A stretch of 64,000 nt of DNA from positions 5,664,001 to 5,728,000 of the forward strand of contig OY843751.1 of assembly GCA_963693055.1 (NCBI GenBank). The letters are read 5' to 3'. Made by a program: the position numbers and the translations under genes. Positions 1 through 64,000 of the stretch are shown here, one piece after another (position 1 is the stretch's first letter; each line of letters opens with the position of its first letter). This DNA comes from a bacterium. GTDB lineage: Bacteria > Zhuqueibacterota > Zhuqueibacteria > Residuimicrobiales > Krinioviventaceae. The notes below the pieces were generated by a model, which was given only the letters and a program-made list of their open reading frames with translations, was not told the DNA's origin and made no database searches.

Positions 1-1402
1 TTACAGCAATCATCAGCAATGAATCAAGCGCAGCACCACCAGCTTTTGTAACTTGCCCGGAAATGGATCCGCCTGCATCCAATTGAAAATTAATATTTCC
101 TGTTTCCTGTTCTTCTACAACTTGAACAGGTGTAGCATTGGCAAATAGATGCGCATTATTGTAAAATTCGCCAAGGTAATTATCAGAATCAAACAATTCA
201 CCAAGATAATCATCTGCATAAAGATAATAGCTGCCTGCAGGCAGATCTTCAATTGTATAACTTCCAAGTAGCGCTAATCCTAAACCGGCAAAACTCATAT
301 CTTCTGCGTCATAAGCAACAACAACACTCAACAAAGGAGGGAACATTGCTCCGGTTGCTGTAATTCCGCCGGAAATAGAACCGGTTAGTTCTGTCTCACT
401 ACCTGTACTTTGTAGATTAAAGTTAATATCTGTAATGACATCATCATAACTGCTAATAGAAATAGATTGACCATTTTGCCAGTCCACTTGATCTGGGTAC
501 CAGGCCTCTCCATCCGTATCATAACTGGATGCATGTATCTTGACATCTCCTATAAACGGAACCATCAAATCATCAAATGCTCCTGTACCATCGGTAGAAA
601 CATATTGATAAGAAACCTGCATAGGAGAGTTTACTTTGGTTACGGTTATATCAACTCCGTCCCACTCGAGAGGTGTTACTCCATCAGCTTGATAAATAAC
701 TCCACTGATCATTGCACCTGATTGCAGGTCAAAATCAATACCTGTTACAACAGAACCACTTACACTTACCGTTGTTGCAGAACGCCAGGTTTCAAGAGAT
801 CTTAATGGTGCCTGAATATTATCATAAATCTCATCGACGTATGTCTGGCTCAGTGTCAACACATAATACTCACCATCCGGCAAACCGGCAATTTCATACT
901 CTGTATCATAATAATCCAGCATTGCGGCACCGGCATAGTATCCAAAAGCATCAAATGCTATTATCAGCACTTCGTTTTCAAAAGCGCTACCATCAACCTG
1001 AACAGAACCGCTAATACCACCATCAGCTTCAATGGTTTTCAATTGTTCTTGATCAGTAAATTGTTGATAAACATCTGCAATTGAACTTTTTGCTGCCAGT
1101 TCATATACAGCCCGGGTGAATTGTGGTACCAACAAATCAGGAGTACTGTTTTCCTGCACATCTTTGTCGATTTTCAGACGTGTAGCGCCTGACTTTAATG
1201 AATTTATCAACGAACGATCGAGCGGGCCAACAGCAGCACTCAGAGACTGCCGGACTGCTTTAAAGTCCATGGAATTCGTTGTTGTAGTTATATTTTCAGC
1301 AATATTTTTGGCCTGGGGAGCAACTTGTGCGGCAAATCCAGACATCCATATTCCCAGTAACAACAATACCGCTGATGAAAAAATCAGTCTTTTAAACTTC
1401 AT
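1..1402 (-). CDS. Secreted protein with carboxypeptidase-regulatory-like (CnaB/prealbumin-fold) repeats; runs off the window edge
   Basis: Not in the ORF track. Read manually: ATG at 1402 after a GGAGAG RBS, then the signal peptide MKFKRLIFSSAVLLLLGIWMSGFAAQ. Repeated GxISGxV...Y(T/E)IxxLPxGxYY...IxFxL units. Frame stays open to position 1. Confidence 0.75.
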   Translation of the reverse strand, partial: MKFKRLIFSSAVLLLLGIWMSGFAAQVAPQAKNIAENITTTTNSMDFKAVRQSLSAAVGPLDRSLINSLKSGATRLKIDKDVQENSTPDLLVPQFTRAVYELAAKSSIADVYQQFTDQEQLKTIEADGGISGSVQVDGSAFENEVLIIAFDAFGYYAGAAMLDYYDTEYEIAGLPDGEYYVLTLSQTYVDEIYDNIQAPLRSLETWRSATTVSVSGSVVTGIDFDLQSGAMISGVIYQADGVTPLEWDGVDITVTKVNSPMQVSYQYVSTDGTGAFDDLMVPFIGDVKIHASSYDTDGEAWYPDQVDWQNGQSISISSYDDVITDINFNLQSTGSETELTGSISGGITATGAMFPPLLSVVVAYDAEDMSFAGLGLALLGSYTIEDLPAGSYYLYADDYLGELFDSDNYLGEFYNNAHLFANATPVQVVEEQETGNINFQLDAGGSISGQVTKAGGAALDSLLMIAV

Positions 1403-1518
1403 TGCAACTCTCCATTTTGTTAAATATTAAAAACCCATAAATGCAAACATTTTTGGGTCGTAGTTAATTCCGTTTCAAGTTAGTAAATCTATAAGAAAAA
1501 AAAATGCTTTAGGTCACA

Positions 1519-2169
1519 TTATTGTATAAATTGAAGGGTATTGTTCTCTTTATAAAAGAAATTATCTGATTTGAATTTCAATTCAGTCTCCCCAAACCCC
1601 AATACATTCATAAACACATCAAAAATACGATTTTGCCCGCTTTTTTTGGGCTTTTCTTTATCATCACTCCTTGAGGGGCCAGATAGCCATTCGCTCAATT
1701 CATGATAAGTTTCCGCCGAAACAGGCTTTAATGTGGTTTGGATGCTAATATAATATTTCGTACCAGACTCTAGCTCATCTACCGGTAGAATCATATAATT
1801 CCTGATCAAAGAACTCATATCTCTTACCGTTTGCACCTGCGATGTCAATCGATTTTCATCATCAGTCACAATTCTGAATTTATCTTCCCAGTTGTCGTAT
1901 AAAATTTTAACCGTTATTACTTTTTCAGTACTAATTGAGCTAAAGAGCTTTTTACTTTTCCACAATCTAATCTTGTGAATGACTTCAGAAGTTAACCCCC
2001 TTTCAAGGCCCTGAATGGTTTTTGCGTCCAATAATCCATCTATGTGATAACTGATGTACAATTGATCATTATTAACATTCAAACTATCCAATGTTATTTT
2101 TCGGTCTGCTGCCTGAACAGCAATGCCCAAAATCAATACCAGTCCGAATATTAGATAAATTTTTCTCAT
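1519..2169 (-). CDS. DUF4390-like periplasmic protein
   Basis: Signal peptide from MRKIYLIFG (ATG 2169). The GLERGLTSEV...YDNWEDKF...YYISIQTTL pattern resembles DUF4390. Confidence 0.6.
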   Translation of the reverse strand: MRKIYLIFGLVLILGIAVQAADRKITLDSLNVNNDQLYISYHIDGLLDAKTIQGLERGLTSEVIHKIRLWKSKKLFSSISTEKVITVKILYDNWEDKFRIVTDDENRLTSQVQTVRDMSSLIRNYMILPVDELESGTKYYISIQTTLKPVSAETYHELSEWLSGPSRSDDKEKPKKSGQNRIFDVFMNVLGFGETELKFKSDNFFYKENNTLQFIQ

Positions 2170-2176
2170 CAGTCCA

Positions 2177-3040
2177 TTACGGGATTTTAACACATTCAAA
2201 GGCTATCCACTCTTCTCTGTGCAGTAATTGCTTTATTTGAAAACGGTTTTGAATTAAAGCCGCTCTCAACTTTTCTTCTTCACTGTCCAAAATGCCGGAT
2301 AAAATTAAAACACCTTTTTCACACAATAATTCATTAAAATGCGGTAAAATATTCAAAATTTGACCGCTGTTTATATTTGCTACAATAATATCCAGTTCTT
2401 TGTTTTTCAGGGATTGTGTTGTACCTGTAAACACATGAATATCACTAACACCGTTTTTGTCGATATTCTTTCTTGCCGTCTCAGAAGCAATAGGATCAAT
2501 ATCAAAAGCAAAACTCTTTGCCGCCCCTAGTCTCTGGGCAATAATTGCCAGTATACCTGTGCCTGTGCCCGCATCCAATACAGTTTTGTCTTTAACATGT
2601 TCATCTATCAATTGTGCACATAACGCGGTTGTAGCATGGGTGCCGGTGCCAAATGCCATCTCGGGATCGAGTTCTATTATTATTTCCGGGTGATCTTCCG
2701 GTAATTCACACCATGTTGGCTTTATCATCACCTGGGGTGTTACACAAAATGGCTTGAATTGCAGCTTCCATTCAGCGTTCCAATCACGGTCTTTAATGCC
2801 AGATACGGTTAACTCCTGATCAGGTACCGTAAACCCCATATCAACTAAGGATTGATAATATGCTTTTAATTCTTTCAGTAAATAATCTTTATCAATAGCA
2901 TCAGAAAAATATGCCTTAATCTTTTGCTCTTTATCTTCAATACCGGCTGCTCCTTGTTCGAACAAAAAATTGCTGACAGCATCAGAAATTTCTGCGTTCA
3001 CAGGAACAACCAGCTCAAACCACTCTGTATTTTGTGTCAT
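2177..3040 (-). CDS. prmA: Ribosomal protein L11 methyltransferase
   Basis: DWNAEWK, LDPEMAFGTGTHATT, VLDAGTGTGILAI, DIIVANI and LILSGIL motifs. Confidence 0.95.
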   Translation of the reverse strand: MTQNTEWFELVVPVNAEISDAVSNFLFEQGAAGIEDKEQKIKAYFSDAIDKDYLLKELKAYYQSLVDMGFTVPDQELTVSGIKDRDWNAEWKLQFKPFCVTPQVMIKPTWCELPEDHPEIIIELDPEMAFGTGTHATTALCAQLIDEHVKDKTVLDAGTGTGILAIIAQRLGAAKSFAFDIDPIASETARKNIDKNGVSDIHVFTGTTQSLKNKELDIIVANINSGQILNILPHFNELLCEKGVLILSGILDSEEEKLRAALIQNRFQIKQLLHREEWIAFECVKIP

Positions 3041-3112
3041 TTATACGTACTTTTCCCTTCAAGGTTACTATATATAAAGGCTAATTTAAAAACTTTAATG
3101 GAAAAAAAGAAC

Positions 3113-4006
3113 TTATTTTTCTGAATAAATGAGGTGTGTTAACAACAGTCCCATACTACCCAAACTTTCAGGACTGCATTTGTCAGGGGTGTCACTAATA
3201 GTATGCCAATAGGGATAGTCAAAATCTATAATATCAATACAGGGGATACCCGCTCTGAGGAACGCGATATGATCATCGTTTACTGAAAATTTTACGCTGG
3301 GTATAAAATTGCTCAAACCCAATTCAGACGCCATTTTCCATACATGGTTTACAATCGGGCCGGCAACCTGTGCAGAATAGGCTTCCTGGTACACCTGCAG
3401 GTCGGCATCGCCAACCAGATCAAGCAATATGCCATACCGGGGATACAATTCATTCCTAAATTCCTCTACAAATTTCTGAGAACCTACCGCCCAACTGCTT
3501 TCATCATTATATTGACCGGCATCTTCGGCATCAAAAAAGACGATATCTACACCAACTGCCGGGGGGTGTTCATGCAGCAACCTGGCGATCTCTAATAAAA
3601 CCGCAACACCTGAGGCACCATCGTTTGCCCCAATTACCGGTTTTTTGTGGTTCTTTTTATCAGGATCCTGGTCTGCCCAGGGACGGGTGTCCCAATGTGC
3701 GCATAACAAAATCCGGTTTGTTTTTTGCGGTTGAAATTTGGCATATACATTAAAAGCAGTTACCGTTTTAGCAGGAACACCAAAAGAAAACATAAAAGGT
3801 TGGGTAATGACCTGGTCTGCGTATTGTTCCATCGTTGTCTTGAGAAAATCAAGACATTGCTTATGTTCCGGTGTTCCCGGTACCCTGGGACCAAAATCGC
3901 ATTGTTTTACCAGCATTTCAAAAGAGCGATCTTTATCAAAATAGGGTACCTGTCCGAATACAGACATTGTCAAGCTCGATATAATGATTATAATCAACTT
4001 TTTCAT
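3113..4006 (-). CDS. M28 family peptidase (glutaminyl cyclase-like), exported
   Basis: GPRVPGT, AHWDTR, GANDGASGVAVLLE, DAED, DDH and YWHT zinc-ligand motifs; signal peptide. Confidence 0.9.
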   Translation of the reverse strand: MKKLIIIIISSLTMSVFGQVPYFDKDRSFEMLVKQCDFGPRVPGTPEHKQCLDFLKTTMEQYADQVITQPFMFSFGVPAKTVTAFNVYAKFQPQKTNRILLCAHWDTRPWADQDPDKKNHKKPVIGANDGASGVAVLLEIARLLHEHPPAVGVDIVFFDAEDAGQYNDESSWAVGSQKFVEEFRNELYPRYGILLDLVGDADLQVYQEAYSAQVAGPIVNHVWKMASELGLSNFIPSVKFSVNDDHIAFLRAGIPCIDIIDFDYPYWHTISDTPDKCSPESLGSMGLLLTHLIYSEK

Positions 4007-4020
4007 AAACAAACCACTAC

Positions 4021-7000
4021 CTAGTTACCACGAATAGCAATATTAACGGTTATACCCAATTCCTTATAAGAGGTATCACCCAGCAACTTGTTGTGCGTTT
4101 TACCGACCTCAAAGAACAATCCACCGCGCACCTTGTCACTGAAACTGTAATTTACATCAGGTTTCAACATCCACTTGCTGGTTTCCGAAGTCGTTGTAAA
4201 GTTGATACCGTTTTTACTATCGTCCTGTTTGTTCAAACTTTGAGAATAGGTCAAAGAGATATCTATATTATTTTTCAAACGTTTGTTACCAAAGAATGGC
4301 AGAGGTATTTTAAAGTTGCCGCGTTTTGAATAGGTTGCGGTTACTGAGATATCATTTGAAATTGTATTCTTGATTGTCTGACTATAAGACCTGTTGATCA
4401 ACTGTTTGTCAGAGGTATTGTATTTGAAATTCAAAGAAATACCATTTTTCATGGCCATGGTAACACCAATCAATGGTCTGAAACTGTTATCCATATCTTC
4501 TTTGGTGATATTTTCATACATAACGCCATCTGAATCTGCTTCAACATCAAACGTTTCACCGGTAGAGCCGGTAAAGTTGTGATCAAGGGTTACACGCGTA
4601 AAATAGTCTTTCACGAATGGTAACTTTTCAAATCCTTTCACAGATACCGTCCAACCCGGGAAAGGCCCGCCAACATCTTTATAATAACTGTTACTCCGTT
4701 GACCGGTTGTGGTTTTACTGCTGGTGTTCAAGCTTGAATTTTGATCGTATTTGAATCTGAATGTTACGTTTCTACTTATCTTTAATCCGGAATTCACACT
4801 GGTACTCTTGGATTCGCTGCTGGAGCCACGGTTAAAACTGGAGGTACTACCTTCACCGCTCAACAAAGCCTCCTCAATGCCGGCCCCGGTAGTGTCTGTA
4901 ATACCAAACTGGTAACTCAGAGTAGGCATACCCGCCAAACCATATTCAGATACATTATCTCTGGTGTTGTATGAAATTCTAAATGGTTCAAATACATTTA
5001 AAAATCCGGCAGTCCATTTCATTACATCTATATTTATAGTCCTACCTTCTTTTTCTTCCTCTTGCTTTTCTTCGCCATTGGCAGGTTTTGGCCGGGCTGC
5101 ACGTGCACCACCTGATTTTCTGCCACGTGCGCCACCACCTGGCTTGTAAATGGTATTGGCAAGCGTGCTTAGCGTCAAATCTCCACTAGCGGACAAGGTA
5201 CGATTCTGACTGGCGCTACGCGGAGCAAGCGCCTGTTGTTTATTGTAACCATATTTAAACGTTGTATTGTATGTAAAGTTTGTTGTAAACCATGAAAATA
5301 TCTTGGGGTTAAACTTCATATTAAAAGAATTGTCAACATTGGTCAACAGACCCCATTTAAACTCTTGCAGCATGATTTGCAATGTATCCATATTCACACC
5401 ACGCAGATCATGGGTGTAAGATCGGTTAAGATCGTATGACCACGAGTCGGTAATATTCATTGTCATGGCATACTTGCGAGACATTACAAACGTACCATTT
5501 TTAGTACTCACTCCCGAATAGGTTAAAGAGTTGTTCTTGTTGCGAGAACTTGCATGTGAAGTTGTAATGGTTTTAGGACTGAAATACAACTTCATATCTG
5601 CCAATTTCATCAATAACGGAGATGTACCCAGCCATTTCATAGGTTTAACATAATTGTTCTGACCAAACGTGAGTCCCCAGGTCACACTACCCGATTCTGA
5701 GGTATTGTTTGCATGCTCGGTACTCGCGTTTTTGCTAAATGTCTCGTTACGGCTATATGTAACCTTTAATGGCGTAACAATATGCTTGACCATAAAATTT
5801 TTGGAGCGGGAATTGATGCCAAAGGACACATTCATACCTTTGCGTTCGCTTATAGTCTTGATAGAGTCCAGGGTTGCCTCTGGCAAATCATTGTTTACTT
5901 CAATATCCGTACCCGGAATGTACTTGGGTGATTCTTCACTCTTGGAATACGTAACCGTTACCGGCATTCGAAGACCCAATTTGGAAGGCACAAAATTGCC
6001 CAACTGGACCGTGGTACTAATGTTTCCACTGATCTCATTATCGCCGGAACCAAACCGCTCCTGAACATTATGGAAATCGGCATCCATTTTGTTCATTTCC
6101 GCGTTCACTGTTACCAGATCGGCCAATTTAAAAGCTACCTGGCCACGCATAGCCATACCTTTATCTTTTTTCACATTAGATAAACGCAATTCATTCAACC
6201 AGATCTCACCGGTAAAAGGTCCGTAATCCTGCCTATCACTATTTTCAGTCCAATGTTTATTTTCCACACCAGCAGAAAGCATACGTATCTTTGTCAGGGC
6301 CGGGTTACCCTTGAGTTTCCAGACCACCCCGCTTCCGATGTTCTTTTCCCGTATAGTAATATTCACATTATTCGGATCTGTATAAGATGTGTCAGCGGTA
6401 ACTTTTAATTGCGAAAGCGCTATCAGATCCACTTCCATATTGTTCTTTTTCCAGCCCTCGTATACAGGTTGCCGGATTTCATAATAGTTGTTCTCATCCG
6501 CCCCCATTCGCAGATAGACCTCAATATTGGTAGAGTCTGCTCCTATATGTCTGGCCGAATAGTCATAACCGTAAATAAACATCTTTAAAGTTTTATAATT
6601 AATATAACTCTGGGCTTCATAAAATGTTTTTTCAATACCACCAATATAACCGGGCTTTAAATCAGTAACCCGCATTACAAGGGATTGCTCTTTGGCAATA
6701 ACCTGGGTTATCTGATCAACTTCACCCTGAACACCCGGAGGTGCATCGTATTCCGGATTATCGTGTGTATTGACAACGGTAACTGTTACGGTAGAATCCT
6801 GGTCCACATCAAAAGAATCTGGTTTTGTATAGTACGCCAAACCTTTTTCTTTCCAGTCGCTGCTCACCAAGTTGATTTCCGCAATCTGGATCACATGACG
6901 GCCCGGAACATTAAATCCATCAACCCAGATACGCATATATTCAATCAAAGACAAATCCGGATTTCCAATAATAGACATTACCGGTTCTTGTGCCTGTATA

Positions 7001-10000
7001 GGTATTCTATACATACGCCAACCCCAGTCATCACCGGTATCATTATCAATACTCTTACCGGCAATCAAACTGGTATCGGGATGGTTTCGGTTCAATGAAA
7101 AAGAATAAGAGAAATAGTTATTGTCTACATCCAAGCCACCATTACCGTTCAAATCCTCGCTGTCGGGTTCTCGAACACCATCATCTTCATTATTTTCCGT
7201 ACCATCTATATATTTATAATCAACGGGCTCTTTGGTATTATTGATATCCGGTACATTACGCCAGTTATCATTACTAAAGGGTTCAAAATAATCCTTAATA
7301 TTATTATTATTCAAGTCCCAAAAGTCACCACCTGCAGCTTCAGCCCGTTTATCACTGTCGCTCATACCGTCAAGGCCCACATCTTCACCTTCATCCAGCA
7401 AACCATTACGAATACCGCCCTTGCCGTCAATTGCACCTTCGGCAATATCTTCAGTATCATACTTGTTATTTGGAATAATATCTTCAGAGATCTGACCCAT
7501 GTCAATATGCATGGTAGCATTACCTGTTGTATTAAAAGAAGAGTCAACCTTGACCCAGATCTCTAAAAATTTAGTTTCAGTCTGGTCAGAATAACCGGAT
7601 GACAGGCCTTTCATAATACCGTTCCAATAATTTTCCAATGCTGCCGCACTGTCTGGCGCGTCATAAACCAGATTTAAAATATTGAGACTATTGTTCACAT
7701 TGGTGTTCTGATCACGGTTCGGCCAGATATACTTCATGGGATACGCGGCGTAAGGAGTATAATAATACATACTTGCTCGCTCACGCAAATCCGGTGTACC
7801 ATAATCAAACTTTCCAACCGGAGGAGAACAAAACTCCCAACTTTGGTGGGTAATACCAATGGGTGTTTCACGTTTGGATGCTTCAAAATCATCAATATAA
7901 GCCACACCGTCCGTGTCGCCGGTCAAATCGTTGTTACGAGTATTGGGATTTGGAATAATCTGGGCAATTTCACCATCAAATTTTAAAGTAGACTGTTCGC
8001 GCGTATCTACAAACGGTAAAAAGTTGGCAAAACGAGTAAGGAAAAAAGGTTTAAATGACAGAGAGGTGTTCACGTCCCAAACCATATTGCGCATGGGGCC
8101 CTTGCCTACTCTAACTTTTTGATCCAGAGTATTTTCACTCAGGTATAAAAAGGTAGCGCCAATAAAGCTTTCGTCCCATAAACCATATTCCGCGCGCAAT
8201 CCCATAACGGTTTTTTTATCTATCTGAAAGAGCTGGTTGCTCTCGTAAGAGATTTCGAGGTTTGCGTTTGCTGCCAACGCAGCGTCATTCAAGATCATCA
8301 ATCGACCCGAGAAATAGTCAATGGTATAATCAGACCCACGGGCCAGCTTGACTCCGTTCAGCAATACTTCTTCTGAATTTTCAATCACATTCATACCCAG
8401 ACTGTATTCTGAACTGCTGGTCTGCGAATTCACCTGAATATAAAAATTGCTGTTTGAATTGATTACATTGGTTGCGGTTGTATCATAAATTTCGGGCTCA
8501 AGCAACTTGTCACGGATATCATCTTTGAGTAAATCGTACATTTCCTTATTCTCTGGACGAGCAGGATCAAACGGCCTCAAATCCGGAAAAAAGACCTCGC
8601 CGGTAGCAAAGCTGATAAGGGCATCATTCATATCCACCTTGTTATCAGGATTGGCATCTCCGTTTTCATCATATTTATCCAAACCAAAGAACTGCAGCCA
8701 GGTCATGGTTGTACCATCTTTCAGCTCTACCGTTTCCTGATCAACACCCGAAGACGGTTTGTAAAAGATCTTCATCTCAAATCCGTCAGGCGTAGTGCCC
8801 CGACCAAAATCATAAACGTTCTTCCACTCCAGGTCCCATGTCTTGTCTGCGGGACGTGGATCTTTGTTTTTGATCATACGCAAATACAATGTATCCGATA
8901 CTTCGGGGTTAAAGTCCAAAGAGCCCCATTCGTTTCCGGAATTGTCTTTATAGGTAATACCCAGCACCTGATCATCACTCAACCGCTGGTTCAGTCGAAT
9001 AAAACCCAATTGTTCATCAAAAGTATAATCCTGGTTTTTTTGCAGCTTTACAAAAAAGCCCCTGTATTTATCACGGTCAGCTTCCGGGTGATATTCATCA
9101 AGCGGTGTATCTACACCATCCGGTATAACTTTGGCAACACCAGCCACAGATTCAGTTCTTCCTGATTCATAATTGGTACCAGACACATACAGATCAAAAT
9201 CCGTGATCTCATAAGCAGGATTAAAAGTCAAGCCCCCCTGGGCTGTACGGGTTTTATACTGTTCTCTGTATTGCTCACTTACAAAATAATATACACCGGT
9301 TTTATACTGATAATCTTGAATTTTGGAAGCTTCTGCAGATGCACCACCACTCAATTCAAGCCGTTTTTTCTCGCCTTTTTCCTGGCTGGCTATGGCGGTT
9401 AATTTCAAAGCACCAATAGTGGCTTCGGTTTTAATACCAAACAGACCATTGCTCTGGCCGCCAAAGGTCACAAATTTTGTTCCCGGCAAAGAAAGGGCTA
9501 TATTACCAGCCTCAATAGACTGAACAATTTCATCTTCATAGCCTTCATATTTCAGTTTTATATTGTTATCAAAATCAAAAGTACGTTCAGAGTCCTGATC
9601 AATTCCAATAGTAACCTTGTCACCAATGTGTCCCTGTACTTTGAACCGCTGGGTTTGTTCCATCTTAAAGCTATTGTCTGAACCACGGTTCAGCGCACTT
9701 TTAACTTCGGAACGGTCTTCGTTTCTAAACCCGCCCTTGATGTTGATCTCGCCGCTAACATCCAGACCTACGGTACCGCTACCAAAGATCTGCTGAAAAG
9801 CTTTACTCTTGATCTCAACCGGTATATCGATGCGAAATCCGGCGCTGCCGCCGCTGCGCCTTGATGTTGCTGTTAAACTGCTTACAGATGACTGCAGCCA
9901 GCTTTCTTTCAACTCGTATAGACGACGTGTTTCAACATATTGCTCAAGCGTTAAAAAATTTCCCAGGTTAAAATCCATATTACCCATTTTTTCAGTAATA

Positions 10001-10335
10001 TTGACATTCTGACCCGTGGAATCAATTTCAACTTCACGTTTGATACTTCCCCCCATTGATTTGCTCAGGGGTCTAATAGGTGTACGCGCACCATTCATAT
10101 GCAGCCCCATGAATGGTTTTTCGGAAATAATATCCACCAACGGGTCCCAATGTTCCGGAAGTTGTATACCTAAAGCAGGATTTTGATAGGTCTCTTGAGC
10201 TTGTATAGAGGATGGCAGGAACATACCAATCCACAACAGCAATATAATGGCAGGTTTAGGCCCCTGCGCTCTGACCCTGTTAATAAAAAGAACCATGTGC
10301 TTACAATCAATCAGGTGAGTCTGTTCGTTAATCAC
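4021..10335 (-). CDS. sprA: Type IX secretion system outer-membrane translocon SprA/Sov
   Basis: 2104 aa. Motifs FDFDNNIKLKYEGYEDEIVQSIEAGNI, DYTIDYFSGRL, AYIDDFE, DMGQISEDI and GEIWLNELRL; beta-barrel C-terminus. True start may be 10296. Confidence 0.92.
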   Translation of the reverse strand: MINEQTHLIDCKHMVLFINRVRAQGPKPAIILLLWIGMFLPSSIQAQETYQNPALGIQLPEHWDPLVDIISEKPFMGLHMNGARTPIRPLSKSMGGSIKREVEIDSTGQNVNITEKMGNMDFNLGNFLTLEQYVETRRLYELKESWLQSSVSSLTATSRRSGGSAGFRIDIPVEIKSKAFQQIFGSGTVGLDVSGEINIKGGFRNEDRSEVKSALNRGSDNSFKMEQTQRFKVQGHIGDKVTIGIDQDSERTFDFDNNIKLKYEGYEDEIVQSIEAGNIALSLPGTKFVTFGGQSNGLFGIKTEATIGALKLTAIASQEKGEKKRLELSGGASAEASKIQDYQYKTGVYYFVSEQYREQYKTRTAQGGLTFNPAYEITDFDLYVSGTNYESGRTESVAGVAKVIPDGVDTPLDEYHPEADRDKYRGFFVKLQKNQDYTFDEQLGFIRLNQRLSDDQVLGITYKDNSGNEWGSLDFNPEVSDTLYLRMIKNKDPRPADKTWDLEWKNVYDFGRGTTPDGFEMKIFYKPSSGVDQETVELKDGTTMTWLQFFGLDKYDENGDANPDNKVDMNDALISFATGEVFFPDLRPFDPARPENKEMYDLLKDDIRDKLLEPEIYDTTATNVINSNSNFYIQVNSQTSSSEYSLGMNVIENSEEVLLNGVKLARGSDYTIDYFSGRLMILNDAALAANANLEISYESNQLFQIDKKTVMGLRAEYGLWDESFIGATFLYLSENTLDQKVRVGKGPMRNMVWDVNTSLSFKPFFLTRFANFLPFVDTREQSTLKFDGEIAQIIPNPNTRNNDLTGDTDGVAYIDDFEASKRETPIGITHQSWEFCSPPVGKFDYGTPDLRERASMYYYTPYAAYPMKYIWPNRDQNTNVNNSLNILNLVYDAPDSAAALENYWNGIMKGLSSGYSDQTETKFLEIWVKVDSSFNTTGNATMHIDMGQISEDIIPNNKYDTEDIAEGAIDGKGGIRNGLLDEGEDVGLDGMSDSDKRAEAAGGDFWDLNNNNIKDYFEPFSNDNWRNVPDINNTKEPVDYKYIDGTENNEDDGVREPDSEDLNGNGGLDVDNNYFSYSFSLNRNHPDTSLIAGKSIDNDTGDDWGWRMYRIPIQAQEPVMSIIGNPDLSLIEYMRIWVDGFNVPGRHVIQIAEINLVSSDWKEKGLAYYTKPDSFDVDQDSTVTVTVVNTHDNPEYDAPPGVQGEVDQITQVIAKEQSLVMRVTDLKPGYIGGIEKTFYEAQSYINYKTLKMFIYGYDYSARHIGADSTNIEVYLRMGADENNYYEIRQPVYEGWKKNNMEVDLIALSQLKVTADTSYTDPNNVNITIREKNIGSGVVWKLKGNPALTKIRMLSAGVENKHWTENSDRQDYGPFTGEIWLNELRLSNVKKDKGMAMRGQVAFKLADLVTVNAEMNKMDADFHNVQERFGSGDNEISGNISTTVQLGNFVPSKLGLRMPVTVTYSKSEESPKYIPGTDIEVNNDLPEATLDSIKTISERKGMNVSFGINSRSKNFMVKHIVTPLKVTYSRNETFSKNASTEHANNTSESGSVTWGLTFGQNNYVKPMKWLGTSPLLMKLADMKLYFSPKTITTSHASSRNKNNSLTYSGVSTKNGTFVMSRKYAMTMNITDSWSYDLNRSYTHDLRGVNMDTLQIMLQEFKWGLLTNVDNSFNMKFNPKIFSWFTTNFTYNTTFKYGYNKQQALAPRSASQNRTLSASGDLTLSTLANTIYKPGGGARGRKSGGARAARPKPANGEEKQEEEKEGRTINIDVMKWTAGFLNVFEPFRISYNTRDNVSEYGLAGMPTLSYQFGITDTTGAGIEEALLSGEGSTSSFNRGSSSESKSTSVNSGLKISRNVTFRFKYDQNSSLNTSSKTTTGQRSNSYYKDVGGPFPGWTVSVKGFEKLPFVKDYFTRVTLDHNFTGSTGETFDVEADSDGVMYENITKEDMDNSFRPLIGVTMAMKNGISLNFKYNTSDKQLINRSYSQTIKNTISNDISVTATYSKRGNFKIPLPFFGNKRLKNNIDISLTYSQSLNKQDDSKNGINFTTTSETSKWMLKPDVNYSFSDKVRGGLFFEVGKTHNKLLGDTSYKELGITVNIAIRGN

Positions 10336-10623
10336 TCTAATGAATTAAAAAAAACCGTAACCTAACGAATGTCTATAAGCCTCTCCCTCTTTGGTCCAAC
10401 ATAACAGTATTTTGCTGTTGTGATTTAATTTCAGAACAAATATATAATTTCATCATATAATAAATTGTAATCTTGTGCACAATTGCTTATATTTTATCGT
10501 TTGTTCCTGTACAATAGTTCCCGAAAATACAAAAGTATTTTCAAAAAAAGTCACAGGAACACAAATATAGTTAATTAATGCAATTTTATCAATCAATTTC
10601 TTGATTTTATTATCGGATTAACC

Positions 10624-12051
10624 GTGTTTATACTTTGGCGATATATATTAAAAGAACATGTTGGGCCTTTTCTTTTTGCCATGAGCATTATCACACTGGT
10701 CTTTCTTATGAACCTGGTGTTCCGCGAATTGGGCCGAATTCTAAGTAAAGGGCTGGAATTTAGCCTGATTCTTGAATTCTTTTTCCTCAACATGGCCTGG
10801 ATCATTGCGCTTGCTGTACCCATGGCAGTTCTGGTAGCCACGCTAATGGCTTTTGGACGTCTTTCAGGAGACAGCGAAATTATTGCCATGAAAGCCGGCG
10901 GCATCAGCATCATTCACATGATTATGCCGGTTGTCATTACATCAATCGGTCTGGCACTTTCACTGATATGGTTCAACAATCATATATTACCCGAATTCAA
11001 CCACCGCACCCGCTTGCTTGCAAATGATATTGCCCGCAAGCGACCTACACTCAATCTGGAAGCCGGGGTGGTTATGAAAGACATTCCTAATATCAACATT
11101 CTGGTACAGAGTCTTGAAGAAACTCAGGATACTGCCTATGTCAAATCCATTTGGATTGAAGACAATCGCAAAAAAGAAAAGAGCAAATATATCTTTAGCA
11201 AAAGTGGCAAAATCTTTGCCAATCCTGCCACTGCGCACCTGGTCATGGAACTTTATGACGGTGAAATGCATGAATTAGACCTCAAAACCATGGAAAAATA
11301 CACCCGGTTGACCTTTCCGCAGCAGCGGTTGACCATAGAAATACCGGGAATGTCGCTTGAGCGCAGTTCAAGCGAACACAGAGGTGACCGCGAAAAAAGC
11401 GCAAAAATGATGATGGAAGAGGTTCGTCAAAACCATGAAATGATCAAAGAGCGCTATAACCGTGTTGACAACCTGATTACCAATTACTTTGAAAAACATG
11501 TTCCCCTGGAACTTGACGGTGCAACGAATCCCATGGCGCCCCCGATCCCTAACAATCCTTTGATCAGACACAAAGTTATGCCTCTGTCTCCAGAAGGTCG
11601 ATTAAACAAAATCAAACAGGACAATATAAACCTGAAAAGACAAATCACTGCCGAAATGAACATTGTCAACAATCTTGAACGAAGCAATTATAAATTAATG
11701 GTAGAAGTTCATAAAAAATATTCAATCCCCTTTGCCTGTATTGTCTTTGTACTGGTGGGTGCTCCTCTGGGCATTATGGCCCGTAAGGGCAATATGGCTG
11801 TTGCGGGCGGTATCAGCTTTACTTTCTTTTTAATTTATTGGGTTTCACTCATTGGCGGCGAGGAACTTGCAGACAATAAACTGATTTCTCCCTTTATGGC
11901 CATGTGGCTTGCCAATATCATTGTTGGGGCCGGAGGAGTATACCTGGTTGTGCATTCCATCCATGAAGCAACTTTTATCAACTGGACAGCCATCCCCGCC
12001 CTATTTAAAAGGCTGTTTAAATCCAAAAAGAGAAAGACACAACAGGCATGA
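10624..12051 (+). CDS. lptF: LPS export ABC transporter permease LptF
   Basis: YjgP/YjgQ family motifs PMAVLVATLMAFGRLSGDSEIIAMKAGG and EVHKKYSIPFACIVFVLVGAPLG. Confidence 0.9.
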   Translation: MFILWRYILKEHVGPFLFAMSIITLVFLMNLVFRELGRILSKGLEFSLILEFFFLNMAWIIALAVPMAVLVATLMAFGRLSGDSEIIAMKAGGISIIHMIMPVVITSIGLALSLIWFNNHILPEFNHRTRLLANDIARKRPTLNLEAGVVMKDIPNINILVQSLEETQDTAYVKSIWIEDNRKKEKSKYIFSKSGKIFANPATAHLVMELYDGEMHELDLKTMEKYTRLTFPQQRLTIEIPGMSLERSSSEHRGDREKSAKMMMEEVRQNHEMIKERYNRVDNLITNYFEKHVPLELDGATNPMAPPIPNNPLIRHKVMPLSPEGRLNKIKQDNINLKRQITAEMNIVNNLERSNYKLMVEVHKKYSIPFACIVFVLVGAPLGIMARKGNMAVAGGISFTFFLIYWVSLIGGEELADNKLISPFMAMWLANIIVGAGGVYLVVHSIHEATFINWTAIPALFKRLFKSKKRKTQQA

Positions 12052-13124
12052 AAATTCTTGATCGATATATATCCCGCCAGTTTATCGGCATTGTTTTGTT
12101 TGCTCTGCTCGCCTTTATCACCCTGTTTGTTGTGGTTGATCTTGTAGAAAAAATGGACAATTTTATTGGCAGTGATGTTCCCAAACATATCATTGGGTTG
12201 TATTATCTTTATACCATACCTTATTATATTGTGCTTACGCTTCCCATTGCCATGCTGCTTGCCAGCTTGTTCAGTCTTGGCAATATGGCACGAAGAAACG
12301 AGATTATTGTTATGAAAGCAGCCGGCATGTCTTTGAACAGAATTCTCTTTCCGGTGTTTATTATTGCGTTTTTAACTAGTCTGGGTTCTCTGGCCTTTTC
12401 CGAATATGTTATGCCACGAGCTACTGAAAAACGAGAAATCATCAACAACGAATATATTGAAAAAGACAAACAACTCTGGCGTACCCGCATAGACAATGTG
12501 TATATGAAAGACCCCTCCGGGAAACAGATCAGCATTTTTCATTTCTACGCATCAAAAAATTCTGGCGACAAGGTCAGTGTCAAAGAATTCAAGGGTGAAA
12601 CCCTGGCAAAACGAATTGATGCCAGAAAAATGGTGTGGTCTGATAGTGTTTGGATTTTATACGACGGGTATGTACGTGAATTCGCGTCTGACCAGGAAAT
12701 TGCCCAACCTTTTTCAGAAAAAATTCTAACAAATTTTTCTCTAACCCCTACAGATCTTTCCAAAGTCTTGAAAAAAGCTGAAGAAATGTCTTTTGCTGAG
12801 CTTAAAGAATTTATTGAAAAAGTGAGATTAAATGGCGGAGACACCAACCGGTGGATGGTTGATCTCTATCTGAAACTGTCTATCCCTTTTGCCAGCTTTA
12901 TCATTGTGTTGTTTGGTGCTCCCCTGGCATCACACAAACGCAGAGGCAGTGCCATGACAGGTTTTGGAATAAGCCTTGCCATCTGTTTTATCTATTTCGG
13001 CATTGTAAAAACATTTCAAACCCTGGGACACAATGGGCATATATCTCCATTTTTTGCGGCCTGGATTGCCAATATTATCTTTGGAATTGGTGGAGTCATT
13101 ACACTGATCAAAGCCCCCAAGTAA
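12048..13124 (+). CDS. lptG: LPS export ABC transporter permease LptG
   Basis: MKILDRYI start, RRNEIIVMKAAG and AAWIANIIF; overlaps the lptF stop codon (ATGA). Confidence 0.9.
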   Translation: MKILDRYISRQFIGIVLFALLAFITLFVVVDLVEKMDNFIGSDVPKHIIGLYYLYTIPYYIVLTLPIAMLLASLFSLGNMARRNEIIVMKAAGMSLNRILFPVFIIAFLTSLGSLAFSEYVMPRATEKREIINNEYIEKDKQLWRTRIDNVYMKDPSGKQISIFHFYASKNSGDKVSVKEFKGETLAKRIDARKMVWSDSVWILYDGYVREFASDQEIAQPFSEKILTNFSLTPTDLSKVLKKAEEMSFAELKEFIEKVRLNGGDTNRWMVDLYLKLSIPFASFIIVLFGAPLASHKRRGSAMTGFGISLAICFIYFGIVKTFQTLGHNGHISPFFAAWIANIIFGIGGVITLIKAPK

Positions 13125-13125
13125 T

Positions 13126-14094
13126 CTATTCGTCATCTTTTCTGTCCATAAATAACCGGTCAAGCAGCTTTTTTACATGTTCGGTATTGTATAATATCTT
13201 TGAATCTTTAACAAATTCCGCATCCTGTCCTGTCTTTAGCTGATAATACAATGCATTCAAAAACCGTTTCATATCATCACGAGGCAGCAAAGGTTCATAC
13301 TCGTATACACGGTTCCTGAGATTTTTGGAACTCACCTCGACTTCCGCCACAAACAACATGACCTTGTATTCCGGAGAAACAATTTTGCGCTTCAAAATGC
13401 CTCTGTCTACAAGCGCAGATAAAATCCGGTCCATATCCTGCTTTGACATTTTAATACTGGTGTCCATCTGCGCGTAAATGTTCTGACCGGTAATACGGTG
13501 ATGTTTCCAGATGAGCTCAAGCGCCTCAAGCTCCGCCTGGGTGGGTATAAAATCCAGTTTAGGTTCCAGTGTACCGCCAACCAACTCGGAGACTTTTTTC
13601 GCTCCCTGAAACAGCATGCGGGGCAGATTAAACTGGTCAGGAGGCAGGTCTAACCGGTCTTTTTTGTAAAAAGGGGATTGCTGTTTGGCGATGAACAGAG
13701 AATCCCGAACCGGAATGTAATCTCCCTTTGCCAAATAGACCGTATCGATCATAAATAACGTATCATGAGTAACATGATAAATAGAATCTATGGGCTGCGT
13801 TACTTGCTCCGGGATTGTATATGGATCAGACGATTGGGTTTCAGACTCAGAAACCTGAAGCGTCGGGCTCACAGGTATATCGGGTTCCGATTCAACAATT
13901 GTTTCAGGTGGAGCGGATTGATCTACGCTCGTTTGCAGAGCTGGTTTCAATACCGACATTTCAAGCGCCCGAGACAATTCAGGATGCAAAACCAGCACAG
14001 GATTTTCCCGGAACCGTATATTAAACAGCACCAACACAATCACTGTATGGACCAAAACAGAAACCAATAAAGCTGTTAACAGGGGTCTACTCAT
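13126..14094 (-). CDS. Membrane-anchored protein with Pro/Ser-rich linker and C-terminal BlaI/MecI-like winged helix
   Basis: N-terminal TM helix containing SVLVH. C-terminal PTQAELEALELIW...ILSALVDRGILKRK...VYEYEPLL. Confidence 0.6.
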   Translation of the reverse strand: MSRPLLTALLVSVLVHTVIVLVLFNIRFRENPVLVLHPELSRALEMSVLKPALQTSVDQSAPPETIVESEPDIPVSPTLQVSESETQSSDPYTIPEQVTQPIDSIYHVTHDTLFMIDTVYLAKGDYIPVRDSLFIAKQQSPFYKKDRLDLPPDQFNLPRMLFQGAKKVSELVGGTLEPKLDFIPTQAELEALELIWKHHRITGQNIYAQMDTSIKMSKQDMDRILSALVDRGILKRKIVSPEYKVMLFVAEVEVSSKNLRNRVYEYEPLLPRDDMKRFLNALYYQLKTGQDAEFVKDSKILYNTEHVKKLLDRLFMDRKDDE

Positions 14095-14190
14095 AAAACC
14101 AATCTACTAAAGTTATGTATTCAATGAAAATAACGGGGCCGGGTTCCCTTATAATATTCATTTATTGACATTTCTTAAATATAAAAACCC

Positions 14191-14219
14191 TTGATTTTCT
14201 ATGCAATTACATCTACTTT
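14191..14219 (+). promoter_or_regulatory. Putative sigma-70 promoter for the cutA-tonB-exbBD operon
   Basis: TTGATT-N17-TACTTT, ending 26 bp upstream of ATG 14246. Confidence 0.45.
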
Positions 14220-14245
14220 ATAAATTAAAAAAATCAGGAAACTTT

Positions 14246-14563
14246 ATGGAATCATTTATCGTTGTATTTACAACATTTAAAGACAAAACCGAAGCAGAAA
14301 AGACAATTCACAAACTCTTAAAAGCCCGGCTTATTGCCTGTGCAAATATTATAGACAACGTTGATTCTTTTTTTCACTGGAACAGCCAGGTTGAGAATGA
14401 AAAGGAAACCATGGTTGTCATTAAAACGCAAAGAAAACTGCTGGAAGAACTGGTTGAATGGATCCAGACCAACCATACTTATCAGGTACCGGAAATCATT
14501 GCCCTGCCCATTATTGGTGGTTCTGCGGAATACCTGAACTGGATCAAAGAAGAGACCACTTGA
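14246..14563 (+). CDS. cutA: Divalent-cation tolerance protein CutA
   Basis: RLIACANI, SFFHW and HTYQVPEIIALPI...YLNWI. Confidence 0.93.
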   Translation: MESFIVVFTTFKDKTEAEKTIHKLLKARLIACANIIDNVDSFFHWNSQVENEKETMVVIKTQRKLLEELVEWIQTNHTYQVPEIIALPIIGGSAEYLNWIKEETT

Positions 14564-14648
14564 TTAACCGGACCGTAACTAATCGGGAATAATAACGCAT
14601 TGTCCTTTGTCAAATCACAAAGGCATCGCTGAATAAATTGGAAAACTC

Positions 14649-15584
14649 TTGTTTCAAAAACATCGTATAAAAATAGCAATAGTCATATCCATATTATTGC
14701 ACATATTGATTCTGGCTTTTTACAAGCCGCTTTCAGTTATTTTACAACTTGATTCCAAGGCAGAATCAGTACATACAGAACCTCTGGTATTCGAATTTGA
14801 AGATACTGCAAAACCCAAAGAGGTTGTAGAGACTCTGGAAGAAGCCCGCGTAGATAAAGCGCCGGATGACGCGCAATTGTATTCCGACAAAAATGCCCGT
14901 GCCCAGGATATGTATGCGGATAACAATCTGCCAAATGGCATGTCGTTCAGCGAAGGTGTTTCCGATTATCGTACGTTTGCGGGTAAACAACAAGCCGGTG
15001 AACAGATGGAAACCCCGTCGCAAGATAAACCCACTGAAAATTTTGGTCAGGACGACCAGTTCTCAGAACAAAAAGAACAATCCGAAGCGTATAAAGACAG
15101 CGATCCCCTTTTACAGCAACAGACCGAATTTTCTAAACAAATGCGACCAAAGTTCACGAAGGATGTATTGTTTGGACAACAGCAAAGCAACAAAAGCGGT
15201 ATGCTGGGCTATACGGATGACGCCAATTGGAACAATCAGGAATCCAGCGCGGATAATCTGGGAGGAATCTCTCTCAGCACTTATAACTGGAATTACGCAC
15301 CATATATCAATTACTTGAAACGCAAAGTTCAGGAAAAAATATATCCGCCATCTGCCTTTTATTCGGTAAGCGGCATGAAAAGTGAAGTTGTGGTCAATAT
15401 GGTTGTTCATCGGGATGGTACAATTGAAGAACCACAACTGGTTGCAAATGACGGACATGAATCATTTATTTCTACAAGTGTAAACGCTTTAAAGGCGGCA
15501 TCGCCATATAAACCGCTTCCGGATGATTTCCCGGAAGATCGGCTGGTTATCACATGGACCTTTGGTTACCAGAATTATCGTTAA
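14649..15584 (+). CDS. TonB/TolA-family energy transducer
   Basis: TM helix with SILLH (SxxxH), charged linker, TonB_C-like C-terminus (VHRDGTI...ALKAASPYKPLP); directly upstream of exbB/exbD. Confidence 0.8.
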   Translation: MFQKHRIKIAIVISILLHILILAFYKPLSVILQLDSKAESVHTEPLVFEFEDTAKPKEVVETLEEARVDKAPDDAQLYSDKNARAQDMYADNNLPNGMSFSEGVSDYRTFAGKQQAGEQMETPSQDKPTENFGQDDQFSEQKEQSEAYKDSDPLLQQQTEFSKQMRPKFTKDVLFGQQQSNKSGMLGYTDDANWNNQESSADNLGGISLSTYNWNYAPYINYLKRKVQEKIYPPSAFYSVSGMKSEVVVNMVVHRDGTIEEPQLVANDGHESFISTSVNALKAASPYKPLPDDFPEDRLVITWTFGYQNYR

Positions 15585-15608
15585 CCCGGAAACAGAACAG
15601 GACATCTC

Positions 15609-16259
15609 ATGACAGAAGCTATTTCATTTCTCCAAAAAGGCGGAATTATAATGTATCCGCTGCTGCTGTGCTCAATTATCGGCCTGGCAATTGTTATTGA
15701 AAAATTTATCAGCCTGCGCAAAGGCAAGATTTTAATACCGGAAATCATCTCCGTTGTAGATTCCATCAACAGTACAGAAGATATAAAGCTGGCTACAAAT
15801 ATTTGCAAAAAAAACACAGGCCCGTTGGCTAACATTATTCTGACCGGATTACAGCACCAGGCGGAGCCGATGGAAGAGATAAAAGAGTTGATCAATGATG
15901 AAGGCCGTCAACAAGTACGCGTACTTGAGCGCGGTTTGCCCATTCTGGAAACGCTTGCTGGAATCTCTCCACTGCTTGGACTTTTGGGTACGGTAGTAGG
16001 TATGATCAAAGTCTTTACGGTTATCTCTACACAAGGTACAGGTCAGGCAAGTCTGCTTGCGGGTGGTATCTCTGAAGCACTTATCACCACGGCTACGGGC
16101 CTTGTTATTGGTATCCCTCTGCTGGTTGCGTTCAACTATTTTACCAACCGTGCTGAAAACTATATCCTCGATATCGAAAAATACTCTACCACTTTGCTGC
16201 AAAAGATCAGACTGATCAACAGTCCAAAACCGGAAAGTGCGGTCAGTGATGCAGTTTAA
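15609..16259 (+). CDS. exbB: MotA/TolQ/ExbB proton channel protein
   Basis: SPLLGLLGTVVGMIKVF and GGISEALITTATGL. Confidence 0.9.
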   Translation: MTEAISFLQKGGIIMYPLLLCSIIGLAIVIEKFISLRKGKILIPEIISVVDSINSTEDIKLATNICKKNTGPLANIILTGLQHQAEPMEEIKELINDEGRQQVRVLERGLPILETLAGISPLLGLLGTVVGMIKVFTVISTQGTGQASLLAGGISEALITTATGLVIGIPLLVAFNYFTNRAENYILDIEKYSTTLLQKIRLINSPKPESAVSDAV

Positions 16260-16656
16260 GGAAAAAAAGAAAAAATCACTGGGTATAAACATTACAAGCC
16301 TGATCGATGTCATGTTTATATTGCTTATCTTTTTTATGGTATCTTCCAGCTTTGTTGAACAACCGGGTATGAAGCTCGAATTGCCGGGCATTCAAAGCAA
16401 AGAAGTGGCTCGTGTTGAAAATCTGGTTATGTTTATTGCCCCAGATGGCAGCATGTCATTGGGAAGTGAGCCTGTCACCATGGAAAACCTGGGTGCAACA
16501 ATTGATAAAATGATACCCGAGATTGAAGAAAAAACCCTGATCCTGAAAGCTGACAAATCCGCTGAACATGGCGTGATTGTCCATGTTATGGATATTGCCA
16601 AAAGGCATGGATTGAAAAAAATCGTTATTGGTACTAAAATTGAGGACATGCAATAA
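16249..16656 (+). CDS. exbD: Biopolymer transporter ExbD/TolR
   Basis: INITSLIDVMFILLIFFMV and LKADK...VHVMD. Confidence 0.9.
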   Translation: MQFKEKKKKSLGINITSLIDVMFILLIFFMVSSSFVEQPGMKLELPGIQSKEVARVENLVMFIAPDGSMSLGSEPVTMENLGATIDKMIPEIEEKTLILKADKSAEHGVIVHVMDIAKRHGLKKIVIGTKIEDMQ

Positions 16657-16659
16657 AGC

Positions 16660-19656
16660 ATGACCATTAAACCCAACACCCGGCTGTTTCGGTTCTTGTT
16701 TGCAGCAGTTGTTCTGACACTGCTGGGAAGTATTAGCAATTGTGTAAATGAGCCCGCCAACCTCTCTTCTTTTAGTAACAAAGAAAACTGGAAACTGATC
16801 TCTGGTATTGGATCATGGCAAAAAGATCCTGATAGCGGAGAAATGTGCCTCACGGTAACCGGGGGCGACAAAGCCGGTGCCACCAATTATTGGATGCTTG
16901 ACTATTCTTTTCTACCCAACACACTCTATAAAATCTCTTGCAAGGTGAAAAATTCTCCGGGTGCGTCTGGCGGCAGGACCATTATTGGCTCCAGCATCTC
17001 AAATCTCGACATTGATGCGTCCGAACGATGGCACCAACATGATTTCTATTTTTACACCCCCTCCAAAGTCAATAATCATTACCTCCGCTTTGGACAATGG
17101 CAGGTTAATGGTACGGTCTGGTTTAAAGATATTGAGCTACACCCGGCAAAAGCCGACTTTATAAAACACAAAGGCTTGACCATAGGCAATGGAGAATTGA
17201 TCAAAGACTCGACCTTTACTTCAAACTGCCATTATATGAGTAAAGACTCTAATTTCTCTCCTTCATTATTCGATTTCAATGTTTATTTTAACACCAGCCG
17301 CTGGGACCTCAAGCTGGGGAGTTATATCATTTACAAACATAATCCCGGCGGCCAAACAATATCTCAAAAAGACGCACAGATAACCCTGATTATTGGGTAT
17401 TATACAGGTGGAGAGCTGAATATAGATGCGGGAACAGATAATGAGAACTGGACTCCCCTTGGGTCCATCAACAGCACGGGGCGATTCACATTCCAGCTTC
17501 CCCGGGAGCTTTTCACCGCCAAAGAAATCTATATTCGTCTATCAACAAGCGGCATAAATCCCCGCGTTCAGATCAATGGTTATACCTATCAATCAACTCT
17601 AAGTCAATCATTTGATTCAATAACCGGCAAAACCGTTTACACAGACTGCCTGACAACCAGTAAAAACCTGTCAGCCTGGTTTACTGCAAATACAGAATCC
17701 GTACAATCGCTTGTCCTGCAAAACCTTTCAGACAAGACAAATATTTGTAAAATAATAAATGCTGTTAATTCCAAGGTCCTGAACGCAAACCTGATTCTGA
17801 AACCGCTCGAAGCTAAAGAAATAAATCTTTCATTGACCCCGGATTCAAAGCAATCGCTTATTATCAAGTCATCAGACAAGAAAAATCCATTGCAAATAGA
17901 ACATTCTCCCCGCGTCAATCATCTTGACCGGACTGATTATGGAAAATTAATAGATCAAACCAGTGCTTATGCCTTGTGGTGGACCGATGCAACTCAAAAA
18001 GTCAGTAAAACACGTAGAGTTCCCTCTGAAAAAGCGCCCAAAGTCCTTATGTATTCCGCAAAAAATGAATATGAAGCGTTTCAATTTGTAGTAAATGCAT
18101 CTAAACCACTGAAAACTGTCATTGTCAATATGAGTGATCTTGTGCATCGTAATGGAAATAGAATCCCTCAAGCGCTTGTACAGATATTGAATGTAAAATA
18201 TGTTGATGTTACCCGCCCTACAGATTCTTTGGGAAAAGCAGACAGCTGGCCAGATCCTCTTCCTCCTCTACTAGAGCCCTTTTTTGTCAAATCAGGACAA
18301 AATCATCCCATTTGGGTGCAAATAAAAATACCCGCGTCAGCAAGTGCAGGTGATTATTTCGGAACTTTGCAAGTCAGCATTGATGGTATCAAGAGCAAAA
18401 TACCTGTTATTCTACATGTTTGGGACTTTACCCTGCCGGAAGAAACCCATCTTCAAACAGCCATAAGCTTGTATACATCCTATATTATGCAGTATCACCA
18501 TTTGTCAAATTCCGACAATATCGGGCCGGTACTTGAAAAATATCTCAAGAATTTCAAAGAACACCGTATTTCTCCATATGATCCTTTTACCCTTGGCAAT
18601 ATTGACGTACAGTTTGATACGCAAGCGCTTCAAGCCAAAGTCAATTTTGAAAAATTTGATATACTTGCCCACAAATATCTTGACCAATGGAATTTCAACT
18701 CTTTTCGTGTTATATTAAAAGGTCTGGGGGCGGGCAGTTTTCACAGTCGTGAATCCGGAGCAATTGGCCCAATTAAACAAGGCAGCCATGAATGGAATAC
18801 CCTCATGACCGACTATCTGGTCAAGGTACAAAACCATCTCGAAGAAAAAGGCTGGCTAAACAAGGCTTATATTTATTGGTTTGATGAACCTGAACCGGAT
18901 GATTACGCGTTTATTAAAAACACTCATAAATTCATCAAAAAAGCCGCTCCAAAACTGCCAATCATGTTAACAGAAGAGCCGGTTCCGGAATTATATAATT
19001 ATGTTGATATCTGGTGCCCTATAACCAACCATTACAACCACGCACCAGCAGTCCAACGACAAAATCTGGGCGAGCGGGTCTGGTGGTATATCTGTTCAGG
19101 CCCCAAAGAACCCTATTGCGGATTGTTCATTGACCACCCTGCTGTGGAATTACGTACCTGGATCTGGCAAACCTGGCAAAACAAGCTGGATGGAATTCTA
19201 ATATGGAGCGCAAATTACTGGAACAGCGAGGCGGCATATCCTCCGCCACAAATGCAAAATCCATATAAAGATCCCATGAGTTATGTCCATAATTATGGAT
19301 TAAAACCCGGTGACATCCAATATTGGGGAAATGGTGACGGTAGATTTATTTATCCACCCGAATCTGTGTTTAAGACAAAAGCAATAAATCTGCAAGATCC
19401 GGTTAGCTCTATTCGTTGGGAAATACTGCGGGAAGGTTTGGAAGATTATGAATATTTCTGGCTGCTCAACCAGCTTGTTATTCAAGCAAAAAATAAATAT
19501 ATTGACTCTCAACTGATTAAACAGGCAGAACAATTGCTAATAGTGCCGGAATCTGTTTCAAAATCACTAACGGATTTTAACAGCACATCCGGTCCTATTT
19601 ACGAACATCGTAAAGCAATAGCCGAAATGATAGAGAAACTGGAAAGCGCACTTTAA
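16660..19656 (+). CDS. GH123-like/DUF4091 glycoside hydrolase lipoprotein with N-terminal carbohydrate-binding-like domain
   Basis: Lipobox ISNC; AKNEYEAFQ, WPDPLPP, YWFDEP, WWYICSGP, GNGDGRFIYP and SIRWEILREGLEDYEY. Confidence 0.75.
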   Translation: MTIKPNTRLFRFLFAAVVLTLLGSISNCVNEPANLSSFSNKENWKLISGIGSWQKDPDSGEMCLTVTGGDKAGATNYWMLDYSFLPNTLYKISCKVKNSPGASGGRTIIGSSISNLDIDASERWHQHDFYFYTPSKVNNHYLRFGQWQVNGTVWFKDIELHPAKADFIKHKGLTIGNGELIKDSTFTSNCHYMSKDSNFSPSLFDFNVYFNTSRWDLKLGSYIIYKHNPGGQTISQKDAQITLIIGYYTGGELNIDAGTDNENWTPLGSINSTGRFTFQLPRELFTAKEIYIRLSTSGINPRVQINGYTYQSTLSQSFDSITGKTVYTDCLTTSKNLSAWFTANTESVQSLVLQNLSDKTNICKIINAVNSKVLNANLILKPLEAKEINLSLTPDSKQSLIIKSSDKKNPLQIEHSPRVNHLDRTDYGKLIDQTSAYALWWTDATQKVSKTRRVPSEKAPKVLMYSAKNEYEAFQFVVNASKPLKTVIVNMSDLVHRNGNRIPQALVQILNVKYVDVTRPTDSLGKADSWPDPLPPLLEPFFVKSGQNHPIWVQIKIPASASAGDYFGTLQVSIDGIKSKIPVILHVWDFTLPEETHLQTAISLYTSYIMQYHHLSNSDNIGPVLEKYLKNFKEHRISPYDPFTLGNIDVQFDTQALQAKVNFEKFDILAHKYLDQWNFNSFRVILKGLGAGSFHSRESGAIGPIKQGSHEWNTLMTDYLVKVQNHLEEKGWLNKAYIYWFDEPEPDDYAFIKNTHKFIKKAAPKLPIMLTEEPVPELYNYVDIWCPITNHYNHAPAVQRQNLGERVWWYICSGPKEPYCGLFIDHPAVELRTWIWQTWQNKLDGILIWSANYWNSEAAYPPPQMQNPYKDPMSYVHNYGLKPGDIQYWGNGDGRFIYPPESVFKTKAINLQDPVSSIRWEILREGLEDYEYFWLLNQLVIQAKNKYIDSQLIKQAEQLLIVPESVSKSLTDFNSTSGPIYEHRKAIAEMIEKLESAL

Positions 19657-20600
19657 TGGAAACCCTGGCTTTTACCGCATCAATTGTTGCCCCGGTATTT
19701 ATTCTGGTATTTGTTGGTTATTTTATAAAAAGACGCGGTTTGATTAATGAAAACTTTAACAGGACTGCATCCAAAGTTGTTTTCAAAGTAACCCTGCCGG
19801 CCCTTGTCTTTCAAAAAATCGCCACTACAAATTACAGAGATGTATTCGACATTAAACTGGTGCTCTATTCCAACATTGCCATTCTGGCATTTTTTATCAT
19901 TTCATGGATTATTGGTGTGTTGGTTACCCGAGATGGGAAAAATCAGGGTGCTTTTATTCAGGGAGCATTTCGCAGCAATTTTTCCATCATTGGCTTTGCG
20001 CTCATTAACAACGCCTTTGGCCCCGATGTATTGGCACGGGCAGCAATTATGCTGGCATTCATCATGCCGCTTTATAACGTACTCTGTATTATAGCACTAA
20101 CGGTCCCCTTGCATAAAGAAGGCCCAACGGATATAAAAAAGATACTGATCGATATTGTAACCAATCCATTGATTATAGCTGTATTGGTATCGCTACCCTT
20201 TTCATTCCTGGGCACACACTTTCATCCCATCATTTCAACAACAATCGGCTATCTTGCACAGCTTACATTGCCCCTGGCATTGCTTTCAATTGGAGGATCG
20301 CTCAGTTTTCATCGGGTAAAACAAAATCTGGGACTTGTGCTGGGTTCTTCATCAATTAAAATAGTTTTTATGCCGCTGCTGCTTACCTGGACAGCCGTAT
20401 TGTTTGGATTTAAAAGTACTGATCTGGGAATTCTGTTCTTTTTGTTTGGCTGCCCCACTGCTGTTGTGAGCTATATTATGGCCGATGCAATGGGAAGCAA
20501 TGGCAAGTTGGCAGGTGATATTGTATTTTTTACAACCCTGGGTTCAATCTTTACGCTTTCTGCAGGCATTATCTTGTTAAAAGCATTGGGGTTTTTCTAA
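19656..20600 (+). CDS. AEC (auxin efflux carrier) family transporter
   Basis: About 10 TM helices; VFKVTLPAL, FRSNFSIIG, PLALLSIG and PTAVVSYIMA. Confidence 0.88.
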   Translation: METLAFTASIVAPVFILVFVGYFIKRRGLINENFNRTASKVVFKVTLPALVFQKIATTNYRDVFDIKLVLYSNIAILAFFIISWIIGVLVTRDGKNQGAFIQGAFRSNFSIIGFALINNAFGPDVLARAAIMLAFIMPLYNVLCIIALTVPLHKEGPTDIKKILIDIVTNPLIIAVLVSLPFSFLGTHFHPIISTTIGYLAQLTLPLALLSIGGSLSFHRVKQNLGLVLGSSSIKIVFMPLLLTWTAVLFGFKSTDLGILFFLFGCPTAVVSYIMADAMGSNGKLAGDIVFFTTLGSIFTLSAGIILLKALGFF

Positions 20601-20682
20601 AACAATCACACCGTTGAAAGAGTAATGATATTCCAGACTCATATCCTTGTTTGCGTGAGTACACCAACTTGTAAACAAATAA

Positions 20683-20720
20683 AAATCCCGGTACATTGAA
20701 TATTCCATGAACCGGGATTT
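20683..20720. terminator. Probable bidirectional terminator hairpin
   Basis: AAATCCCGGT...ACCGGGATTT inverted repeat between convergent genes. Confidence 0.65.
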
Positions 20721-20743
20721 AATATAATATCAGAAAATTTTCC

Positions 20744-21688
20744 TTATTTTACCAGCGTCATCTTTTGCACAAAAGCAGTCTTTCCACTGGTAAGTTTATA
20801 AAAATAAATCCCGCTTGCCAAGCCATCAGCATCAAAATTCGCAGTATATTCACCCTGAGCTTGGTTGCTTTTGACAAGGGCTTTAACCAATCTCCCGTTC
20901 GAATCGAAAACCTCTAATGTCACCATCTGCGTTTCTGGCACTTTGTACTGAATGCGGGTGCTGTTGTTAAAGGGATTGGGATAATTCTGATTCAGCTTGA
21001 AAACAGCAGGTGCTTTGTAAGTATCTTGCTCTATGGTTGTTGTTGGATTAAAATGCAATGCATAAAGTGTGGATTCAAAACTGAGCTGATAAATAAAATT
21101 ACCGTAATAATACGAATCGGTAATATAATAAACAGCGCATGCCGTATTTTCAACCATAACAAAGTAACTATCCAGAACCAGTTCTGTTCCACCACTGAAA
21201 AAGGATTGTACATAATGCTGACCAGCATTGCCATATGAGGAATCTGGCTCATTTATCAGGATCTCATAATTATAGCTGTCCCCCAGGGCCTGGAATTCTT
21301 CCTGCATTTTTTCTGTAAAACCATCAAGAGAAGCATAGGGTTTCTCTGAGACGAAATGAAAAAATGAGGGCAAATTGGGGAAAAAGTCGTCAATGGGCAG
21401 GTAATCGATCTCCATTCTTATGGTAGAACTGGTATCCGATCTAAAGTCAAAATAACACTTGTTGAACAATTGCCATTCAAACAAACCAGAAGGTTCATAA
21501 ATAAAAGAGTATGGAATACTGCCATTAACCAAATCGATCTGATTTGCAAAAGGTTCAGTCTCTTGAGTGGATTGCATATTTTGCAGCTTGTCTACCAACT
21601 TGTTTATACTATTCATCTCCTCCGAAGCAAAACCCATAGCATTTATCAAAAATAAACAAGCACTCATAAACAGTATCACTTGTTTCAT
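20744..21688 (-). CDS. T9SS type-A sorting domain protein (secreted, unknown N-terminal domain)
   Basis: Signal peptide plus C-terminal LNQNYPNPFN...LASGIYFYKL...KMTLVK sorting domain. Confidence 0.85.
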   Translation of the reverse strand: MKQVILFMSACLFLINAMGFASEEMNSINKLVDKLQNMQSTQETEPFANQIDLVNGSIPYSFIYEPSGLFEWQLFNKCYFDFRSDTSSTIRMEIDYLPIDDFFPNLPSFFHFVSEKPYASLDGFTEKMQEEFQALGDSYNYEILINEPDSSYGNAGQHYVQSFFSGGTELVLDSYFVMVENTACAVYYITDSYYYGNFIYQLSFESTLYALHFNPTTTIEQDTYKAPAVFKLNQNYPNPFNNSTRIQYKVPETQMVTLEVFDSNGRLVKALVKSNQAQGEYTANFDADGLASGIYFYKLTSGKTAFVQKMTLVK

Positions 21689-21942
21689 ATTATCCTCCTA
21701 ATTGAAAGGTATTTACAATTATGGAATTAAACTGTAACTATAAATACGAGTTTAGAACCCAGAGGTTACATCAATGTACAAATTATTGCTCAAGTGTAAG
21801 CATTATACCCTTAATCCTTTCCCCCTGTCGGACATGCAACATTTAAGTGCAATTTGATAAAAAAAAATTTTTCTCTGTTTTTTTTCGTTTTTTTTAATTA
21901 TACTAAAAGTTAGTAGTTTAATGACAACCCTTCAGGACCAGC

Positions 21943-23262
21943 ATGAATATTGCAGAACAATTAAAAAAATCCGGAGTTGTTGGCGCAGGAGGCGCCGGAT
22001 TCCCCACCCATGTAAAAATGTCTTCCAAAGTGGACACATTTCTCATCAATGGAGCAGAATGCGAACCGTTGATGCATAAAGACAGAGAACTTTTAACCCA
22101 TTTCTCCAAAGAATTGGTTGAAGGCATCAAGATAGCTTATAAAACCCTGGGTGCTAAAAAAGCGGTTATCGGCATTAAATCTAAAAACGCCAAAGCGATT
22201 AAAGCAGTCAAAGCCGCAATTGATGATCCCAATATCTCCATTCATGAGTTTGGAGATTTTTATCCGGTTGGAGATGAATACGAACTCGTATATGGCATTA
22301 CCGGAAAACTCATTCCACCTCAGGGTCTTCCCCTGGATGTAGGCTGTGTAGTAAACAATGTTGAAACGGTAATCAATATATATAAAGCCAGCAAAAACCA
22401 ACCCGTAACAGACACTTTTTTAACCATCACCGGTCTTGTCAAAAATCCACTAACAACCTGGGTGCCAATTGGCATGCCGGTATCAAAAGTATTAGAAATT
22501 GCAGGCGGCCCTACGGTTTCTGAATACGGCATTATGGAAAGCGGATTAATGATGGGTAAACTGATCAAAGACTTTAATCAGCCCGTCACTAAAACCACTG
22601 GTGGATTGATTGTTTTACCCGCCGATCATAATTTGATACAACGTTATAGTACAACTCCAAAGCAACAATCACGAATCGGGCATTCGGCATGCGATCAGTG
22701 CAGTTATTGTACAGAATTGTGTCCCCGTTACATGCTGGGTTATGATGTACAGCCTCATCTGGTCATGCGCAGTCTGGGTTTTACCGTAACCGGACCAGAA
22801 TTATGGAACCAATACGCTTTATTGTGCTGTCAATGTGGTATCTGTACTTTATATTCTTGCCCTGAGGGCTTGTATCCCCGTGAAGCATGTGGCAAAGGCA
22901 TGGCAGACTTGCGCGAATTAGGTAAAGGGAAATGGGAAGGTAACAAGCAACCCAAGGTCCACCCCATGCATGATCACCGCAGGTTACCACTAAAACAATT
23001 AAAGAACCGTTTAGGCGTTACACAATATGAAGCAGAAGCAGAATATACTGAATTAGACATAAAACCTGATAAAGTAGTTATTCCTTTAAAACAGCACGTT
23101 GGCGTTCCATCAACTCCTTTAGTTAAAACTGGAGACAGTGTAAAAAAAGGTCAGGAAATTGCAACAATAGCTGAAAAAGATCTTGGTGTTTTTATTCATG
23201 CCAGCATAGACGGACATGTTACAGTAGTAAATGAAAAAGAAATTGTGATTGAAAGGAAATAA
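21943..23262 (+). CDS. pduS: PduS/RnfC-like FMN- and 4Fe-4S-binding oxidoreductase
   Basis: GVVGAGGAGFPT, NGAECEP, SLBB region, CDQCSYCTELCP and CCQCGICTLYSCP, C-terminal PLKQHVG...HASIDG. This domain order is PduS-like. Confidence 0.8.
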   Translation: MNIAEQLKKSGVVGAGGAGFPTHVKMSSKVDTFLINGAECEPLMHKDRELLTHFSKELVEGIKIAYKTLGAKKAVIGIKSKNAKAIKAVKAAIDDPNISIHEFGDFYPVGDEYELVYGITGKLIPPQGLPLDVGCVVNNVETVINIYKASKNQPVTDTFLTITGLVKNPLTTWVPIGMPVSKVLEIAGGPTVSEYGIMESGLMMGKLIKDFNQPVTKTTGGLIVLPADHNLIQRYSTTPKQQSRIGHSACDQCSYCTELCPRYMLGYDVQPHLVMRSLGFTVTGPELWNQYALLCCQCGICTLYSCPEGLYPREACGKGMADLRELGKGKWEGNKQPKVHPMHDHRRLPLKQLKNRLGVTQYEAEAEYTELDIKPDKVVIPLKQHVGVPSTPLVKTGDSVKKGQEIATIAEKDLGVFIHASIDGHVTVVNEKEIVIERK

Positions 23263-23265
23263 TAG

Positions 23266-23817
23266 ATGCAAAAAAATGCCATCGGCATGATAGAATTAAA
23301 CAGCATAGCCGCCGGAATAGATGTGACGGATACGATGTTAAAAACTTCTAATGTTGAATTGATTATTTCTCGTTCCATATGTTCCGGTAAATACATGGTC
23401 ATTGTTGGCGGTGATGTTGCCGCAGTTCGCTCAAGCGTTGAAGCAGGTGTTGGCAAGTGGCAAGGTGCGGTTATTGACCATATATTATTATCAAACATTG
23501 ATCCTCAGGTTATGCCTGCATTAGCGGGTGCAAACCAGGTAGAAATGTTGGGTGCTTTGGGCATTATAGAATCTTTTTCAGTTTCATCATTACTTGAAGC
23601 TGCTGATGCAGCAGTCAAGGCAGCAAATATTAGTTTGTTGGAAATTCGCCTGGCAATGGCTTTAGGTGGAAAAGCTTTTGTAACATTAACCGGTACCATC
23701 GGAAATGTAAGGGCAGCTGTTGATGCGGGCTCCGCTATTGTATCAGACAAGGGATTACTGGTCAACAAGGTTGTTATCCCAGCACCAAGTAAGGAATTGT
23801 ATAAAGATTATATTTAA
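23266..23817 (+). CDS. pduT: Tandem-BMC-domain shell protein, PduT-like
   Basis: AIGMIELNSIAAG...ICSGKY (Fe-S ligand Cys retained). Second domain ALGIIES...AADAAVKAA...LGGKAF. Confidence 0.85.
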   Translation: MQKNAIGMIELNSIAAGIDVTDTMLKTSNVELIISRSICSGKYMVIVGGDVAAVRSSVEAGVGKWQGAVIDHILLSNIDPQVMPALAGANQVEMLGALGIIESFSVSSLLEAADAAVKAANISLLEIRLAMALGGKAFVTLTGTIGNVRAAVDAGSAIVSDKGLLVNKVVIPAPSKELYKDYI

Positions 23818-23935
23818 TACCAATACCTGCAAAGTAAGAAAATTTTTAAAATTTTGATTTCGTGATTTGTTCCGATAATTAATAAATCCGGTTTTGCAGT
23901 ATTTTTAAGCATGATCGACTTGATCTTAATTATAC

Positions 23936-26900
23936 ATGGTGGGGACCATGAAAATTGATTTAAAAATCATGTCTGGGGCCATCGGATTTGGCATAGCAGT
24001 ATGGATAATTGACACTGCAATGGATTATTATTTCTTTTATGATAATTCTTTTCCAAATTTATTATACTCACATATTCCACCACACGAATTATATATCAGA
24101 ACTATAATTCTCTTGTTATTCGTAATATTTGGTATTCTAGTCTCACTCATTTCTGGTCGTCAAAAACGGATTCAGGAAAACCTTCGGGTTACCTTGAAAT
24201 CCATTGGAGATGCATTTATAGCAACAGATGCTTTTGGTAATATTACAGAAATGAATCCGGTTGCTGAAAAATTAACCGGCTGGACCATAAAAGAAGCAAA
24301 AAACCAACCCGTTTCAAATGTCTTTCATATAATAAATGCCAAGACTAGAGACTCTGTAGAAAACCCTGTATTTCGGGTATTAAAAGAAGGCAAGATAATT
24401 GGCCTTGCCAACCATACGGTCTTAATATCCAAAGATGGAACAGAAAGACAAATTGCTGACAGTGGTGCGCCTATCATGTCTGAGAATGGAGATATTCTGG
24501 GTGTTGTATTAATCTTTAGAGATGTTACAGAAGAATATAAACTCCAAAACGAAATTCAGAAAAACGAACAATTCCTAAAAGGAATTTTTGAAAGTATTCA
24601 GGATGGGCTTCTTGTACTCAACCCAGATCTTACAATCAGGCACTCAAACCAAACCATGAAAAAATGGTATGAACATCAATTACCCCATGAAGGGAAAATA
24701 TGTTACCAATGCTTTCATGGAAAAGATAAAAGTTGCAATAATTGCCCCGCTCTTAGATGTATGGAAACATTAAAAACCGAAAGACACATTGTTAAAAATG
24801 AAAAAGGGTCCATGACAGATTGGGTAGAAATATTCAGCTATCCTGTTATTGACTCAAAAACCAATACTGTGACATCTGTCATAGAATTTGTTCGAAACAT
24901 TACAGAACAGGTCAGACAAAACAAACAAATTGAGCGTTTAAACAGGGTTCTAAGAGGTATAAGAAATGTAAATCAATTGATTACAGTAGAAAAAGACAGA
25001 CAAAAGCTGATTGAACAAACATGTAAAGAATTAACCAAAACACAAGGTTATACAGCATCTTGGATTTTATTGCTTGATGAAAACAATAACATTATTGAAC
25101 ATGCCAAGTCGGGTATAGGAGAAAACTTTAAAGATTTTATTGAACAACAACATCAGAGTATGCATGATTGTATTCAAGACGTGTTAAATGATCCCAATAT
25201 TACAGAGTTTAATAAACCCCTGAGTTATTGCAAAGATTGCTCTCTTTCAAACATTGAGCCCAATGGCTTTATCATGCAAACCCGCCTTGAACATGACAAT
25301 AATATGATGGGTTTACTAATGGTTGCTCTGCCTACAGATGATCTTGATGATGAAGAAAGAGAATTGTTCCAGGAAGTTTCGAACGATATTGCATTGGCAC
25401 TATATAATATTAATATTTCTGAAGAAAAAAATATTGCTATTGCTGCATTACACGAAAGTGAAATTCAGTTTAGAAATGTAATCCAATCATCTCCCCTGGG
25501 CACGTTTATTTATAAACTTGATGATCAAAACAAACTTGTTTTTTCTGGAACAAACCCGGCTGCTGATAAAATATTAGGCATTGATACAAAACAATTCATT
25601 GGGCTCACAATAGAAGAAGCTTTTCCCCCACTCCTGGAAACAAATATTATTGACATTTATTATAAAATAGCCCAAGATGGTAGTTCATGGACATCGGAAA
25701 AAGTGGAATATGACGCTGGTGATATCAAAGGTGTTTATGAATTATATGCATATCAAACATTTCCCGGATCAATGGCCGTCCACTTTATGGATATAACCGA
25801 CCGAAAACTGGCTGAAAATATCCTGATTGAAAGCGAACAAAGATACCGTCTATTGGCAGAAACTGCCCATGACCTCATTTGTATTCATGACATGGAAGGT
25901 AACATTGAATATCTGAATGCGTCTGCCAAAAAAATGCTTTGCAATAGAAAAAACATGAATGATAAATTAAACATATTGGATTTTATTCCGGATGATGAAA
26001 AACAGGCTGTAATCAATCGCAGTAAAAAAAGAAGAACCGGAGATACCGGCATTAATCTTTATACCGCAGTGTATATGGATCAAAACAACCAAAGACGCAT
26101 TATGGAAGTCAGTTCGTCTCCCATTATAATAAATCAAGACACTCAAAAAATACTGATCGTAGCGCGCGATAATACAGAAAAACATCAGGTACAACAAGCA
26201 CTAAAAGAAAGTGAAAAACGATACGAACTGGTTCTTGAAGGTGCAGAATTGGGAACCTGGGACTGGTTTGTGCAAACAGATCAATTCACGGTTGATCAAA
26301 GATGGGCAGAAATAGTTGGTTATTCTCTCGATGAATTAAACGCAGATAATAATACAGATTTATGGACGGATCTCTCACACCCTGATGATCGTAAAAAATC
26401 AAACACATTAATAGCGAAACATTTCAATGGCGAAATTGAAAACTATGAATGTGAAATCAGGATGAAACACAAAAACGGTCATTGGGTTTGGGTTTTAGAC
26501 AGAGGCAAAGTTGTTGAATGGGACAATAAAGGTAAACCAGCAAGAATGTCTGGAACACACCTTGACATTACACAACATAAAACAATTCAAGCAACTCTTG
26601 ATTTGGTTATTGAAGGTACCAAACATTCAACCGGGGATCTGTTTTTCCGTAATCTGGTATTGGGTCTTGCCAAGGCATTTGATGTTGAATTTGTTTTTAC
26701 CGGAAAATATCTTTCTAATGAAAAAAAAATAACTTCAATATCAAGCTGTAAAAATCAAAAAATCATAGACAACTTTGAGGTTAAAATCAGCAATACTCCG
26801 GTTTATGAAGTTATTCATAAAGGCAAAGTAGTTTATACGCATAATGTACAACAAATCTTTCCTCTTGATAGAAATTTAAAAAAATACAATATCGACAGTT

Positions 26901-28438
26901 TTATGGGTACACCGTTAACAACAACTGACGGTGAGTGTATAGGTATACTTGCAATTATGGATACAAAACCCATTAAAGACTCTGTACAAACACAAAACAT
27001 TTTGGAAACCTTTGCAGACAGAGCATCTGCCGAACTGGAAAGAATTTATACAGAACAGGCTCTGCGTGAAAGTGAAGAGAAATACAGATTATTAATTGAA
27101 AATCAAACAGATATGGTAACCAAAGTTGATACAAACGGTTACTTTATGTTTGTAAGTCACTCTTTTTGTGAAATTTTTGGTAAAACCGAATCTGAATTAA
27201 TAGGCAAGCAATTTCTACCACATATTCACAAAGAAGACCGGGAAAAAGCAACACGGGCAATGGAGACCCTGAACAAACCACCTTACTCTTGCTATATAGA
27301 ACAACGTTATATGACACGTAAAGGGATGCGTTGGTTAGGTTGGTCTTATAAATCGGTCCTTGATAAAAATAATAATGTTATTTCAGTCATCGGTGTAGGT
27401 AGAGATGTTAATGAACGGGTTATTGCAGAAAACCAGCTATCTGTTAGTAAAGCCCGGTTAGAAGCACTGATACAATCTTCCCCTTCTGCTATTATCGCTC
27501 TCAATTCTGATGGTGTTGTAATACTTTGGAATCCCGCAGCTGAACGTATTTTCGGTTGGAAAGCTGAAGAAGTCATTGGAAATTTTAATCCATTAATGCC
27601 CAAAGATAAAATATTGTCTTTTAAAAACCGCTTGAAAAACAAATTGTATAATTTTGAAACCATTGAAGAATTAAAAAGATTACACAAAGACGGTACGCTT
27701 ATTGATGTCAGCTTGGCATCCGGTCCATTAAAAGATGAAAAAGGCAACATTATTGGCATGACAGGTATTTTTACAGATATTACCGAAAGAAAACAAGCTG
27801 AAAAAATGATCAAACAATCACTTTTAGAAAAAGAAGTGCTGTTAAAAGAAATCCATCATCGCGTTAAAAACAATATGGCAATAATAACCGGACTATTGAA
27901 TCTACAATCCAATGCAATCAAGAGCAAAACCAACATTGCCGATGCATTCAAAGAAAGCGTGAACCGCATCCGCTCAATGGCTCTGGTCCACGAAAAACTG
28001 TACAAGTCGGATGATTTTAGCAAAATCGAATTCAGAGAATACATTCAATCCATGGCCAATGAACTGGTACGATCTTATGATATCTATAACAAAGTAAATG
28101 TCGTTTATGATCTTGAAGACGTTGAACTGGATATCAACCAGGCAATCCCTTGCGGTTTGATTCTTAACGAATTGGTAACCAATTCTCTTAAACATGCTTT
28201 TCCCAACAAAGATAAAGGCACATTGTGGATACAATTAACCATCCTTTCTTCTAACCTGCTTCAACTCTCTGTCAAGGATGATGGCATAGGCTGTAAAGAA
28301 GAAAAAATTGAAAACTCTAACACCCTTGGTATTCAGCTTGTTAAAAATTTATCACAACAGATTCACGGTAAAATGGAATATACGTGTGATAATGGGTCTC
28401 AATTTAATATTTCTTTCCCCGGCTTTCCTAAAAATTAA
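23936..28438 (+). CDS. Membrane-anchored multi-PAS/GAF sensor histidine kinase (HisKA_2 type)
   Basis: Two N-terminal TM helices, many PAS/PAC repeats, two GAF-like segments, EIHHRVKNN, ELVTNSLKHAF and DDGIG. Confidence 0.92.
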   Translation: MVGTMKIDLKIMSGAIGFGIAVWIIDTAMDYYFFYDNSFPNLLYSHIPPHELYIRTIILLLFVIFGILVSLISGRQKRIQENLRVTLKSIGDAFIATDAFGNITEMNPVAEKLTGWTIKEAKNQPVSNVFHIINAKTRDSVENPVFRVLKEGKIIGLANHTVLISKDGTERQIADSGAPIMSENGDILGVVLIFRDVTEEYKLQNEIQKNEQFLKGIFESIQDGLLVLNPDLTIRHSNQTMKKWYEHQLPHEGKICYQCFHGKDKSCNNCPALRCMETLKTERHIVKNEKGSMTDWVEIFSYPVIDSKTNTVTSVIEFVRNITEQVRQNKQIERLNRVLRGIRNVNQLITVEKDRQKLIEQTCKELTKTQGYTASWILLLDENNNIIEHAKSGIGENFKDFIEQQHQSMHDCIQDVLNDPNITEFNKPLSYCKDCSLSNIEPNGFIMQTRLEHDNNMMGLLMVALPTDDLDDEERELFQEVSNDIALALYNINISEEKNIAIAALHESEIQFRNVIQSSPLGTFIYKLDDQNKLVFSGTNPAADKILGIDTKQFIGLTIEEAFPPLLETNIIDIYYKIAQDGSSWTSEKVEYDAGDIKGVYELYAYQTFPGSMAVHFMDITDRKLAENILIESEQRYRLLAETAHDLICIHDMEGNIEYLNASAKKMLCNRKNMNDKLNILDFIPDDEKQAVINRSKKRRTGDTGINLYTAVYMDQNNQRRIMEVSSSPIIINQDTQKILIVARDNTEKHQVQQALKESEKRYELVLEGAELGTWDWFVQTDQFTVDQRWAEIVGYSLDELNADNNTDLWTDLSHPDDRKKSNTLIAKHFNGEIENYECEIRMKHKNGHWVWVLDRGKVVEWDNKGKPARMSGTHLDITQHKTIQATLDLVIEGTKHSTGDLFFRNLVLGLAKAFDVEFVFTGKYLSNEKKITSISSCKNQKIIDNFEVKISNTPVYEVIHKGKVVYTHNVQQIFPLDRNLKKYNIDSFMGTPLTTTDGECIGILAIMDTKPIKDSVQTQNILETFADRASAELERIYTEQALRESEEKYRLLIENQTDMVTKVDTNGYFMFVSHSFCEIFGKTESELIGKQFLPHIHKEDREKATRAMETLNKPPYSCYIEQRYMTRKGMRWLGWSYKSVLDKNNNVISVIGVGRDVNERVIAENQLSVSKARLEALIQSSPSAIIALNSDGVVILWNPAAERIFGWKAEEVIGNFNPLMPKDKILSFKNRLKNKLYNFETIEELKRLHKDGTLIDVSLASGPLKDEKGNIIGMTGIFTDITERKQAEKMIKQSLLEKEVLLKEIHHRVKNNMAIITGLLNLQSNAIKSKTNIADAFKESVNRIRSMALVHEKLYKSDDFSKIEFREYIQSMANELVRSYDIYNKVNVVYDLEDVELDINQAIPCGLILNELVTNSLKHAFPNKDKGTLWIQLTILSSNLLQLSVKDDGIGCKEEKIENSNTLGIQLVKNLSQQIHGKMEYTCDNGSQFNISFPGFPKN

Positions 28439-28522
28439 TTCTATTCACACAAACACTTGCATTACACGATTTTATTTATTTATTTACAATATCTGTTAAT
28501 CTTAAACTACCAAGGTACGTAT

Positions 28523-29272
28523 ATGAATGAAATAAATGTAATAAATAATATTGGACAAATATTGGGTCTGGAACTTAAACAACTTGATCCACAGGATATT
28601 ATGGACAATGATGCGTTTCTCCGCAAAAAAGGGGAATACCAACACGATTCAATTCTTTTAAGAGGATTTAGTATTCTAGGTAATAATGTAACAACGTTGT
28701 GTCTGGATTATCTGCAATTGGATGAAAACATTATTAAACTGCTGCTACAGTTGGAAAACCTGGAGAACCTGAGCCTGCGTGGTACATTGATAGAGTCTTT
28801 TTCTTTTTTAGAAAAGATGAAAAACATCAGCATTCTGGATCTGTCTTTTAACCAGCTTGAAGATATATGGTTCTTGAAAGATATGAAAAACCTGACAGCT
28901 TTATATCTGAGTTACAATATGATTAGAAAAGGGAAATATCTTGCAGATATGGAAAACCTGACAGCCTTGGACTTGAGTGCAAATCAAATTGAAGATTACA
29001 GTTTTCTTGAAACTCTAAAAAACTTGAAATGCCTGTATTTGAGTTACAATCAACTTGAGGATGCGTCTTTTTTAAAATCTCTGAACACGCTTGAACATCT
29101 GGATCTCAGTAAAAATCAGATTAATGATACTTCTTTTTTAGCGGCTCTTCCCAATCTGACATCGCTGGATCTAAGTGAGAATGGAATTACAGATACATCT
29201 TTTTTAAAATCACTAAAAAAACTAAAATCTTTTTCAATACATGAAAACCCGGTCATTGATCCGTTAAAATAA
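28523..29272 (+). CDS. Cytoplasmic leucine-rich-repeat protein
   Basis: About 7-8 repeats of 22 aa, LxxLxLSxNQ(I/L)xDxSFL; no signal peptide. Confidence 0.85.
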   Translation: MNEINVINNIGQILGLELKQLDPQDIMDNDAFLRKKGEYQHDSILLRGFSILGNNVTTLCLDYLQLDENIIKLLLQLENLENLSLRGTLIESFSFLEKMKNISILDLSFNQLEDIWFLKDMKNLTALYLSYNMIRKGKYLADMENLTALDLSANQIEDYSFLETLKNLKCLYLSYNQLEDASFLKSLNTLEHLDLSKNQINDTSFLAALPNLTSLDLSENGITDTSFLKSLKKLKSFSIHENPVIDPLK

Positions 29273-29295
29273 ACCTCCCGACAGAATCGGGAGGT
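29273..29295. terminator. Terminator hairpin between convergent genes
   Basis: ACCTCCCGA-cagaa-TCGGGAGGT flanked by A runs. Confidence 0.7.
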
Positions 29296-29303
29296 AAAAT
29301 ATC

Positions 29304-30167
29304 TTAACCATTTAAAAGGGTATTCATATTATTAAAACTGGTTGTTATGGCTTCCAGAACAGAACCTTCGCATCTGTCCTGTTCTACAATGAACCATTCC
29401 ACACCAATTTCACGCGCGATCTTGACAATTGCGGGAAAATCCATAATACCTGTGCCAACAGGTGCAAAGCTGCCTTTTTCATCAGCAGCCATGTCTTTCA
29501 TGTGCAGCATGGTACAGCGGTCTTTATAAGTTTTCATATATTCTACCGGATCCAATCCGCCTTTTTTTACCCAGAACAAATCCGCTTCCAGCTTGACCAG
29601 ATCAGGCTGTGTATTTTCAAGCATAATATCGTACAGATACTTGCCGACCACGGTTTCAAATTCAAAAGCGTGATTATGATAGGCTAACTGCATTCCCGCT
29701 TTATTAATGGCTTGACCAAATGTATTCATCTGCTCACCAAAAGCTTTGATTCCATCAACACCGCCATCACGGAATTTACGCGGCATAGAGGGACAAACGA
29801 TTTGTTTGTTGCCCAATTCCAGATTATATTCGATTGTTTTCTGTAAATCCCCTTCCAACGCACCAAATCCGGTATGGGTACCGGCACAAACCACACCCAG
29901 TTCATCAATTAATGCCTTGACTTCTTTAGCGGTCATGCCGCCGTAACCGGCAAATTCAAATGCATTGTAACCGATGCCGGCCACTTTACGCAATGTACCT
30001 GCAAAATCTTCTTTTGTCAATTCGCGTACAGTATATAACTGAATGCCGACCAGGGTTTCTTTTTTCGCTTGTGGTGCGCTGCAGCCAGTCAAGCCCAAGC
30101 CCAATGCGGCACCTGCGGCTGCCATGTGTTTACCAAAATCACGACGCGATATATTATTTGCTTTCAT
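29304..30167 (-). CDS. Tat-exported sugar phosphate isomerase/epimerase (xylose-isomerase-like TIM barrel)
   Basis: SRRDF twin-arginine signal and lipobox LTGC; GIQLYTVR, YHNHAFEF, HMKD and IVEQD. Confidence 0.88.
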   Translation of the reverse strand: MKANNISRRDFGKHMAAAGAALGLGLTGCSAPQAKKETLVGIQLYTVRELTKEDFAGTLRKVAGIGYNAFEFAGYGGMTAKEVKALIDELGVVCAGTHTGFGALEGDLQKTIEYNLELGNKQIVCPSMPRKFRDGGVDGIKAFGEQMNTFGQAINKAGMQLAYHNHAFEFETVVGKYLYDIMLENTQPDLVKLEADLFWVKKGGLDPVEYMKTYKDRCTMLHMKDMAADEKGSFAPVGTGIMDFPAIVKIAREIGVEWFIVEQDRCEGSVLEAITTSFNNMNTLLNG

Positions 30168-30342
30168 ACCTCTCCTCTCCTCTTGCATTATATTAAATTT
30201 CGTTTGTATAATATACAACAGATAGGGATTAAATGTGAAAAAAAAATGTTGACATTATTTAAAAAATTTATTTATTTAGAAAATAATAGGTGCAAGTTTT
30301 TTTCAATTATTTTTTGCAATTAAAAAATTTTTTAAGTCAATA

Positions 30343-30410
30343 AAAAATCCTACCCTTGGCAGTACGCTCTTTCAACAATCCGGAAAAAGCCGATCCCAGG
30401 GGTATTTTTT
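30343..30410. other. Long imperfect hairpin (possible structured RNA or terminator) upstream of the Mrr-ImmA gene
   Basis: TACCCTTGG...CCAGGGGTA outer stem with inner GCTCTTTC/GAAAAAGC pairing; A6 and T6+ flanks. Confidence 0.45.
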
Positions 30411-30462
30411 TAACACTTTTCCTATTCATATCAAAAAATACTAATCTAACTTAATTAAGAAT

Positions 30463-31806
30463 ATGAATACTTATCAAGCCGGAAAAAGCTTCGAAGATAA
30501 ATTTTATGAATTAATTAGAGATGAACTTGAAAATGAAAGATTACCATTCAAATCTAAATATTGTAAATTATATAAACAAAAAGGTTATTATTCTAAAGAT
30601 AGAGAATCTGAAATAAAAATAGATATCTCTATTGAAATAAACTTTCCCAACCAATTATTTTTATTAGTTGCTTTCGAATGTAAAAATTATAATCATAGAA
30701 TACCAGTAAACGACATTGAAGAATTCGATTCTAAATTAAGACAAATTGAAGGTTTAAATGTAAAGGGGATTTTTGTATCATCAAGTAGCTTTCAAAAAGG
30801 TGCATATAACTTTGCAAAAAACAAAAGAATAGGCTTAATTAGATTATTAAATGATAATAAATTAAAATGGGAATTAAGCAGAACAGTTTCTTTATTTACT
30901 AATGAGAAAGCAAACATAAATTATGAACATATTGAAGAAATATTAACTACTGATGAATTCATTCATGACTATATAAATTTTTATGCAATTTGGGATAAAC
31001 AATATTCAATTAATTTCAATCATTACCTATTTACATTAATAAAAGATAGTATACCCAAAAATTTCTTTTCTCTTCACAAGGAAATAAAAAATAAAAATAC
31101 AACAAACGGAACTGTCCCTTTTATCCCTGAAGAAGACATTGAAAATGAAACTTTAAAAATACTGAAAGGAATTGATTATAACGGTTCGGCAGTCTCTCTG
31201 GATACAATTTGTGAAAATTTGATCAAAGACAATAGACTTAATTTTTACTATAAAGACTCGATTGGTCATGATCATCTTGGTTATGAGATACTAGGTAAAA
31301 TCTCTTTCGATCCAACAGAAATAATAATAGCAAAAGATATACAAAGTAGTTCATTCAGGCAAAGATTTACAATTGCACATGAATTAGGACATTTTTTTTT
31401 ACTCCATAATAAGTTCATAAAAAATGAATACTATTCCGAAATTGATTATAAAAATAATGAAGAATATCTAATTCCAAATTCAAACATTAAAAAACTTGAA
31501 ACTCAAGCTAATATATTTGCTAGTCAATTGCTAATGCCAAAATTACATTTTATTAAAAAATTCTTTGAGTTACTCAAGAAAGAAAATATGAAAAATCGTG
31601 GTTTTGGATTTTTATATGTAGACAACCAACAAGGTAATTATAATAAATTCCTTATAATTACCAACTCATTAAGAAATCACTTTTATGTATCAAGGAAGGC
31701 TGTTATTATTAGACTAAAAGAGCTTAATTTGATAAATGAAGAAAGTGATAATAATTTAAATATCTCTTTAAGGCAAACTAAAAATAAAATTAATGACTGG
31801 TTTTAA
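30463..31806 (+). CDS. Mrr-like PD-(D/E)xK restriction endonuclease fused to ImmA/IrrE (M78) metallopeptidase
   Basis: N-terminal GKSFE...EIKIDI...FECKNY...GIFVSSSSFQKGA. C-terminal RQRFTIAHELGH...ETQANIFASQLLMP. Visibly AT-rich. Confidence 0.85.
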   Translation: MNTYQAGKSFEDKFYELIRDELENERLPFKSKYCKLYKQKGYYSKDRESEIKIDISIEINFPNQLFLLVAFECKNYNHRIPVNDIEEFDSKLRQIEGLNVKGIFVSSSSFQKGAYNFAKNKRIGLIRLLNDNKLKWELSRTVSLFTNEKANINYEHIEEILTTDEFIHDYINFYAIWDKQYSINFNHYLFTLIKDSIPKNFFSLHKEIKNKNTTNGTVPFIPEEDIENETLKILKGIDYNGSAVSLDTICENLIKDNRLNFYYKDSIGHDHLGYEILGKISFDPTEIIIAKDIQSSSFRQRFTIAHELGHFFLLHNKFIKNEYYSEIDYKNNEEYLIPNSNIKKLETQANIFASQLLMPKLHFIKKFFELLKKENMKNRGFGFLYVDNQQGNYNKFLIITNSLRNHFYVSRKAVIIRLKELNLINEESDNNLNISLRQTKNKINDWF

Positions 31807-31977
31807 ACAACAAATACCTTATAATATAAAAAACAAAACATCCATGTTTAAATTTGAGAAATTTTTGTATTTTCTGGAGTACAAAGTCAAGTTGTTTTAT
31901 TCAATGTTCAAATTTGAATTTAATAAAAATATAAATCAAAAAACATCAATAATCATTTTCGTTTTTTCATGCAAAAC

Positions 31978-34728
31978 TCAGTTAACCTCAAACTCGTACA
32001 CGCCGCTGCCTATCTCAAACACGCGATATTCATCATCTTTACCAACAAATGTAACTCCTTTGACGGTATCTGCAGGCTTTCCGCTTTCAAAGATGGTTGA
32101 TCCCGCTTCTGCCGGTATATAAACTTCGGCAGTTGCACCAAAAGGTACCCGTACATGGTGACGATAGCCCTTTTCAGTAATATGCCATTCCGATTCCACC
32201 AATCCCCGTAAAGTCCGTGTAGAGGCTTGTACATAATCCAACCCCTCTGCAAGATAGGGTTTTATAACAAAGCGCTCATACGCGGGAAATTCTTCATCCA
32301 GTTGAATGCCCGCAAGGAATTTGTAAAACCAGGCATCTATGCTGCCCATCATAACATGATTATGGGATTGCTTGAGCGTCCAGAATTCACACATGGTGTT
32401 ATATTTTTGCATCATCTCTGCCCAACTTGGATAAGTAGTCTGAGTGATCAATTTATACGCAACATCAAAACGATTAAATTCCGCAAGCGCATCAAACATA
32501 TATTTTGTACCCAACACACCGGTTGTAAGGTGAACATTGTTCTTTTCAACAATATCCGAGACCAGATTATTTAGGACCTGTTGCTGGTTCTGTTCAGGCA
32601 CTATTCCCAGCAACAATGGAAAGGAATTTGCCATTTGGCTGCCATCATTGTAATTGCCGGTTTTTGGATCAAAATAAGCATTGTTGTAGGCTTTTTTGAT
32701 TTGATCGGCCAGATCATCGAACCACTGTGCGTCCGCGTCTTTGCCAAGGATTGCCGCGGTTTTGGACAGTATCACTGCATTCAAATAATAAAACGCAGTG
32801 GGTACAGATTCCGGTTCCCCTTCATGCCAACCTTCTACCATACTGCCCCAGTCACCAATCCAGCCCATTGGCGCAATATAGTCAGTAGATATGGTATCCA
32901 GAAATTGCATATAACGGACCATAGCATCGTAATGCTCTGCCAGGATGCGCGAATCTCCATAATAGCGATAATATTGCCACAACATTAAAATATAGGTACT
33001 GCTCCACTCTATGCCTTCATCCCAAATATAGGGCCGCGGAGAGATAATGGGAATGTCACCCGTTTTTTCATTCTGGTTACCACGTATACCACTAAACCAG
33101 TTATCAAAATACAATGTCATATCATAATTAAACATGGCTTCTTCTGCAGTGACCTGGGCATCGCCAAACCAACCGAGCCGTTCATCGCGTTGGGGACAGT
33201 CCATAGGATACCCGATCATATTACTGCGCTGAGACCACACTGTTGCGTTATGGATCTTGTTGATGAGCTCGTTACTGCACTCGAATGAACCAGCGAGCTC
33301 ATTGTCCGTGTGCACAACTTGTCCCAAAACCGATTCGATTTCAGGGAGCCTGGGTTCTGCCGTTATCTCTACAAATTGAAATCCAAAATAAGAGAACCGG
33401 GTTTCATAAACCTCTTTGGCGCCACCCTTGAGCGTATAATAGGCAACCGCATCGGCATGCTCGTTACTGGTTATATTTAATGTGCTGTCATCATAAACTT
33501 CTTCTGCAAAACGGATTTGGATGGTTGTGCCTTTTTCGCCTTTTAACGCAACTTTTGCCCAGCCGGTAAAATTCTGTCCCATATCATACATCATTACGCC
33601 GGGTTCAACCTCCCAGCTTTTGACAGGTTGCCGGGATTCCACAACACGCATGGGAGGCATGCGGTGAGACAGTAATTTTCCACCCGGCTCTTCAACCCGG
33701 TTAACAGATTGCCACGCAGAGTCATCAAATCCGGTTTCGGCCCAGCCGGGTTGCTCCAAAGTGGCATCGTAACGCTCACCATCATAGATACAGTTAAAAG
33801 TAATGGGGCCCGGTGCGGTCTTCCAGTTTTTATCGGTAATAAAGACTTTTTCTGATCCATCAGTAAATTGAATGTGCATTTGCAGCAGCGCGCGTTTAGC
33901 ACCAAACCACTGCATACGGTAATCTTGCCACCATTCTTTATAGGGATTAAACCAGCCGTTACCCAGGTGCATACCCACAGCATTATCGCCTTTTTTCAGC
34001 ATATCGGTAACATCATAGGTATCGTACAGCACTTGTTTACGGTAATTGGTTTTAGCCGGTGCCATAACCCGGTCTCCTACCCGGTCACCATTGATATATA
34101 ATTCATAAAATCCGAGACCAGTTACAAAAACTCTGGCAGATTCGATTGCTTTATCACATGTTAACTCGTTACGCATCAGAACCGAGCGACCGTTGTGAAT
34201 GACCGTATCCTCAAGCGTATACTGTTCATCCCGGTGCATAAAAAATCCCTTTTCGGTGCGCGGCTCGGTTTCCGGCCCTGCGCCTATCCATTGAGCGGAC
34301 CAGTCCGATTCATCCAGTAATGTTGTTGTAAATGTAGCAATATCGCTGGTTACAGCCTTGCCGTCTTTGTCCCAAACCGTCACCTGCCAGTAATAGGTTG
34401 TATTGCTTTTGAGCGCTTTACCGGCATAGACATGATGCAGTGTTTGGGAGGATTCGAGCTTGCCGGTATCCCACAGATCGGGATTGCCGGACTTTATCAG
34501 ATCCTCAGATGTTGCCATTTGGAGTTGATAGGCGGATTGGGTTTGCCCACGTTCAGTGGTTTCCATCACCCACGAAAATCGGGGCTGTTTCAGATCCATA
34601 TCAATAGGAGATTCCGCATACTCGCACAACAGCCGGTCAAATTGTAATGTCTTGACCTGACCGCAATGGATATTCAAAAATAATACAATGATGCTGGAAA
34701 TTACAACAAAAATGGATTTCAATTTCAT
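31978..34728 (-). CDS. GH78 alpha-L-rhamnosidase (lipoprotein)
   Basis: PRFSW, GLGFYELYING, DMGQNFTGW, DCPQRDERLGWFGD and SHNHVMMG. Confidence 0.92.
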   Translation of the reverse strand: MKLKSIFVVISSIIVLFLNIHCGQVKTLQFDRLLCEYAESPIDMDLKQPRFSWVMETTERGQTQSAYQLQMATSEDLIKSGNPDLWDTGKLESSQTLHHVYAGKALKSNTTYYWQVTVWDKDGKAVTSDIATFTTTLLDESDWSAQWIGAGPETEPRTEKGFFMHRDEQYTLEDTVIHNGRSVLMRNELTCDKAIESARVFVTGLGFYELYINGDRVGDRVMAPAKTNYRKQVLYDTYDVTDMLKKGDNAVGMHLGNGWFNPYKEWWQDYRMQWFGAKRALLQMHIQFTDGSEKVFITDKNWKTAPGPITFNCIYDGERYDATLEQPGWAETGFDDSAWQSVNRVEEPGGKLLSHRMPPMRVVESRQPVKSWEVEPGVMMYDMGQNFTGWAKVALKGEKGTTIQIRFAEEVYDDSTLNITSNEHADAVAYYTLKGGAKEVYETRFSYFGFQFVEITAEPRLPEIESVLGQVVHTDNELAGSFECSNELINKIHNATVWSQRSNMIGYPMDCPQRDERLGWFGDAQVTAEEAMFNYDMTLYFDNWFSGIRGNQNEKTGDIPIISPRPYIWDEGIEWSSTYILMLWQYYRYYGDSRILAEHYDAMVRYMQFLDTISTDYIAPMGWIGDWGSMVEGWHEGEPESVPTAFYYLNAVILSKTAAILGKDADAQWFDDLADQIKKAYNNAYFDPKTGNYNDGSQMANSFPLLLGIVPEQNQQQVLNNLVSDIVEKNNVHLTTGVLGTKYMFDALAEFNRFDVAYKLITQTTYPSWAEMMQKYNTMCEFWTLKQSHNHVMMGSIDAWFYKFLAGIQLDEEFPAYERFVIKPYLAEGLDYVQASTRTLRGLVESEWHITEKGYRHHVRVPFGATAEVYIPAEAGSTIFESGKPADTVKGVTFVGKDDEYRVFEIGSGVYEFEVN

Positions 34729-34997
34729 ACCACTGCCTCTGAATATTTTATATAAGGGATTTCATAATGATATGCAAGAATTTCTAAAAATTCAACCAAA
34801 AACATTTAAATTTTAATCGTCATTTGCAGCTAATGGAAATATTTTGTTCAAGAATTCATGTTTAATAATTCGACAATGCTAACATAATATCAGGAATACA
34901 TTGATTATTACAAAAAACTAGATAAATTAGGTCAATTGATTCTTAATCACTTTGATCTACCTTGAAAATTGTTATACATACTACAAAGCAGTCCATT

Positions 34998-36404
34998 ATG
35001 AAAATGAATTTTAAAATTCTTCTCCTCAAAACAGTCTTGATAATGTTTATCTCTCTTTTCTTTTCCCAAGCCAGCATGTCCCAAACAACCACGAAAAAAG
35101 TAACGCAAGACTCTGTTCAAACAATTCAGGATATCTATTTACATACACGGGGCTTACAATACGATAAAAAAGACGGCGACGAAACATTTAGAAAAATTGC
35201 AAATAGTGCATTGTTTCTTCCCCGAATATGCATTGATGGATTACTGTATTCATTCGGAAGCGGTGCAAACTATGTTGAAGAATCGAATATTATTTTAAGA
35301 GCAGAAAATTTTCTCTATTTCTACAATAAAACGCTGGGTTGGTATCCCAAAATAAAATATTCATCAGATTACAAGCTGGCAGTGGGCGCGGCTGTTTTCT
35401 ACAAGCATTCCAACATGAAATACAGTATTGGTGCCTATTATGCAAACCGGAATTATTGGGATGCAAAAATCAGCTCTGTATATATTTTTCGCAACAACGG
35501 CGTCCTCTATAATATCAATCTTTCAGGACAAACCGGTGCGATTGAAGAAATGAAATTCTATGGCTATGGACACAATCCTTTACAGGATTCCCGTAATGCA
35601 ATTCTAAACCCCAATAAAAAATATGGCACTTTTAATCAGGAACGTTCAAAAATTCAACTGGTAACCGGCGCCCAAATCTCGTCACTATGGGAGTTCTTTT
35701 ATACAGCGTTCTATTCAAAACGTAAATTATTAATTCCTGATCCAAACAAAACAAATACTCTTGTGAATGTTTTTGATCTGGAAACACTACCTGGCATCAT
35801 TAATCAATCCAATCTTGAAACCGAGCAACTGTACAATGAATTCTCGTGCCGGTTCGATACCCGCTCGAACGTTAAAGAGTTATCACCCGGTATAAGACTA
35901 GAGGGGTATTGGGGATACGCAACGGGCATGAACATGGATAAAAGCCAATTCATAAGGACCGGGTTTGATGCCGCGTTTTACATACCCGTTATTCTGCGAA
36001 ATCGATTGATTGTACCTCGTATTCTGTTCGACAGCGTTCATAATCAAAACGAAAATTTTGCAATTCCCTTTACCGAATACATGCGCCAACCAGCTTTTCG
36101 AGGTGTATCAAGCCGACATCTGCTTAGAACAGACAATTATTCCATGGTCACGTCTTTGGAATATCAATGGCCGCTCACACAGCATTTTCGCGGACATATC
36201 TTTTATGATATGCTGCTTGTATCGCAGGAATTGAAAAGCTTGACTCTGCATCAAAATCCCTATGCAATAGGTATCGGTTTTGACTTGAACCAGTCACACA
36301 GTGAAATTTCAAGAGTATCATTAACTACCGGTAGTGAAGGATTTAGATTCATCCTGACAATGGGATTATCTGAAACCAATAGTTATAGAAGTAATTGGAA
36401 ATAA
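34998..36404 (+). CDS. Omp85/BamA-TamA-like outer-membrane beta-barrel lacking obvious POTRA domains
   Basis: Signal peptide, amphipathic strands, RFDTR, FYGYG, and loop-6-like AFRGV...SLEYQWPL...IFYD...AIGIGF. Confidence 0.65.
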   Translation: MKMNFKILLLKTVLIMFISLFFSQASMSQTTTKKVTQDSVQTIQDIYLHTRGLQYDKKDGDETFRKIANSALFLPRICIDGLLYSFGSGANYVEESNIILRAENFLYFYNKTLGWYPKIKYSSDYKLAVGAAVFYKHSNMKYSIGAYYANRNYWDAKISSVYIFRNNGVLYNINLSGQTGAIEEMKFYGYGHNPLQDSRNAILNPNKKYGTFNQERSKIQLVTGAQISSLWEFFYTAFYSKRKLLIPDPNKTNTLVNVFDLETLPGIINQSNLETEQLYNEFSCRFDTRSNVKELSPGIRLEGYWGYATGMNMDKSQFIRTGFDAAFYIPVILRNRLIVPRILFDSVHNQNENFAIPFTEYMRQPAFRGVSSRHLLRTDNYSMVTSLEYQWPLTQHFRGHIFYDMLLVSQELKSLTLHQNPYAIGIGFDLNQSHSEISRVSLTTGSEGFRFILTMGLSETNSYRSNWK

Positions 36405-36408
36405 TACA

Positions 36409-38049
36409 ATGATAAAAATAAACAGACCCGGACAATCCCATAAACACACATTGAAATCCATACTCTTTTTCGGATTTTTAATATACATCCTTTCTCTCGG
36501 TTGTTCCTCCCGACTTGGCAAATTTAAAGATGCACCTTTAATAACAACCGCAAACGATAAAAAACCGGTGCCTGTACCCAAATCCAGCAATTATGAAAAA
36601 TTATTCTATACCTATGATGTGCTGTTTAGAAATCCTATGGTCAACACATTGGATGTTTCAAAAATACCTCCCGCAATGGATGTTAACGCGGTGGATAATG
36701 TTATCACCTCCAGTTGGTACACACCGCGCCTGGGATTCAGAGACATATCCTCAAAAGAATTGTTACACGGTTTGGAAGAAATTGGGCCGCCCCAAAAGCC
36801 CTTTTATGTGAGTAAAGCCAAAAAAGGTGGTGGAAATCCGGGGTTCATCATCAAAGACAGCAGGGGTAAATCATATCTGCTGAAATTTGATCCCCCGGAA
36901 TTCCCAGGTATTGAAACCACAACGGATCTGATTGTGAGCCGCCTGTTTTGGGGATTTGGATATAATGTTCCCGAAGATTATTTGATCTATTTCAACAAGA
37001 ATGATTTGTTAATAGATGATAAAAGTGAACTTTCAATAAACGATTTAACAGACGTATTACACCAGGTTGCCGAACCCATAGACAATGTGTATCGCGCGAC
37101 TGCCAGCCTGTGGTTGCAGGGCATTTTTCTGGGCCCCATACCGGCAAAAGGGATCCGAAAAGACGATTTGAACGATCGCATCCCGCATGAAAACCTTCGC
37201 ATCCTTAGAGCATTAAAAGTCTTTTGTTCATTTGTGAACCATAGCGACATTCGAATTGACAACAGTGCAGATATCTATACCGGAGAACCCGGTAAAGGTC
37301 ATGTTGAACATTACCTACTGGATTTTGGAGAAGCCTTTGGCGGACATGGTGCGGAGCATGATTACAAATGGGATGGGTTTGAACATTATTTCAGTTACAG
37401 TTCTGCCTTTAACAATTTTATAGCAGCAGGATTAAAAATACATAATTGGGAGAAACTGGAATATACTCCCTGGAAATCTGTGGGTGCCTTTGAGGCAGAC
37501 AAATTTAATCCCGGTGAGTGGAAAGAAGTATACCCCTACCTGCCAATTCGATCCAGTCAACCCGCGGATGATTACTGGGCGGCAAAAATTCTGGCCGCTT
37601 TAACTGATGAGCATATTACCGCGTTGGTCAAAGCCGCTGATTATCCCGAACCGGACGCAGAAGCCTATATGATCAAAACCCTGATCCAACGCAGGGACAA
37701 GGCATTGACATATTTTATGAGCGAGGTAACGCCTATAGAATTTGAATCTGGAAATGAGAGCGAACTGGCCTTTGTTGATAATGAAAATTTACTGTTAGAC
37801 CGTGACAGTGATAAAATAGATTATCAAATAGAGTTGTTAAATCCGCAGGGCGAAAAGATCAAATCGCTTACCTGGCGTAAAACAGACGACAAGCGCATAG
37901 TCATCTCACTTGACAAGGACATAAACGCAAACCGTTATTCAATCGTCCGGATTGCGAAAGTAAAAAACTCTCATATTGCACCCTCTGCCGCAGAGTTTCA
38001 TTTTGTTGTAAACAATAATATAATCAACCTGGTGGGTGTAGTACATTAA
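36409..38049 (+). CDS. Lipoprotein with protein-kinase-like (HipA/PI4K/CotH-like) fold
   Basis: Lipobox LSLG-C; Gly loop KGGGNPG, YLLKFD, helix-C Glu (GIET), catalytic DIRIDN, LLDFG. Confidence 0.7.
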   Translation: MIKINRPGQSHKHTLKSILFFGFLIYILSLGCSSRLGKFKDAPLITTANDKKPVPVPKSSNYEKLFYTYDVLFRNPMVNTLDVSKIPPAMDVNAVDNVITSSWYTPRLGFRDISSKELLHGLEEIGPPQKPFYVSKAKKGGGNPGFIIKDSRGKSYLLKFDPPEFPGIETTTDLIVSRLFWGFGYNVPEDYLIYFNKNDLLIDDKSELSINDLTDVLHQVAEPIDNVYRATASLWLQGIFLGPIPAKGIRKDDLNDRIPHENLRILRALKVFCSFVNHSDIRIDNSADIYTGEPGKGHVEHYLLDFGEAFGGHGAEHDYKWDGFEHYFSYSSAFNNFIAAGLKIHNWEKLEYTPWKSVGAFEADKFNPGEWKEVYPYLPIRSSQPADDYWAAKILAALTDEHITALVKAADYPEPDAEAYMIKTLIQRRDKALTYFMSEVTPIEFESGNESELAFVDNENLLLDRDSDKIDYQIELLNPQGEKIKSLTWRKTDDKRIVISLDKDINANRYSIVRIAKVKNSHIAPSAAEFHFVVNNNIINLVGVVH

Positions 38050-38162
38050 ATCCCTGCTGAAATCCTAAAAATAACAAAATGATCAACAACTCTTCGATTC
38101 CAGTCAAAGATCGCCCACGAAACACACGAATAAACACAAAATCTTCTCCGTCCCAAATTCCG

Positions 38163-38436
38163 CAGACTGTGTGAAAATGAATCATATTAATAAAATATAG
38201 CGTTTTTTTGAAATTTACTATAAATAAGGTGGAGTGCATTACTTTTAAGGAATGTGGGCCGTCGAAGACGGCCTTGACAAGATTGTATATTTATAAAAAT
38301 ATTGAACTTATAATGACACTGAAATTACTTGATATTTGAGAATAAAAGCAGTTTTTTTTCGGACCTTTGGTCCGACGCTTCGCATAAACGCGATGCACTC
38401 CAAAAACACTATTTTTTCAAATTTTCACACAGTCTA
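38163..38436. mobile_element. MITE-like element with 15-bp terminal inverted repeats and 4-bp target duplication
   Basis: AGACTGTGTGAAAAT (38164-38178) and ATTTTCACACAGTCT (38421-38435). TCCG duplicated at 38159-38162 and 38437-38440. Confidence 0.7.
38230..38402 (-). repeat. 173-bp REPIN-like structured repeat, copy 1
   Basis: TGGAGTGCAT...ATGCACTCCA ends with four internal hairpins; homologous to 54860-56373 once the IS is removed. Confidence 0.75.
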
Positions 38437-38848
38437 TCCGATTTGGGACGGAACGATGGTGCGAAGCTCTGCTTTGCAAAAATTTATAAATTAATTATTT
38501 GTATTTTACACAGTTATCTCCAAGCACAGCTTGGAGCCAACTTTCCTTCCCAAATAAAATTTGGTTAGGAGATTATATGGTTTTTCAACTGTCACCTGAA
38601 GGATACATTTTAGCATACAGTAACATTTCGAGTTACCTCCGGGAGGGGTGTCCAAATTTTGTGCTTCGTGGGCAAAACCCCAACCAAGGGCATCTATTTC
38701 AGTAGATATAAAATCAGATTCCCCATACCCAAAAATATTAACTCTAAATTATACATGAATAAATCAAAAACTCCAAATTTCTGATATATCATATGATGGA
38801 TTGGAGTAAAAAAGAGCACATCCCCTTTTAATTGCCAGACATCAGGAA

Positions 38849-39247
38849 TTACATCAGCCTTTCTTTAAATTCCTCCGGCACTTTGGTGACCTTGCCGCTT
38901 GCATCAGCGAATCCAAAGCTTACAGTTGCCAGGGCCACTAGCTGACCGGTCGATTTATTATTGACCTCATACTCGAGGGTAAAGCCCACCCGGCGCCATT
39001 CAGTAAACTCGGCTATCAGTTCTATTTCATTATCCACAAAACAGGGGGACTTGTATTGAATATCCACCCGTGTAACAAAGGGTGTTACACCCCAATCGTG
39101 AAATTTCTGAAAAGAAAGTCCTGCCTGGTTCATATATTGGCAGCGTGCGTATTCAAGGTATTGCAAATAGACAGCATTATTGACATGTCCAAACGAGTCC
39201 AGTTCGTAACTGCGGACCACAAGCGTAGCGATATATTTCTTTGACAT
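38849..39247 (-). CDS. Acyl-CoA thioesterase (YbgC/FadM hot-dog fold)
   Basis: VRSYELDSFGHVNNAVYLQYLEYAR. Confidence 0.9.
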   Translation of the reverse strand: MSKKYIATLVVRSYELDSFGHVNNAVYLQYLEYARCQYMNQAGLSFQKFHDWGVTPFVTRVDIQYKSPCFVDNEIELIAEFTEWRRVGFTLEYEVNNKSTGQLVALATVSFGFADASGKVTKVPEEFKERLM

Positions 39248-39274
39248 TGATATTTCCTGTATGTTCTTGTAAAC

Positions 39275-39343
39275 CTCCGGTAGGTCAAGACCGACCGGAG
39301 TGGATTGTTCAATCGTCCCGAGGGGCTAATAGCCCTCGGAACG
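39275..39343. repeat. Two adjacent GC-rich hairpins (REP-like or terminator)
   Basis: CTCCGGTaGGTC-aa-GACCgACCGGAG and CGTcCCGAGGgGCTA-a-TAGCCCTCGGaACG. Confidence 0.5.
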
Positions 39344-39354
39344 TTAATAAAAAA

Positions 39355-41289
39355 TTATAAAATTCTTCTGACCTGAACGGTCTCGGTAATGTGCTTCATG
39401 ATCTCAAATACCTGGTGCGACACATTCCGGTCCACATCCACAATCAAGTAACCGATGGAATCCCGAGTTTGCAATATCTGTCCCTCAACATTGATGTTGC
39501 GACGAGCAAACACGCTGTTGATCTTGGCAAGTACACCCGGCACATTCTTGTGAATGTGCAAAATGCGGTGGGTGTTTTCCACCCGGGGCAGCTCTACCTC
39601 GGGAAAATTGACTGACCCCATTGTGGACCCGGTTTTAACATAACTGATCATTTTCTCGCTTACATAACGAGCAATATTTTCTTGTGCTTCCAAAGTACTG
39701 CCGCCAATATGCGGAGTTAGAATAACATTGGGCATGCCCTGCAATGGCGACTGGAACGGTTCATCGGTACTTGCCGGTTCTGACGGAAACACATCCACTG
39801 CCGCACCGGCAATATGGCCATATTCCAACAACTTGTGCAGCGGCTCAATATCCACAACCCGTCCACGACTGGCATTGATCAGATAACTGCCGCGCTTCAT
39901 ACGCACCAGTTCTTTTTCTCCAATCAAACCACGTGTATCAAGAGTATCCGGTACATGCAGGGTAACCACATCAGAGCGTTCGAGCAGGTCGTAAAGGTCA
40001 TTTACTTTTTGCGCATTACCCAGGGGGAGTTTATCGACAATGTCATGGAACAGTACGGTCATTCCCAGATTTTCCAGCATGATGGAAACCTGCGAGCCAA
40101 TGTGTCCATACCCCACAATACCCACGGTTTTGCCACGGATCTCGCTGCAGCCCTCGGCCTGTTTCAACCATTGACCGGAATGTGCGGCCGCGCTCTTTTC
40201 AAAAGTACGCCGCATCAGCATAATGGTTTCTCCAACCACCAGCTCGGCAACTGAGCGGGTATTGCTGTACGGTGCGTTAAAAACCGGTATTCCTAATGCG
40301 GTTGCGGTTTCAAGATCGATCTGGTTGGTGCCAATACAAAAAGCACCAATCACCCACAAGTCTTTTAAATGGTTCAACACGTTGGCGGTAAGTTTGGTTT
40401 TTGAACGGATTCCCATTACATTGGCATGCAGGGCTTTATCAATCAGCTCTTGTTCACTCCATGCCGGTTGATAACTCGCCACATTGTATTGGGCGCTGTT
40501 TAACCGTTCAATGGCAATATTGTGTACATTCTCGAGGAGAAATACATTTGGGGTATGTAAATCTTCATCACTAAAACCGGCATCTTTGGCTTGCGGCTGA
40601 TATTCTTCTGTAGAGCTGAGAAGCGGCAGCAACTGATCAAAATTATCAATGGTAAAATCCGCCTGCAAACGAATGTCTTCACGATCAATTGTACCCGCGT
40701 AATAGACAAACATTTCCGCAATACCGTTTTTCTTGACAGCAAGATCGGTAACTCCATCTCCAATAATTGCGGTAGGGCCCGTCAACCGTTCCTGACTTTT
40801 CAATTGCTCTGAAACATAAACTTTTCCCAGGGTCATACATAGTGGACCGTCTTCCTGTATACCGAGAATAGTGCCATCATCATTTGTTTGCAGATGTGTT
40901 GTAAATACATTTTCACGGACTATGCCAAGTGCATCCGTAACAGGCAGCACAACAGGTTCGGGACTGGTACTGTAGACAAAAATGTTCTTGTCCCGTGCGC
41001 GCAAAGCATCGAGCGCTTCTTTGATCTTGGGATTTATGGTATTCACAATTGCTTTGGAAACAGCCTCAACATCCTCTGCTTCTAGCTGTGTCAGCGCATA
41101 GCGGCCGCTCATGGCTTTTGTGAGGGGAATTTCACCATTGGTGCATTGCCGGGTCAGGATTTGCATCTGTTCCAGTTTTTCCGTTTTTTCTTTTTCGGGC
41201 AATCTGCTCAAAGCATGCGCAATTAACAGTTCATTGCCTTCGGCATTAATGAGAGTACTGTCAAAATCAAATATAATATTATGAATCAT
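39355..41289 (-). CDS. serA: HAD phosphoserine-phosphatase-like domain fused to D-3-phosphoglycerate dehydrogenase with ACT domain
   Basis: N-terminal FDFDSTL and GDGVTD. Then GAFCIGTNQID, NAPYSNTRSVAE, GYGHIG, TPHIGGSTLEAQ and ACT-domain HKNVPGVL. Confidence 0.92.
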   Translation of the reverse strand: MIHNIIFDFDSTLINAEGNELLIAHALSRLPEKEKTEKLEQMQILTRQCTNGEIPLTKAMSGRYALTQLEAEDVEAVSKAIVNTINPKIKEALDALRARDKNIFVYSTSPEPVVLPVTDALGIVRENVFTTHLQTNDDGTILGIQEDGPLCMTLGKVYVSEQLKSQERLTGPTAIIGDGVTDLAVKKNGIAEMFVYYAGTIDREDIRLQADFTIDNFDQLLPLLSSTEEYQPQAKDAGFSDEDLHTPNVFLLENVHNIAIERLNSAQYNVASYQPAWSEQELIDKALHANVMGIRSKTKLTANVLNHLKDLWVIGAFCIGTNQIDLETATALGIPVFNAPYSNTRSVAELVVGETIMLMRRTFEKSAAAHSGQWLKQAEGCSEIRGKTVGIVGYGHIGSQVSIMLENLGMTVLFHDIVDKLPLGNAQKVNDLYDLLERSDVVTLHVPDTLDTRGLIGEKELVRMKRGSYLINASRGRVVDIEPLHKLLEYGHIAGAAVDVFPSEPASTDEPFQSPLQGMPNVILTPHIGGSTLEAQENIARYVSEKMISYVKTGSTMGSVNFPEVELPRVENTHRILHIHKNVPGVLAKINSVFARRNINVEGQILQTRDSIGYLIVDVDRNVSHQVFEIMKHITETVQVRRIL

Positions 41290-42157
41290 TACTGTCCTCT
41301 GTTGACTTTTTGGGGATCACGCCCTGAAGCGCCTGCTTAACCATTTCTTTGGTCTCATCTGAAAATTCACCGTTAATCATCCAGTTCAGGTAATGGGTTT
41401 CATTATTCGACAACCATAAAAGTGTTTTACCCTTGTGTTTTCCGAATGCAATCACAGGCTCACCATGACGCCAGTAAAACCTTCGGTCAGGTGTCACCCA
41501 GCGATCATCATTTAAATTACAAAAAGAACCGAGCTTGCTCATATCTTTGGGCAATTCGGCATATTTGTACAATTGTGCGTTGAACACATCCAAAGTTACA
41601 CGCACATCGCCCATGGCATCGTGCGCGTCTTCATGATCGCCTCCGCAGTAATAGCGATATGCTGCGGAAAGGGTACGCGGCTCCATTTTGTGAAAGATGG
41701 TTTGCGCGTCAACAATACGAATTTTTTCAAGGTCCAATGCCTGACCATGACGGTCCAGCTCTTTTTGTAAAAAGGGTACATCAAAACGAATGATGTTAAA
41801 GCCGGACAGATCACAATCCTCCAGATAGTCTTTAACCAGCGGCGCAAAATGCGCAAAGTCGGGTTTGTCTTTTACGGTCTCATCGGTAATCTTGTGCACC
41901 GCTGAAGATTCAGCAGGGATTTGGATGCGTGGATTTACCAGCTCCTGCCACTCGTCCTGAGTGCGGTCCGGATTCACTTTCAAAAACGCAAACTGTACAA
42001 TGCGGTCAATATCCTGATCCAGTCCGGTGGTTTCCAGATCAAAAAACACCAGGGGACGTTCCAAATTCAATCCATCCAGCAATACAGATTCGGGGCCTGT
42101 ACCTGAATCTTGACTTTTTTCAGGATTTTCAAAATTAAATGTTGCCTGTTCAGTCAT
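41279..42157 (-). CDS. DEDDh 3'-5' exonuclease (DnaQ/ExoX-like)
   Basis: FDLETTG, FNIIRFD, HDAMGD and C-terminal FGKHKG motif. Confidence 0.9.
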   Translation of the reverse strand: MTEQATFNFENPEKSQDSGTGPESVLLDGLNLERPLVFFDLETTGLDQDIDRIVQFAFLKVNPDRTQDEWQELVNPRIQIPAESSAVHKITDETVKDKPDFAHFAPLVKDYLEDCDLSGFNIIRFDVPFLQKELDRHGQALDLEKIRIVDAQTIFHKMEPRTLSAAYRYYCGGDHEDAHDAMGDVRVTLDVFNAQLYKYAELPKDMSKLGSFCNLNDDRWVTPDRRFYWRHGEPVIAFGKHKGKTLLWLSNNETHYLNWMINGEFSDETKEMVKQALQGVIPKKSTEDSNDS

Positions 42158-42359
42158 AATATCTTTCTATTTTTATTTTTTAACAGTTTACAAAATACAT
42201 GTCAAACCTGCAAATAGAAATTTACTTTTATTGTTACCAGCAGTTCTCGTCCTGGCAATTTGGTCATTTTGACCCACTGGTTACCAATTGTACTAAACTC
42301 ACTTTTACAAGCAACTAAAGTAAACCAGAAAAAACAACAACTTGCAACAAAAACTTTCA

Positions 42360-42375
42360 TGGCAGACTTTTTGCT
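42360..42375 (+). promoter_or_regulatory. Sigma-54 (-24/-12) promoter of the curlin-like gene
   Basis: TGGCAGACTTTTTGCT has exact GG-N10-GC spacing. Palindrome GGTCAtttTGACC at 42262-42274 is a candidate enhancer site. Confidence 0.65.
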
Positions 42376-42408
42376 AATATAGCAGCAACAAAACAGAAAG
42401 AACTTATT

Positions 42409-42957
42409 TTGCGAACCAGCTTTTTAACATTTTTTCTTGTGCTTTTTACCGGATGCCTGTTGGCAGCAGAACATGCAGATTTAAATGCTGTAGCAATCAC
42501 GCAAGTGAATCCTTTGGAAAATGACATCCAGGTAACGTTTGAAAATGACGAATCCATCAGCAATTCTCTCTATATTGAACAAGCCGGTATGATGAATATA
42601 TCAAGTGTAGATATTAAAGGCGACAAAAACCGGCTCAATCTTGAACAAACAGGTAACAACAACCTGCTGGAAATAGAGATTGAAGGAAGTAACAATGGCA
42701 AAACCCATTCATCTGATCCGAAACTGTCTGAGGGCATCTCTGTTAATCAAATCGGTAACAACAACAATGCAGACATTTCAATTATAAACAGCAGTAATAA
42801 CAATTTCATTATAAATCAAATCGGTTCCGAAAACCTCGCGTCTATCGTTCAGAAAAATGGCAAAGAGAATATAGTCTTGATTGAACAAGGCGATGGCAAC
42901 ACGGCAATTGTTGAACAGTTTGGCAGTTATAATTCGGTTACTGTTCAGCAGCAATAA
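42409..42957 (+). CDS. Curlin-repeat (CsgA/CsgB-like) secreted protein
   Basis: Signal peptide and repeated N-x3-I-x-Q-x-G-x-x-N units ending QFGSYNSVTVQQQ. Confidence 0.75.
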   Translation: MRTSFLTFFLVLFTGCLLAAEHADLNAVAITQVNPLENDIQVTFENDESISNSLYIEQAGMMNISSVDIKGDKNRLNLEQTGNNNLLEIEIEGSNNGKTHSSDPKLSEGISVNQIGNNNNADISIINSSNNNFIINQIGSENLASIVQKNGKENIVLIEQGDGNTAIVEQFGSYNSVTVQQQ

Positions 42958-43036
42958 AACTGACCCTATACCATAAACATACAACGTGCGGTCCGGTATC
43001 ACACACTCTTTATCGGACCGTACATCCCCCCCTACA

Positions 43037-43939
43037 CTATTTTCTTACCATATCATAAACAGCGTTTAAGTCAGGCAATCCATTGCGTGCGCCCAGTTTT
43101 GTACAACATAGCGCAGCGGCGGCAGAAGCAAAGGCTAACGACTCTTTCCAGGGCATAACCCGAGATACTGCAAAGGCAAGCGCACCATGAAAAGCATCTC
43201 CTGCTCCGGTGGTATCCACGGCAGTAATACGATGTGCTGGCAACTCTCCTGTTTCTCCATCTCGCTGCCAGACCAAACCCTGATCACCATAGGTTATGAT
43301 CACATTATTGTTCAATTCTGACAAGTCTCTCAATGCCTGCGTTGGATTCACCTTACCGCACATTCCTGTTGCAAACGCGCTCGAAGCCGCCAGAATGTCC
43401 ACCTTGTCCGCAAGCAAGCGAGTACCTTCCCGTAGAGAGCCGGCATCCAGGATGGTTGTAATCTGCTTCTCACTTGCCCAATCGCATAATACTCTTGAAA
43501 TCTTTGGCTCGTGCCCGTCAAACAGAATCACTCGCGGATTTAACGATTGCAGCATGGCTTTCGTAATACTAGCTGAGGATTGCGGAACAACATCCGCTTT
43601 CCAGTTGACTACACTACGCTGGCCATCCGGTTTGACATAGATTGAGGAAACCGGCGTGTGTTGGTTCCCGCGAAAGATATAATCGGTATTCACACCTTCC
43701 CGTTTAAACTCTTGCAGATGCATATTTCCAAAATCGCCGTTGCCCAGGTAGCCCATAAATGCAGATGTACCCCCCAATCGAGCGACTGCTACTGCTGCGT
43801 TTGCCGCGGGTCCCCCGCCCATAGACGACAAGAATTCGGCAAACATTTTCTCATCACTATGGGGTTGATGTTTGATTTCAAAAATCAAATCCCAAGAGGC
43901 ATGCCCCACACACAAGACATCAAATGATTTATTCTCCAT
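43037..43939 (-). CDS. PfkB family carbohydrate kinase
   Basis: GGGPAANAAVAVARLG and VDTTGAGDAFHG. Confidence 0.92.
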   Translation of the reverse strand: MENKSFDVLCVGHASWDLIFEIKHQPHSDEKMFAEFLSSMGGGPAANAAVAVARLGGTSAFMGYLGNGDFGNMHLQEFKREGVNTDYIFRGNQHTPVSSIYVKPDGQRSVVNWKADVVPQSSASITKAMLQSLNPRVILFDGHEPKISRVLCDWASEKQITTILDAGSLREGTRLLADKVDILAASSAFATGMCGKVNPTQALRDLSELNNNVIITYGDQGLVWQRDGETGELPAHRITAVDTTGAGDAFHGALAFAVSRVMPWKESLAFASAAAALCCTKLGARNGLPDLNAVYDMVRK

Positions 43940-45476
43940 TCGGAATCAATTCTTTTAATGAATACAGATCGTTTCGCCTGTCGCGTAACTGACAAACCGT
44001 ACCGGCAAGCCGATTTCTTTTCAATACTTCAAGGTCAACATCGGCAATTACTACCGTTTCAATATTCGGCTGACACTCTCCTGCAATACCGTCCCGGGCA
44101 AATGGAAAATCAGATGGCGTAAAAATACCGGACTGGGAATAATTGATATCCATGTTTTCAACAGAAGGGATATTACCCACACATCCGGCAGTAGCAACAT
44201 AAACCTGATTCTCAATAGCGCGTGCCTGTGAACAATACCGGACCCGTAAATAACCGTGACGTTCATCCGTACAAAAGGGAACAAAAATAATATTGGCTCC
44301 TTTTTCCGAAGCAATTCGTGATACTTCGGGAAACTCTACATCGTAACAGATATTAATCGCAACCTTGCCGCGGTCCGTATCGAAAACATTGATTCCTTTG
44401 CCCGGCTTGATTCCCCACCAGCGATGCTCATTGGGTGTAATATGAAGTTTGTATTGTTTTTCAATACCACCGTCTCTTTTGAACAAATACGAAATATTGA
44501 ACAAATCTCCGTTTTCCTCACAGTAATGTGATCCGCCTATAATATTAACCGCATACTTGATTGCAAGGTTTTGAAACAAATCCAGATAATCATTGGTAAA
44601 GTTGTTGAGTTTGCGAATTGTGGTGCCGGGACGCTCTTGAGGCAAAAACGATAACAATTGCAAGGTGAAAATTTCAGGGAACAAGGCGAAATCGGCTTTA
44701 TAATTAGAAGCAACATCAACAAAATATTCACAGTTTCTGGCAAAATCATCAAAAGAGTCAATCTTGCGCATCTGGTATTGAATGCAGCAAATCCGCACCG
44801 GTAACGATGACAGATTATGTTCTGCAGGACGCGGATGGTAATGAAGATTCACCCATTCCAACAGCATGGCATATCCCCTGGACTCGCTGTCACTTTTCAG
44901 ATAATCGTGGAGTACCCGCTTAAGCACAAATCCATTGGCAATTTGAAAAGTCAACACGGGATCATAAATTTTCTGGTGCATAACCTGATCCACATATTCA
45001 TAAATATCCATTTCATGCATATACTTGTGAAAATTGGGTACCCTGCCGCCTATGACAATTCGTTTTAAATTTAGCTGCTTTGCTAATTGTTTCCGGGCCT
45101 GGTAGATACGCCGTCCAATCTTCATACCCTGAAAATCAGGATCAACCATCACTTCAATGCCATAAAGCGTATCACCTTCAATATCATGGTTGTTTATATA
45201 ACCACTGTCCGAGATCTCTTGCCAGGAATGCTTTTCAGAATATTCATCAAAATCAATGACCAGACTGCTTGAGGAGCCAATAAGCTGACCATTAAACTCG
45301 ACGCCAATCTGCCCCTCAGGAAACTGATCCAACTGACTTTTGATTTGTTCAATTCCCCAGGGTTCCATACCAGGGAAACATTTTAATTGTATTGCCTTGA
45401 TCTGTTCATAGTCTTCAATTGTCAAGGGACGGACCTTGACGGTTTTTTCAATCTCTTCCAGGTTTATTTTTGACAT
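43929..45476 (-). CDS. GNAT acetyltransferase fused to carbon-nitrogen hydrolase (nitrilase family)
   Basis: VDPDFQGMKIGRR (GNAT); FPE, KLHITP and ICYDVEFPE (E-K-C triad). Confidence 0.9.
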   Translation of the reverse strand: MSKINLEEIEKTVKVRPLTIEDYEQIKAIQLKCFPGMEPWGIEQIKSQLDQFPEGQIGVEFNGQLIGSSSSLVIDFDEYSEKHSWQEISDSGYINNHDIEGDTLYGIEVMVDPDFQGMKIGRRIYQARKQLAKQLNLKRIVIGGRVPNFHKYMHEMDIYEYVDQVMHQKIYDPVLTFQIANGFVLKRVLHDYLKSDSESRGYAMLLEWVNLHYHPRPAEHNLSSLPVRICCIQYQMRKIDSFDDFARNCEYFVDVASNYKADFALFPEIFTLQLLSFLPQERPGTTIRKLNNFTNDYLDLFQNLAIKYAVNIIGGSHYCEENGDLFNISYLFKRDGGIEKQYKLHITPNEHRWWGIKPGKGINVFDTDRGKVAINICYDVEFPEVSRIASEKGANIIFVPFCTDERHGYLRVRYCSQARAIENQVYVATAGCVGNIPSVENMDINYSQSGIFTPSDFPFARDGIAGECQPNIETVVIADVDLEVLKRNRLAGTVCQLRDRRNDLYSLKELIPNGE

Positions 45477-45781
45477 AAGATTCCTTTAATTAAAGTCATG
45501 TATATGATTCAATCTAGAAAAAAATAAATAAAAGAAAATATTTTTTTCTTTTTATTAATAAGGAATTGTTGTTTTTTTATTTAAAAAAATAGGTCAATAT
45601 TAATGAAATTAATATTAAATTCCTATTCTATTATCAAAATAATAGCTGAATTTTCGTAAATACAAACATTATTTTGATTTAAAACACTTGCGGAACTATC
45701 TCCAATTAGCCCCAAAAATATATGTTGAAAAAAACATTTTTTGTATTAGATTAATACTAGAACAAAACAACATAACACAAA

Positions 45782-46795
45782 ATGAAAAAACACACGGATC
45801 TATCTATTCAGACCTTACGGGGGTTTGCTGTTTTTTTCATCGTAATGGCCCATGTAATAGGATATAATCGCACCTTTGGCATGCATGTAGAGAACGATTC
45901 TTTTTATCGTTATTTTTATTACACACTGCAATTCCTGAGGATTCCATTATTTACAACCATTTCCGGATTTGTTTACTGCTACCGCCCCCTGATAAAAGGT
46001 AACCTTGGCCTGTTTTTAACCGGCAAAGTGAGGCGTATATTAATACCGCTGGTAACAGGCACGGTTTTAAAATATTATCTCAACCTGTTCGCAACCCGAT
46101 ACGAACCAGGCTTGTACCGGTATGCCTGGAAATTTTTTGTTTACCCTTTTGGGCATCTCTGGTTTCTGCAAACCATTTTCCTGGTGTTCCTATGTATTTG
46201 TTTTCTCGAGCTTACTGGATTGTTAAAATCCTTTCGTAATTGGGCAATAATTTTAATGCTTTCTTTTATTATCGCAATTGCAACCCGGGATACATTGCCC
46301 AACTTTTTTTCTTTTGAGAACTTGCCCTACCTGCTGTTCTTTTTCCTTTTGGGGGTAGGCCTATTCCGGTTTCCCGAACGCATACTAAATCCCAAAGCTG
46401 TATTGATCGTTTCAGCAGTGTTTGTTGCAGGTGTGGCCTTCCAACAACTGAATTGGTTCTTGAACTGGAATCTGGATGAGGATTACAAAAGTGTGATGGG
46501 ATTTTGGGTCAGCATCTCGGGCATGCTGGTCTTTTTCAGATTTCGTAAAAACATTCCCTTTATTGCCAAACTGGGGTCATATTCTTACGCGATCTATTTG
46601 TACCATCTGATTGGAACCTCTGGAATTCAATGCCTGTTCAGACAATTAAACATCTATTGGGATCCATTAATCTTTGTGGCAGCAATGACCTGTGGTGTTG
46701 GGATACCCATTTTCCTTGAACGAGAGGTATTCAGGCATCCCATTGCACGGTTGGTCTTTTTGGGACTACGGACGCACAAAAAACCAAAAGAGTAA
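45782..46795 (+). CDS. Acyltransferase-3 (OafA-like) membrane protein
   Basis: TLRGFAVFFIVMAH, PLFTTISG, HLWFL and SYAIYLYH. Confidence 0.88.
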   Translation: MKKHTDLSIQTLRGFAVFFIVMAHVIGYNRTFGMHVENDSFYRYFYYTLQFLRIPLFTTISGFVYCYRPLIKGNLGLFLTGKVRRILIPLVTGTVLKYYLNLFATRYEPGLYRYAWKFFVYPFGHLWFLQTIFLVFLCICFLELTGLLKSFRNWAIILMLSFIIAIATRDTLPNFFSFENLPYLLFFFLLGVGLFRFPERILNPKAVLIVSAVFVAGVAFQQLNWFLNWNLDEDYKSVMGFWVSISGMLVFFRFRKNIPFIAKLGSYSYAIYLYHLIGTSGIQCLFRQLNIYWDPLIFVAAMTCGVGIPIFLEREVFRHPIARLVFLGLRTHKKPKE

Positions 46796-49417
46796 CTAGA
46801 GTAGTTCCAGACAAAAATTCTGAAAATGTACTTTGCCATGTCCCGGACCATGGACCAAGCCTACACTTGTTAACAGATCAGGCTGGGTGTGGTTTGTCTT
46901 GAATATTACTTGATCATTCACCCTGCATTCCAGAACGCCCTGTCTTTGGATAACCGTCAGAACAAAACTGGCAATATCATAGTCCAGTGTTTTTTCCGCC
47001 AACACGTTTTCCTTCCGTTGCACACCAAACTTTAATCCATCCCGGTCACTGGTGATCCCTAAAAAGCCAAACATATCATTATTCTGATGATCAAAAACCA
47101 GTCCGCATTGCTGTATTCCGCCATTTTCCATATCATCTGGCTTTTGCTCAAGACACAGTTCCACAGAGAGCTTAAAATCCTCCTTTGTGCCCTCACCCAA
47201 TAGATACGCAGTGCTTTCTGTCATAGTGGATGTGGCATGACCACGATAGATTTCGAATCCCTCATTCTTCCACTCGGAGCCGCTCTCCGCATAGTCGATA
47301 TTCCCGGGTGCCCGGTTAAACGAGTCGTAAATCCATACCCGGGGGAAACGATAGCGAGGCAATTCCACAATATTCCGGATCATGTACCGGGTCAGGATCT
47401 GCCGGATTTCGTTCAAATGCACAGGCACATCAGCAAGGTATCCCGGCTTTACCAGTTTTTCCAGCTCTTCCTTACTGAACATGGTTTTTAAAAACTCTTC
47501 CCGTGTCAGGGGCCATTCATCGGCATCAAAACTGAATCGGGGTTGTTTGATTTCCCGATATCGGTTCAGCAGCTCAATTGCTTCGGTGTGAATGGGATAC
47601 GTGGGCTGCCACTGGTCTGTAATATTGTGTGGAGGAATACCCAGCACACCCGCCATCTGTTCAAAAGGAAATTGCGGTGTACCAGCTATGGCATTTTCAA
47701 AATAGACAATAGCGGTATTCAACCGACTGACCAGCAGCCATTGCAGTTCCAGAGTATTGACCTGCGATACCGGTACATTATGCTGTTTTGCCAGAGCGAT
47801 CATTGCTGCCGCAGCCACACCCAAATGGTTCATGCTGGACCCCGCTCTGAGTGACGATTGCGCCATAAAGGTTGCCGCAGGCGTCCCGGGAGAAAGATAA
47901 TTGTCAATCATGCTGTAGTCCGGCTCTATCACCTTGCGCGGCAGACTGTGAAAATTGAGTCCCGATGCTTCCGGCACGCAATAGGTAAAAGCCGAGCCCT
48001 CGGGGCCCGCACCCGGGGGACTAGGTACGCTTTTAGCGAGGATTGAATGATAGTCGATTTCCAGAAGGGGTACGCCTATACCATCAGACACCCACCAGGA
48101 TTTTTCATGAAAGTAGGGTCTTCCCTCACGACGAAAGAACAACTGGCCGCCCAGGGGATCAGGAACATCCAGACGCGCCAGCACGCGATGATACAAACGG
48201 CACCCAACATACTGATCTCCGCCATAACTTGTGGTGCCAAAATCAGACAGCTTCCACGGTGCACCGTTGGTTTCGAACGATTCTTTATCAAAACCAAACC
48301 GCTTGCCTTGCGGTGTATTGTTCTGATAGTAATACATGGACTGCACCGTAAACAGAAACGCCTGTTGTTCAACATAGCGTTTCCACTTCCACACATCATC
48401 CTGGCGTAGATAGTGTGTACCGTCAGGCAATTTGTACCACTCGGGTAAGGACTTGAGCGGTTCATTGCCTGAAAACCGCCATACCTGCCTTCCGTTACGG
48501 TTACCGCCGGGACGTTTCTCGTCTTTCAGATATTCAAAATTTGCAGCATCATAACCTTCAGGAGGTTTGGCCAGCAGCCACGGTGCATTATCCGGTACAT
48601 CTGCACCTTCGGGAGCATATTCTTTTAATGGCGTTACAGGACTGGCGGCCATGGAATTGTCTTCGGTCTCGGACGCGCGATCACAATACTGTTCCAGCAG
48701 CGGCACCATACCGCTGAGAATGGGACCGTTTTCGCGTCGGGTTGCAAACATGCGCCGTCCTGCAAAAGCTTCCATATTGCGGGTGGGGTCTTCATCCGCG
48801 TGCATGCCTTCACGCCCGAATATCAACGGCAGATCAAATGCCTTTGCTCCATAGCCTTCGGGGGTGCCATCTATGGCATATTGACAATGTATAGTAATGA
48901 CCTCTCCCGCTTCCGAGATCACCGATACCTGCTGTACCCGCTTTTGCGTGTCTAGCACTCCGGAATGCGGCTGGGGCAGGTAACCGGTAATGATCTTTAT
49001 ATTTTCATAACGGCTGATCAACGAATAAAGAAAATCGATACTGGGACCAGGTGGTGCAACACGTCCGTCTTTGCCCGCGGTAGACGAGCCTGAGGACTGG
49101 TTGGTGTGCCTACGCGCAAAGGTATCATACACGTAATTGATGCCGCCCACACAACGGGCTGATACGGCAATGTCGGTGGGGATAAATTGGGTAAAATCCC
49201 CGCCAAAGTCCCGTTCATGCGCCAAAACCAGCAGGGTTTCAATGCCCAGTTCACCCGCGGCCCACACCGCGCCCAGACCGGCATCGTCACCACCCAAAAT
49301 CACCAACTCGGTGGTGATCTCTGTAGGCGGATTCTGCCAGACGGAAGCAGCGCCCAATGACACAAAAAGTAACATGCTGATCATAGTATAAAGTAATCCG
49401 AATTTGAAACCTTTCAT
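46796..49417 (-). CDS. Exported FAD-dependent oxidoreductase-like protein (divergent) with C-terminal beta-sandwich
   Basis: Signal peptide, LVILGGDDAGLGAVWAA Rossmann-like start, IDGTPEG, GRE, SSLR...GVAAA. Resembles PF12831-type proteins. Confidence 0.55.
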   Translation of the reverse strand: MKGFKFGLLYTMISMLLFVSLGAASVWQNPPTEITTELVILGGDDAGLGAVWAAGELGIETLLVLAHERDFGGDFTQFIPTDIAVSARCVGGINYVYDTFARRHTNQSSGSSTAGKDGRVAPPGPSIDFLYSLISRYENIKIITGYLPQPHSGVLDTQKRVQQVSVISEAGEVITIHCQYAIDGTPEGYGAKAFDLPLIFGREGMHADEDPTRNMEAFAGRRMFATRRENGPILSGMVPLLEQYCDRASETEDNSMAASPVTPLKEYAPEGADVPDNAPWLLAKPPEGYDAANFEYLKDEKRPGGNRNGRQVWRFSGNEPLKSLPEWYKLPDGTHYLRQDDVWKWKRYVEQQAFLFTVQSMYYYQNNTPQGKRFGFDKESFETNGAPWKLSDFGTTSYGGDQYVGCRLYHRVLARLDVPDPLGGQLFFRREGRPYFHEKSWWVSDGIGVPLLEIDYHSILAKSVPSPPGAGPEGSAFTYCVPEASGLNFHSLPRKVIEPDYSMIDNYLSPGTPAATFMAQSSLRAGSSMNHLGVAAAAMIALAKQHNVPVSQVNTLELQWLLVSRLNTAIVYFENAIAGTPQFPFEQMAGVLGIPPHNITDQWQPTYPIHTEAIELLNRYREIKQPRFSFDADEWPLTREEFLKTMFSKEELEKLVKPGYLADVPVHLNEIRQILTRYMIRNIVELPRYRFPRVWIYDSFNRAPGNIDYAESGSEWKNEGFEIYRGHATSTMTESTAYLLGEGTKEDFKLSVELCLEQKPDDMENGGIQQCGLVFDHQNNDMFGFLGITSDRDGLKFGVQRKENVLAEKTLDYDIASFVLTVIQRQGVLECRVNDQVIFKTNHTQPDLLTSVGLVHGPGHGKVHFQNFCLELL

Positions 49418-51021
49418 GCCGTTTCTCCCGCATTGTCGTTTCCGGATTTCGCTTCTTGTGCGGCTGTCATTTCCGCCATCACTTCTATATAATGCGCTTC
49501 CATCTCCATCACCACATCCGGCTTAATCTTTGCCAGATCTGCCAGTTCAGTAGGATCCTTTAATATATTGTACAGCTCCCAATCGCCATTGTTGACCCGC
49601 ACAATCTTCCACTCGCCTTTGCGGAACATGCGGAACCGCTCAGAGTGTCCCGAGATAAAATATTCCGGTTCTTCACGTTGTTTTCCTCTGAAAATGGGCA
49701 TAAGCGAATGGCCATGCAGCGGCGCTGTGGGTTTTTCGTTAAAGCTCTGCGGATATTCGAGTCCCACGGCTTCCAGAAACGTGGGGAACAGATCCACAAC
49801 ATGCGCGGGTTGGTGGGTGATCTGACCTTTTTTGATAAATTGGGGCCAATGTGCTATAAAATGGGTGTTGCAACCGCCCTCGTGACCGTATTGCTTGTAG
49901 AACCTGAACGGTGTATTGCCTACGTTGGCCCATGCGGGACGCAAACAGCGGTACGATTCTGGCGGTCCCGGTGGGATGTTGAAATCCTCATTGCTGTCAT
50001 AGGGACACGATCCGTTATCGGTAAAAAAGACGATCAGGGTATTGTCCAGCTCACCCGCGTCCTCTAATTTCTTGATGAGCAGGCCAATGTTCTGGTCCAT
50101 GCGGTCAATCATGGCAGCAAACACGGCCATCTCTAAATCGTAATCGTCTTTTTCCTGCTCGGTCAGCGACTCCCAGGGACGATAAAGCGGAAATTTGGCG
50201 CGTTCTTCTTCAAAGCCTTCCGGATGACCGCGGAATTTATTGATATTGTCCTCGGGTGGAGAGAGACGTGTATCCTCTGCAATCACACCCAGCTTTTTCA
50301 TACGCTCGAACCGTTCCTGCCGCACCGCATCCCAACCTTTGCGATACTTGCCGCGGTATTTGGCAATATCCTCCGGACGTGCCTGCAGGGGATAATGACC
50401 CACATGGTAGGGCATGCAGAGCAGAAACGGCTGGTTGTTCTGTAGAGGTTCGTCCAGCCATTCTAATGCCAGATCAGTAAACTCGTCGGTTTTGTAGAAC
50501 GGTTTGCGGTGCACCGGTAGTTCAGAAGCATCCAGCGTCTTGCCGTTCATGATAAATGGACGTTTAAACTCGCCCGAAGGTGGAATAAAATACTCGGTAG
50601 ACGCCCAAAAGGTAAAGGATTTATCAAAAATTTTGTGCGCGTAACAATGCTGCGGTACCCACTTGTCGAAATGCTCTTTTCCGCTGTACAGGGTGGCGTA
50701 TCCCGCCTGCTTGATGAGCTGGGCAAAATTGATGGAATAGTCGTTGCCGAAATACTGTCCCGTGTACAGGCTCGAGCGGGTGGGATTGCATTTGGCCATA
50801 TTGTAAAAATGCCCAAAGCGGATACCGTTGTTTGCCAGACGGTCCAGATTGGGGGTATCGATCTCTGCGCCGTAACAACCAATATCTGAAAAGCCAATGT
50901 CATCTGCCATCAACAACACAATGTTGGGTTGTTTGGGGATGCGTGAGCACGCCAACGGTGACAGGGACAGCGCCCCTATCCCCGCGCCAATACGTTTGAT
51001 AAACGCTCTGCGGGACTGCAT
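49414..51021 (-). CDS. Tat-exported formylglycine-dependent arylsulfatase
   Basis: SRRAF twin-arginine signal, PNIVLLMADDIG, CNPTR (CxPxR), SGKEH and TDNG. Confidence 0.92.
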   Translation of the reverse strand: MQSRRAFIKRIGAGIGALSLSPLACSRIPKQPNIVLLMADDIGFSDIGCYGAEIDTPNLDRLANNGIRFGHFYNMAKCNPTRSSLYTGQYFGNDYSINFAQLIKQAGYATLYSGKEHFDKWVPQHCYAHKIFDKSFTFWASTEYFIPPSGEFKRPFIMNGKTLDASELPVHRKPFYKTDEFTDLALEWLDEPLQNNQPFLLCMPYHVGHYPLQARPEDIAKYRGKYRKGWDAVRQERFERMKKLGVIAEDTRLSPPEDNINKFRGHPEGFEEERAKFPLYRPWESLTEQEKDDYDLEMAVFAAMIDRMDQNIGLLIKKLEDAGELDNTLIVFFTDNGSCPYDSNEDFNIPPGPPESYRCLRPAWANVGNTPFRFYKQYGHEGGCNTHFIAHWPQFIKKGQITHQPAHVVDLFPTFLEAVGLEYPQSFNEKPTAPLHGHSLMPIFRGKQREEPEYFISGHSERFRMFRKGEWKIVRVNNGDWELYNILKDPTELADLAKIKPDVVMEMEAHYIEVMAEMTAAQEAKSGNDNAGETA

Positions 51022-51482
51022 ATTAAACCTCCGGTTGGTTTATCAAAAAGATACTGGATATTGGGGAAATGGGCAAGGAAAAGATTTTTTGGCAAAAGGA
51101 GTTAAAGAGTCATTCACAAGATCGTGACGGGGTTTAGCAAGGGGATCTCTGCCACGGGATCAATTATTAACCACAGATGAATCCGCCAGAGGGCGAACAC
51201 GTGCTGACAAACGCAGATGTAGAATGTTGCTTGCCATATCTCAATAAGATAATGAACCTCGGAGCATCATAGCTACTAAAAGAAACCACGTGCGCTGAAA
51301 AACGGTTGGCTCTATTCTTTTTTATTGTGGACATAATTTTTATTTTATATCGTATCGTTGCTCATCAAAAAAAATAAACTTTCAATCAAAATATTTTTAA
51401 AAAAACATTTTAAAAATTATAAATTATGCCTATTATGAAGAGGTAGTAATTATAAAAAATCGGACTTTTAAAACAATTCTTT

Positions 51483-52145
51483 TTGCGAGGATATTTGAAT
51501 CATACTGTACCTAAAAACATAAAAATTTATCATATCCTTCATATTGATAAATTATCTTCAGTCATTAAAGATAATGCTCTTTATAGTGATTCAAAATTAT
51601 TAAAGATAAATCCAGCAGGTACTACTATTGGAATGCCCAAAATAAAAAAAAGACGCTTAGAAGAATTAACTCTTTCAAGTTATCCCGATCTTCATGTTGG
51701 TGATTGTGTTCCGTTTTATTTTTGTCCTCGTTCTGTGATGCTTTATTTATTCCATATGAACAATCATCAGGAAATTGATTACCATGGTGGTCAAGAACCA
51801 ATTATACATCTTGAAGCTGATTTTTATAAAGTAATTAACTGGGCGAATAGTTGTGGTAGAAGGTGGGTTTTTACTCTATCAAATGCTGGTTCATATTATT
51901 TCGAAGATCGAACTGATCTAAACGATTTAAATCAAATAAATTGGTCTGCCGTCAATGCAAAACAATGGCGAAACTGTAGAGAAGAAAAACAAGCCGAATT
52001 CTTATTAGAAGAGGAATTTCCTCTGAATCTTATCGAAAGAATTGGAGTTTACTCAAACAGGTATTTACTTGAAGTAAAAAGAAATTTCGCGTCTTTAAGC
52101 TTTCTACCTAAAGTAGAAATCAAAAAAGATGAATGGTATTATTAA
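51483..52145 (+). CDS. darT: DarT DNA ADP-ribosyltransferase toxin (DUF4433)
   Basis: YHILH, IKKRR, VPFYFCPRSVMLY, FTLSNAG and KQAEFL (catalytic Glu); directly upstream of a macrodomain gene. Confidence 0.92.
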   Translation: MRGYLNHTVPKNIKIYHILHIDKLSSVIKDNALYSDSKLLKINPAGTTIGMPKIKKRRLEELTLSSYPDLHVGDCVPFYFCPRSVMLYLFHMNNHQEIDYHGGQEPIIHLEADFYKVINWANSCGRRWVFTLSNAGSYYFEDRTDLNDLNQINWSAVNAKQWRNCREEKQAEFLLEEEFPLNLIERIGVYSNRYLLEVKRNFASLSFLPKVEIKKDEWYY

Positions 52146-52157
52146 GGGAAATATTAT

Positions 52158-53189
52158 ATGATAAAATTTATTACTGGTGATATTTTTAAAGTAGAAGCGG
52201 AAGCTATTGTTAATACAGTTAATTGTGTCGGTATTATGGGACGAGGACTGGCACTCCAATTTAAAATTAGGTACCCAGAAAATTATAATGAATATTATGA
52301 TGCCTGTAAAAAAAACAAAGTTCAACCTGGAAAAATGTTTCTTCATGAAACTGGAAAACTTGTCTATCCTAAATACATAATAAACTTTCCAACTAAAAGA
52401 CATTGGAGAGGTAAAAGTAGAATTCAAGATATCGAAGAAGGATTAAAAGATCTTATTAAGATAATTCAGAAAAAGAAAATTACGTCCATAGCGATACCCC
52501 CCTTAGGTAGTGGTCTGGGTGGTCTTGATTGGTCTGAAGTGAAAACAGTTATAAATAAACAATTAGAATGTTTAAAAGAAATCGAGATCATGGTATTTGA
52601 GCCACATAATCCAGATACAATAGAAAAAAAAGTGAAAAACAAAGATATTCCCAATATGACTCCTGGGCGGGCCGCACTTATTGAATTGATTCACCGTTAT
52701 CTTGGCGGATTACTCGATCCTTTCGTAACATTATTAGAAATACATAAATTAATGTATTTTTTGCAAGAATCTGGTGAAGATCTTAAACTCAATTACAAAG
52801 CAGGTCCCTATGGCCCCTACGCAGAGAATCTTCGTCATGTACTCCAAAGAATAGAAGGGCATTATATATCGGGATATGAAGATGGAGGAGATAATCCAGC
52901 TAAAAGATTATCACTTGTTCCTGGTGCGTATAATGAAGCATCGGAATTTTTAAAAAACCACAATGAAACTAAAAATCGATTTGATAGAGTATCTGAACTT
53001 GTTGATGGATTTGAATCCTCATATGGTTTAGAATTATTATCGACAGTCCACTGGGTAAAAAAAACGAATTCATTAAATACTTTAGATAGTATTATAAAAA
53101 AAACATATATGTGGAATGAACGTAAAAAACAATTCACTCCACGCCAAATTGAGTTAGCACTAAATATTCTTAAACAGAAAAAATGGTGA
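52158..53189 (+). CDS. darG: DarG macrodomain antitoxin
   Basis: GDIF, AIVNTVNCVGIMGRGLALQFK, NFPTKRHW, PPLGSGLGGL, and DarG C-terminal KLMYFLQ...YGPYA...GLELLSTVHW. Confidence 0.93.
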   Translation: MIKFITGDIFKVEAEAIVNTVNCVGIMGRGLALQFKIRYPENYNEYYDACKKNKVQPGKMFLHETGKLVYPKYIINFPTKRHWRGKSRIQDIEEGLKDLIKIIQKKKITSIAIPPLGSGLGGLDWSEVKTVINKQLECLKEIEIMVFEPHNPDTIEKKVKNKDIPNMTPGRAALIELIHRYLGGLLDPFVTLLEIHKLMYFLQESGEDLKLNYKAGPYGPYAENLRHVLQRIEGHYISGYEDGGDNPAKRLSLVPGAYNEASEFLKNHNETKNRFDRVSELVDGFESSYGLELLSTVHWVKKTNSLNTLDSIIKKTYMWNERKKQFTPRQIELALNILKQKKW

Positions 53190-53271
53190 ATCTTTTTCTT
53201 AATCCTTCGACACTATCCGCAACAGAACCCTCTATACTTATCTCCATCTCGATCATGTATAGTAAGCTGTT

Positions 53272-53541
53272 GCTCTGCGTTTCATTTTTTGGGTTCTAAG
53301 GCAGAGTCACTGGAACCAGAAACGCAAAATCTTTACTCATCTCTCCGTGCCCGTAGTTCATCCGCACACTTGCTGACGCCTCAGTATAAGGATTGAACAA
53401 GCCACAAAGCTCACAAAAAAACATTCATACGTGACGGAGAGTGCTACGCTTATCTCCGTCACGATCAGTGAGTATAGATTCTTCTCTGGGTCCTCTGCTC
53501 CTCTGCGTTTTATCTTTTAGGTTCCAGGGCAGAGCCACTGG
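53272..53541. repeat. Cluster of degenerate REP-like palindromes
   Basis: GGTTCyAnGGCAGAGyCACTGG(AACC) at about 53292 and 53520, with a partial copy at about 54826. CGTGACGGAGA...TCTCCGTCACG hairpin at 53430-53463. Confidence 0.55.
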
Positions 53542-53569
53542 CCCTTGTGGTGTAATAAATCATACACGA

Positions 53570-54553
53570 TCAGGGACCATAAACAAGAACAACCCCGCTG
53601 TTTGTGATTGCCCAGCCTTTTGATTCATTCAGGAAATACATATCCGTAATATAACCCATATCTTCATTTTCAAACTGAACATTCCACGAGTTTCCGCCAT
53701 CTGATGTATGATAAATTTTAGTTACCTGGGTTAACCATCCTTTTTCAGCATTTACAAATTGAATAATACCTAAAGACAATCCAGGCAGCGCTGCCTGACG
53801 TTGCCATGTTGCCCCTCCATCAATAGTTTTATATACTGAAGCACTGTCATGAATGGTCGAACTAGGTCCCCAATCTTCTGTCATCCATCCAAAATTGTCA
53901 TCCAAAAAGTATATACTCATAGACCATGCAGTTGGGGTCTGGCATTGATTCCAGGTATTGCCGCCATCAATTGTTTTCATCAATTTAACACCAAGTGCAT
54001 CTCTTGCAAATCCAACAGAACTATTGGGGAAGAACAAATACGAGAAACCCCATGAATCGAGTTGACTCTTTAATGTCCAATCTTTTCCCATATTTGTTGA
54101 ATTAAATATTTCTCCGTAATTTGAGACAAACCACACATTATTATCCTTATCAGAACAGATGCTACTGAATATTGTTGAACAATCGCTTTTGATATCAACA
54201 GCATTCCAATTCTTACCGCCATCATGAGTGTAAAGCAAGGTATTATCATATCCCGCAGCAAATCCTTTTTGATTGTCAATAAAATAGATGGAAACCAGTT
54301 TAGCTGTGGTACCGCTGTTTTGTCTTTGCCAAGTCGTGCCGCCATTGTTCGAATAAAAGATATCTCCACTATTGCCGACGATCCAGCCATTATCAGGGTC
54401 GACAAAATAAATATCCCGTATTCCGGAATTTACCGTTGATGCACCCTTCCAACTCTCATTTCCTGGTTCAGGCAACAGTGGATTTTTGGATGTTTCACAG
54501 CTCAAAATACAAAGTGTTATCAATAGCGGAACTAGAAATTTTGCTGTTTTCAT
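53570..54553 (-). CDS. YCF48/BNR-repeat beta-propeller lipoprotein
   Basis: Lipobox ILS-C; repeated IYFxDxxxGW...(S/T)xDGGxxW units. Confidence 0.85.
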   Translation of the reverse strand: MKTAKFLVPLLITLCILSCETSKNPLLPEPGNESWKGASTVNSGIRDIYFVDPDNGWIVGNSGDIFYSNNGGTTWQRQNSGTTAKLVSIYFIDNQKGFAAGYDNTLLYTHDGGKNWNAVDIKSDCSTIFSSICSDKDNNVWFVSNYGEIFNSTNMGKDWTLKSQLDSWGFSYLFFPNSSVGFARDALGVKLMKTIDGGNTWNQCQTPTAWSMSIYFLDDNFGWMTEDWGPSSTIHDSASVYKTIDGGATWQRQAALPGLSLGIIQFVNAEKGWLTQVTKIYHTSDGGNSWNVQFENEDMGYITDMYFLNESKGWAITNSGVVLVYGP

Positions 54554-54977
54554 TATACATTCTCCCCATATTTTGTTGTAGGCTACAAACATTTTTAGAC
54601 TGCACATATTTTATAAAAAATCAATGCATCATCAGAATATAGTATTTGAAAATCATTCCGCCCTGAAATCCCCAGATCAGTGTCGCATATATCTATAGAT
54701 ATAAAATCCCGGCAATAAATACAAGACTTTTTTTATTTAATATCAATATAATGTGACGGAGTTTAGTGGGGCAGTCTCAATTACAGGATAATCAGATCGA
54801 TAATGAAAAACACAATAATAATAACCGCAGAGGCACTGGAACCAGAAATTAGGTGTATTTGGAGTGCGGCGCCTTTATGCGCCGCGTAGGGCCGTTGGTC
54901 CGATATAAATTGGGCCTTAAGATCAAATGTTAAATATTTATGAAAGCATCTTTTGTTCAAAATTTTTATTATAATAT

Positions 54978-56309
54978 CACTACTGTCCCAACGTTAGGGG
55001 AAAGTAGTGATTGTATTTAATTGTTAATTATATCTTTACGCTATCATTTTTAACGGGAACGATTTGAATTAAATTATTACATTTCACCATTCTATCACAA
55101 CAAAACAATGGCGGAGGAATGGCGAAATGCACGAAGGGAAAACTGTTTTTTCTCAAATAATGGAATTCCTGCCTTTAAAGGCATTCCATCGTTGCGTCCA
55201 CAAATACAGAGGAGAGTATAAAGTTAAATCCTTCTCGTGTCTTGATCAATTTTATTGCATGGCTTTTGCCCAACTCACTTTCCGAGATAGTTTGAGAGAT
55301 ATAGAAGCTTGTTTAAGATCACAACGAAAACTACTTTACCACATGGGTTTTCGCAGCATAGTTGCTCGAAATACTTTGGCTAATGCAAATGAACATCGAG
55401 ACTGGCGCATCTATGCTGAATTTGCTCAAATACTTATTAATCAGGCCCGCAAGTTATATCGTGATGAAAAATTCGGCCTTGAATTAAAAGAAATGGTTTA
55501 CGCATTAGATTCAACAACAATTGACTTGTGCCTTTCTTTATTTCCATGGGCCAGATTTAGAAAATCAAAAGGTGCTATAAAAGTGCATACTCAAATGGAC
55601 CTTCGTGGTAACATACCAACTTTTATAGAGATAACTGAAGGGAAAATCCACGATGTTAACATTCTTGATATGTTGATTCCTGAGCCTGGCGCCATATATT
55701 TGCTAGACAAGGGTTACATAGATTTTGAGCGTCTGTATAGATTCCATCAAGCTGGAGCCTTTTTTGTCATTCCGGCAAAGTCGAACCTTAAAGCTAAAAG
55801 GGTCTATTCACATCCGGTTAATAAAAGTACAGGTCTTCGATGTGATCAAACAGTTTCTTTAGTGAATTACTATGCATCACGAGATTATCCTGAAAGACTC
55901 AGACGCGTTAAAATATACATAACTGATCAAAAACGAACGCTCGTTTTGTTGACAAATATTTTTAACTTGCCGGCATTAACTATTCCTGAACTATATAGAT
56001 GCCGCTGGCAAATTGAATTGTTTTTTAAATGGATAAAACAAAACCTAAAAATTAAGTCCTTTTATGGCACTTCAGTCAATGCCGTTAAATCGCAAATATG
56101 GATTGCAATATGTATATACGTGCTTATAGCGATAATAAAGAAACGTTTGAATATTGCGATTCCGCTCTACACTTTTTTGCAAATATTAAGCGTTAATATG
56201 TTTCAAAGAACTCCTATTTTACAGTTACTTAGCAACAATGATAATCTTACTCATGGCTTACAAAATGATAACCAATTGAATTTATTCAACTAATATTGGG
56301 ACAGTAGTG
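54978..56309 (+). mobile_element. IS4-family insertion sequence
   Basis: Terminal inverted repeats CACTACTGTCCCAAcgTTA and TAAtaTTGGGACAGTAGTG (17/19 match). 9-bp target duplication TTATAATAT at 54969-54977 and 56310-56318. Confidence 0.93.
55127..56293 (+). CDS. IS4-family DDE transposase (DUF4372 N-terminus)
   Basis: LDSTTI, DKGY and YRCRWQIELFFKWIKQ (YREK motif); stop codon lies within the right inverted repeat. Confidence 0.95.
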   Translation: MHEGKTVFSQIMEFLPLKAFHRCVHKYRGEYKVKSFSCLDQFYCMAFAQLTFRDSLRDIEACLRSQRKLLYHMGFRSIVARNTLANANEHRDWRIYAEFAQILINQARKLYRDEKFGLELKEMVYALDSTTIDLCLSLFPWARFRKSKGAIKVHTQMDLRGNIPTFIEITEGKIHDVNILDMLIPEPGAIYLLDKGYIDFERLYRFHQAGAFFVIPAKSNLKAKRVYSHPVNKSTGLRCDQTVSLVNYYASRDYPERLRRVKIYITDQKRTLVLLTNIFNLPALTIPELYRCRWQIELFFKWIKQNLKIKSFYGTSVNAVKSQIWIAICIYVLIAIIKKRLNIAIPLYTFLQILSVNMFQRTPILQLLSNNDNLTHGLQNDNQLNLFN

Positions 56310-56571
56310 TTATAATATAATTGTTATGAGGCCGTCTCCGACGGCCCGCTGTACATAAAGGTACAGCACTCCACGTCTTTTTTTACTTTTCTCTGGAATT
56401 ATTCTGTTTTAATTTATTTTTACACAACCTGATAATTTGGGCAAGAAGTTACGTGACGGAAACCGCTGTGCTCTTTGTGTCTCTGTGGTGATTTATTTGA
56501 GCCGCTTGTTGAAATTAAACCTATAAATCCCTATATTTTCGCATTCAACAACACCCTTGAAGGATATGAAC

Positions 56572-57192
56572 ATGAAAGAACTGTACGACGGCATTATCAA
56601 ATTCAATCAAACCGATTTCCTGGAGCACAAGGACCTGTTTGCCAGTATCGGCAAACAGCAGACTCCGCACACGCTGTTTATCAGTTGCTCGGATTCCCGT
56701 ATAGTTCCCACCTTGATCACCAAAACGCTGCCCGGTGATTTGTTCATCATTCGCAATATTGCCAACATGGTTCCCCATTACCGCCTGTCTAACGAGTTCC
56801 TATCCACCACTTCAGCAATCGAATATGCCGTGCAGGTACTGGACGTGAAAAACATTGTGGTTTGCGGACATTCAAACTGCGGCGGTTGCAAAGCCCTCTA
56901 TGCGGAAAAGGCATTCATGAAAAAGCTACCCCATACCCAAAGATGGCTGGAACTTGCACAAAAGGTCAAAACCAAAATTGAAACAGAGAATATTACTGAT
57001 CCAGCAGAGCGCGAGTGGAAAACAGAACAATTGAACGTTGTTGAACAATTGAACCACCTGTTGACCTATCCCTATATTGAAGAACGGGTAGAGAACAATA
57101 CATTGAGTATTCTGGGTTGGTATTATATTATAGAAACCGGAGAAGTCTTTAATTATGATCTGGAGAAAAAAGAGTTTATTCTGGTAGAGTAA
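56572..57192 (+). CDS. Beta-class carbonic anhydrase
   Basis: CSDSR, RNIAN and CGHSNCGG zinc ligands. Confidence 0.93.
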   Translation: MKELYDGIIKFNQTDFLEHKDLFASIGKQQTPHTLFISCSDSRIVPTLITKTLPGDLFIIRNIANMVPHYRLSNEFLSTTSAIEYAVQVLDVKNIVVCGHSNCGGCKALYAEKAFMKKLPHTQRWLELAQKVKTKIETENITDPAEREWKTEQLNVVEQLNHLLTYPYIEERVENNTLSILGWYYIIETGEVFNYDLEKKEFILVE

Positions 57193-57237
57193 CAAGCTAT
57201 TCGGGAAAGAAAGCACCGCGCTCAACAATTACGATCA

Positions 57238-57301
57238 AAAAACCGGCCCGGTTTCCCGATCCGTCACTTGACAGATCGGGATGTATCAAAAGACCGGTTT
57301 T
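57238..57301. terminator. Nested hairpin between convergent genes
   Basis: AAAACCGG...CCGGTTTT enclosing TCCCGATCcGTCA/TGACaGATCGGGA. Confidence 0.5.
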
Positions 57302-57316
57302 CATAAATTCTACAAT

Positions 57317-59842
57317 CTATCCTGTAGTCAAAGACGGTGGGACCGATTCTGGTGCACTGCCCCACCCGGTATTGGGCTGGGGACCCATATTAAATATGAG
57401 CGTACCGCCATTGACAATTTCCTCATGTGAGATCCAGTTTTTGGTAAAGGGTTTGCCATTCAGCGTTGCCGACTGGATATAGATATTCTCTGCAGATACA
57501 TTGTCTGCCTTGACGGTAAAAGTTTTATTGTCAAAATATTCACCCAGATTCAGGGTTGCTTCCTCAAACAGGGGTGTACCAATCACAAATACATTTTGCC
57601 CCGGTGCTACGGGATAAAATCCCAACGCACTGAAAATGTACCATGCGGACATTTGGCCCATATCATCGTTGCCGCACAAGCCATCCGGACCGGTGCCGTA
57701 CATTTTATTGCGCACCTCGTTTACCCATTTCTGGGTTTTCCACGGTTGCCCAACATAATTGAACAAATACGCTACATGGTGGACCGGCTCATTGCCGTGA
57801 ACATACTGACCAATCTTGCTGCGGAGCGGTGCGTATTGCCGTTCTCCTGATTCTTTGGGAGACATGACAAAAAGACTGTCGAGTTTTTCTATAAAGGCAT
57901 CTTTGCCGCCCATAAGCTGGCTCAGGCCATAAATATCGTGCGGCACATACCACAGGTACTGCCACGCGCTCGATTCGGTAAAATGACGATTGGGACTCAC
58001 CCCCACCCACAAGGGATCAAAACAGCTGTAATAGGGGTGCACATCGGTAGTGACAATGTGGGGCAATTCATTATTACACATGCCCAGCCACGAGCCGTCA
58101 ATCATACGGGGACGCATAAATCCGGTTTGCATATCATACAGGTTGCGGTAATACAAAGAACGATTGCTGAAATAGACAGCGTCATCTTCTTTACCAAGGG
58201 CTTTGGCAATCTCTGCCATACACCAGTCGTCATAAGCATCTTCAAGTGTTACGGATACAGACTCGCGCACCTTGTCCGCGGGAATGTATTTCATCTTTAT
58301 ATAATAATCCAGCCCATAGCGGCTCCAGGGACGTTCTCCCGGCTCCATGGCATTTTTACGCATGGCTTCGTATGCCTTTTCCACATCATAATCGCGCAAA
58401 CCTTTCATGTACGAATCCACAATAACAGAAGTTGCGTGATCGCCAATCATAACCGCCTGGTAATGGTTCTTGTAGCTCACATGAAGGGGCAGTCTTCCGC
58501 CCTGATCGTACATGGTCAGAAACGTTCTGATCATCTCGTTCTGTCGTTCAGGCTCTAAATACGCCAACAGGGGATGGTGCGCCCGGTAGGTGTCCCAAAG
58601 GGAGAAATCCACATAATAGCGAGCATCGGGACTGCCGTGCACTGCGTCATCAAAGTGGCTGTAATATTTGCCGTCAACATCAGAAAATACACGGGGAAAC
58701 ATGTGCGCGTGATACATGGACGAATAGAATATAATCTTCTGGTCTTCCGTAGCACCCTTGATGGCGATTTTGTCCAGCTTTTTGTTCCATTTGTCTCTGG
58801 CTGCCTGATGCACTTGTTCAAAATCCCAGTGCGGCAGCTCTGCCTCCATATTCTTTTTAGCACCATCTATGCTGACAAAAGAGATTCCCACTTTGATCAA
58901 AACCTGCTCACCTTGAGTTGTGGTAAAATTCAAAACAGCTCCTACGCCGTCTCTACCTGAGATCTCTTTTTGTCCATCATATACCGTTTCACCATTCCAG
59001 GTACTCACAGAAGAGAATGGTTTGCTGAATTCCGCGTAATAATAACAGGTAAGTGGCAAATTATAAGAGCCTTCCATATCACCTGTTACATATCCCTCAA
59101 TCTGGTGATCGCTCAGGATTTTTACATGTGCGTCACGGTCCGGGGTAAGCGAGTGCGTCACATCCATAATGATATGCGCATTGTCAGATTCCGGAAATGT
59201 ATAGCGATGAAGCCCCACACGCTCGGTCACGGTCATCTCGGCTTTAATGCCGTAATCTTGCAGGTTTACTGCATAGTAACCGGGACTTGTTACTTCTTCA
59301 TCATGGCTGTATGCAGATTCATATCCGTGAAAGGTCTCTTCCGAGTAATAGCCATCTTCATCCATATTGTATTCGTCCAGAATTATCAACTTTTCTTCAT
59401 TGACGATTGCGCGCTGTTTCTTCTCCCTTTCTTTTGCGGATAATCGCTGTAACCGTTTCTCTGCTCGTTTTGCGGCTTCGGCATTTAGCTCTTTTTGAAC
59501 GCCCGGCATAATTTCTACATCACCAACTGTGGGCATGATCAACACGTTATTATAGTGCGTTTTGGTATAAGGCCCCGTTCCGCTCAAATGGGTATGACTG
59601 AAACCCAAAATAGACTTTCCGGCATAACTATAAGCTTTGACTCCCTGGTATCCGTTATCAGGACTTAGTTGCACCATACCAAATGGCAAACATGCCCCGG
59701 GAAACGTGTGACCGGCAGCATCTGTTCCAATCATGGGATTCACATAATCCACGGATTGCTTGCCGCCACTTGAACAATTTACAAAAACATTCATCAGCAA
59801 AAACATCAATACAACGGGGAGCAGTTTTAGCAATTTTGACAT
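57317..59842 (-). CDS. GH92 alpha-1,2-mannosidase (lipoprotein)
   Basis: GHTFPGACLPFGMVQLSPD, GFSHTHLSGTG, SLWDTYR, GNEP and GNDDMGQMSAW. Confidence 0.93.
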   Translation of the reverse strand: MSKLLKLLPVVLMFLLMNVFVNCSSGGKQSVDYVNPMIGTDAAGHTFPGACLPFGMVQLSPDNGYQGVKAYSYAGKSILGFSHTHLSGTGPYTKTHYNNVLIMPTVGDVEIMPGVQKELNAEAAKRAEKRLQRLSAKEREKKQRAIVNEEKLIILDEYNMDEDGYYSEETFHGYESAYSHDEEVTSPGYYAVNLQDYGIKAEMTVTERVGLHRYTFPESDNAHIIMDVTHSLTPDRDAHVKILSDHQIEGYVTGDMEGSYNLPLTCYYYAEFSKPFSSVSTWNGETVYDGQKEISGRDGVGAVLNFTTTQGEQVLIKVGISFVSIDGAKKNMEAELPHWDFEQVHQAARDKWNKKLDKIAIKGATEDQKIIFYSSMYHAHMFPRVFSDVDGKYYSHFDDAVHGSPDARYYVDFSLWDTYRAHHPLLAYLEPERQNEMIRTFLTMYDQGGRLPLHVSYKNHYQAVMIGDHATSVIVDSYMKGLRDYDVEKAYEAMRKNAMEPGERPWSRYGLDYYIKMKYIPADKVRESVSVTLEDAYDDWCMAEIAKALGKEDDAVYFSNRSLYYRNLYDMQTGFMRPRMIDGSWLGMCNNELPHIVTTDVHPYYSCFDPLWVGVSPNRHFTESSAWQYLWYVPHDIYGLSQLMGGKDAFIEKLDSLFVMSPKESGERQYAPLRSKIGQYVHGNEPVHHVAYLFNYVGQPWKTQKWVNEVRNKMYGTGPDGLCGNDDMGQMSAWYIFSALGFYPVAPGQNVFVIGTPLFEEATLNLGEYFDNKTFTVKADNVSAENIYIQSATLNGKPFTKNWISHEEIVNGGTLIFNMGPQPNTGWGSAPESVPPSLTTG

Positions 59843-59993
59843 GTCAAACTCCGGTTATTTACAGCGTGAATTCAAATTTACATCAGACGAGTAAAAGAAT
59901 ATATAAAAGGCTTTTAAAAAATCAAAGATTTTCTCAAATCTTTTCCCCAGTCAACAGCTTAAAAAAAGCGAATAGCCAATAAATCTGTCATTT

Positions 59994-60095
59994 TTATTTT
60001 CGACGAACAACTCGTGTTACCCAAACACCAGGGGTTACCTCGTTACGAACCACTGCCATATGCAACTGTCAATTCGAACACAAACAAGCGGTACA
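59994..60095 (-). pseudogene. Diverged remnant duplicate of the methyltransferase 3' end
   Basis: Translates as VPLVCVRIDSCIWQ/VRNEVTPGVWVTRVVRRK* with a 1-nt deletion. The intact gene ends VPVVEERLGSRIWQVIRNEVTLGVWVTRLQRIGKE*. Confidence 0.75.
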
Positions 60096-60105
60096 TATCA
60101 TGCAT

Positions 60106-60540
60106 TTAGCAAATGTTTCTTTCCCAATGCATAACAATTTCAACATGTCCAGTATTTTCATCAATTTGTTCTTTAACTTTGCAAAACCCCATTTTTTTAT
60201 AAAATCTTTCAGCCCTCTGATTCTCCTTATAAACCGATAGAGTCAACGAATCTCTCAACTCTTTAGCTTTATTAATCAATTCTTTGCCTACCCCTGTATT
60301 TTGGCACAATGGGCTCACAAATAGCGCTTCCAAAGAATTTTCGTTTAAAGACACAAATCCTTTAATCCCTGATGAATCTTTATATACATACGTTTCTGAC
60401 ATTGGTATGTAGATATTACGCATATCGTCAATTTTTGAGGCCCAATACCTATTATCAATAAAGTCATGCGCATTAATTGATGCCTCGTACCATATATCAA
60501 TAATCGCTTGCAAATCCTCTTTTTTGTAACCCTGTATCAT
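60106..60540 (-). CDS. GNAT N-acetyltransferase (YjaB/YiaC-like)
   Basis: AHDFI, LFVSPLCQNTGVGKEL and NQRAERFYKKMGF. Confidence 0.9.
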   Translation of the reverse strand: MIQGYKKEDLQAIIDIWYEASINAHDFIDNRYWASKIDDMRNIYIPMSETYVYKDSSGIKGFVSLNENSLEALFVSPLCQNTGVGKELINKAKELRDSLTLSVYKENQRAERFYKKMGFCKVKEQIDENTGHVEIVMHWERNIC

Positions 60541-60565
60541 TAAAAGCCTGTTATTAAATATGATT

Positions 60566-61441
60566 CTATTCTTTGCCTATCCTTTGAAGCCGTGTCACCC
60601 AAACACCCAAAGTGACCTCGTTACGAATCACCTGCCATATGCGACTGCCAAGCCGTTCTTCTACAACCGGTACAGAGGGAGCATAAATAAACTCACCGCC
60701 CGGCATGAGCGACTCGAGAATCTCCCGGTATCGTAAAAAATACGCGGAAACCCGCTCCGGTTCATTCCGCAGACAATAGACGAGATGGTTGCTGAATCCC
60801 ATGTTAGAGATAACCGTTCCCCATTGCTTTTGCTTTAGATCAAAATCGAACCAGTTGGATTCAATCAAATACGCTTCCGGATTATTAATAAGGCGGTCAA
60901 TGCCAATCGCGTCAATTCCGCCCTCTACCAATTCACGGACGAGATTTCCCTCCGGACCGCAGCCAATATCCAAAACAGGGCCTTGTAGTTTTTCCACATC
61001 AATATTCAACACCCGCAGTTGAAATTCCGCGGAATAGGATTTATTCAGCACTGCTCCAACCTGCGGCTGCTGCTTTAAAGCCTGAATAAAAGCATCCGGA
61101 TAAAAACGCGCCAGCCAGTCCGCAAGACGGTAATGATGGTCCCTCATAACTGCATCAAAATTGTGCGTATCCATATCGTCCCAGGTAGTATGATATATTT
61201 TTTTCAATTCGCCCATATCCTCTTCAGGAATGTCGATATACTGGTTAATCTGATAGATGGCCTGGATGGACTGACGCGCAGTCTGCTCTATCAGATTATC
61301 AATATCAACAGAGTCTTGATTTTTTAGATCCAGGACCCTGGTTCTGAACGTATCGGTAACAGACAAAACCTGGTCCAGATGATCGAAAAACAGATTGAGA
61401 TGCTGGTTCGCGGTAATTTGGGATTCAATAGCGTGGATCAT
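60566..61441 (-). CDS. Class I SAM-dependent methyltransferase
   Basis: VLDIGCG and SLMPGGEF; ATG 61441 follows a GGAGGA RBS. Confidence 0.8.
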   Translation of the reverse strand: MIHAIESQITANQHLNLFFDHLDQVLSVTDTFRTRVLDLKNQDSVDIDNLIEQTARQSIQAIYQINQYIDIPEEDMGELKKIYHTTWDDMDTHNFDAVMRDHHYRLADWLARFYPDAFIQALKQQPQVGAVLNKSYSAEFQLRVLNIDVEKLQGPVLDIGCGPEGNLVRELVEGGIDAIGIDRLINNPEAYLIESNWFDFDLKQKQWGTVISNMGFSNHLVYCLRNEPERVSAYFLRYREILESLMPGGEFIYAPSVPVVEERLGSRIWQVIRNEVTLGVWVTRLQRIGKE

Positions 61442-61519
61442 ATTTTCACTTCCTCCCCGTTTCCAGAGTATCCGTTTGTGGAATAAAAACATTCTAGGAT
61501 CGGGCATATATTCCGCAGT

Positions 61520-62368
61520 TTAAAATTTTTGCCGTTTAACAATAAAGTCCCCGGTTTTGGCACCCAGTTTGGATGCGATTCCGTCACACTTGGCTACAAG
61601 TATAAAATAAATATTGGCGTGCACATCCATCAGTGCTTCCAGATTGCCCTGTCCCTTGGATATCACCACATCCGCAGACATGACCGCATCCCTAAACGCC
61701 TGTGAAGCAGTCTCCCACACAGCACCAGGCGAGTTGTCGCCAGTGGTTATGATTCTCGCGTATTCCGGGATTCCTGCAAATTCAGCATCCTCAATCAAGG
61801 CATCATTAATAGCAGGCCCGCCGCGTACCACAAACGTCACATTGGGATGATCCAGTATTTGCAGAAACAACCGGTCCAGTACAATTTCTCCACAATTATC
61901 ACCAATGTACAACAACGACTTGGCAGTTTCTACCTGTTTTTCAAGACGTTTGGAATCATCAATACCCAATTCTGCATCTACCACACGGCTGATGGTTTGC
62001 ATAATGTCCAATTGATTCTGAGGACCAAAATCGATCACATTACCGGCCATTGCCAGTCGTAGGGCCATATCAAAAGGATGGGCTGCCTCGTTTATCATTT
62101 TATCAAACCGGGGCAGCATATCCATCATTTTTTGATTATACTGCTTTTTGATTTCCAGATAAGGATCAGGATTATTCAGCTCTTGCCGGATGATTGCATG
62201 CATTTCGCGCGCCAAAGCCGGTGGAGATTTTTCCAGGTCCGCAGTAGACAAATACCCCAGCAGCCGCTGAGTCGCATCCACATGTTTTTCTTCCGGCAGC
62301 ATGCCGTTACCCAGTAATCGCAAAAAACTGTTAATCATACAGGGAATACAATCCAGAGAGGTCTTCAT
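61520..62368 (-). CDS. ARMT1/DUF89 damage-control phosphatase
   Basis: CIPC, DPY, AGNVIDFG, DNCGEIVLD, INDA, KGQGN and KC. Confidence 0.9.
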   Translation of the reverse strand: MKTSLDCIPCMINSFLRLLGNGMLPEEKHVDATQRLLGYLSTADLEKSPPALAREMHAIIRQELNNPDPYLEIKKQYNQKMMDMLPRFDKMINEAAHPFDMALRLAMAGNVIDFGPQNQLDIMQTISRVVDAELGIDDSKRLEKQVETAKSLLYIGDNCGEIVLDRLFLQILDHPNVTFVVRGGPAINDALIEDAEFAGIPEYARIITTGDNSPGAVWETASQAFRDAVMSADVVISKGQGNLEALMDVHANIYFILVAKCDGIASKLGAKTGDFIVKRQKF

Positions 62369-62411
62369 TTATAATTAATTCTTTCCATTTTTTAATATGT
62401 AAATATTATGC

Positions 62412-62963
62412 TTAAAAGGGCGTCCATTCAACACCTATACTCATCATCCCCCAATCGGGATTTACCATCAATCCATAAGCCTCAACTCCAATCAAATATC
62501 GATTGTAAAAATTAACAGTAGGAGAAAATTTGTATTTGAGCATTATTGAACCCACTCCGGCGGCATGATAAAAAAAGGATTTATTACCCCCTCCATCAAG
62601 GTCATATTTTTCAAATTGACCTGTTCCCGCACCGGTGTAAAATTCAAATTTTTCACCCGCATACCATTGATAAGACAAGAGCATAACAACGGACTTGTTA
62701 CCAAAATACCAGCCATCTGTAATTAAACCACCCCCATACTGTTGTTCAAAAGTATAATTCCCGTCAACGCCATCCCACCACCACCACGAGATATCACACA
62801 GCAGCTTTTGCTCAATTGGCAAGGACACATTCAAATGATAACAGGATCCCAACCCGATATTCTCCACCCCGCTGAAACCGGTTCCAAATCCAATACCTAA
62901 CGAAAAAACATTTACCGTTAATCCAAATACCAGTACTGCCAGAATACGACCAGACTTTTTCAT
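62412..62963 (-). CDS. Small outer-membrane beta-barrel protein
   Basis: Signal peptide, Gly/aromatic amphipathic strands, C-terminal GVEWTPF. Confidence 0.6.
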   Translation of the reverse strand: MKKSGRILAVLVFGLTVNVFSLGIGFGTGFSGVENIGLGSCYHLNVSLPIEQKLLCDISWWWWDGVDGNYTFEQQYGGGLITDGWYFGNKSVVMLLSYQWYAGEKFEFYTGAGTGQFEKYDLDGGGNKSFFYHAAGVGSIMLKYKFSPTVNFYNRYLIGVEAYGLMVNPDWGMMSIGVEWTPF

Positions 62964-63008
62964 AATACACCCCTCTTTTTTTTTATGAATGGATTCTGCT
63001 ACGATATA

Positions 63009-63812
63009 TTAAAACGCTACATACAATCCAGCATCCAACATCAATCGGGTATTGCGTACAAATTTATCATTGTCTGATGAATGGATCCAGTCAAGCCCTA
63101 CTGTTGCCCACAAGCCATTAACCAACTTGCGGTCCACATTTACACGGGTTGCATAGATATAGCTGTCAAATGACTGCTTGTTATCCTCGTCATCATCAAT
63201 AATATATTCACTGCTCAGCGTTGGATAGTACATGAACATCATACGTAATGAATATCTGCGATTAATCATATTATTGGTTTTAATTCCTATACCCACACCA
63301 TTGCCGGTCATGTTGAACACAGCCTGCTTTAAAAGTGCGCTGCCTTCGCCAGCATCAGCAGGTTCAGCATCATATCGCATATTCAAATAGGTAGCTGTTA
63401 AAGCCAAAGATTCCTGAATATACCAGTCTAATGCAATCTCGGTATTGCCGGTTGTACCCTCAACATCACCAAAAGACTTGCCGGATTTAAACTCCATTTC
63501 GGTTTTCGATGCGGCACCAACCGAATCAAACAGCTTGTTGCCAAATTCGGAAAAGCCAATGCCTACACGCGAGTACTTGATATATACCCATGGTTTAAAC
63601 ATATAGGTGGGACTGAAATTCTGTTCGGGATTCACATCCGAACCGCTAAAAGGATTGCCTTCCCATTCTACAAGGGCTTCAGGATTATGATTAAACATGC
63701 CGAATTCATAATCAAGTCCCGCGCGTAACTCTAAATTTTCCAAAATCGGTAATCCCTGCGCAAACGACAGCGAAGAGATAAACACCAGTACAAATACAAA
63801 TTTTGTTTTCAT
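63009..63812 (-). CDS. Outer-membrane beta-barrel protein
   Basis: Signal peptide (SFA-Q), amphipathic strands, C-terminal AGLYVAF beta-signal. Confidence 0.6.
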   Translation of the reverse strand: MKTKFVFVLVFISSLSFAQGLPILENLELRAGLDYEFGMFNHNPEALVEWEGNPFSGSDVNPEQNFSPTYMFKPWVYIKYSRVGIGFSEFGNKLFDSVGAASKTEMEFKSGKSFGDVEGTTGNTEIALDWYIQESLALTATYLNMRYDAEPADAGEGSALLKQAVFNMTGNGVGIGIKTNNMINRRYSLRMMFMYYPTLSSEYIIDDDEDNKQSFDSYIYATRVNVDRKLVNGLWATVGLDWIHSSDNDKFVRNTRLMLDAGLYVAF

Positions 63813-64000
63813 GATACCCCTCATGATTAAGTTATTTTATTCATAATTTAATGATTATCTTGAAAAATAAAACAATCTTTTTTTAGGGGGTATTCGCTGA
63901 ACTATTTATATGATTTCTTGAAAAACATACTTTTCGTTAAAAGGGATACAAAATAATTTAAAAAAATTGAATATATTCCTGATGAAAAGATGATTTTGTA

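Follow-up and report, generated by a model that had tools for sequence, protein, structure and literature searches.

A POTRA-less Omp85-family barrel paired with an exported kinase-fold lipoprotein: a candidate periplasmic phosphorylation system associated with NTT-type carriers

Introduction

The periplasm is taught as an ATP-free compartment. Atypical kinases outside the cytosol are exemplified by Fam20C/Fam20 and Bacillus CotH, and the Fam20-type secretory kinases are supplied by an ATP/ADP exchanger of the ER/Golgi. Omp85-type barrels dedicated to one partner are found in two-partner secretion (TpsB/TpsA) and in PlpD. The noNterm Omp85 barrels (PMC4104836), with paralogues in Leptospira (PMC11358297), have no POTRA domains, and the enzymatic domain of Metallo-Omp85 was taken as a metalloprotease in the 2014 paper (PMC4104836). 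NTT carriers characterised so far import nucleotides in parasites and plastids, some carrying NAD or other nucleotides, and their function in free-living bacteria was stated as open by Major, Embley and Williams in 2017 (PMC5381601).

Here we analysed a gene pair in a window of 64,000 nucleotides of bacterial DNA. Gene 1 encodes an Omp85-like barrel (P0001) and gene 2 a lipoprotein with kinase motifs (P0002). The pair shares with the noNterm Omp85 group the 16-strand barrel, the loop-6 RG, the absence of POTRA domains and the neighbouring lipoprotein genes, but has in addition an obligate kinase neighbour and, at the N-terminus of the barrel protein, a 65-residue helical segment predicted to bind this partner. 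Neither PMC4104836 nor PMC11358297 uses the word 'kinase' in its main text. A noNterm-related check with DUF5982 gave no match among 64 P0001 homologues, and with NF047779 (cut-off 200) a paralogue barrel scored 73.9, P0001 itself giving no match. Unlike TpsB/TpsA and PlpD, the pair is unfused and its lipoprotein is predicted on the periplasmic side; the barrel does not have the two POTRA domains, nor the partner the beta-helical TPS domain, of a TpsB/TpsA system. The enzyme domain N-terminal to the barrel that marks PlpD-type and Metallo-Omp85 fusions is not present in P0001. Metallo-Omp85 has the same three kinds of parts as the system described here, fused there and in separate genes here.

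P0002 has Fam20C as a top structural match, but its identity to Fam20C and CotH is 10–11%, it matches neither PF06702 nor the CotH profile, and it is lipid-anchored and barrel-paired. CtkA, HipA/HipT, PI4K-II alpha, actin-fragmin kinase and MavQ share its fold and catalytic layout (Z 10.5–14.4); whereas the CtkA/HipA/PI4K-II clade comprises cytoplasmic enzymes, toxins or host-targeted effectors, P0002 has a lipoprotein signal and an Ig tail. No antitoxin gene, as in a HipA-type context, was found at this locus. The original prediction knew of no characterised system with this pairing, and our search of the largely open-access literature likewise gave no description of one. The lipocone paper (PMC12419801), in its accessible part, had no bearing on the system and was set aside.

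Results

Gene 1 encodes a predicted Omp85-family barrel preceded by a helical segment

Gene 1 (34998–36404) and gene 2 (36409–38049) are both on the + strand and 4 bp apart, as originally described. Gene 1 encodes 468 aa from its ATG, or 480 aa from an alternative upstream TTG at 34962. On the basis of AlphaFold2, Foldseek and profile comparisons, its product is, as modelled, a POTRA-less Omp85-family outer-membrane barrel. A basic N-terminus and hydrophobic helix, read by eye, predict a Sec signal peptide (approximately residues 1–28; 34998–35081, +). The AlphaFold2 model (pLDDT 88) has 16 strands, the barrel spanning residues 113–455 (35334–36362, +), and its best Foldseek matches were BamA/TamA (E about 1e-10), in agreement with the 16-strand Omp85-type barrel that had been proposed. 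The P0001 family profile also matches BamA/TamA chains, and PF01103 was matched by 32 of the 64 homologues; P0001 itself had no match in Pfam or NCBIfam.

A motif of the (V/F)RG(F/Y) type lies between strands 11 and 12. The FRG noted in the original prediction is found at residues 367–369 (36096–36104, +) within a long loop 6 (residues 350–380), its R368 being present in 64/64 homologues; R336, Y389 and G425 are invariant in the same set. The claim that there is no room for POTRA domains was right in that none was found in P0001 or among the 64 homologues, but the barrel is not bare: helices at residues 43–106 (35124–35315, +; AlphaFold2 model) stand alone before strand 1, at the POTRA position. 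The unusual C-terminus is also borne out, as 13 residues ending in R-x-x-W-x follow strand 16 (36363–36401, +), on the periplasmic side by strand count. This tail is retained in the window's clade; distant clades end otherwise, often in Phe (22 of the 64 tails listed).

Gene 2 encodes a lipoprotein with a predicted kinase fold and intact catalytic residues

Gene 2 (36409–38049, +) encodes 546 aa. By its AlphaFold2 model (pLDDT 92.9) and fold matches, P0002 is an exported lipoprotein with a kinase fold and intact catalytic residues, for which kinase activity is predicted. The lipoprotein signal and the lipobox LSLG-C occupy 36409–36504 (+), with Cys32 at 36502–36504 followed by Ser and hence no Asp at +2, and the lipoprotein would be anchored in the outer membrane, on its inner leaflet. 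The +2 Asp sorting rule is an E. coli one, which this host may not follow. Cys32 is kept in 65 of 73 close homologues; among the wider ones, a regex lipobox was found in 87/136 and a hydrophobic N-terminus in 131/136.

The kinase domain (approximately residues 120–440; 36766–37728, +) was delimited from fold and motif conservation. The model has the bilobed fold and matched CtkA (Z 14.4, rmsd 4.1, 237 aligned), Fam20C (Z 14.0, rmsd 4.0, 262 aligned), PI4K-II (Z 12.2) and HipT (Z 10.8), so that the kinase fold originally claimed is sustained as a CtkA/Fam20/PI4K-II/HipA-type fold (Z 10.8–14.4). The lipobox, the Gly loop KGGGNPG, the beta-3 Lys (YLLK159), D280IRIDN285 and D305FG are each present as first reported. 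K159 (36883), D280 (37246), N285 (37261) and the D305-F-G (37321; all +) were assigned from motif order, and in a 139-sequence alignment they are conserved in 130, 126, 130 and 134 sequences, respectively. The helix-C Glu appears to have been misplaced: E169 of the GIET motif is conserved in just 49/139 homologues. From the motif, position 173, which is Asp in P0002 (E in 59 and D in 36 of the 139), appears to fit the HipA-type helix-C acid better. The C-terminal part (approximately residues 436–546; 37714–38046, +) is an Ig/fibronectin-III-like beta-sandwich by structural matches (Z 8.1–8.6 across about 90 residues).

P0002 had no match in Pfam or NCBIfam, and profiles of Fam20C (PF06702), HipA (PF07804/PF20613) and CotH (PF08757) matched 0/73 members at E up to 0.1. 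No relative was detected among solved structures searched by sequence or in the viral contigs and plasmids searched, and the nearest named clusters in the Atlas lay at 0.79.

Barrel and kinase genes are strictly paired

The barrel–kinase pairing is strictly conserved and obligate. The neighbourhood survey that the original prediction had called for covered 80 related loci: 75 have the barrel gene immediately 5' of the kinase gene, and the remaining five stop at a contig edge. None of the outcomes that the original prediction had named as refuting it was observed. Three pairs are present in this genome, the window copy being one, and barrel and kinase are paired in all three. Reciprocally, when barrels were searched for in genomes of the same phylum as the window, each of the 11 top full-length matches had a kinase match just downstream. 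The two are separate genes (stop of gene 1 at 36402–36404), also in the other paired loci, and a screen of 3906 candidates gave no fused kinase form of greater length, a weak indication. Kinase ORFs of 785–1050 aa in three GC-rich loci (L057, L059 and L070) were rejected as fusions and attributed to ORF over-extension, because they overlap the upstream barrel gene in another frame. Barrel and kinase distances are correlated (rho 0.80; same nearest neighbour in 39/61), which we set aside as binding evidence, since it is expected of co-inherited genes.

A distant family of kinase–barrel fusions appears, from sequence comparison, to include the Bacteroidota Metallo-Omp85 (PF00149 plus Omp85), with a kinase-like domain only distantly similar to P0002. 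Region ~388–747 of the Fulvitalea protein WP_338395284.1 matches the kinase-like domain of this fusion family (E 4e-83), and the chain thus reads, by its profile matches, as phosphoesterase, kinase-like domain and barrel. Its kinase-like domain aligned with P0002 at hhalign E 0.0016 (probability 16%, 268 collinear columns) and at E 0.03 in another comparison. The P0269/Metallo-Omp85 fusion was rejected as a fused orthologue of the pair; the barrel matches (probability 97.7%), the kinase parts weakly. At the one annotated Metallo-Omp85 locus viewed in full context, that of Fulvitalea, no NTT gene lies within 7 kb.

The kinase is predicted to dock on the periplasmic face of the barrel

The predicted P0001–P0002 complex scored 0.76, the best control being 0.00. 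Of 157 solved complexes 116 attain this mark, as against 2 of 215 mismatched pairs. At least 90% of contacts are common to the runs, and the partner pLDDT is 86. On the barrel side, contacts are confined to the N-terminal segment (interface residues 43–87) and the periplasmic turns T4, T5 and T6, and they adjoin the lipid anchor of P0002. The kinase segment after DFG (318–348) faces the barrel. The predicted interface residues are not conserved above the rest of either protein. From the model, the kinase probably docks on the periplasmic face of the barrel, with the N-terminal segment as the main predicted docking site.

NTT-type carriers accompany the kinase

The linkage to NTT is the strongest functional clue to the pair. 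The original prediction had pointed to the scarcity of ATP in the periplasm. The NTT gene lies outside the window, so the linkage is hidden from the window sequence alone; the window's own locus has no NTT gene and no phosphatase gene. In the phylum sample, an NTT-type carrier is present in 32 of the 34 genomes that have the kinase and in 12 of the 99 that do not; a second phylum sample gave 9 of 10 (7 of the 10 within 6 kb) versus 28 of 111. These counts overstate independence, the genomes being kin. In the window's clade, all 25 genomes searched via its loci have an NTT-type gene; kinase was present with NTT not detected in genomes G028, G107 and G278. For 23 of the 28 single-domain NTT genes, a kinase gene is found on the same strand no more than 3.5 kb away; counted from the kinase side, an NTT inside 4 kb was found for only 28 of the 58 genes of the phylum sample. 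On the kinase tree, the NTT-near label has to change 11 times or more, and the linkage is therefore not one inherited block. This genome (6.5 Mb) has a single NTT locus, which begins 68 bp past paralogue 2 of the pair; in that paralogue the Gly-loop is degenerate, and there are D-to-E/DFD changes.

The PF03219 domains of the carriers scored 45.1 and 57.4 bits (cut-off 21), and the NTT profile matches the solved ATP/ADP carriers 9j3n (E 1.5e-22) and 9j3j. With TIGR00769 (cut-off 387) NTT-HEAT scored 36.7, far below, and the single-domain carrier gave no match. According to PMC5381601, the described NTT/TLC and NTT-HEAT(-cNBD) proteins share with those found here PF03219, the order of NTT-HEAT and then a cNMP-binding gene, and occurrence in free-living bacteria; the accessible text of the paper links them to neither exported kinases nor barrels, and the ATP export proposed here is opposite to the characterised import.

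NTT also tracks an exported PPDK-like enzyme with signal peptide and PPDK_N domain (15 of 16 genomes, in seven of which the two share a contig and are about 4 kb or less apart), and accompanies another exported PI3/PI4-kinase-like protein and a kinase-like/Omp85 fusion. It is present in 41 of 44 genomes with an exported kinase or PPDK-like enzyme, and in 3 of 89 without either. In the second phylum, 11 of 19 NTT loci are without a recognisable exported ATP-using enzyme within about 7 kb. The co-occurrence of the pair with NTT points to, though it does not establish, periplasmic phosphorylation driven by ATP. An exported calcineurin-like phosphoesterase was found near only 10 of 82 loci.

Proposed mechanism and alternatives

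We somewhat favour a mechanism in which the barrel-docked lipoprotein phosphorylates an envelope substrate with ATP from an NTT carrier encoded elsewhere in the genome. The carrier would export ATP to the periplasm, the NTT or NTT-HEAT protein rather likely running ATP-out/ADP-in, and the window's pair would share the single NTT locus adjoining pair 2. The exported phosphoesterase, where present, would reverse the mark. The substrate tentatively preferred, and plausible, is a protein of the outer membrane or periplasm that the barrel holds or presents, phosphorylated on Ser/Thr; a hydroxyl group of a membrane-surface lipid or glycan is slightly less plausible, and a solute entering via the barrel is doubtful.

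In an uptake module, the barrel would be a channel, kinase-fold and phosphoesterase lipoproteins would act in the periplasm on nucleotides or phosphorylated solutes coming in, and NTT would import the product, running inward as usual. Characterised NTTs are indeed importers (PMC5381601), one related locus (L118) combines these genes with a Na/Pi cotransporter, PhoU and a phytase-like propeller, and the orientation of segment 318–348 towards the barrel would also suit a channel. We nevertheless regard uptake as unlikely: a kinase with intact K/D/N/D would still require a periplasmic phosphoryl donor, substrate-binding-protein/TonB genes do not recur among the neighbour clusters listed, and three exported ATP-binding folds unrelated to one another are each found with NTTs, which a shared supply fits better than a shared product.

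The lead idea of the original prediction was that the barrel surface-exposes the kinase. A barrel that flips or secretes the lipoprotein to act on outside substrates, in a two-partner or PlpD-like manner, would have precedent in the translocation of partners by Omp85/TpsB barrels (PMC4104836) and in leptospiral noNterm Omp85 genes that adjoin lipoproteins suggested to be surface-exposed (PMC11358297), and periplasmic docking could be a pre-transport state. Such display is disfavoured because the predicted complex places the kinase on the periplasmic turns of the barrel, all contacts wrapping its N-terminus and T4–T6 beside the lipid anchor. The barrel has no POTRA domain and its fold is nearer BamA/TamA than TpsB (all among the matches listed), the partner is without a TpsA-type beta-helix, and an inner-membrane carrier would supply the periplasm, not the surface; together, these make display quite improbable. 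The other suggestion of the original prediction, a barrel that provides the kinase with its substrate, may hold. A non-catalytic accessory or nucleotide sensor of a specialised insertase, like the BAM lipoproteins, would accommodate the poorly conserved helix-C acid and a monophyletic 11-member kinase subclade, including one paralogue of this genome, in which the Gly-loop glycines are lost and DFD is frequent. This role is very improbable, as K159, D280, N285 and D305 are kept in 91–96% of 139 diverse homologues and in the window copy, and exported phosphoesterases recur beside the kinase or fused to it in Metallo-Omp85.

Extending the preferred phosphorylation mechanism, we tentatively propose that many free-living diderms (KSB1/Calditrichia, Myxococcota, Acidobacteriota, Gemmatimonadota, Fibrobacterota, Omnitrophota and others) may run an ATP-supplied periplasm, in which NTT would power exported enzymes, most commonly an outer-membrane 'receptor kinase' formed by an Omp85 barrel with a docked Fam20/PI4K-like kinase and reversed by an exported phosphatase, with the Bacteroidota Metallo-Omp85 as the fused phosphatase–kinase–barrel version. 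The pair would offer a bacterial parallel to Fam20C-type phosphorylation in the secretory pathway, and would give the orphan Omp85 subfamilies (noNterm, Metallo) a candidate function besides insertion and secretion. The system joins the teaching of an ATP-free periplasm with the open role of NTT in free-living bacteria, as stated by Major et al. 2017 (PMC5381601).

Surroundings of the pair in the window

Neighbours in the window include an alpha-rhamnosidase, a thioesterase and a SerB-PGDH fusion, none of which reappears in the neighbour clusters of related loci. The promoter/terminator scan was close to the shuffle level (20 versus 14.6 ± 3.8; 7 versus 3.6 ± 1.8), and the RNA search listed no holder. 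The original prediction described the pair as isolated by long gaps; gaps exist, but they are modest, 269 bp upstream and 799 bp downstream. The 799-bp gap on the 3' side is mostly occupied by dispersed inverted-repeat (MITE-like) elements lying outside the system (38147–38555, no strand assigned), with inverted arms of 32 and 34 nt. Copies of these elements are present elsewhere in the genome, two at 91% identity together with about 20 weaker matches.

A POTRA-less Omp85 barrel is encoded beside a kinase-fold lipoprotein

Gene 1 (34998-36404, + strand; product P0001, 468 aa) encodes an Omp85 barrel and gene 2 (36409-38049, + strand; product P0002, 546 aa) a kinase-fold lipoprotein, with 4 bp between them. 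On the 5' side, a 269-bp gap leads to a divergent alpha-rhamnosidase gene; on the 3' side, a 799-bp gap, much of it made up of dispersed inverted-repeat elements, leads to a convergent thioesterase gene. These MITE-like elements (38147-38555) have terminal inverted repeats of 32-34 nt and occur as two copies at 91% identity, with ~20 weaker matches elsewhere in the genome. Neither protein matched Pfam or NCBIfam. Close homologues are labelled Calditrichia/KSB1, which makes this lineage the probable one for the host.

The AlphaFold2 model of P0001 (64-sequence alignment; pLDDT 88.3) comprises a signal helix, helices at 43-106, sixteen strands at 113-455 and a short tail, and contains no POTRA domain. 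Long and short strand connections alternate in an Omp85-like manner, with FRG in the long loop that connects strands 11 and 12. All Foldseek matches listed for this model were BamA or TamA (best E 9e-11), chains of both were also retrieved by a P0001 profile search, and 32 of the 64 homologues matched PF01103. These results bear out the original prediction of an Omp85-type barrel devoid of POTRA domains. Among the 22 of 64 C-terminal tails inspected, the R-x-x-W tail was kept within the window's clade, and barrels of distant clades had other ends, often Phe.

The P0002 model (73-sequence alignment; pLDDT 92.9) matched CtkA (Z 14.4, rmsd 4.1, 237 aligned), Fam20C (Z 14.0), hydra Fam20 (13.6) and PI4K-II alpha (12.2), with lower matches to actin-fragmin kinase (11.3) and HipT (10.8); residues 436-546 gave FnIII/Ig sandwich matches (Z about 8.5). 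In 139 diverse homologues the catalytic residues were largely kept (K159 in 130, D280 in 126, N285 in 130, D305 in 134), which together with the fold matches upholds the kinase fold proposed earlier for gene 2. The helix-C Glu proposed earlier, E169, is kept in just 49/139, and position 173 is E or D in 95/139. Most close homologues (65 of 73) retain Cys32, and nearly all of the wider set (131 of 136) have a hydrophobic N-terminus. The family is large (3250 clusters at 50% identity, E up to 0.001) but unnamed, no common Pfam family being found in any of the 30 nearest Atlas clusters. In an 11-member subclade that includes one own-genome paralogue, the Gly-loop is degenerate and DFD is frequent; its members may be pseudokinases.

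Barrel and kinase are paired and predicted to form a complex

A GTDB scan for the kinase gave 273 relatives, and the best 80 of these 273 loci were analysed. Homologues of the two genes co-occur, as the pairing first proposed from the window supposes: in 75 of the 80, the gene immediately 5' of the kinase, in the same orientation, encodes a barrel homologue, and the remaining five had <200 bp of upstream sequence. Reciprocally, the 11 best full-length barrel matches each directly preceded a kinase match. The own genome has three pairs. Pair 2 (L004:2139-13558; G000:C1 about 2.603-2.615 Mb) lies in a co-oriented row of genes for a PAP2 phosphatase, a PAS histidine kinase, the barrel, the degenerate kinase (D280E and DFD changes), an NTT (ATP/ADP translocase-family) carrier, an NTT-HEAT (HEAT-repeat) fusion, a cNMP-binding protein and a response regulator. 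Pair 3 (L005:3568-9300; G000:C1 about 2.145-2.150 Mb) is preceded by a same-strand GT4 glycosyltransferase gene, with a divergent CehA/McbA-like metallohydrolase gene. At four Calditrichia loci (L012, L018, L021, L046), a same-strand patatin-Omp85 (PlpD-like) gene follows the kinase at a distance of about 1-2.5 kb.

The predicted complex of barrel residues 40-468 and kinase residues 32-546 scored 0.76 versus 0.00 for the best control, on a scale whose mark, roughly valid for the custom alignments used here, is attained by 116/157 solved complexes and 2/215 mismatched pairs. Three runs shared at least 90% of contacts (partner pLDDT 86). The predicted barrel contacts (43-87, 294, 332-336, 389-401) correspond, by the strand list of the P0001 model, to the N-terminal segment and to three turns, those joining strands 8/9, 10/11 and 12/13. 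In Omp85 topology these elements face the periplasm, and the complex is thus predicted to form on the periplasmic side. On the kinase side, the interface takes in residues 32-48 next to the lipidated Cys, residues 66-99 and the post-DFG segment 318-348. Conservation of the predicted interface residues was no higher than average.

NTT carriers are linked to the kinase

When neighbouring genes were clustered, the recurring products included NTT/TLC carriers and NTT-HEAT fusions, together with cNMP-binding proteins and with calcineurin-like phosphoesterases that have hydrophobic N-termini or lipoboxes. Counted over 82 kinase loci (the 80 from the GTDB scan and two own-genome paralogues), NTT genes were present in 29/82 (19/43 of those of at least 15 kb), cNMP-binding genes in 18/82 and phosphoesterases in 10/82. 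The sole NTT locus of the own genome starts 68 bp past paralogue 2.

Among 133 genomes of the phylum (completeness at least 85%), 34 had the kinase (58 genes). NTT occurred in 32/34 of these versus 12/99 others, and single-domain NTT in 27/34 versus 1/99, comparisons for which Fisher values overstate the association because related genomes are not independent. Of 28 single-domain NTT genes, 23 had a kinase gene no more than 3.5 kb away; among the 58 kinase genes, 28 had an NTT inside 4 kb. Genomes reached via window-clade loci had an NTT-type gene in 25/25 cases, yet inside 8 kb at just 2 of those 25 loci. In a second sample, 121 genomes around a myxococcal genome picked for having the kinase, NTT was present in 9 of the 10 kinase genomes (inside 6 kb in 7) and in 28/111 without it. 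On a tree of 83 kinases, proximity to NTT requires 16 changes, at least 11 of them forced by well-supported branches. PMC5381601 gives the function of NTT-HEAT/cNBD proteins in free-living bacteria as unknown.

One locus (L118:1767-18646) lines up genes for the barrel, the kinase, a phosphoesterase, a Na/Pi cotransporter, PhoU and an NTT, and a phytase-like/SdiA-regulated propeller is encoded close by; a propeller resembling it (L139:4865-5773) lies 5' of the Fulvitalea Metallo-Omp85 gene. This gene content hints at phosphate metabolism.

A barrel-docked kinase is the favoured explanation

From the folds, motifs, export signals, barrel-kinase pairing and NTT linkage established here, we lean towards a periplasmic kinase, docked on the barrel, that acts on an envelope substrate with NTT-supplied ATP. 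The lipoprotein would be anchored in the outer membrane, NTT export would deliver ATP to the periplasm, and the phosphoesterase would undo the phosphorylation. The leading candidate acceptor is a protein that the barrel would present, narrowly ahead of a lipid/glycan or a solute. That the genes form an uptake module we consider unlikely, and that the barrel serves surface display of the lipoprotein, its predicted contacts being periplasmic, quite unlikely. A non-catalytic, accessory lipoprotein appears very improbable; the catalytic residues are kept in most homologues.

The gene pair is real and widespread, and represents an apparently undescribed envelope system that combines known folds in a new way, with the window locus as its minimal two-gene form. 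No description of it was found in the literature searched.

Other exported proteins accompany NTT genes

P0269 (906 aa), encoded 3' of NTT-HEAT, cNMP and NTT genes, consists of a signal peptide, a kinase-like domain with GGLQT, YSFR and GDFDRH motifs (1284 relatives) and an Omp85 barrel. Such fusions follow the NTT-HEAT/cNMP/NTT cassette at L130:6272-8992, L131:9401-12148 and L132:9334-12132. Bacteroidota Metallo-Omp85 proteins carry this domain too, as their unannotated middle part (L139:5819-9499). One of them, Fulvitalea WP_338395284.1, has PF00149 (40-235) ahead of it and ends with the barrel. This layout corresponds to the 'Metallo' architecture described by Heinz and Lithgow (PMC4104836), in whose main text a kinase is nowhere mentioned. 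Likeness to P0002 is collinear yet weak (E 0.0016, probability 16%), and judging from sequence we treat the fusion as a probable parallel design, not an orthologue. A single sequence on one contig, P0386 (1321 aa), joins an NTT carrier in-frame to a signal peptide, kinase-like domain and barrel, which may be due to loss of a stop codon or to misassembly.

Where a genome lacks the kinase, NTT-HEAT often adjoins a signal-peptide PPDK_N (ATP-binding) protein and two exported beta-lactamase-fold proteins. The PPDK_N protein was found in 16/133 phylum genomes, 15 of them with NTT; in 7 the two genes share a contig and are about 4 kb apart at most. NTT was thus present in 41/44 genomes with either exported enzyme and 3/89 with neither; one of these three is accounted for (G047), its NTT-HEAT gene lying right after another exported PI3/PI4-kinase-like protein. 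At L113:5841-9793, an exported 323-aa PI3/PI4-kinase-like protein of another family (P0268) is encoded directly 5' of NTT-HEAT. Of 19 NTT loci fetched from the second sample, all non-adjacent to the kinase, 4 had the full PPDK cluster, 1 a partial one at a contig end and 3 the kinase-like/barrel fusion; 11 had no recognisable exported ATP user. The conserved cluster, of NTT or NTT-HEAT, a ~980-aa PPDK_N protein and two PF13354 proteins, recurs at L086, L087, L088, L090, L107 (2985-11558), L110, L111, L124, L126, L127 and L129, and is a candidate second ATP-fed periplasmic system.

Three further genes of the window were noted. A gene at 30463-31806 with low GC (23-26%), in which an Mrr-like restriction nuclease domain is joined to one of the IrrE/M78 peptidase type, was likely acquired horizontally; 39355-41289 encodes a SerB-like HAD phosphatase fused to phosphoglycerate dehydrogenase, and 42409-42957 an exported protein with curlin repeats.
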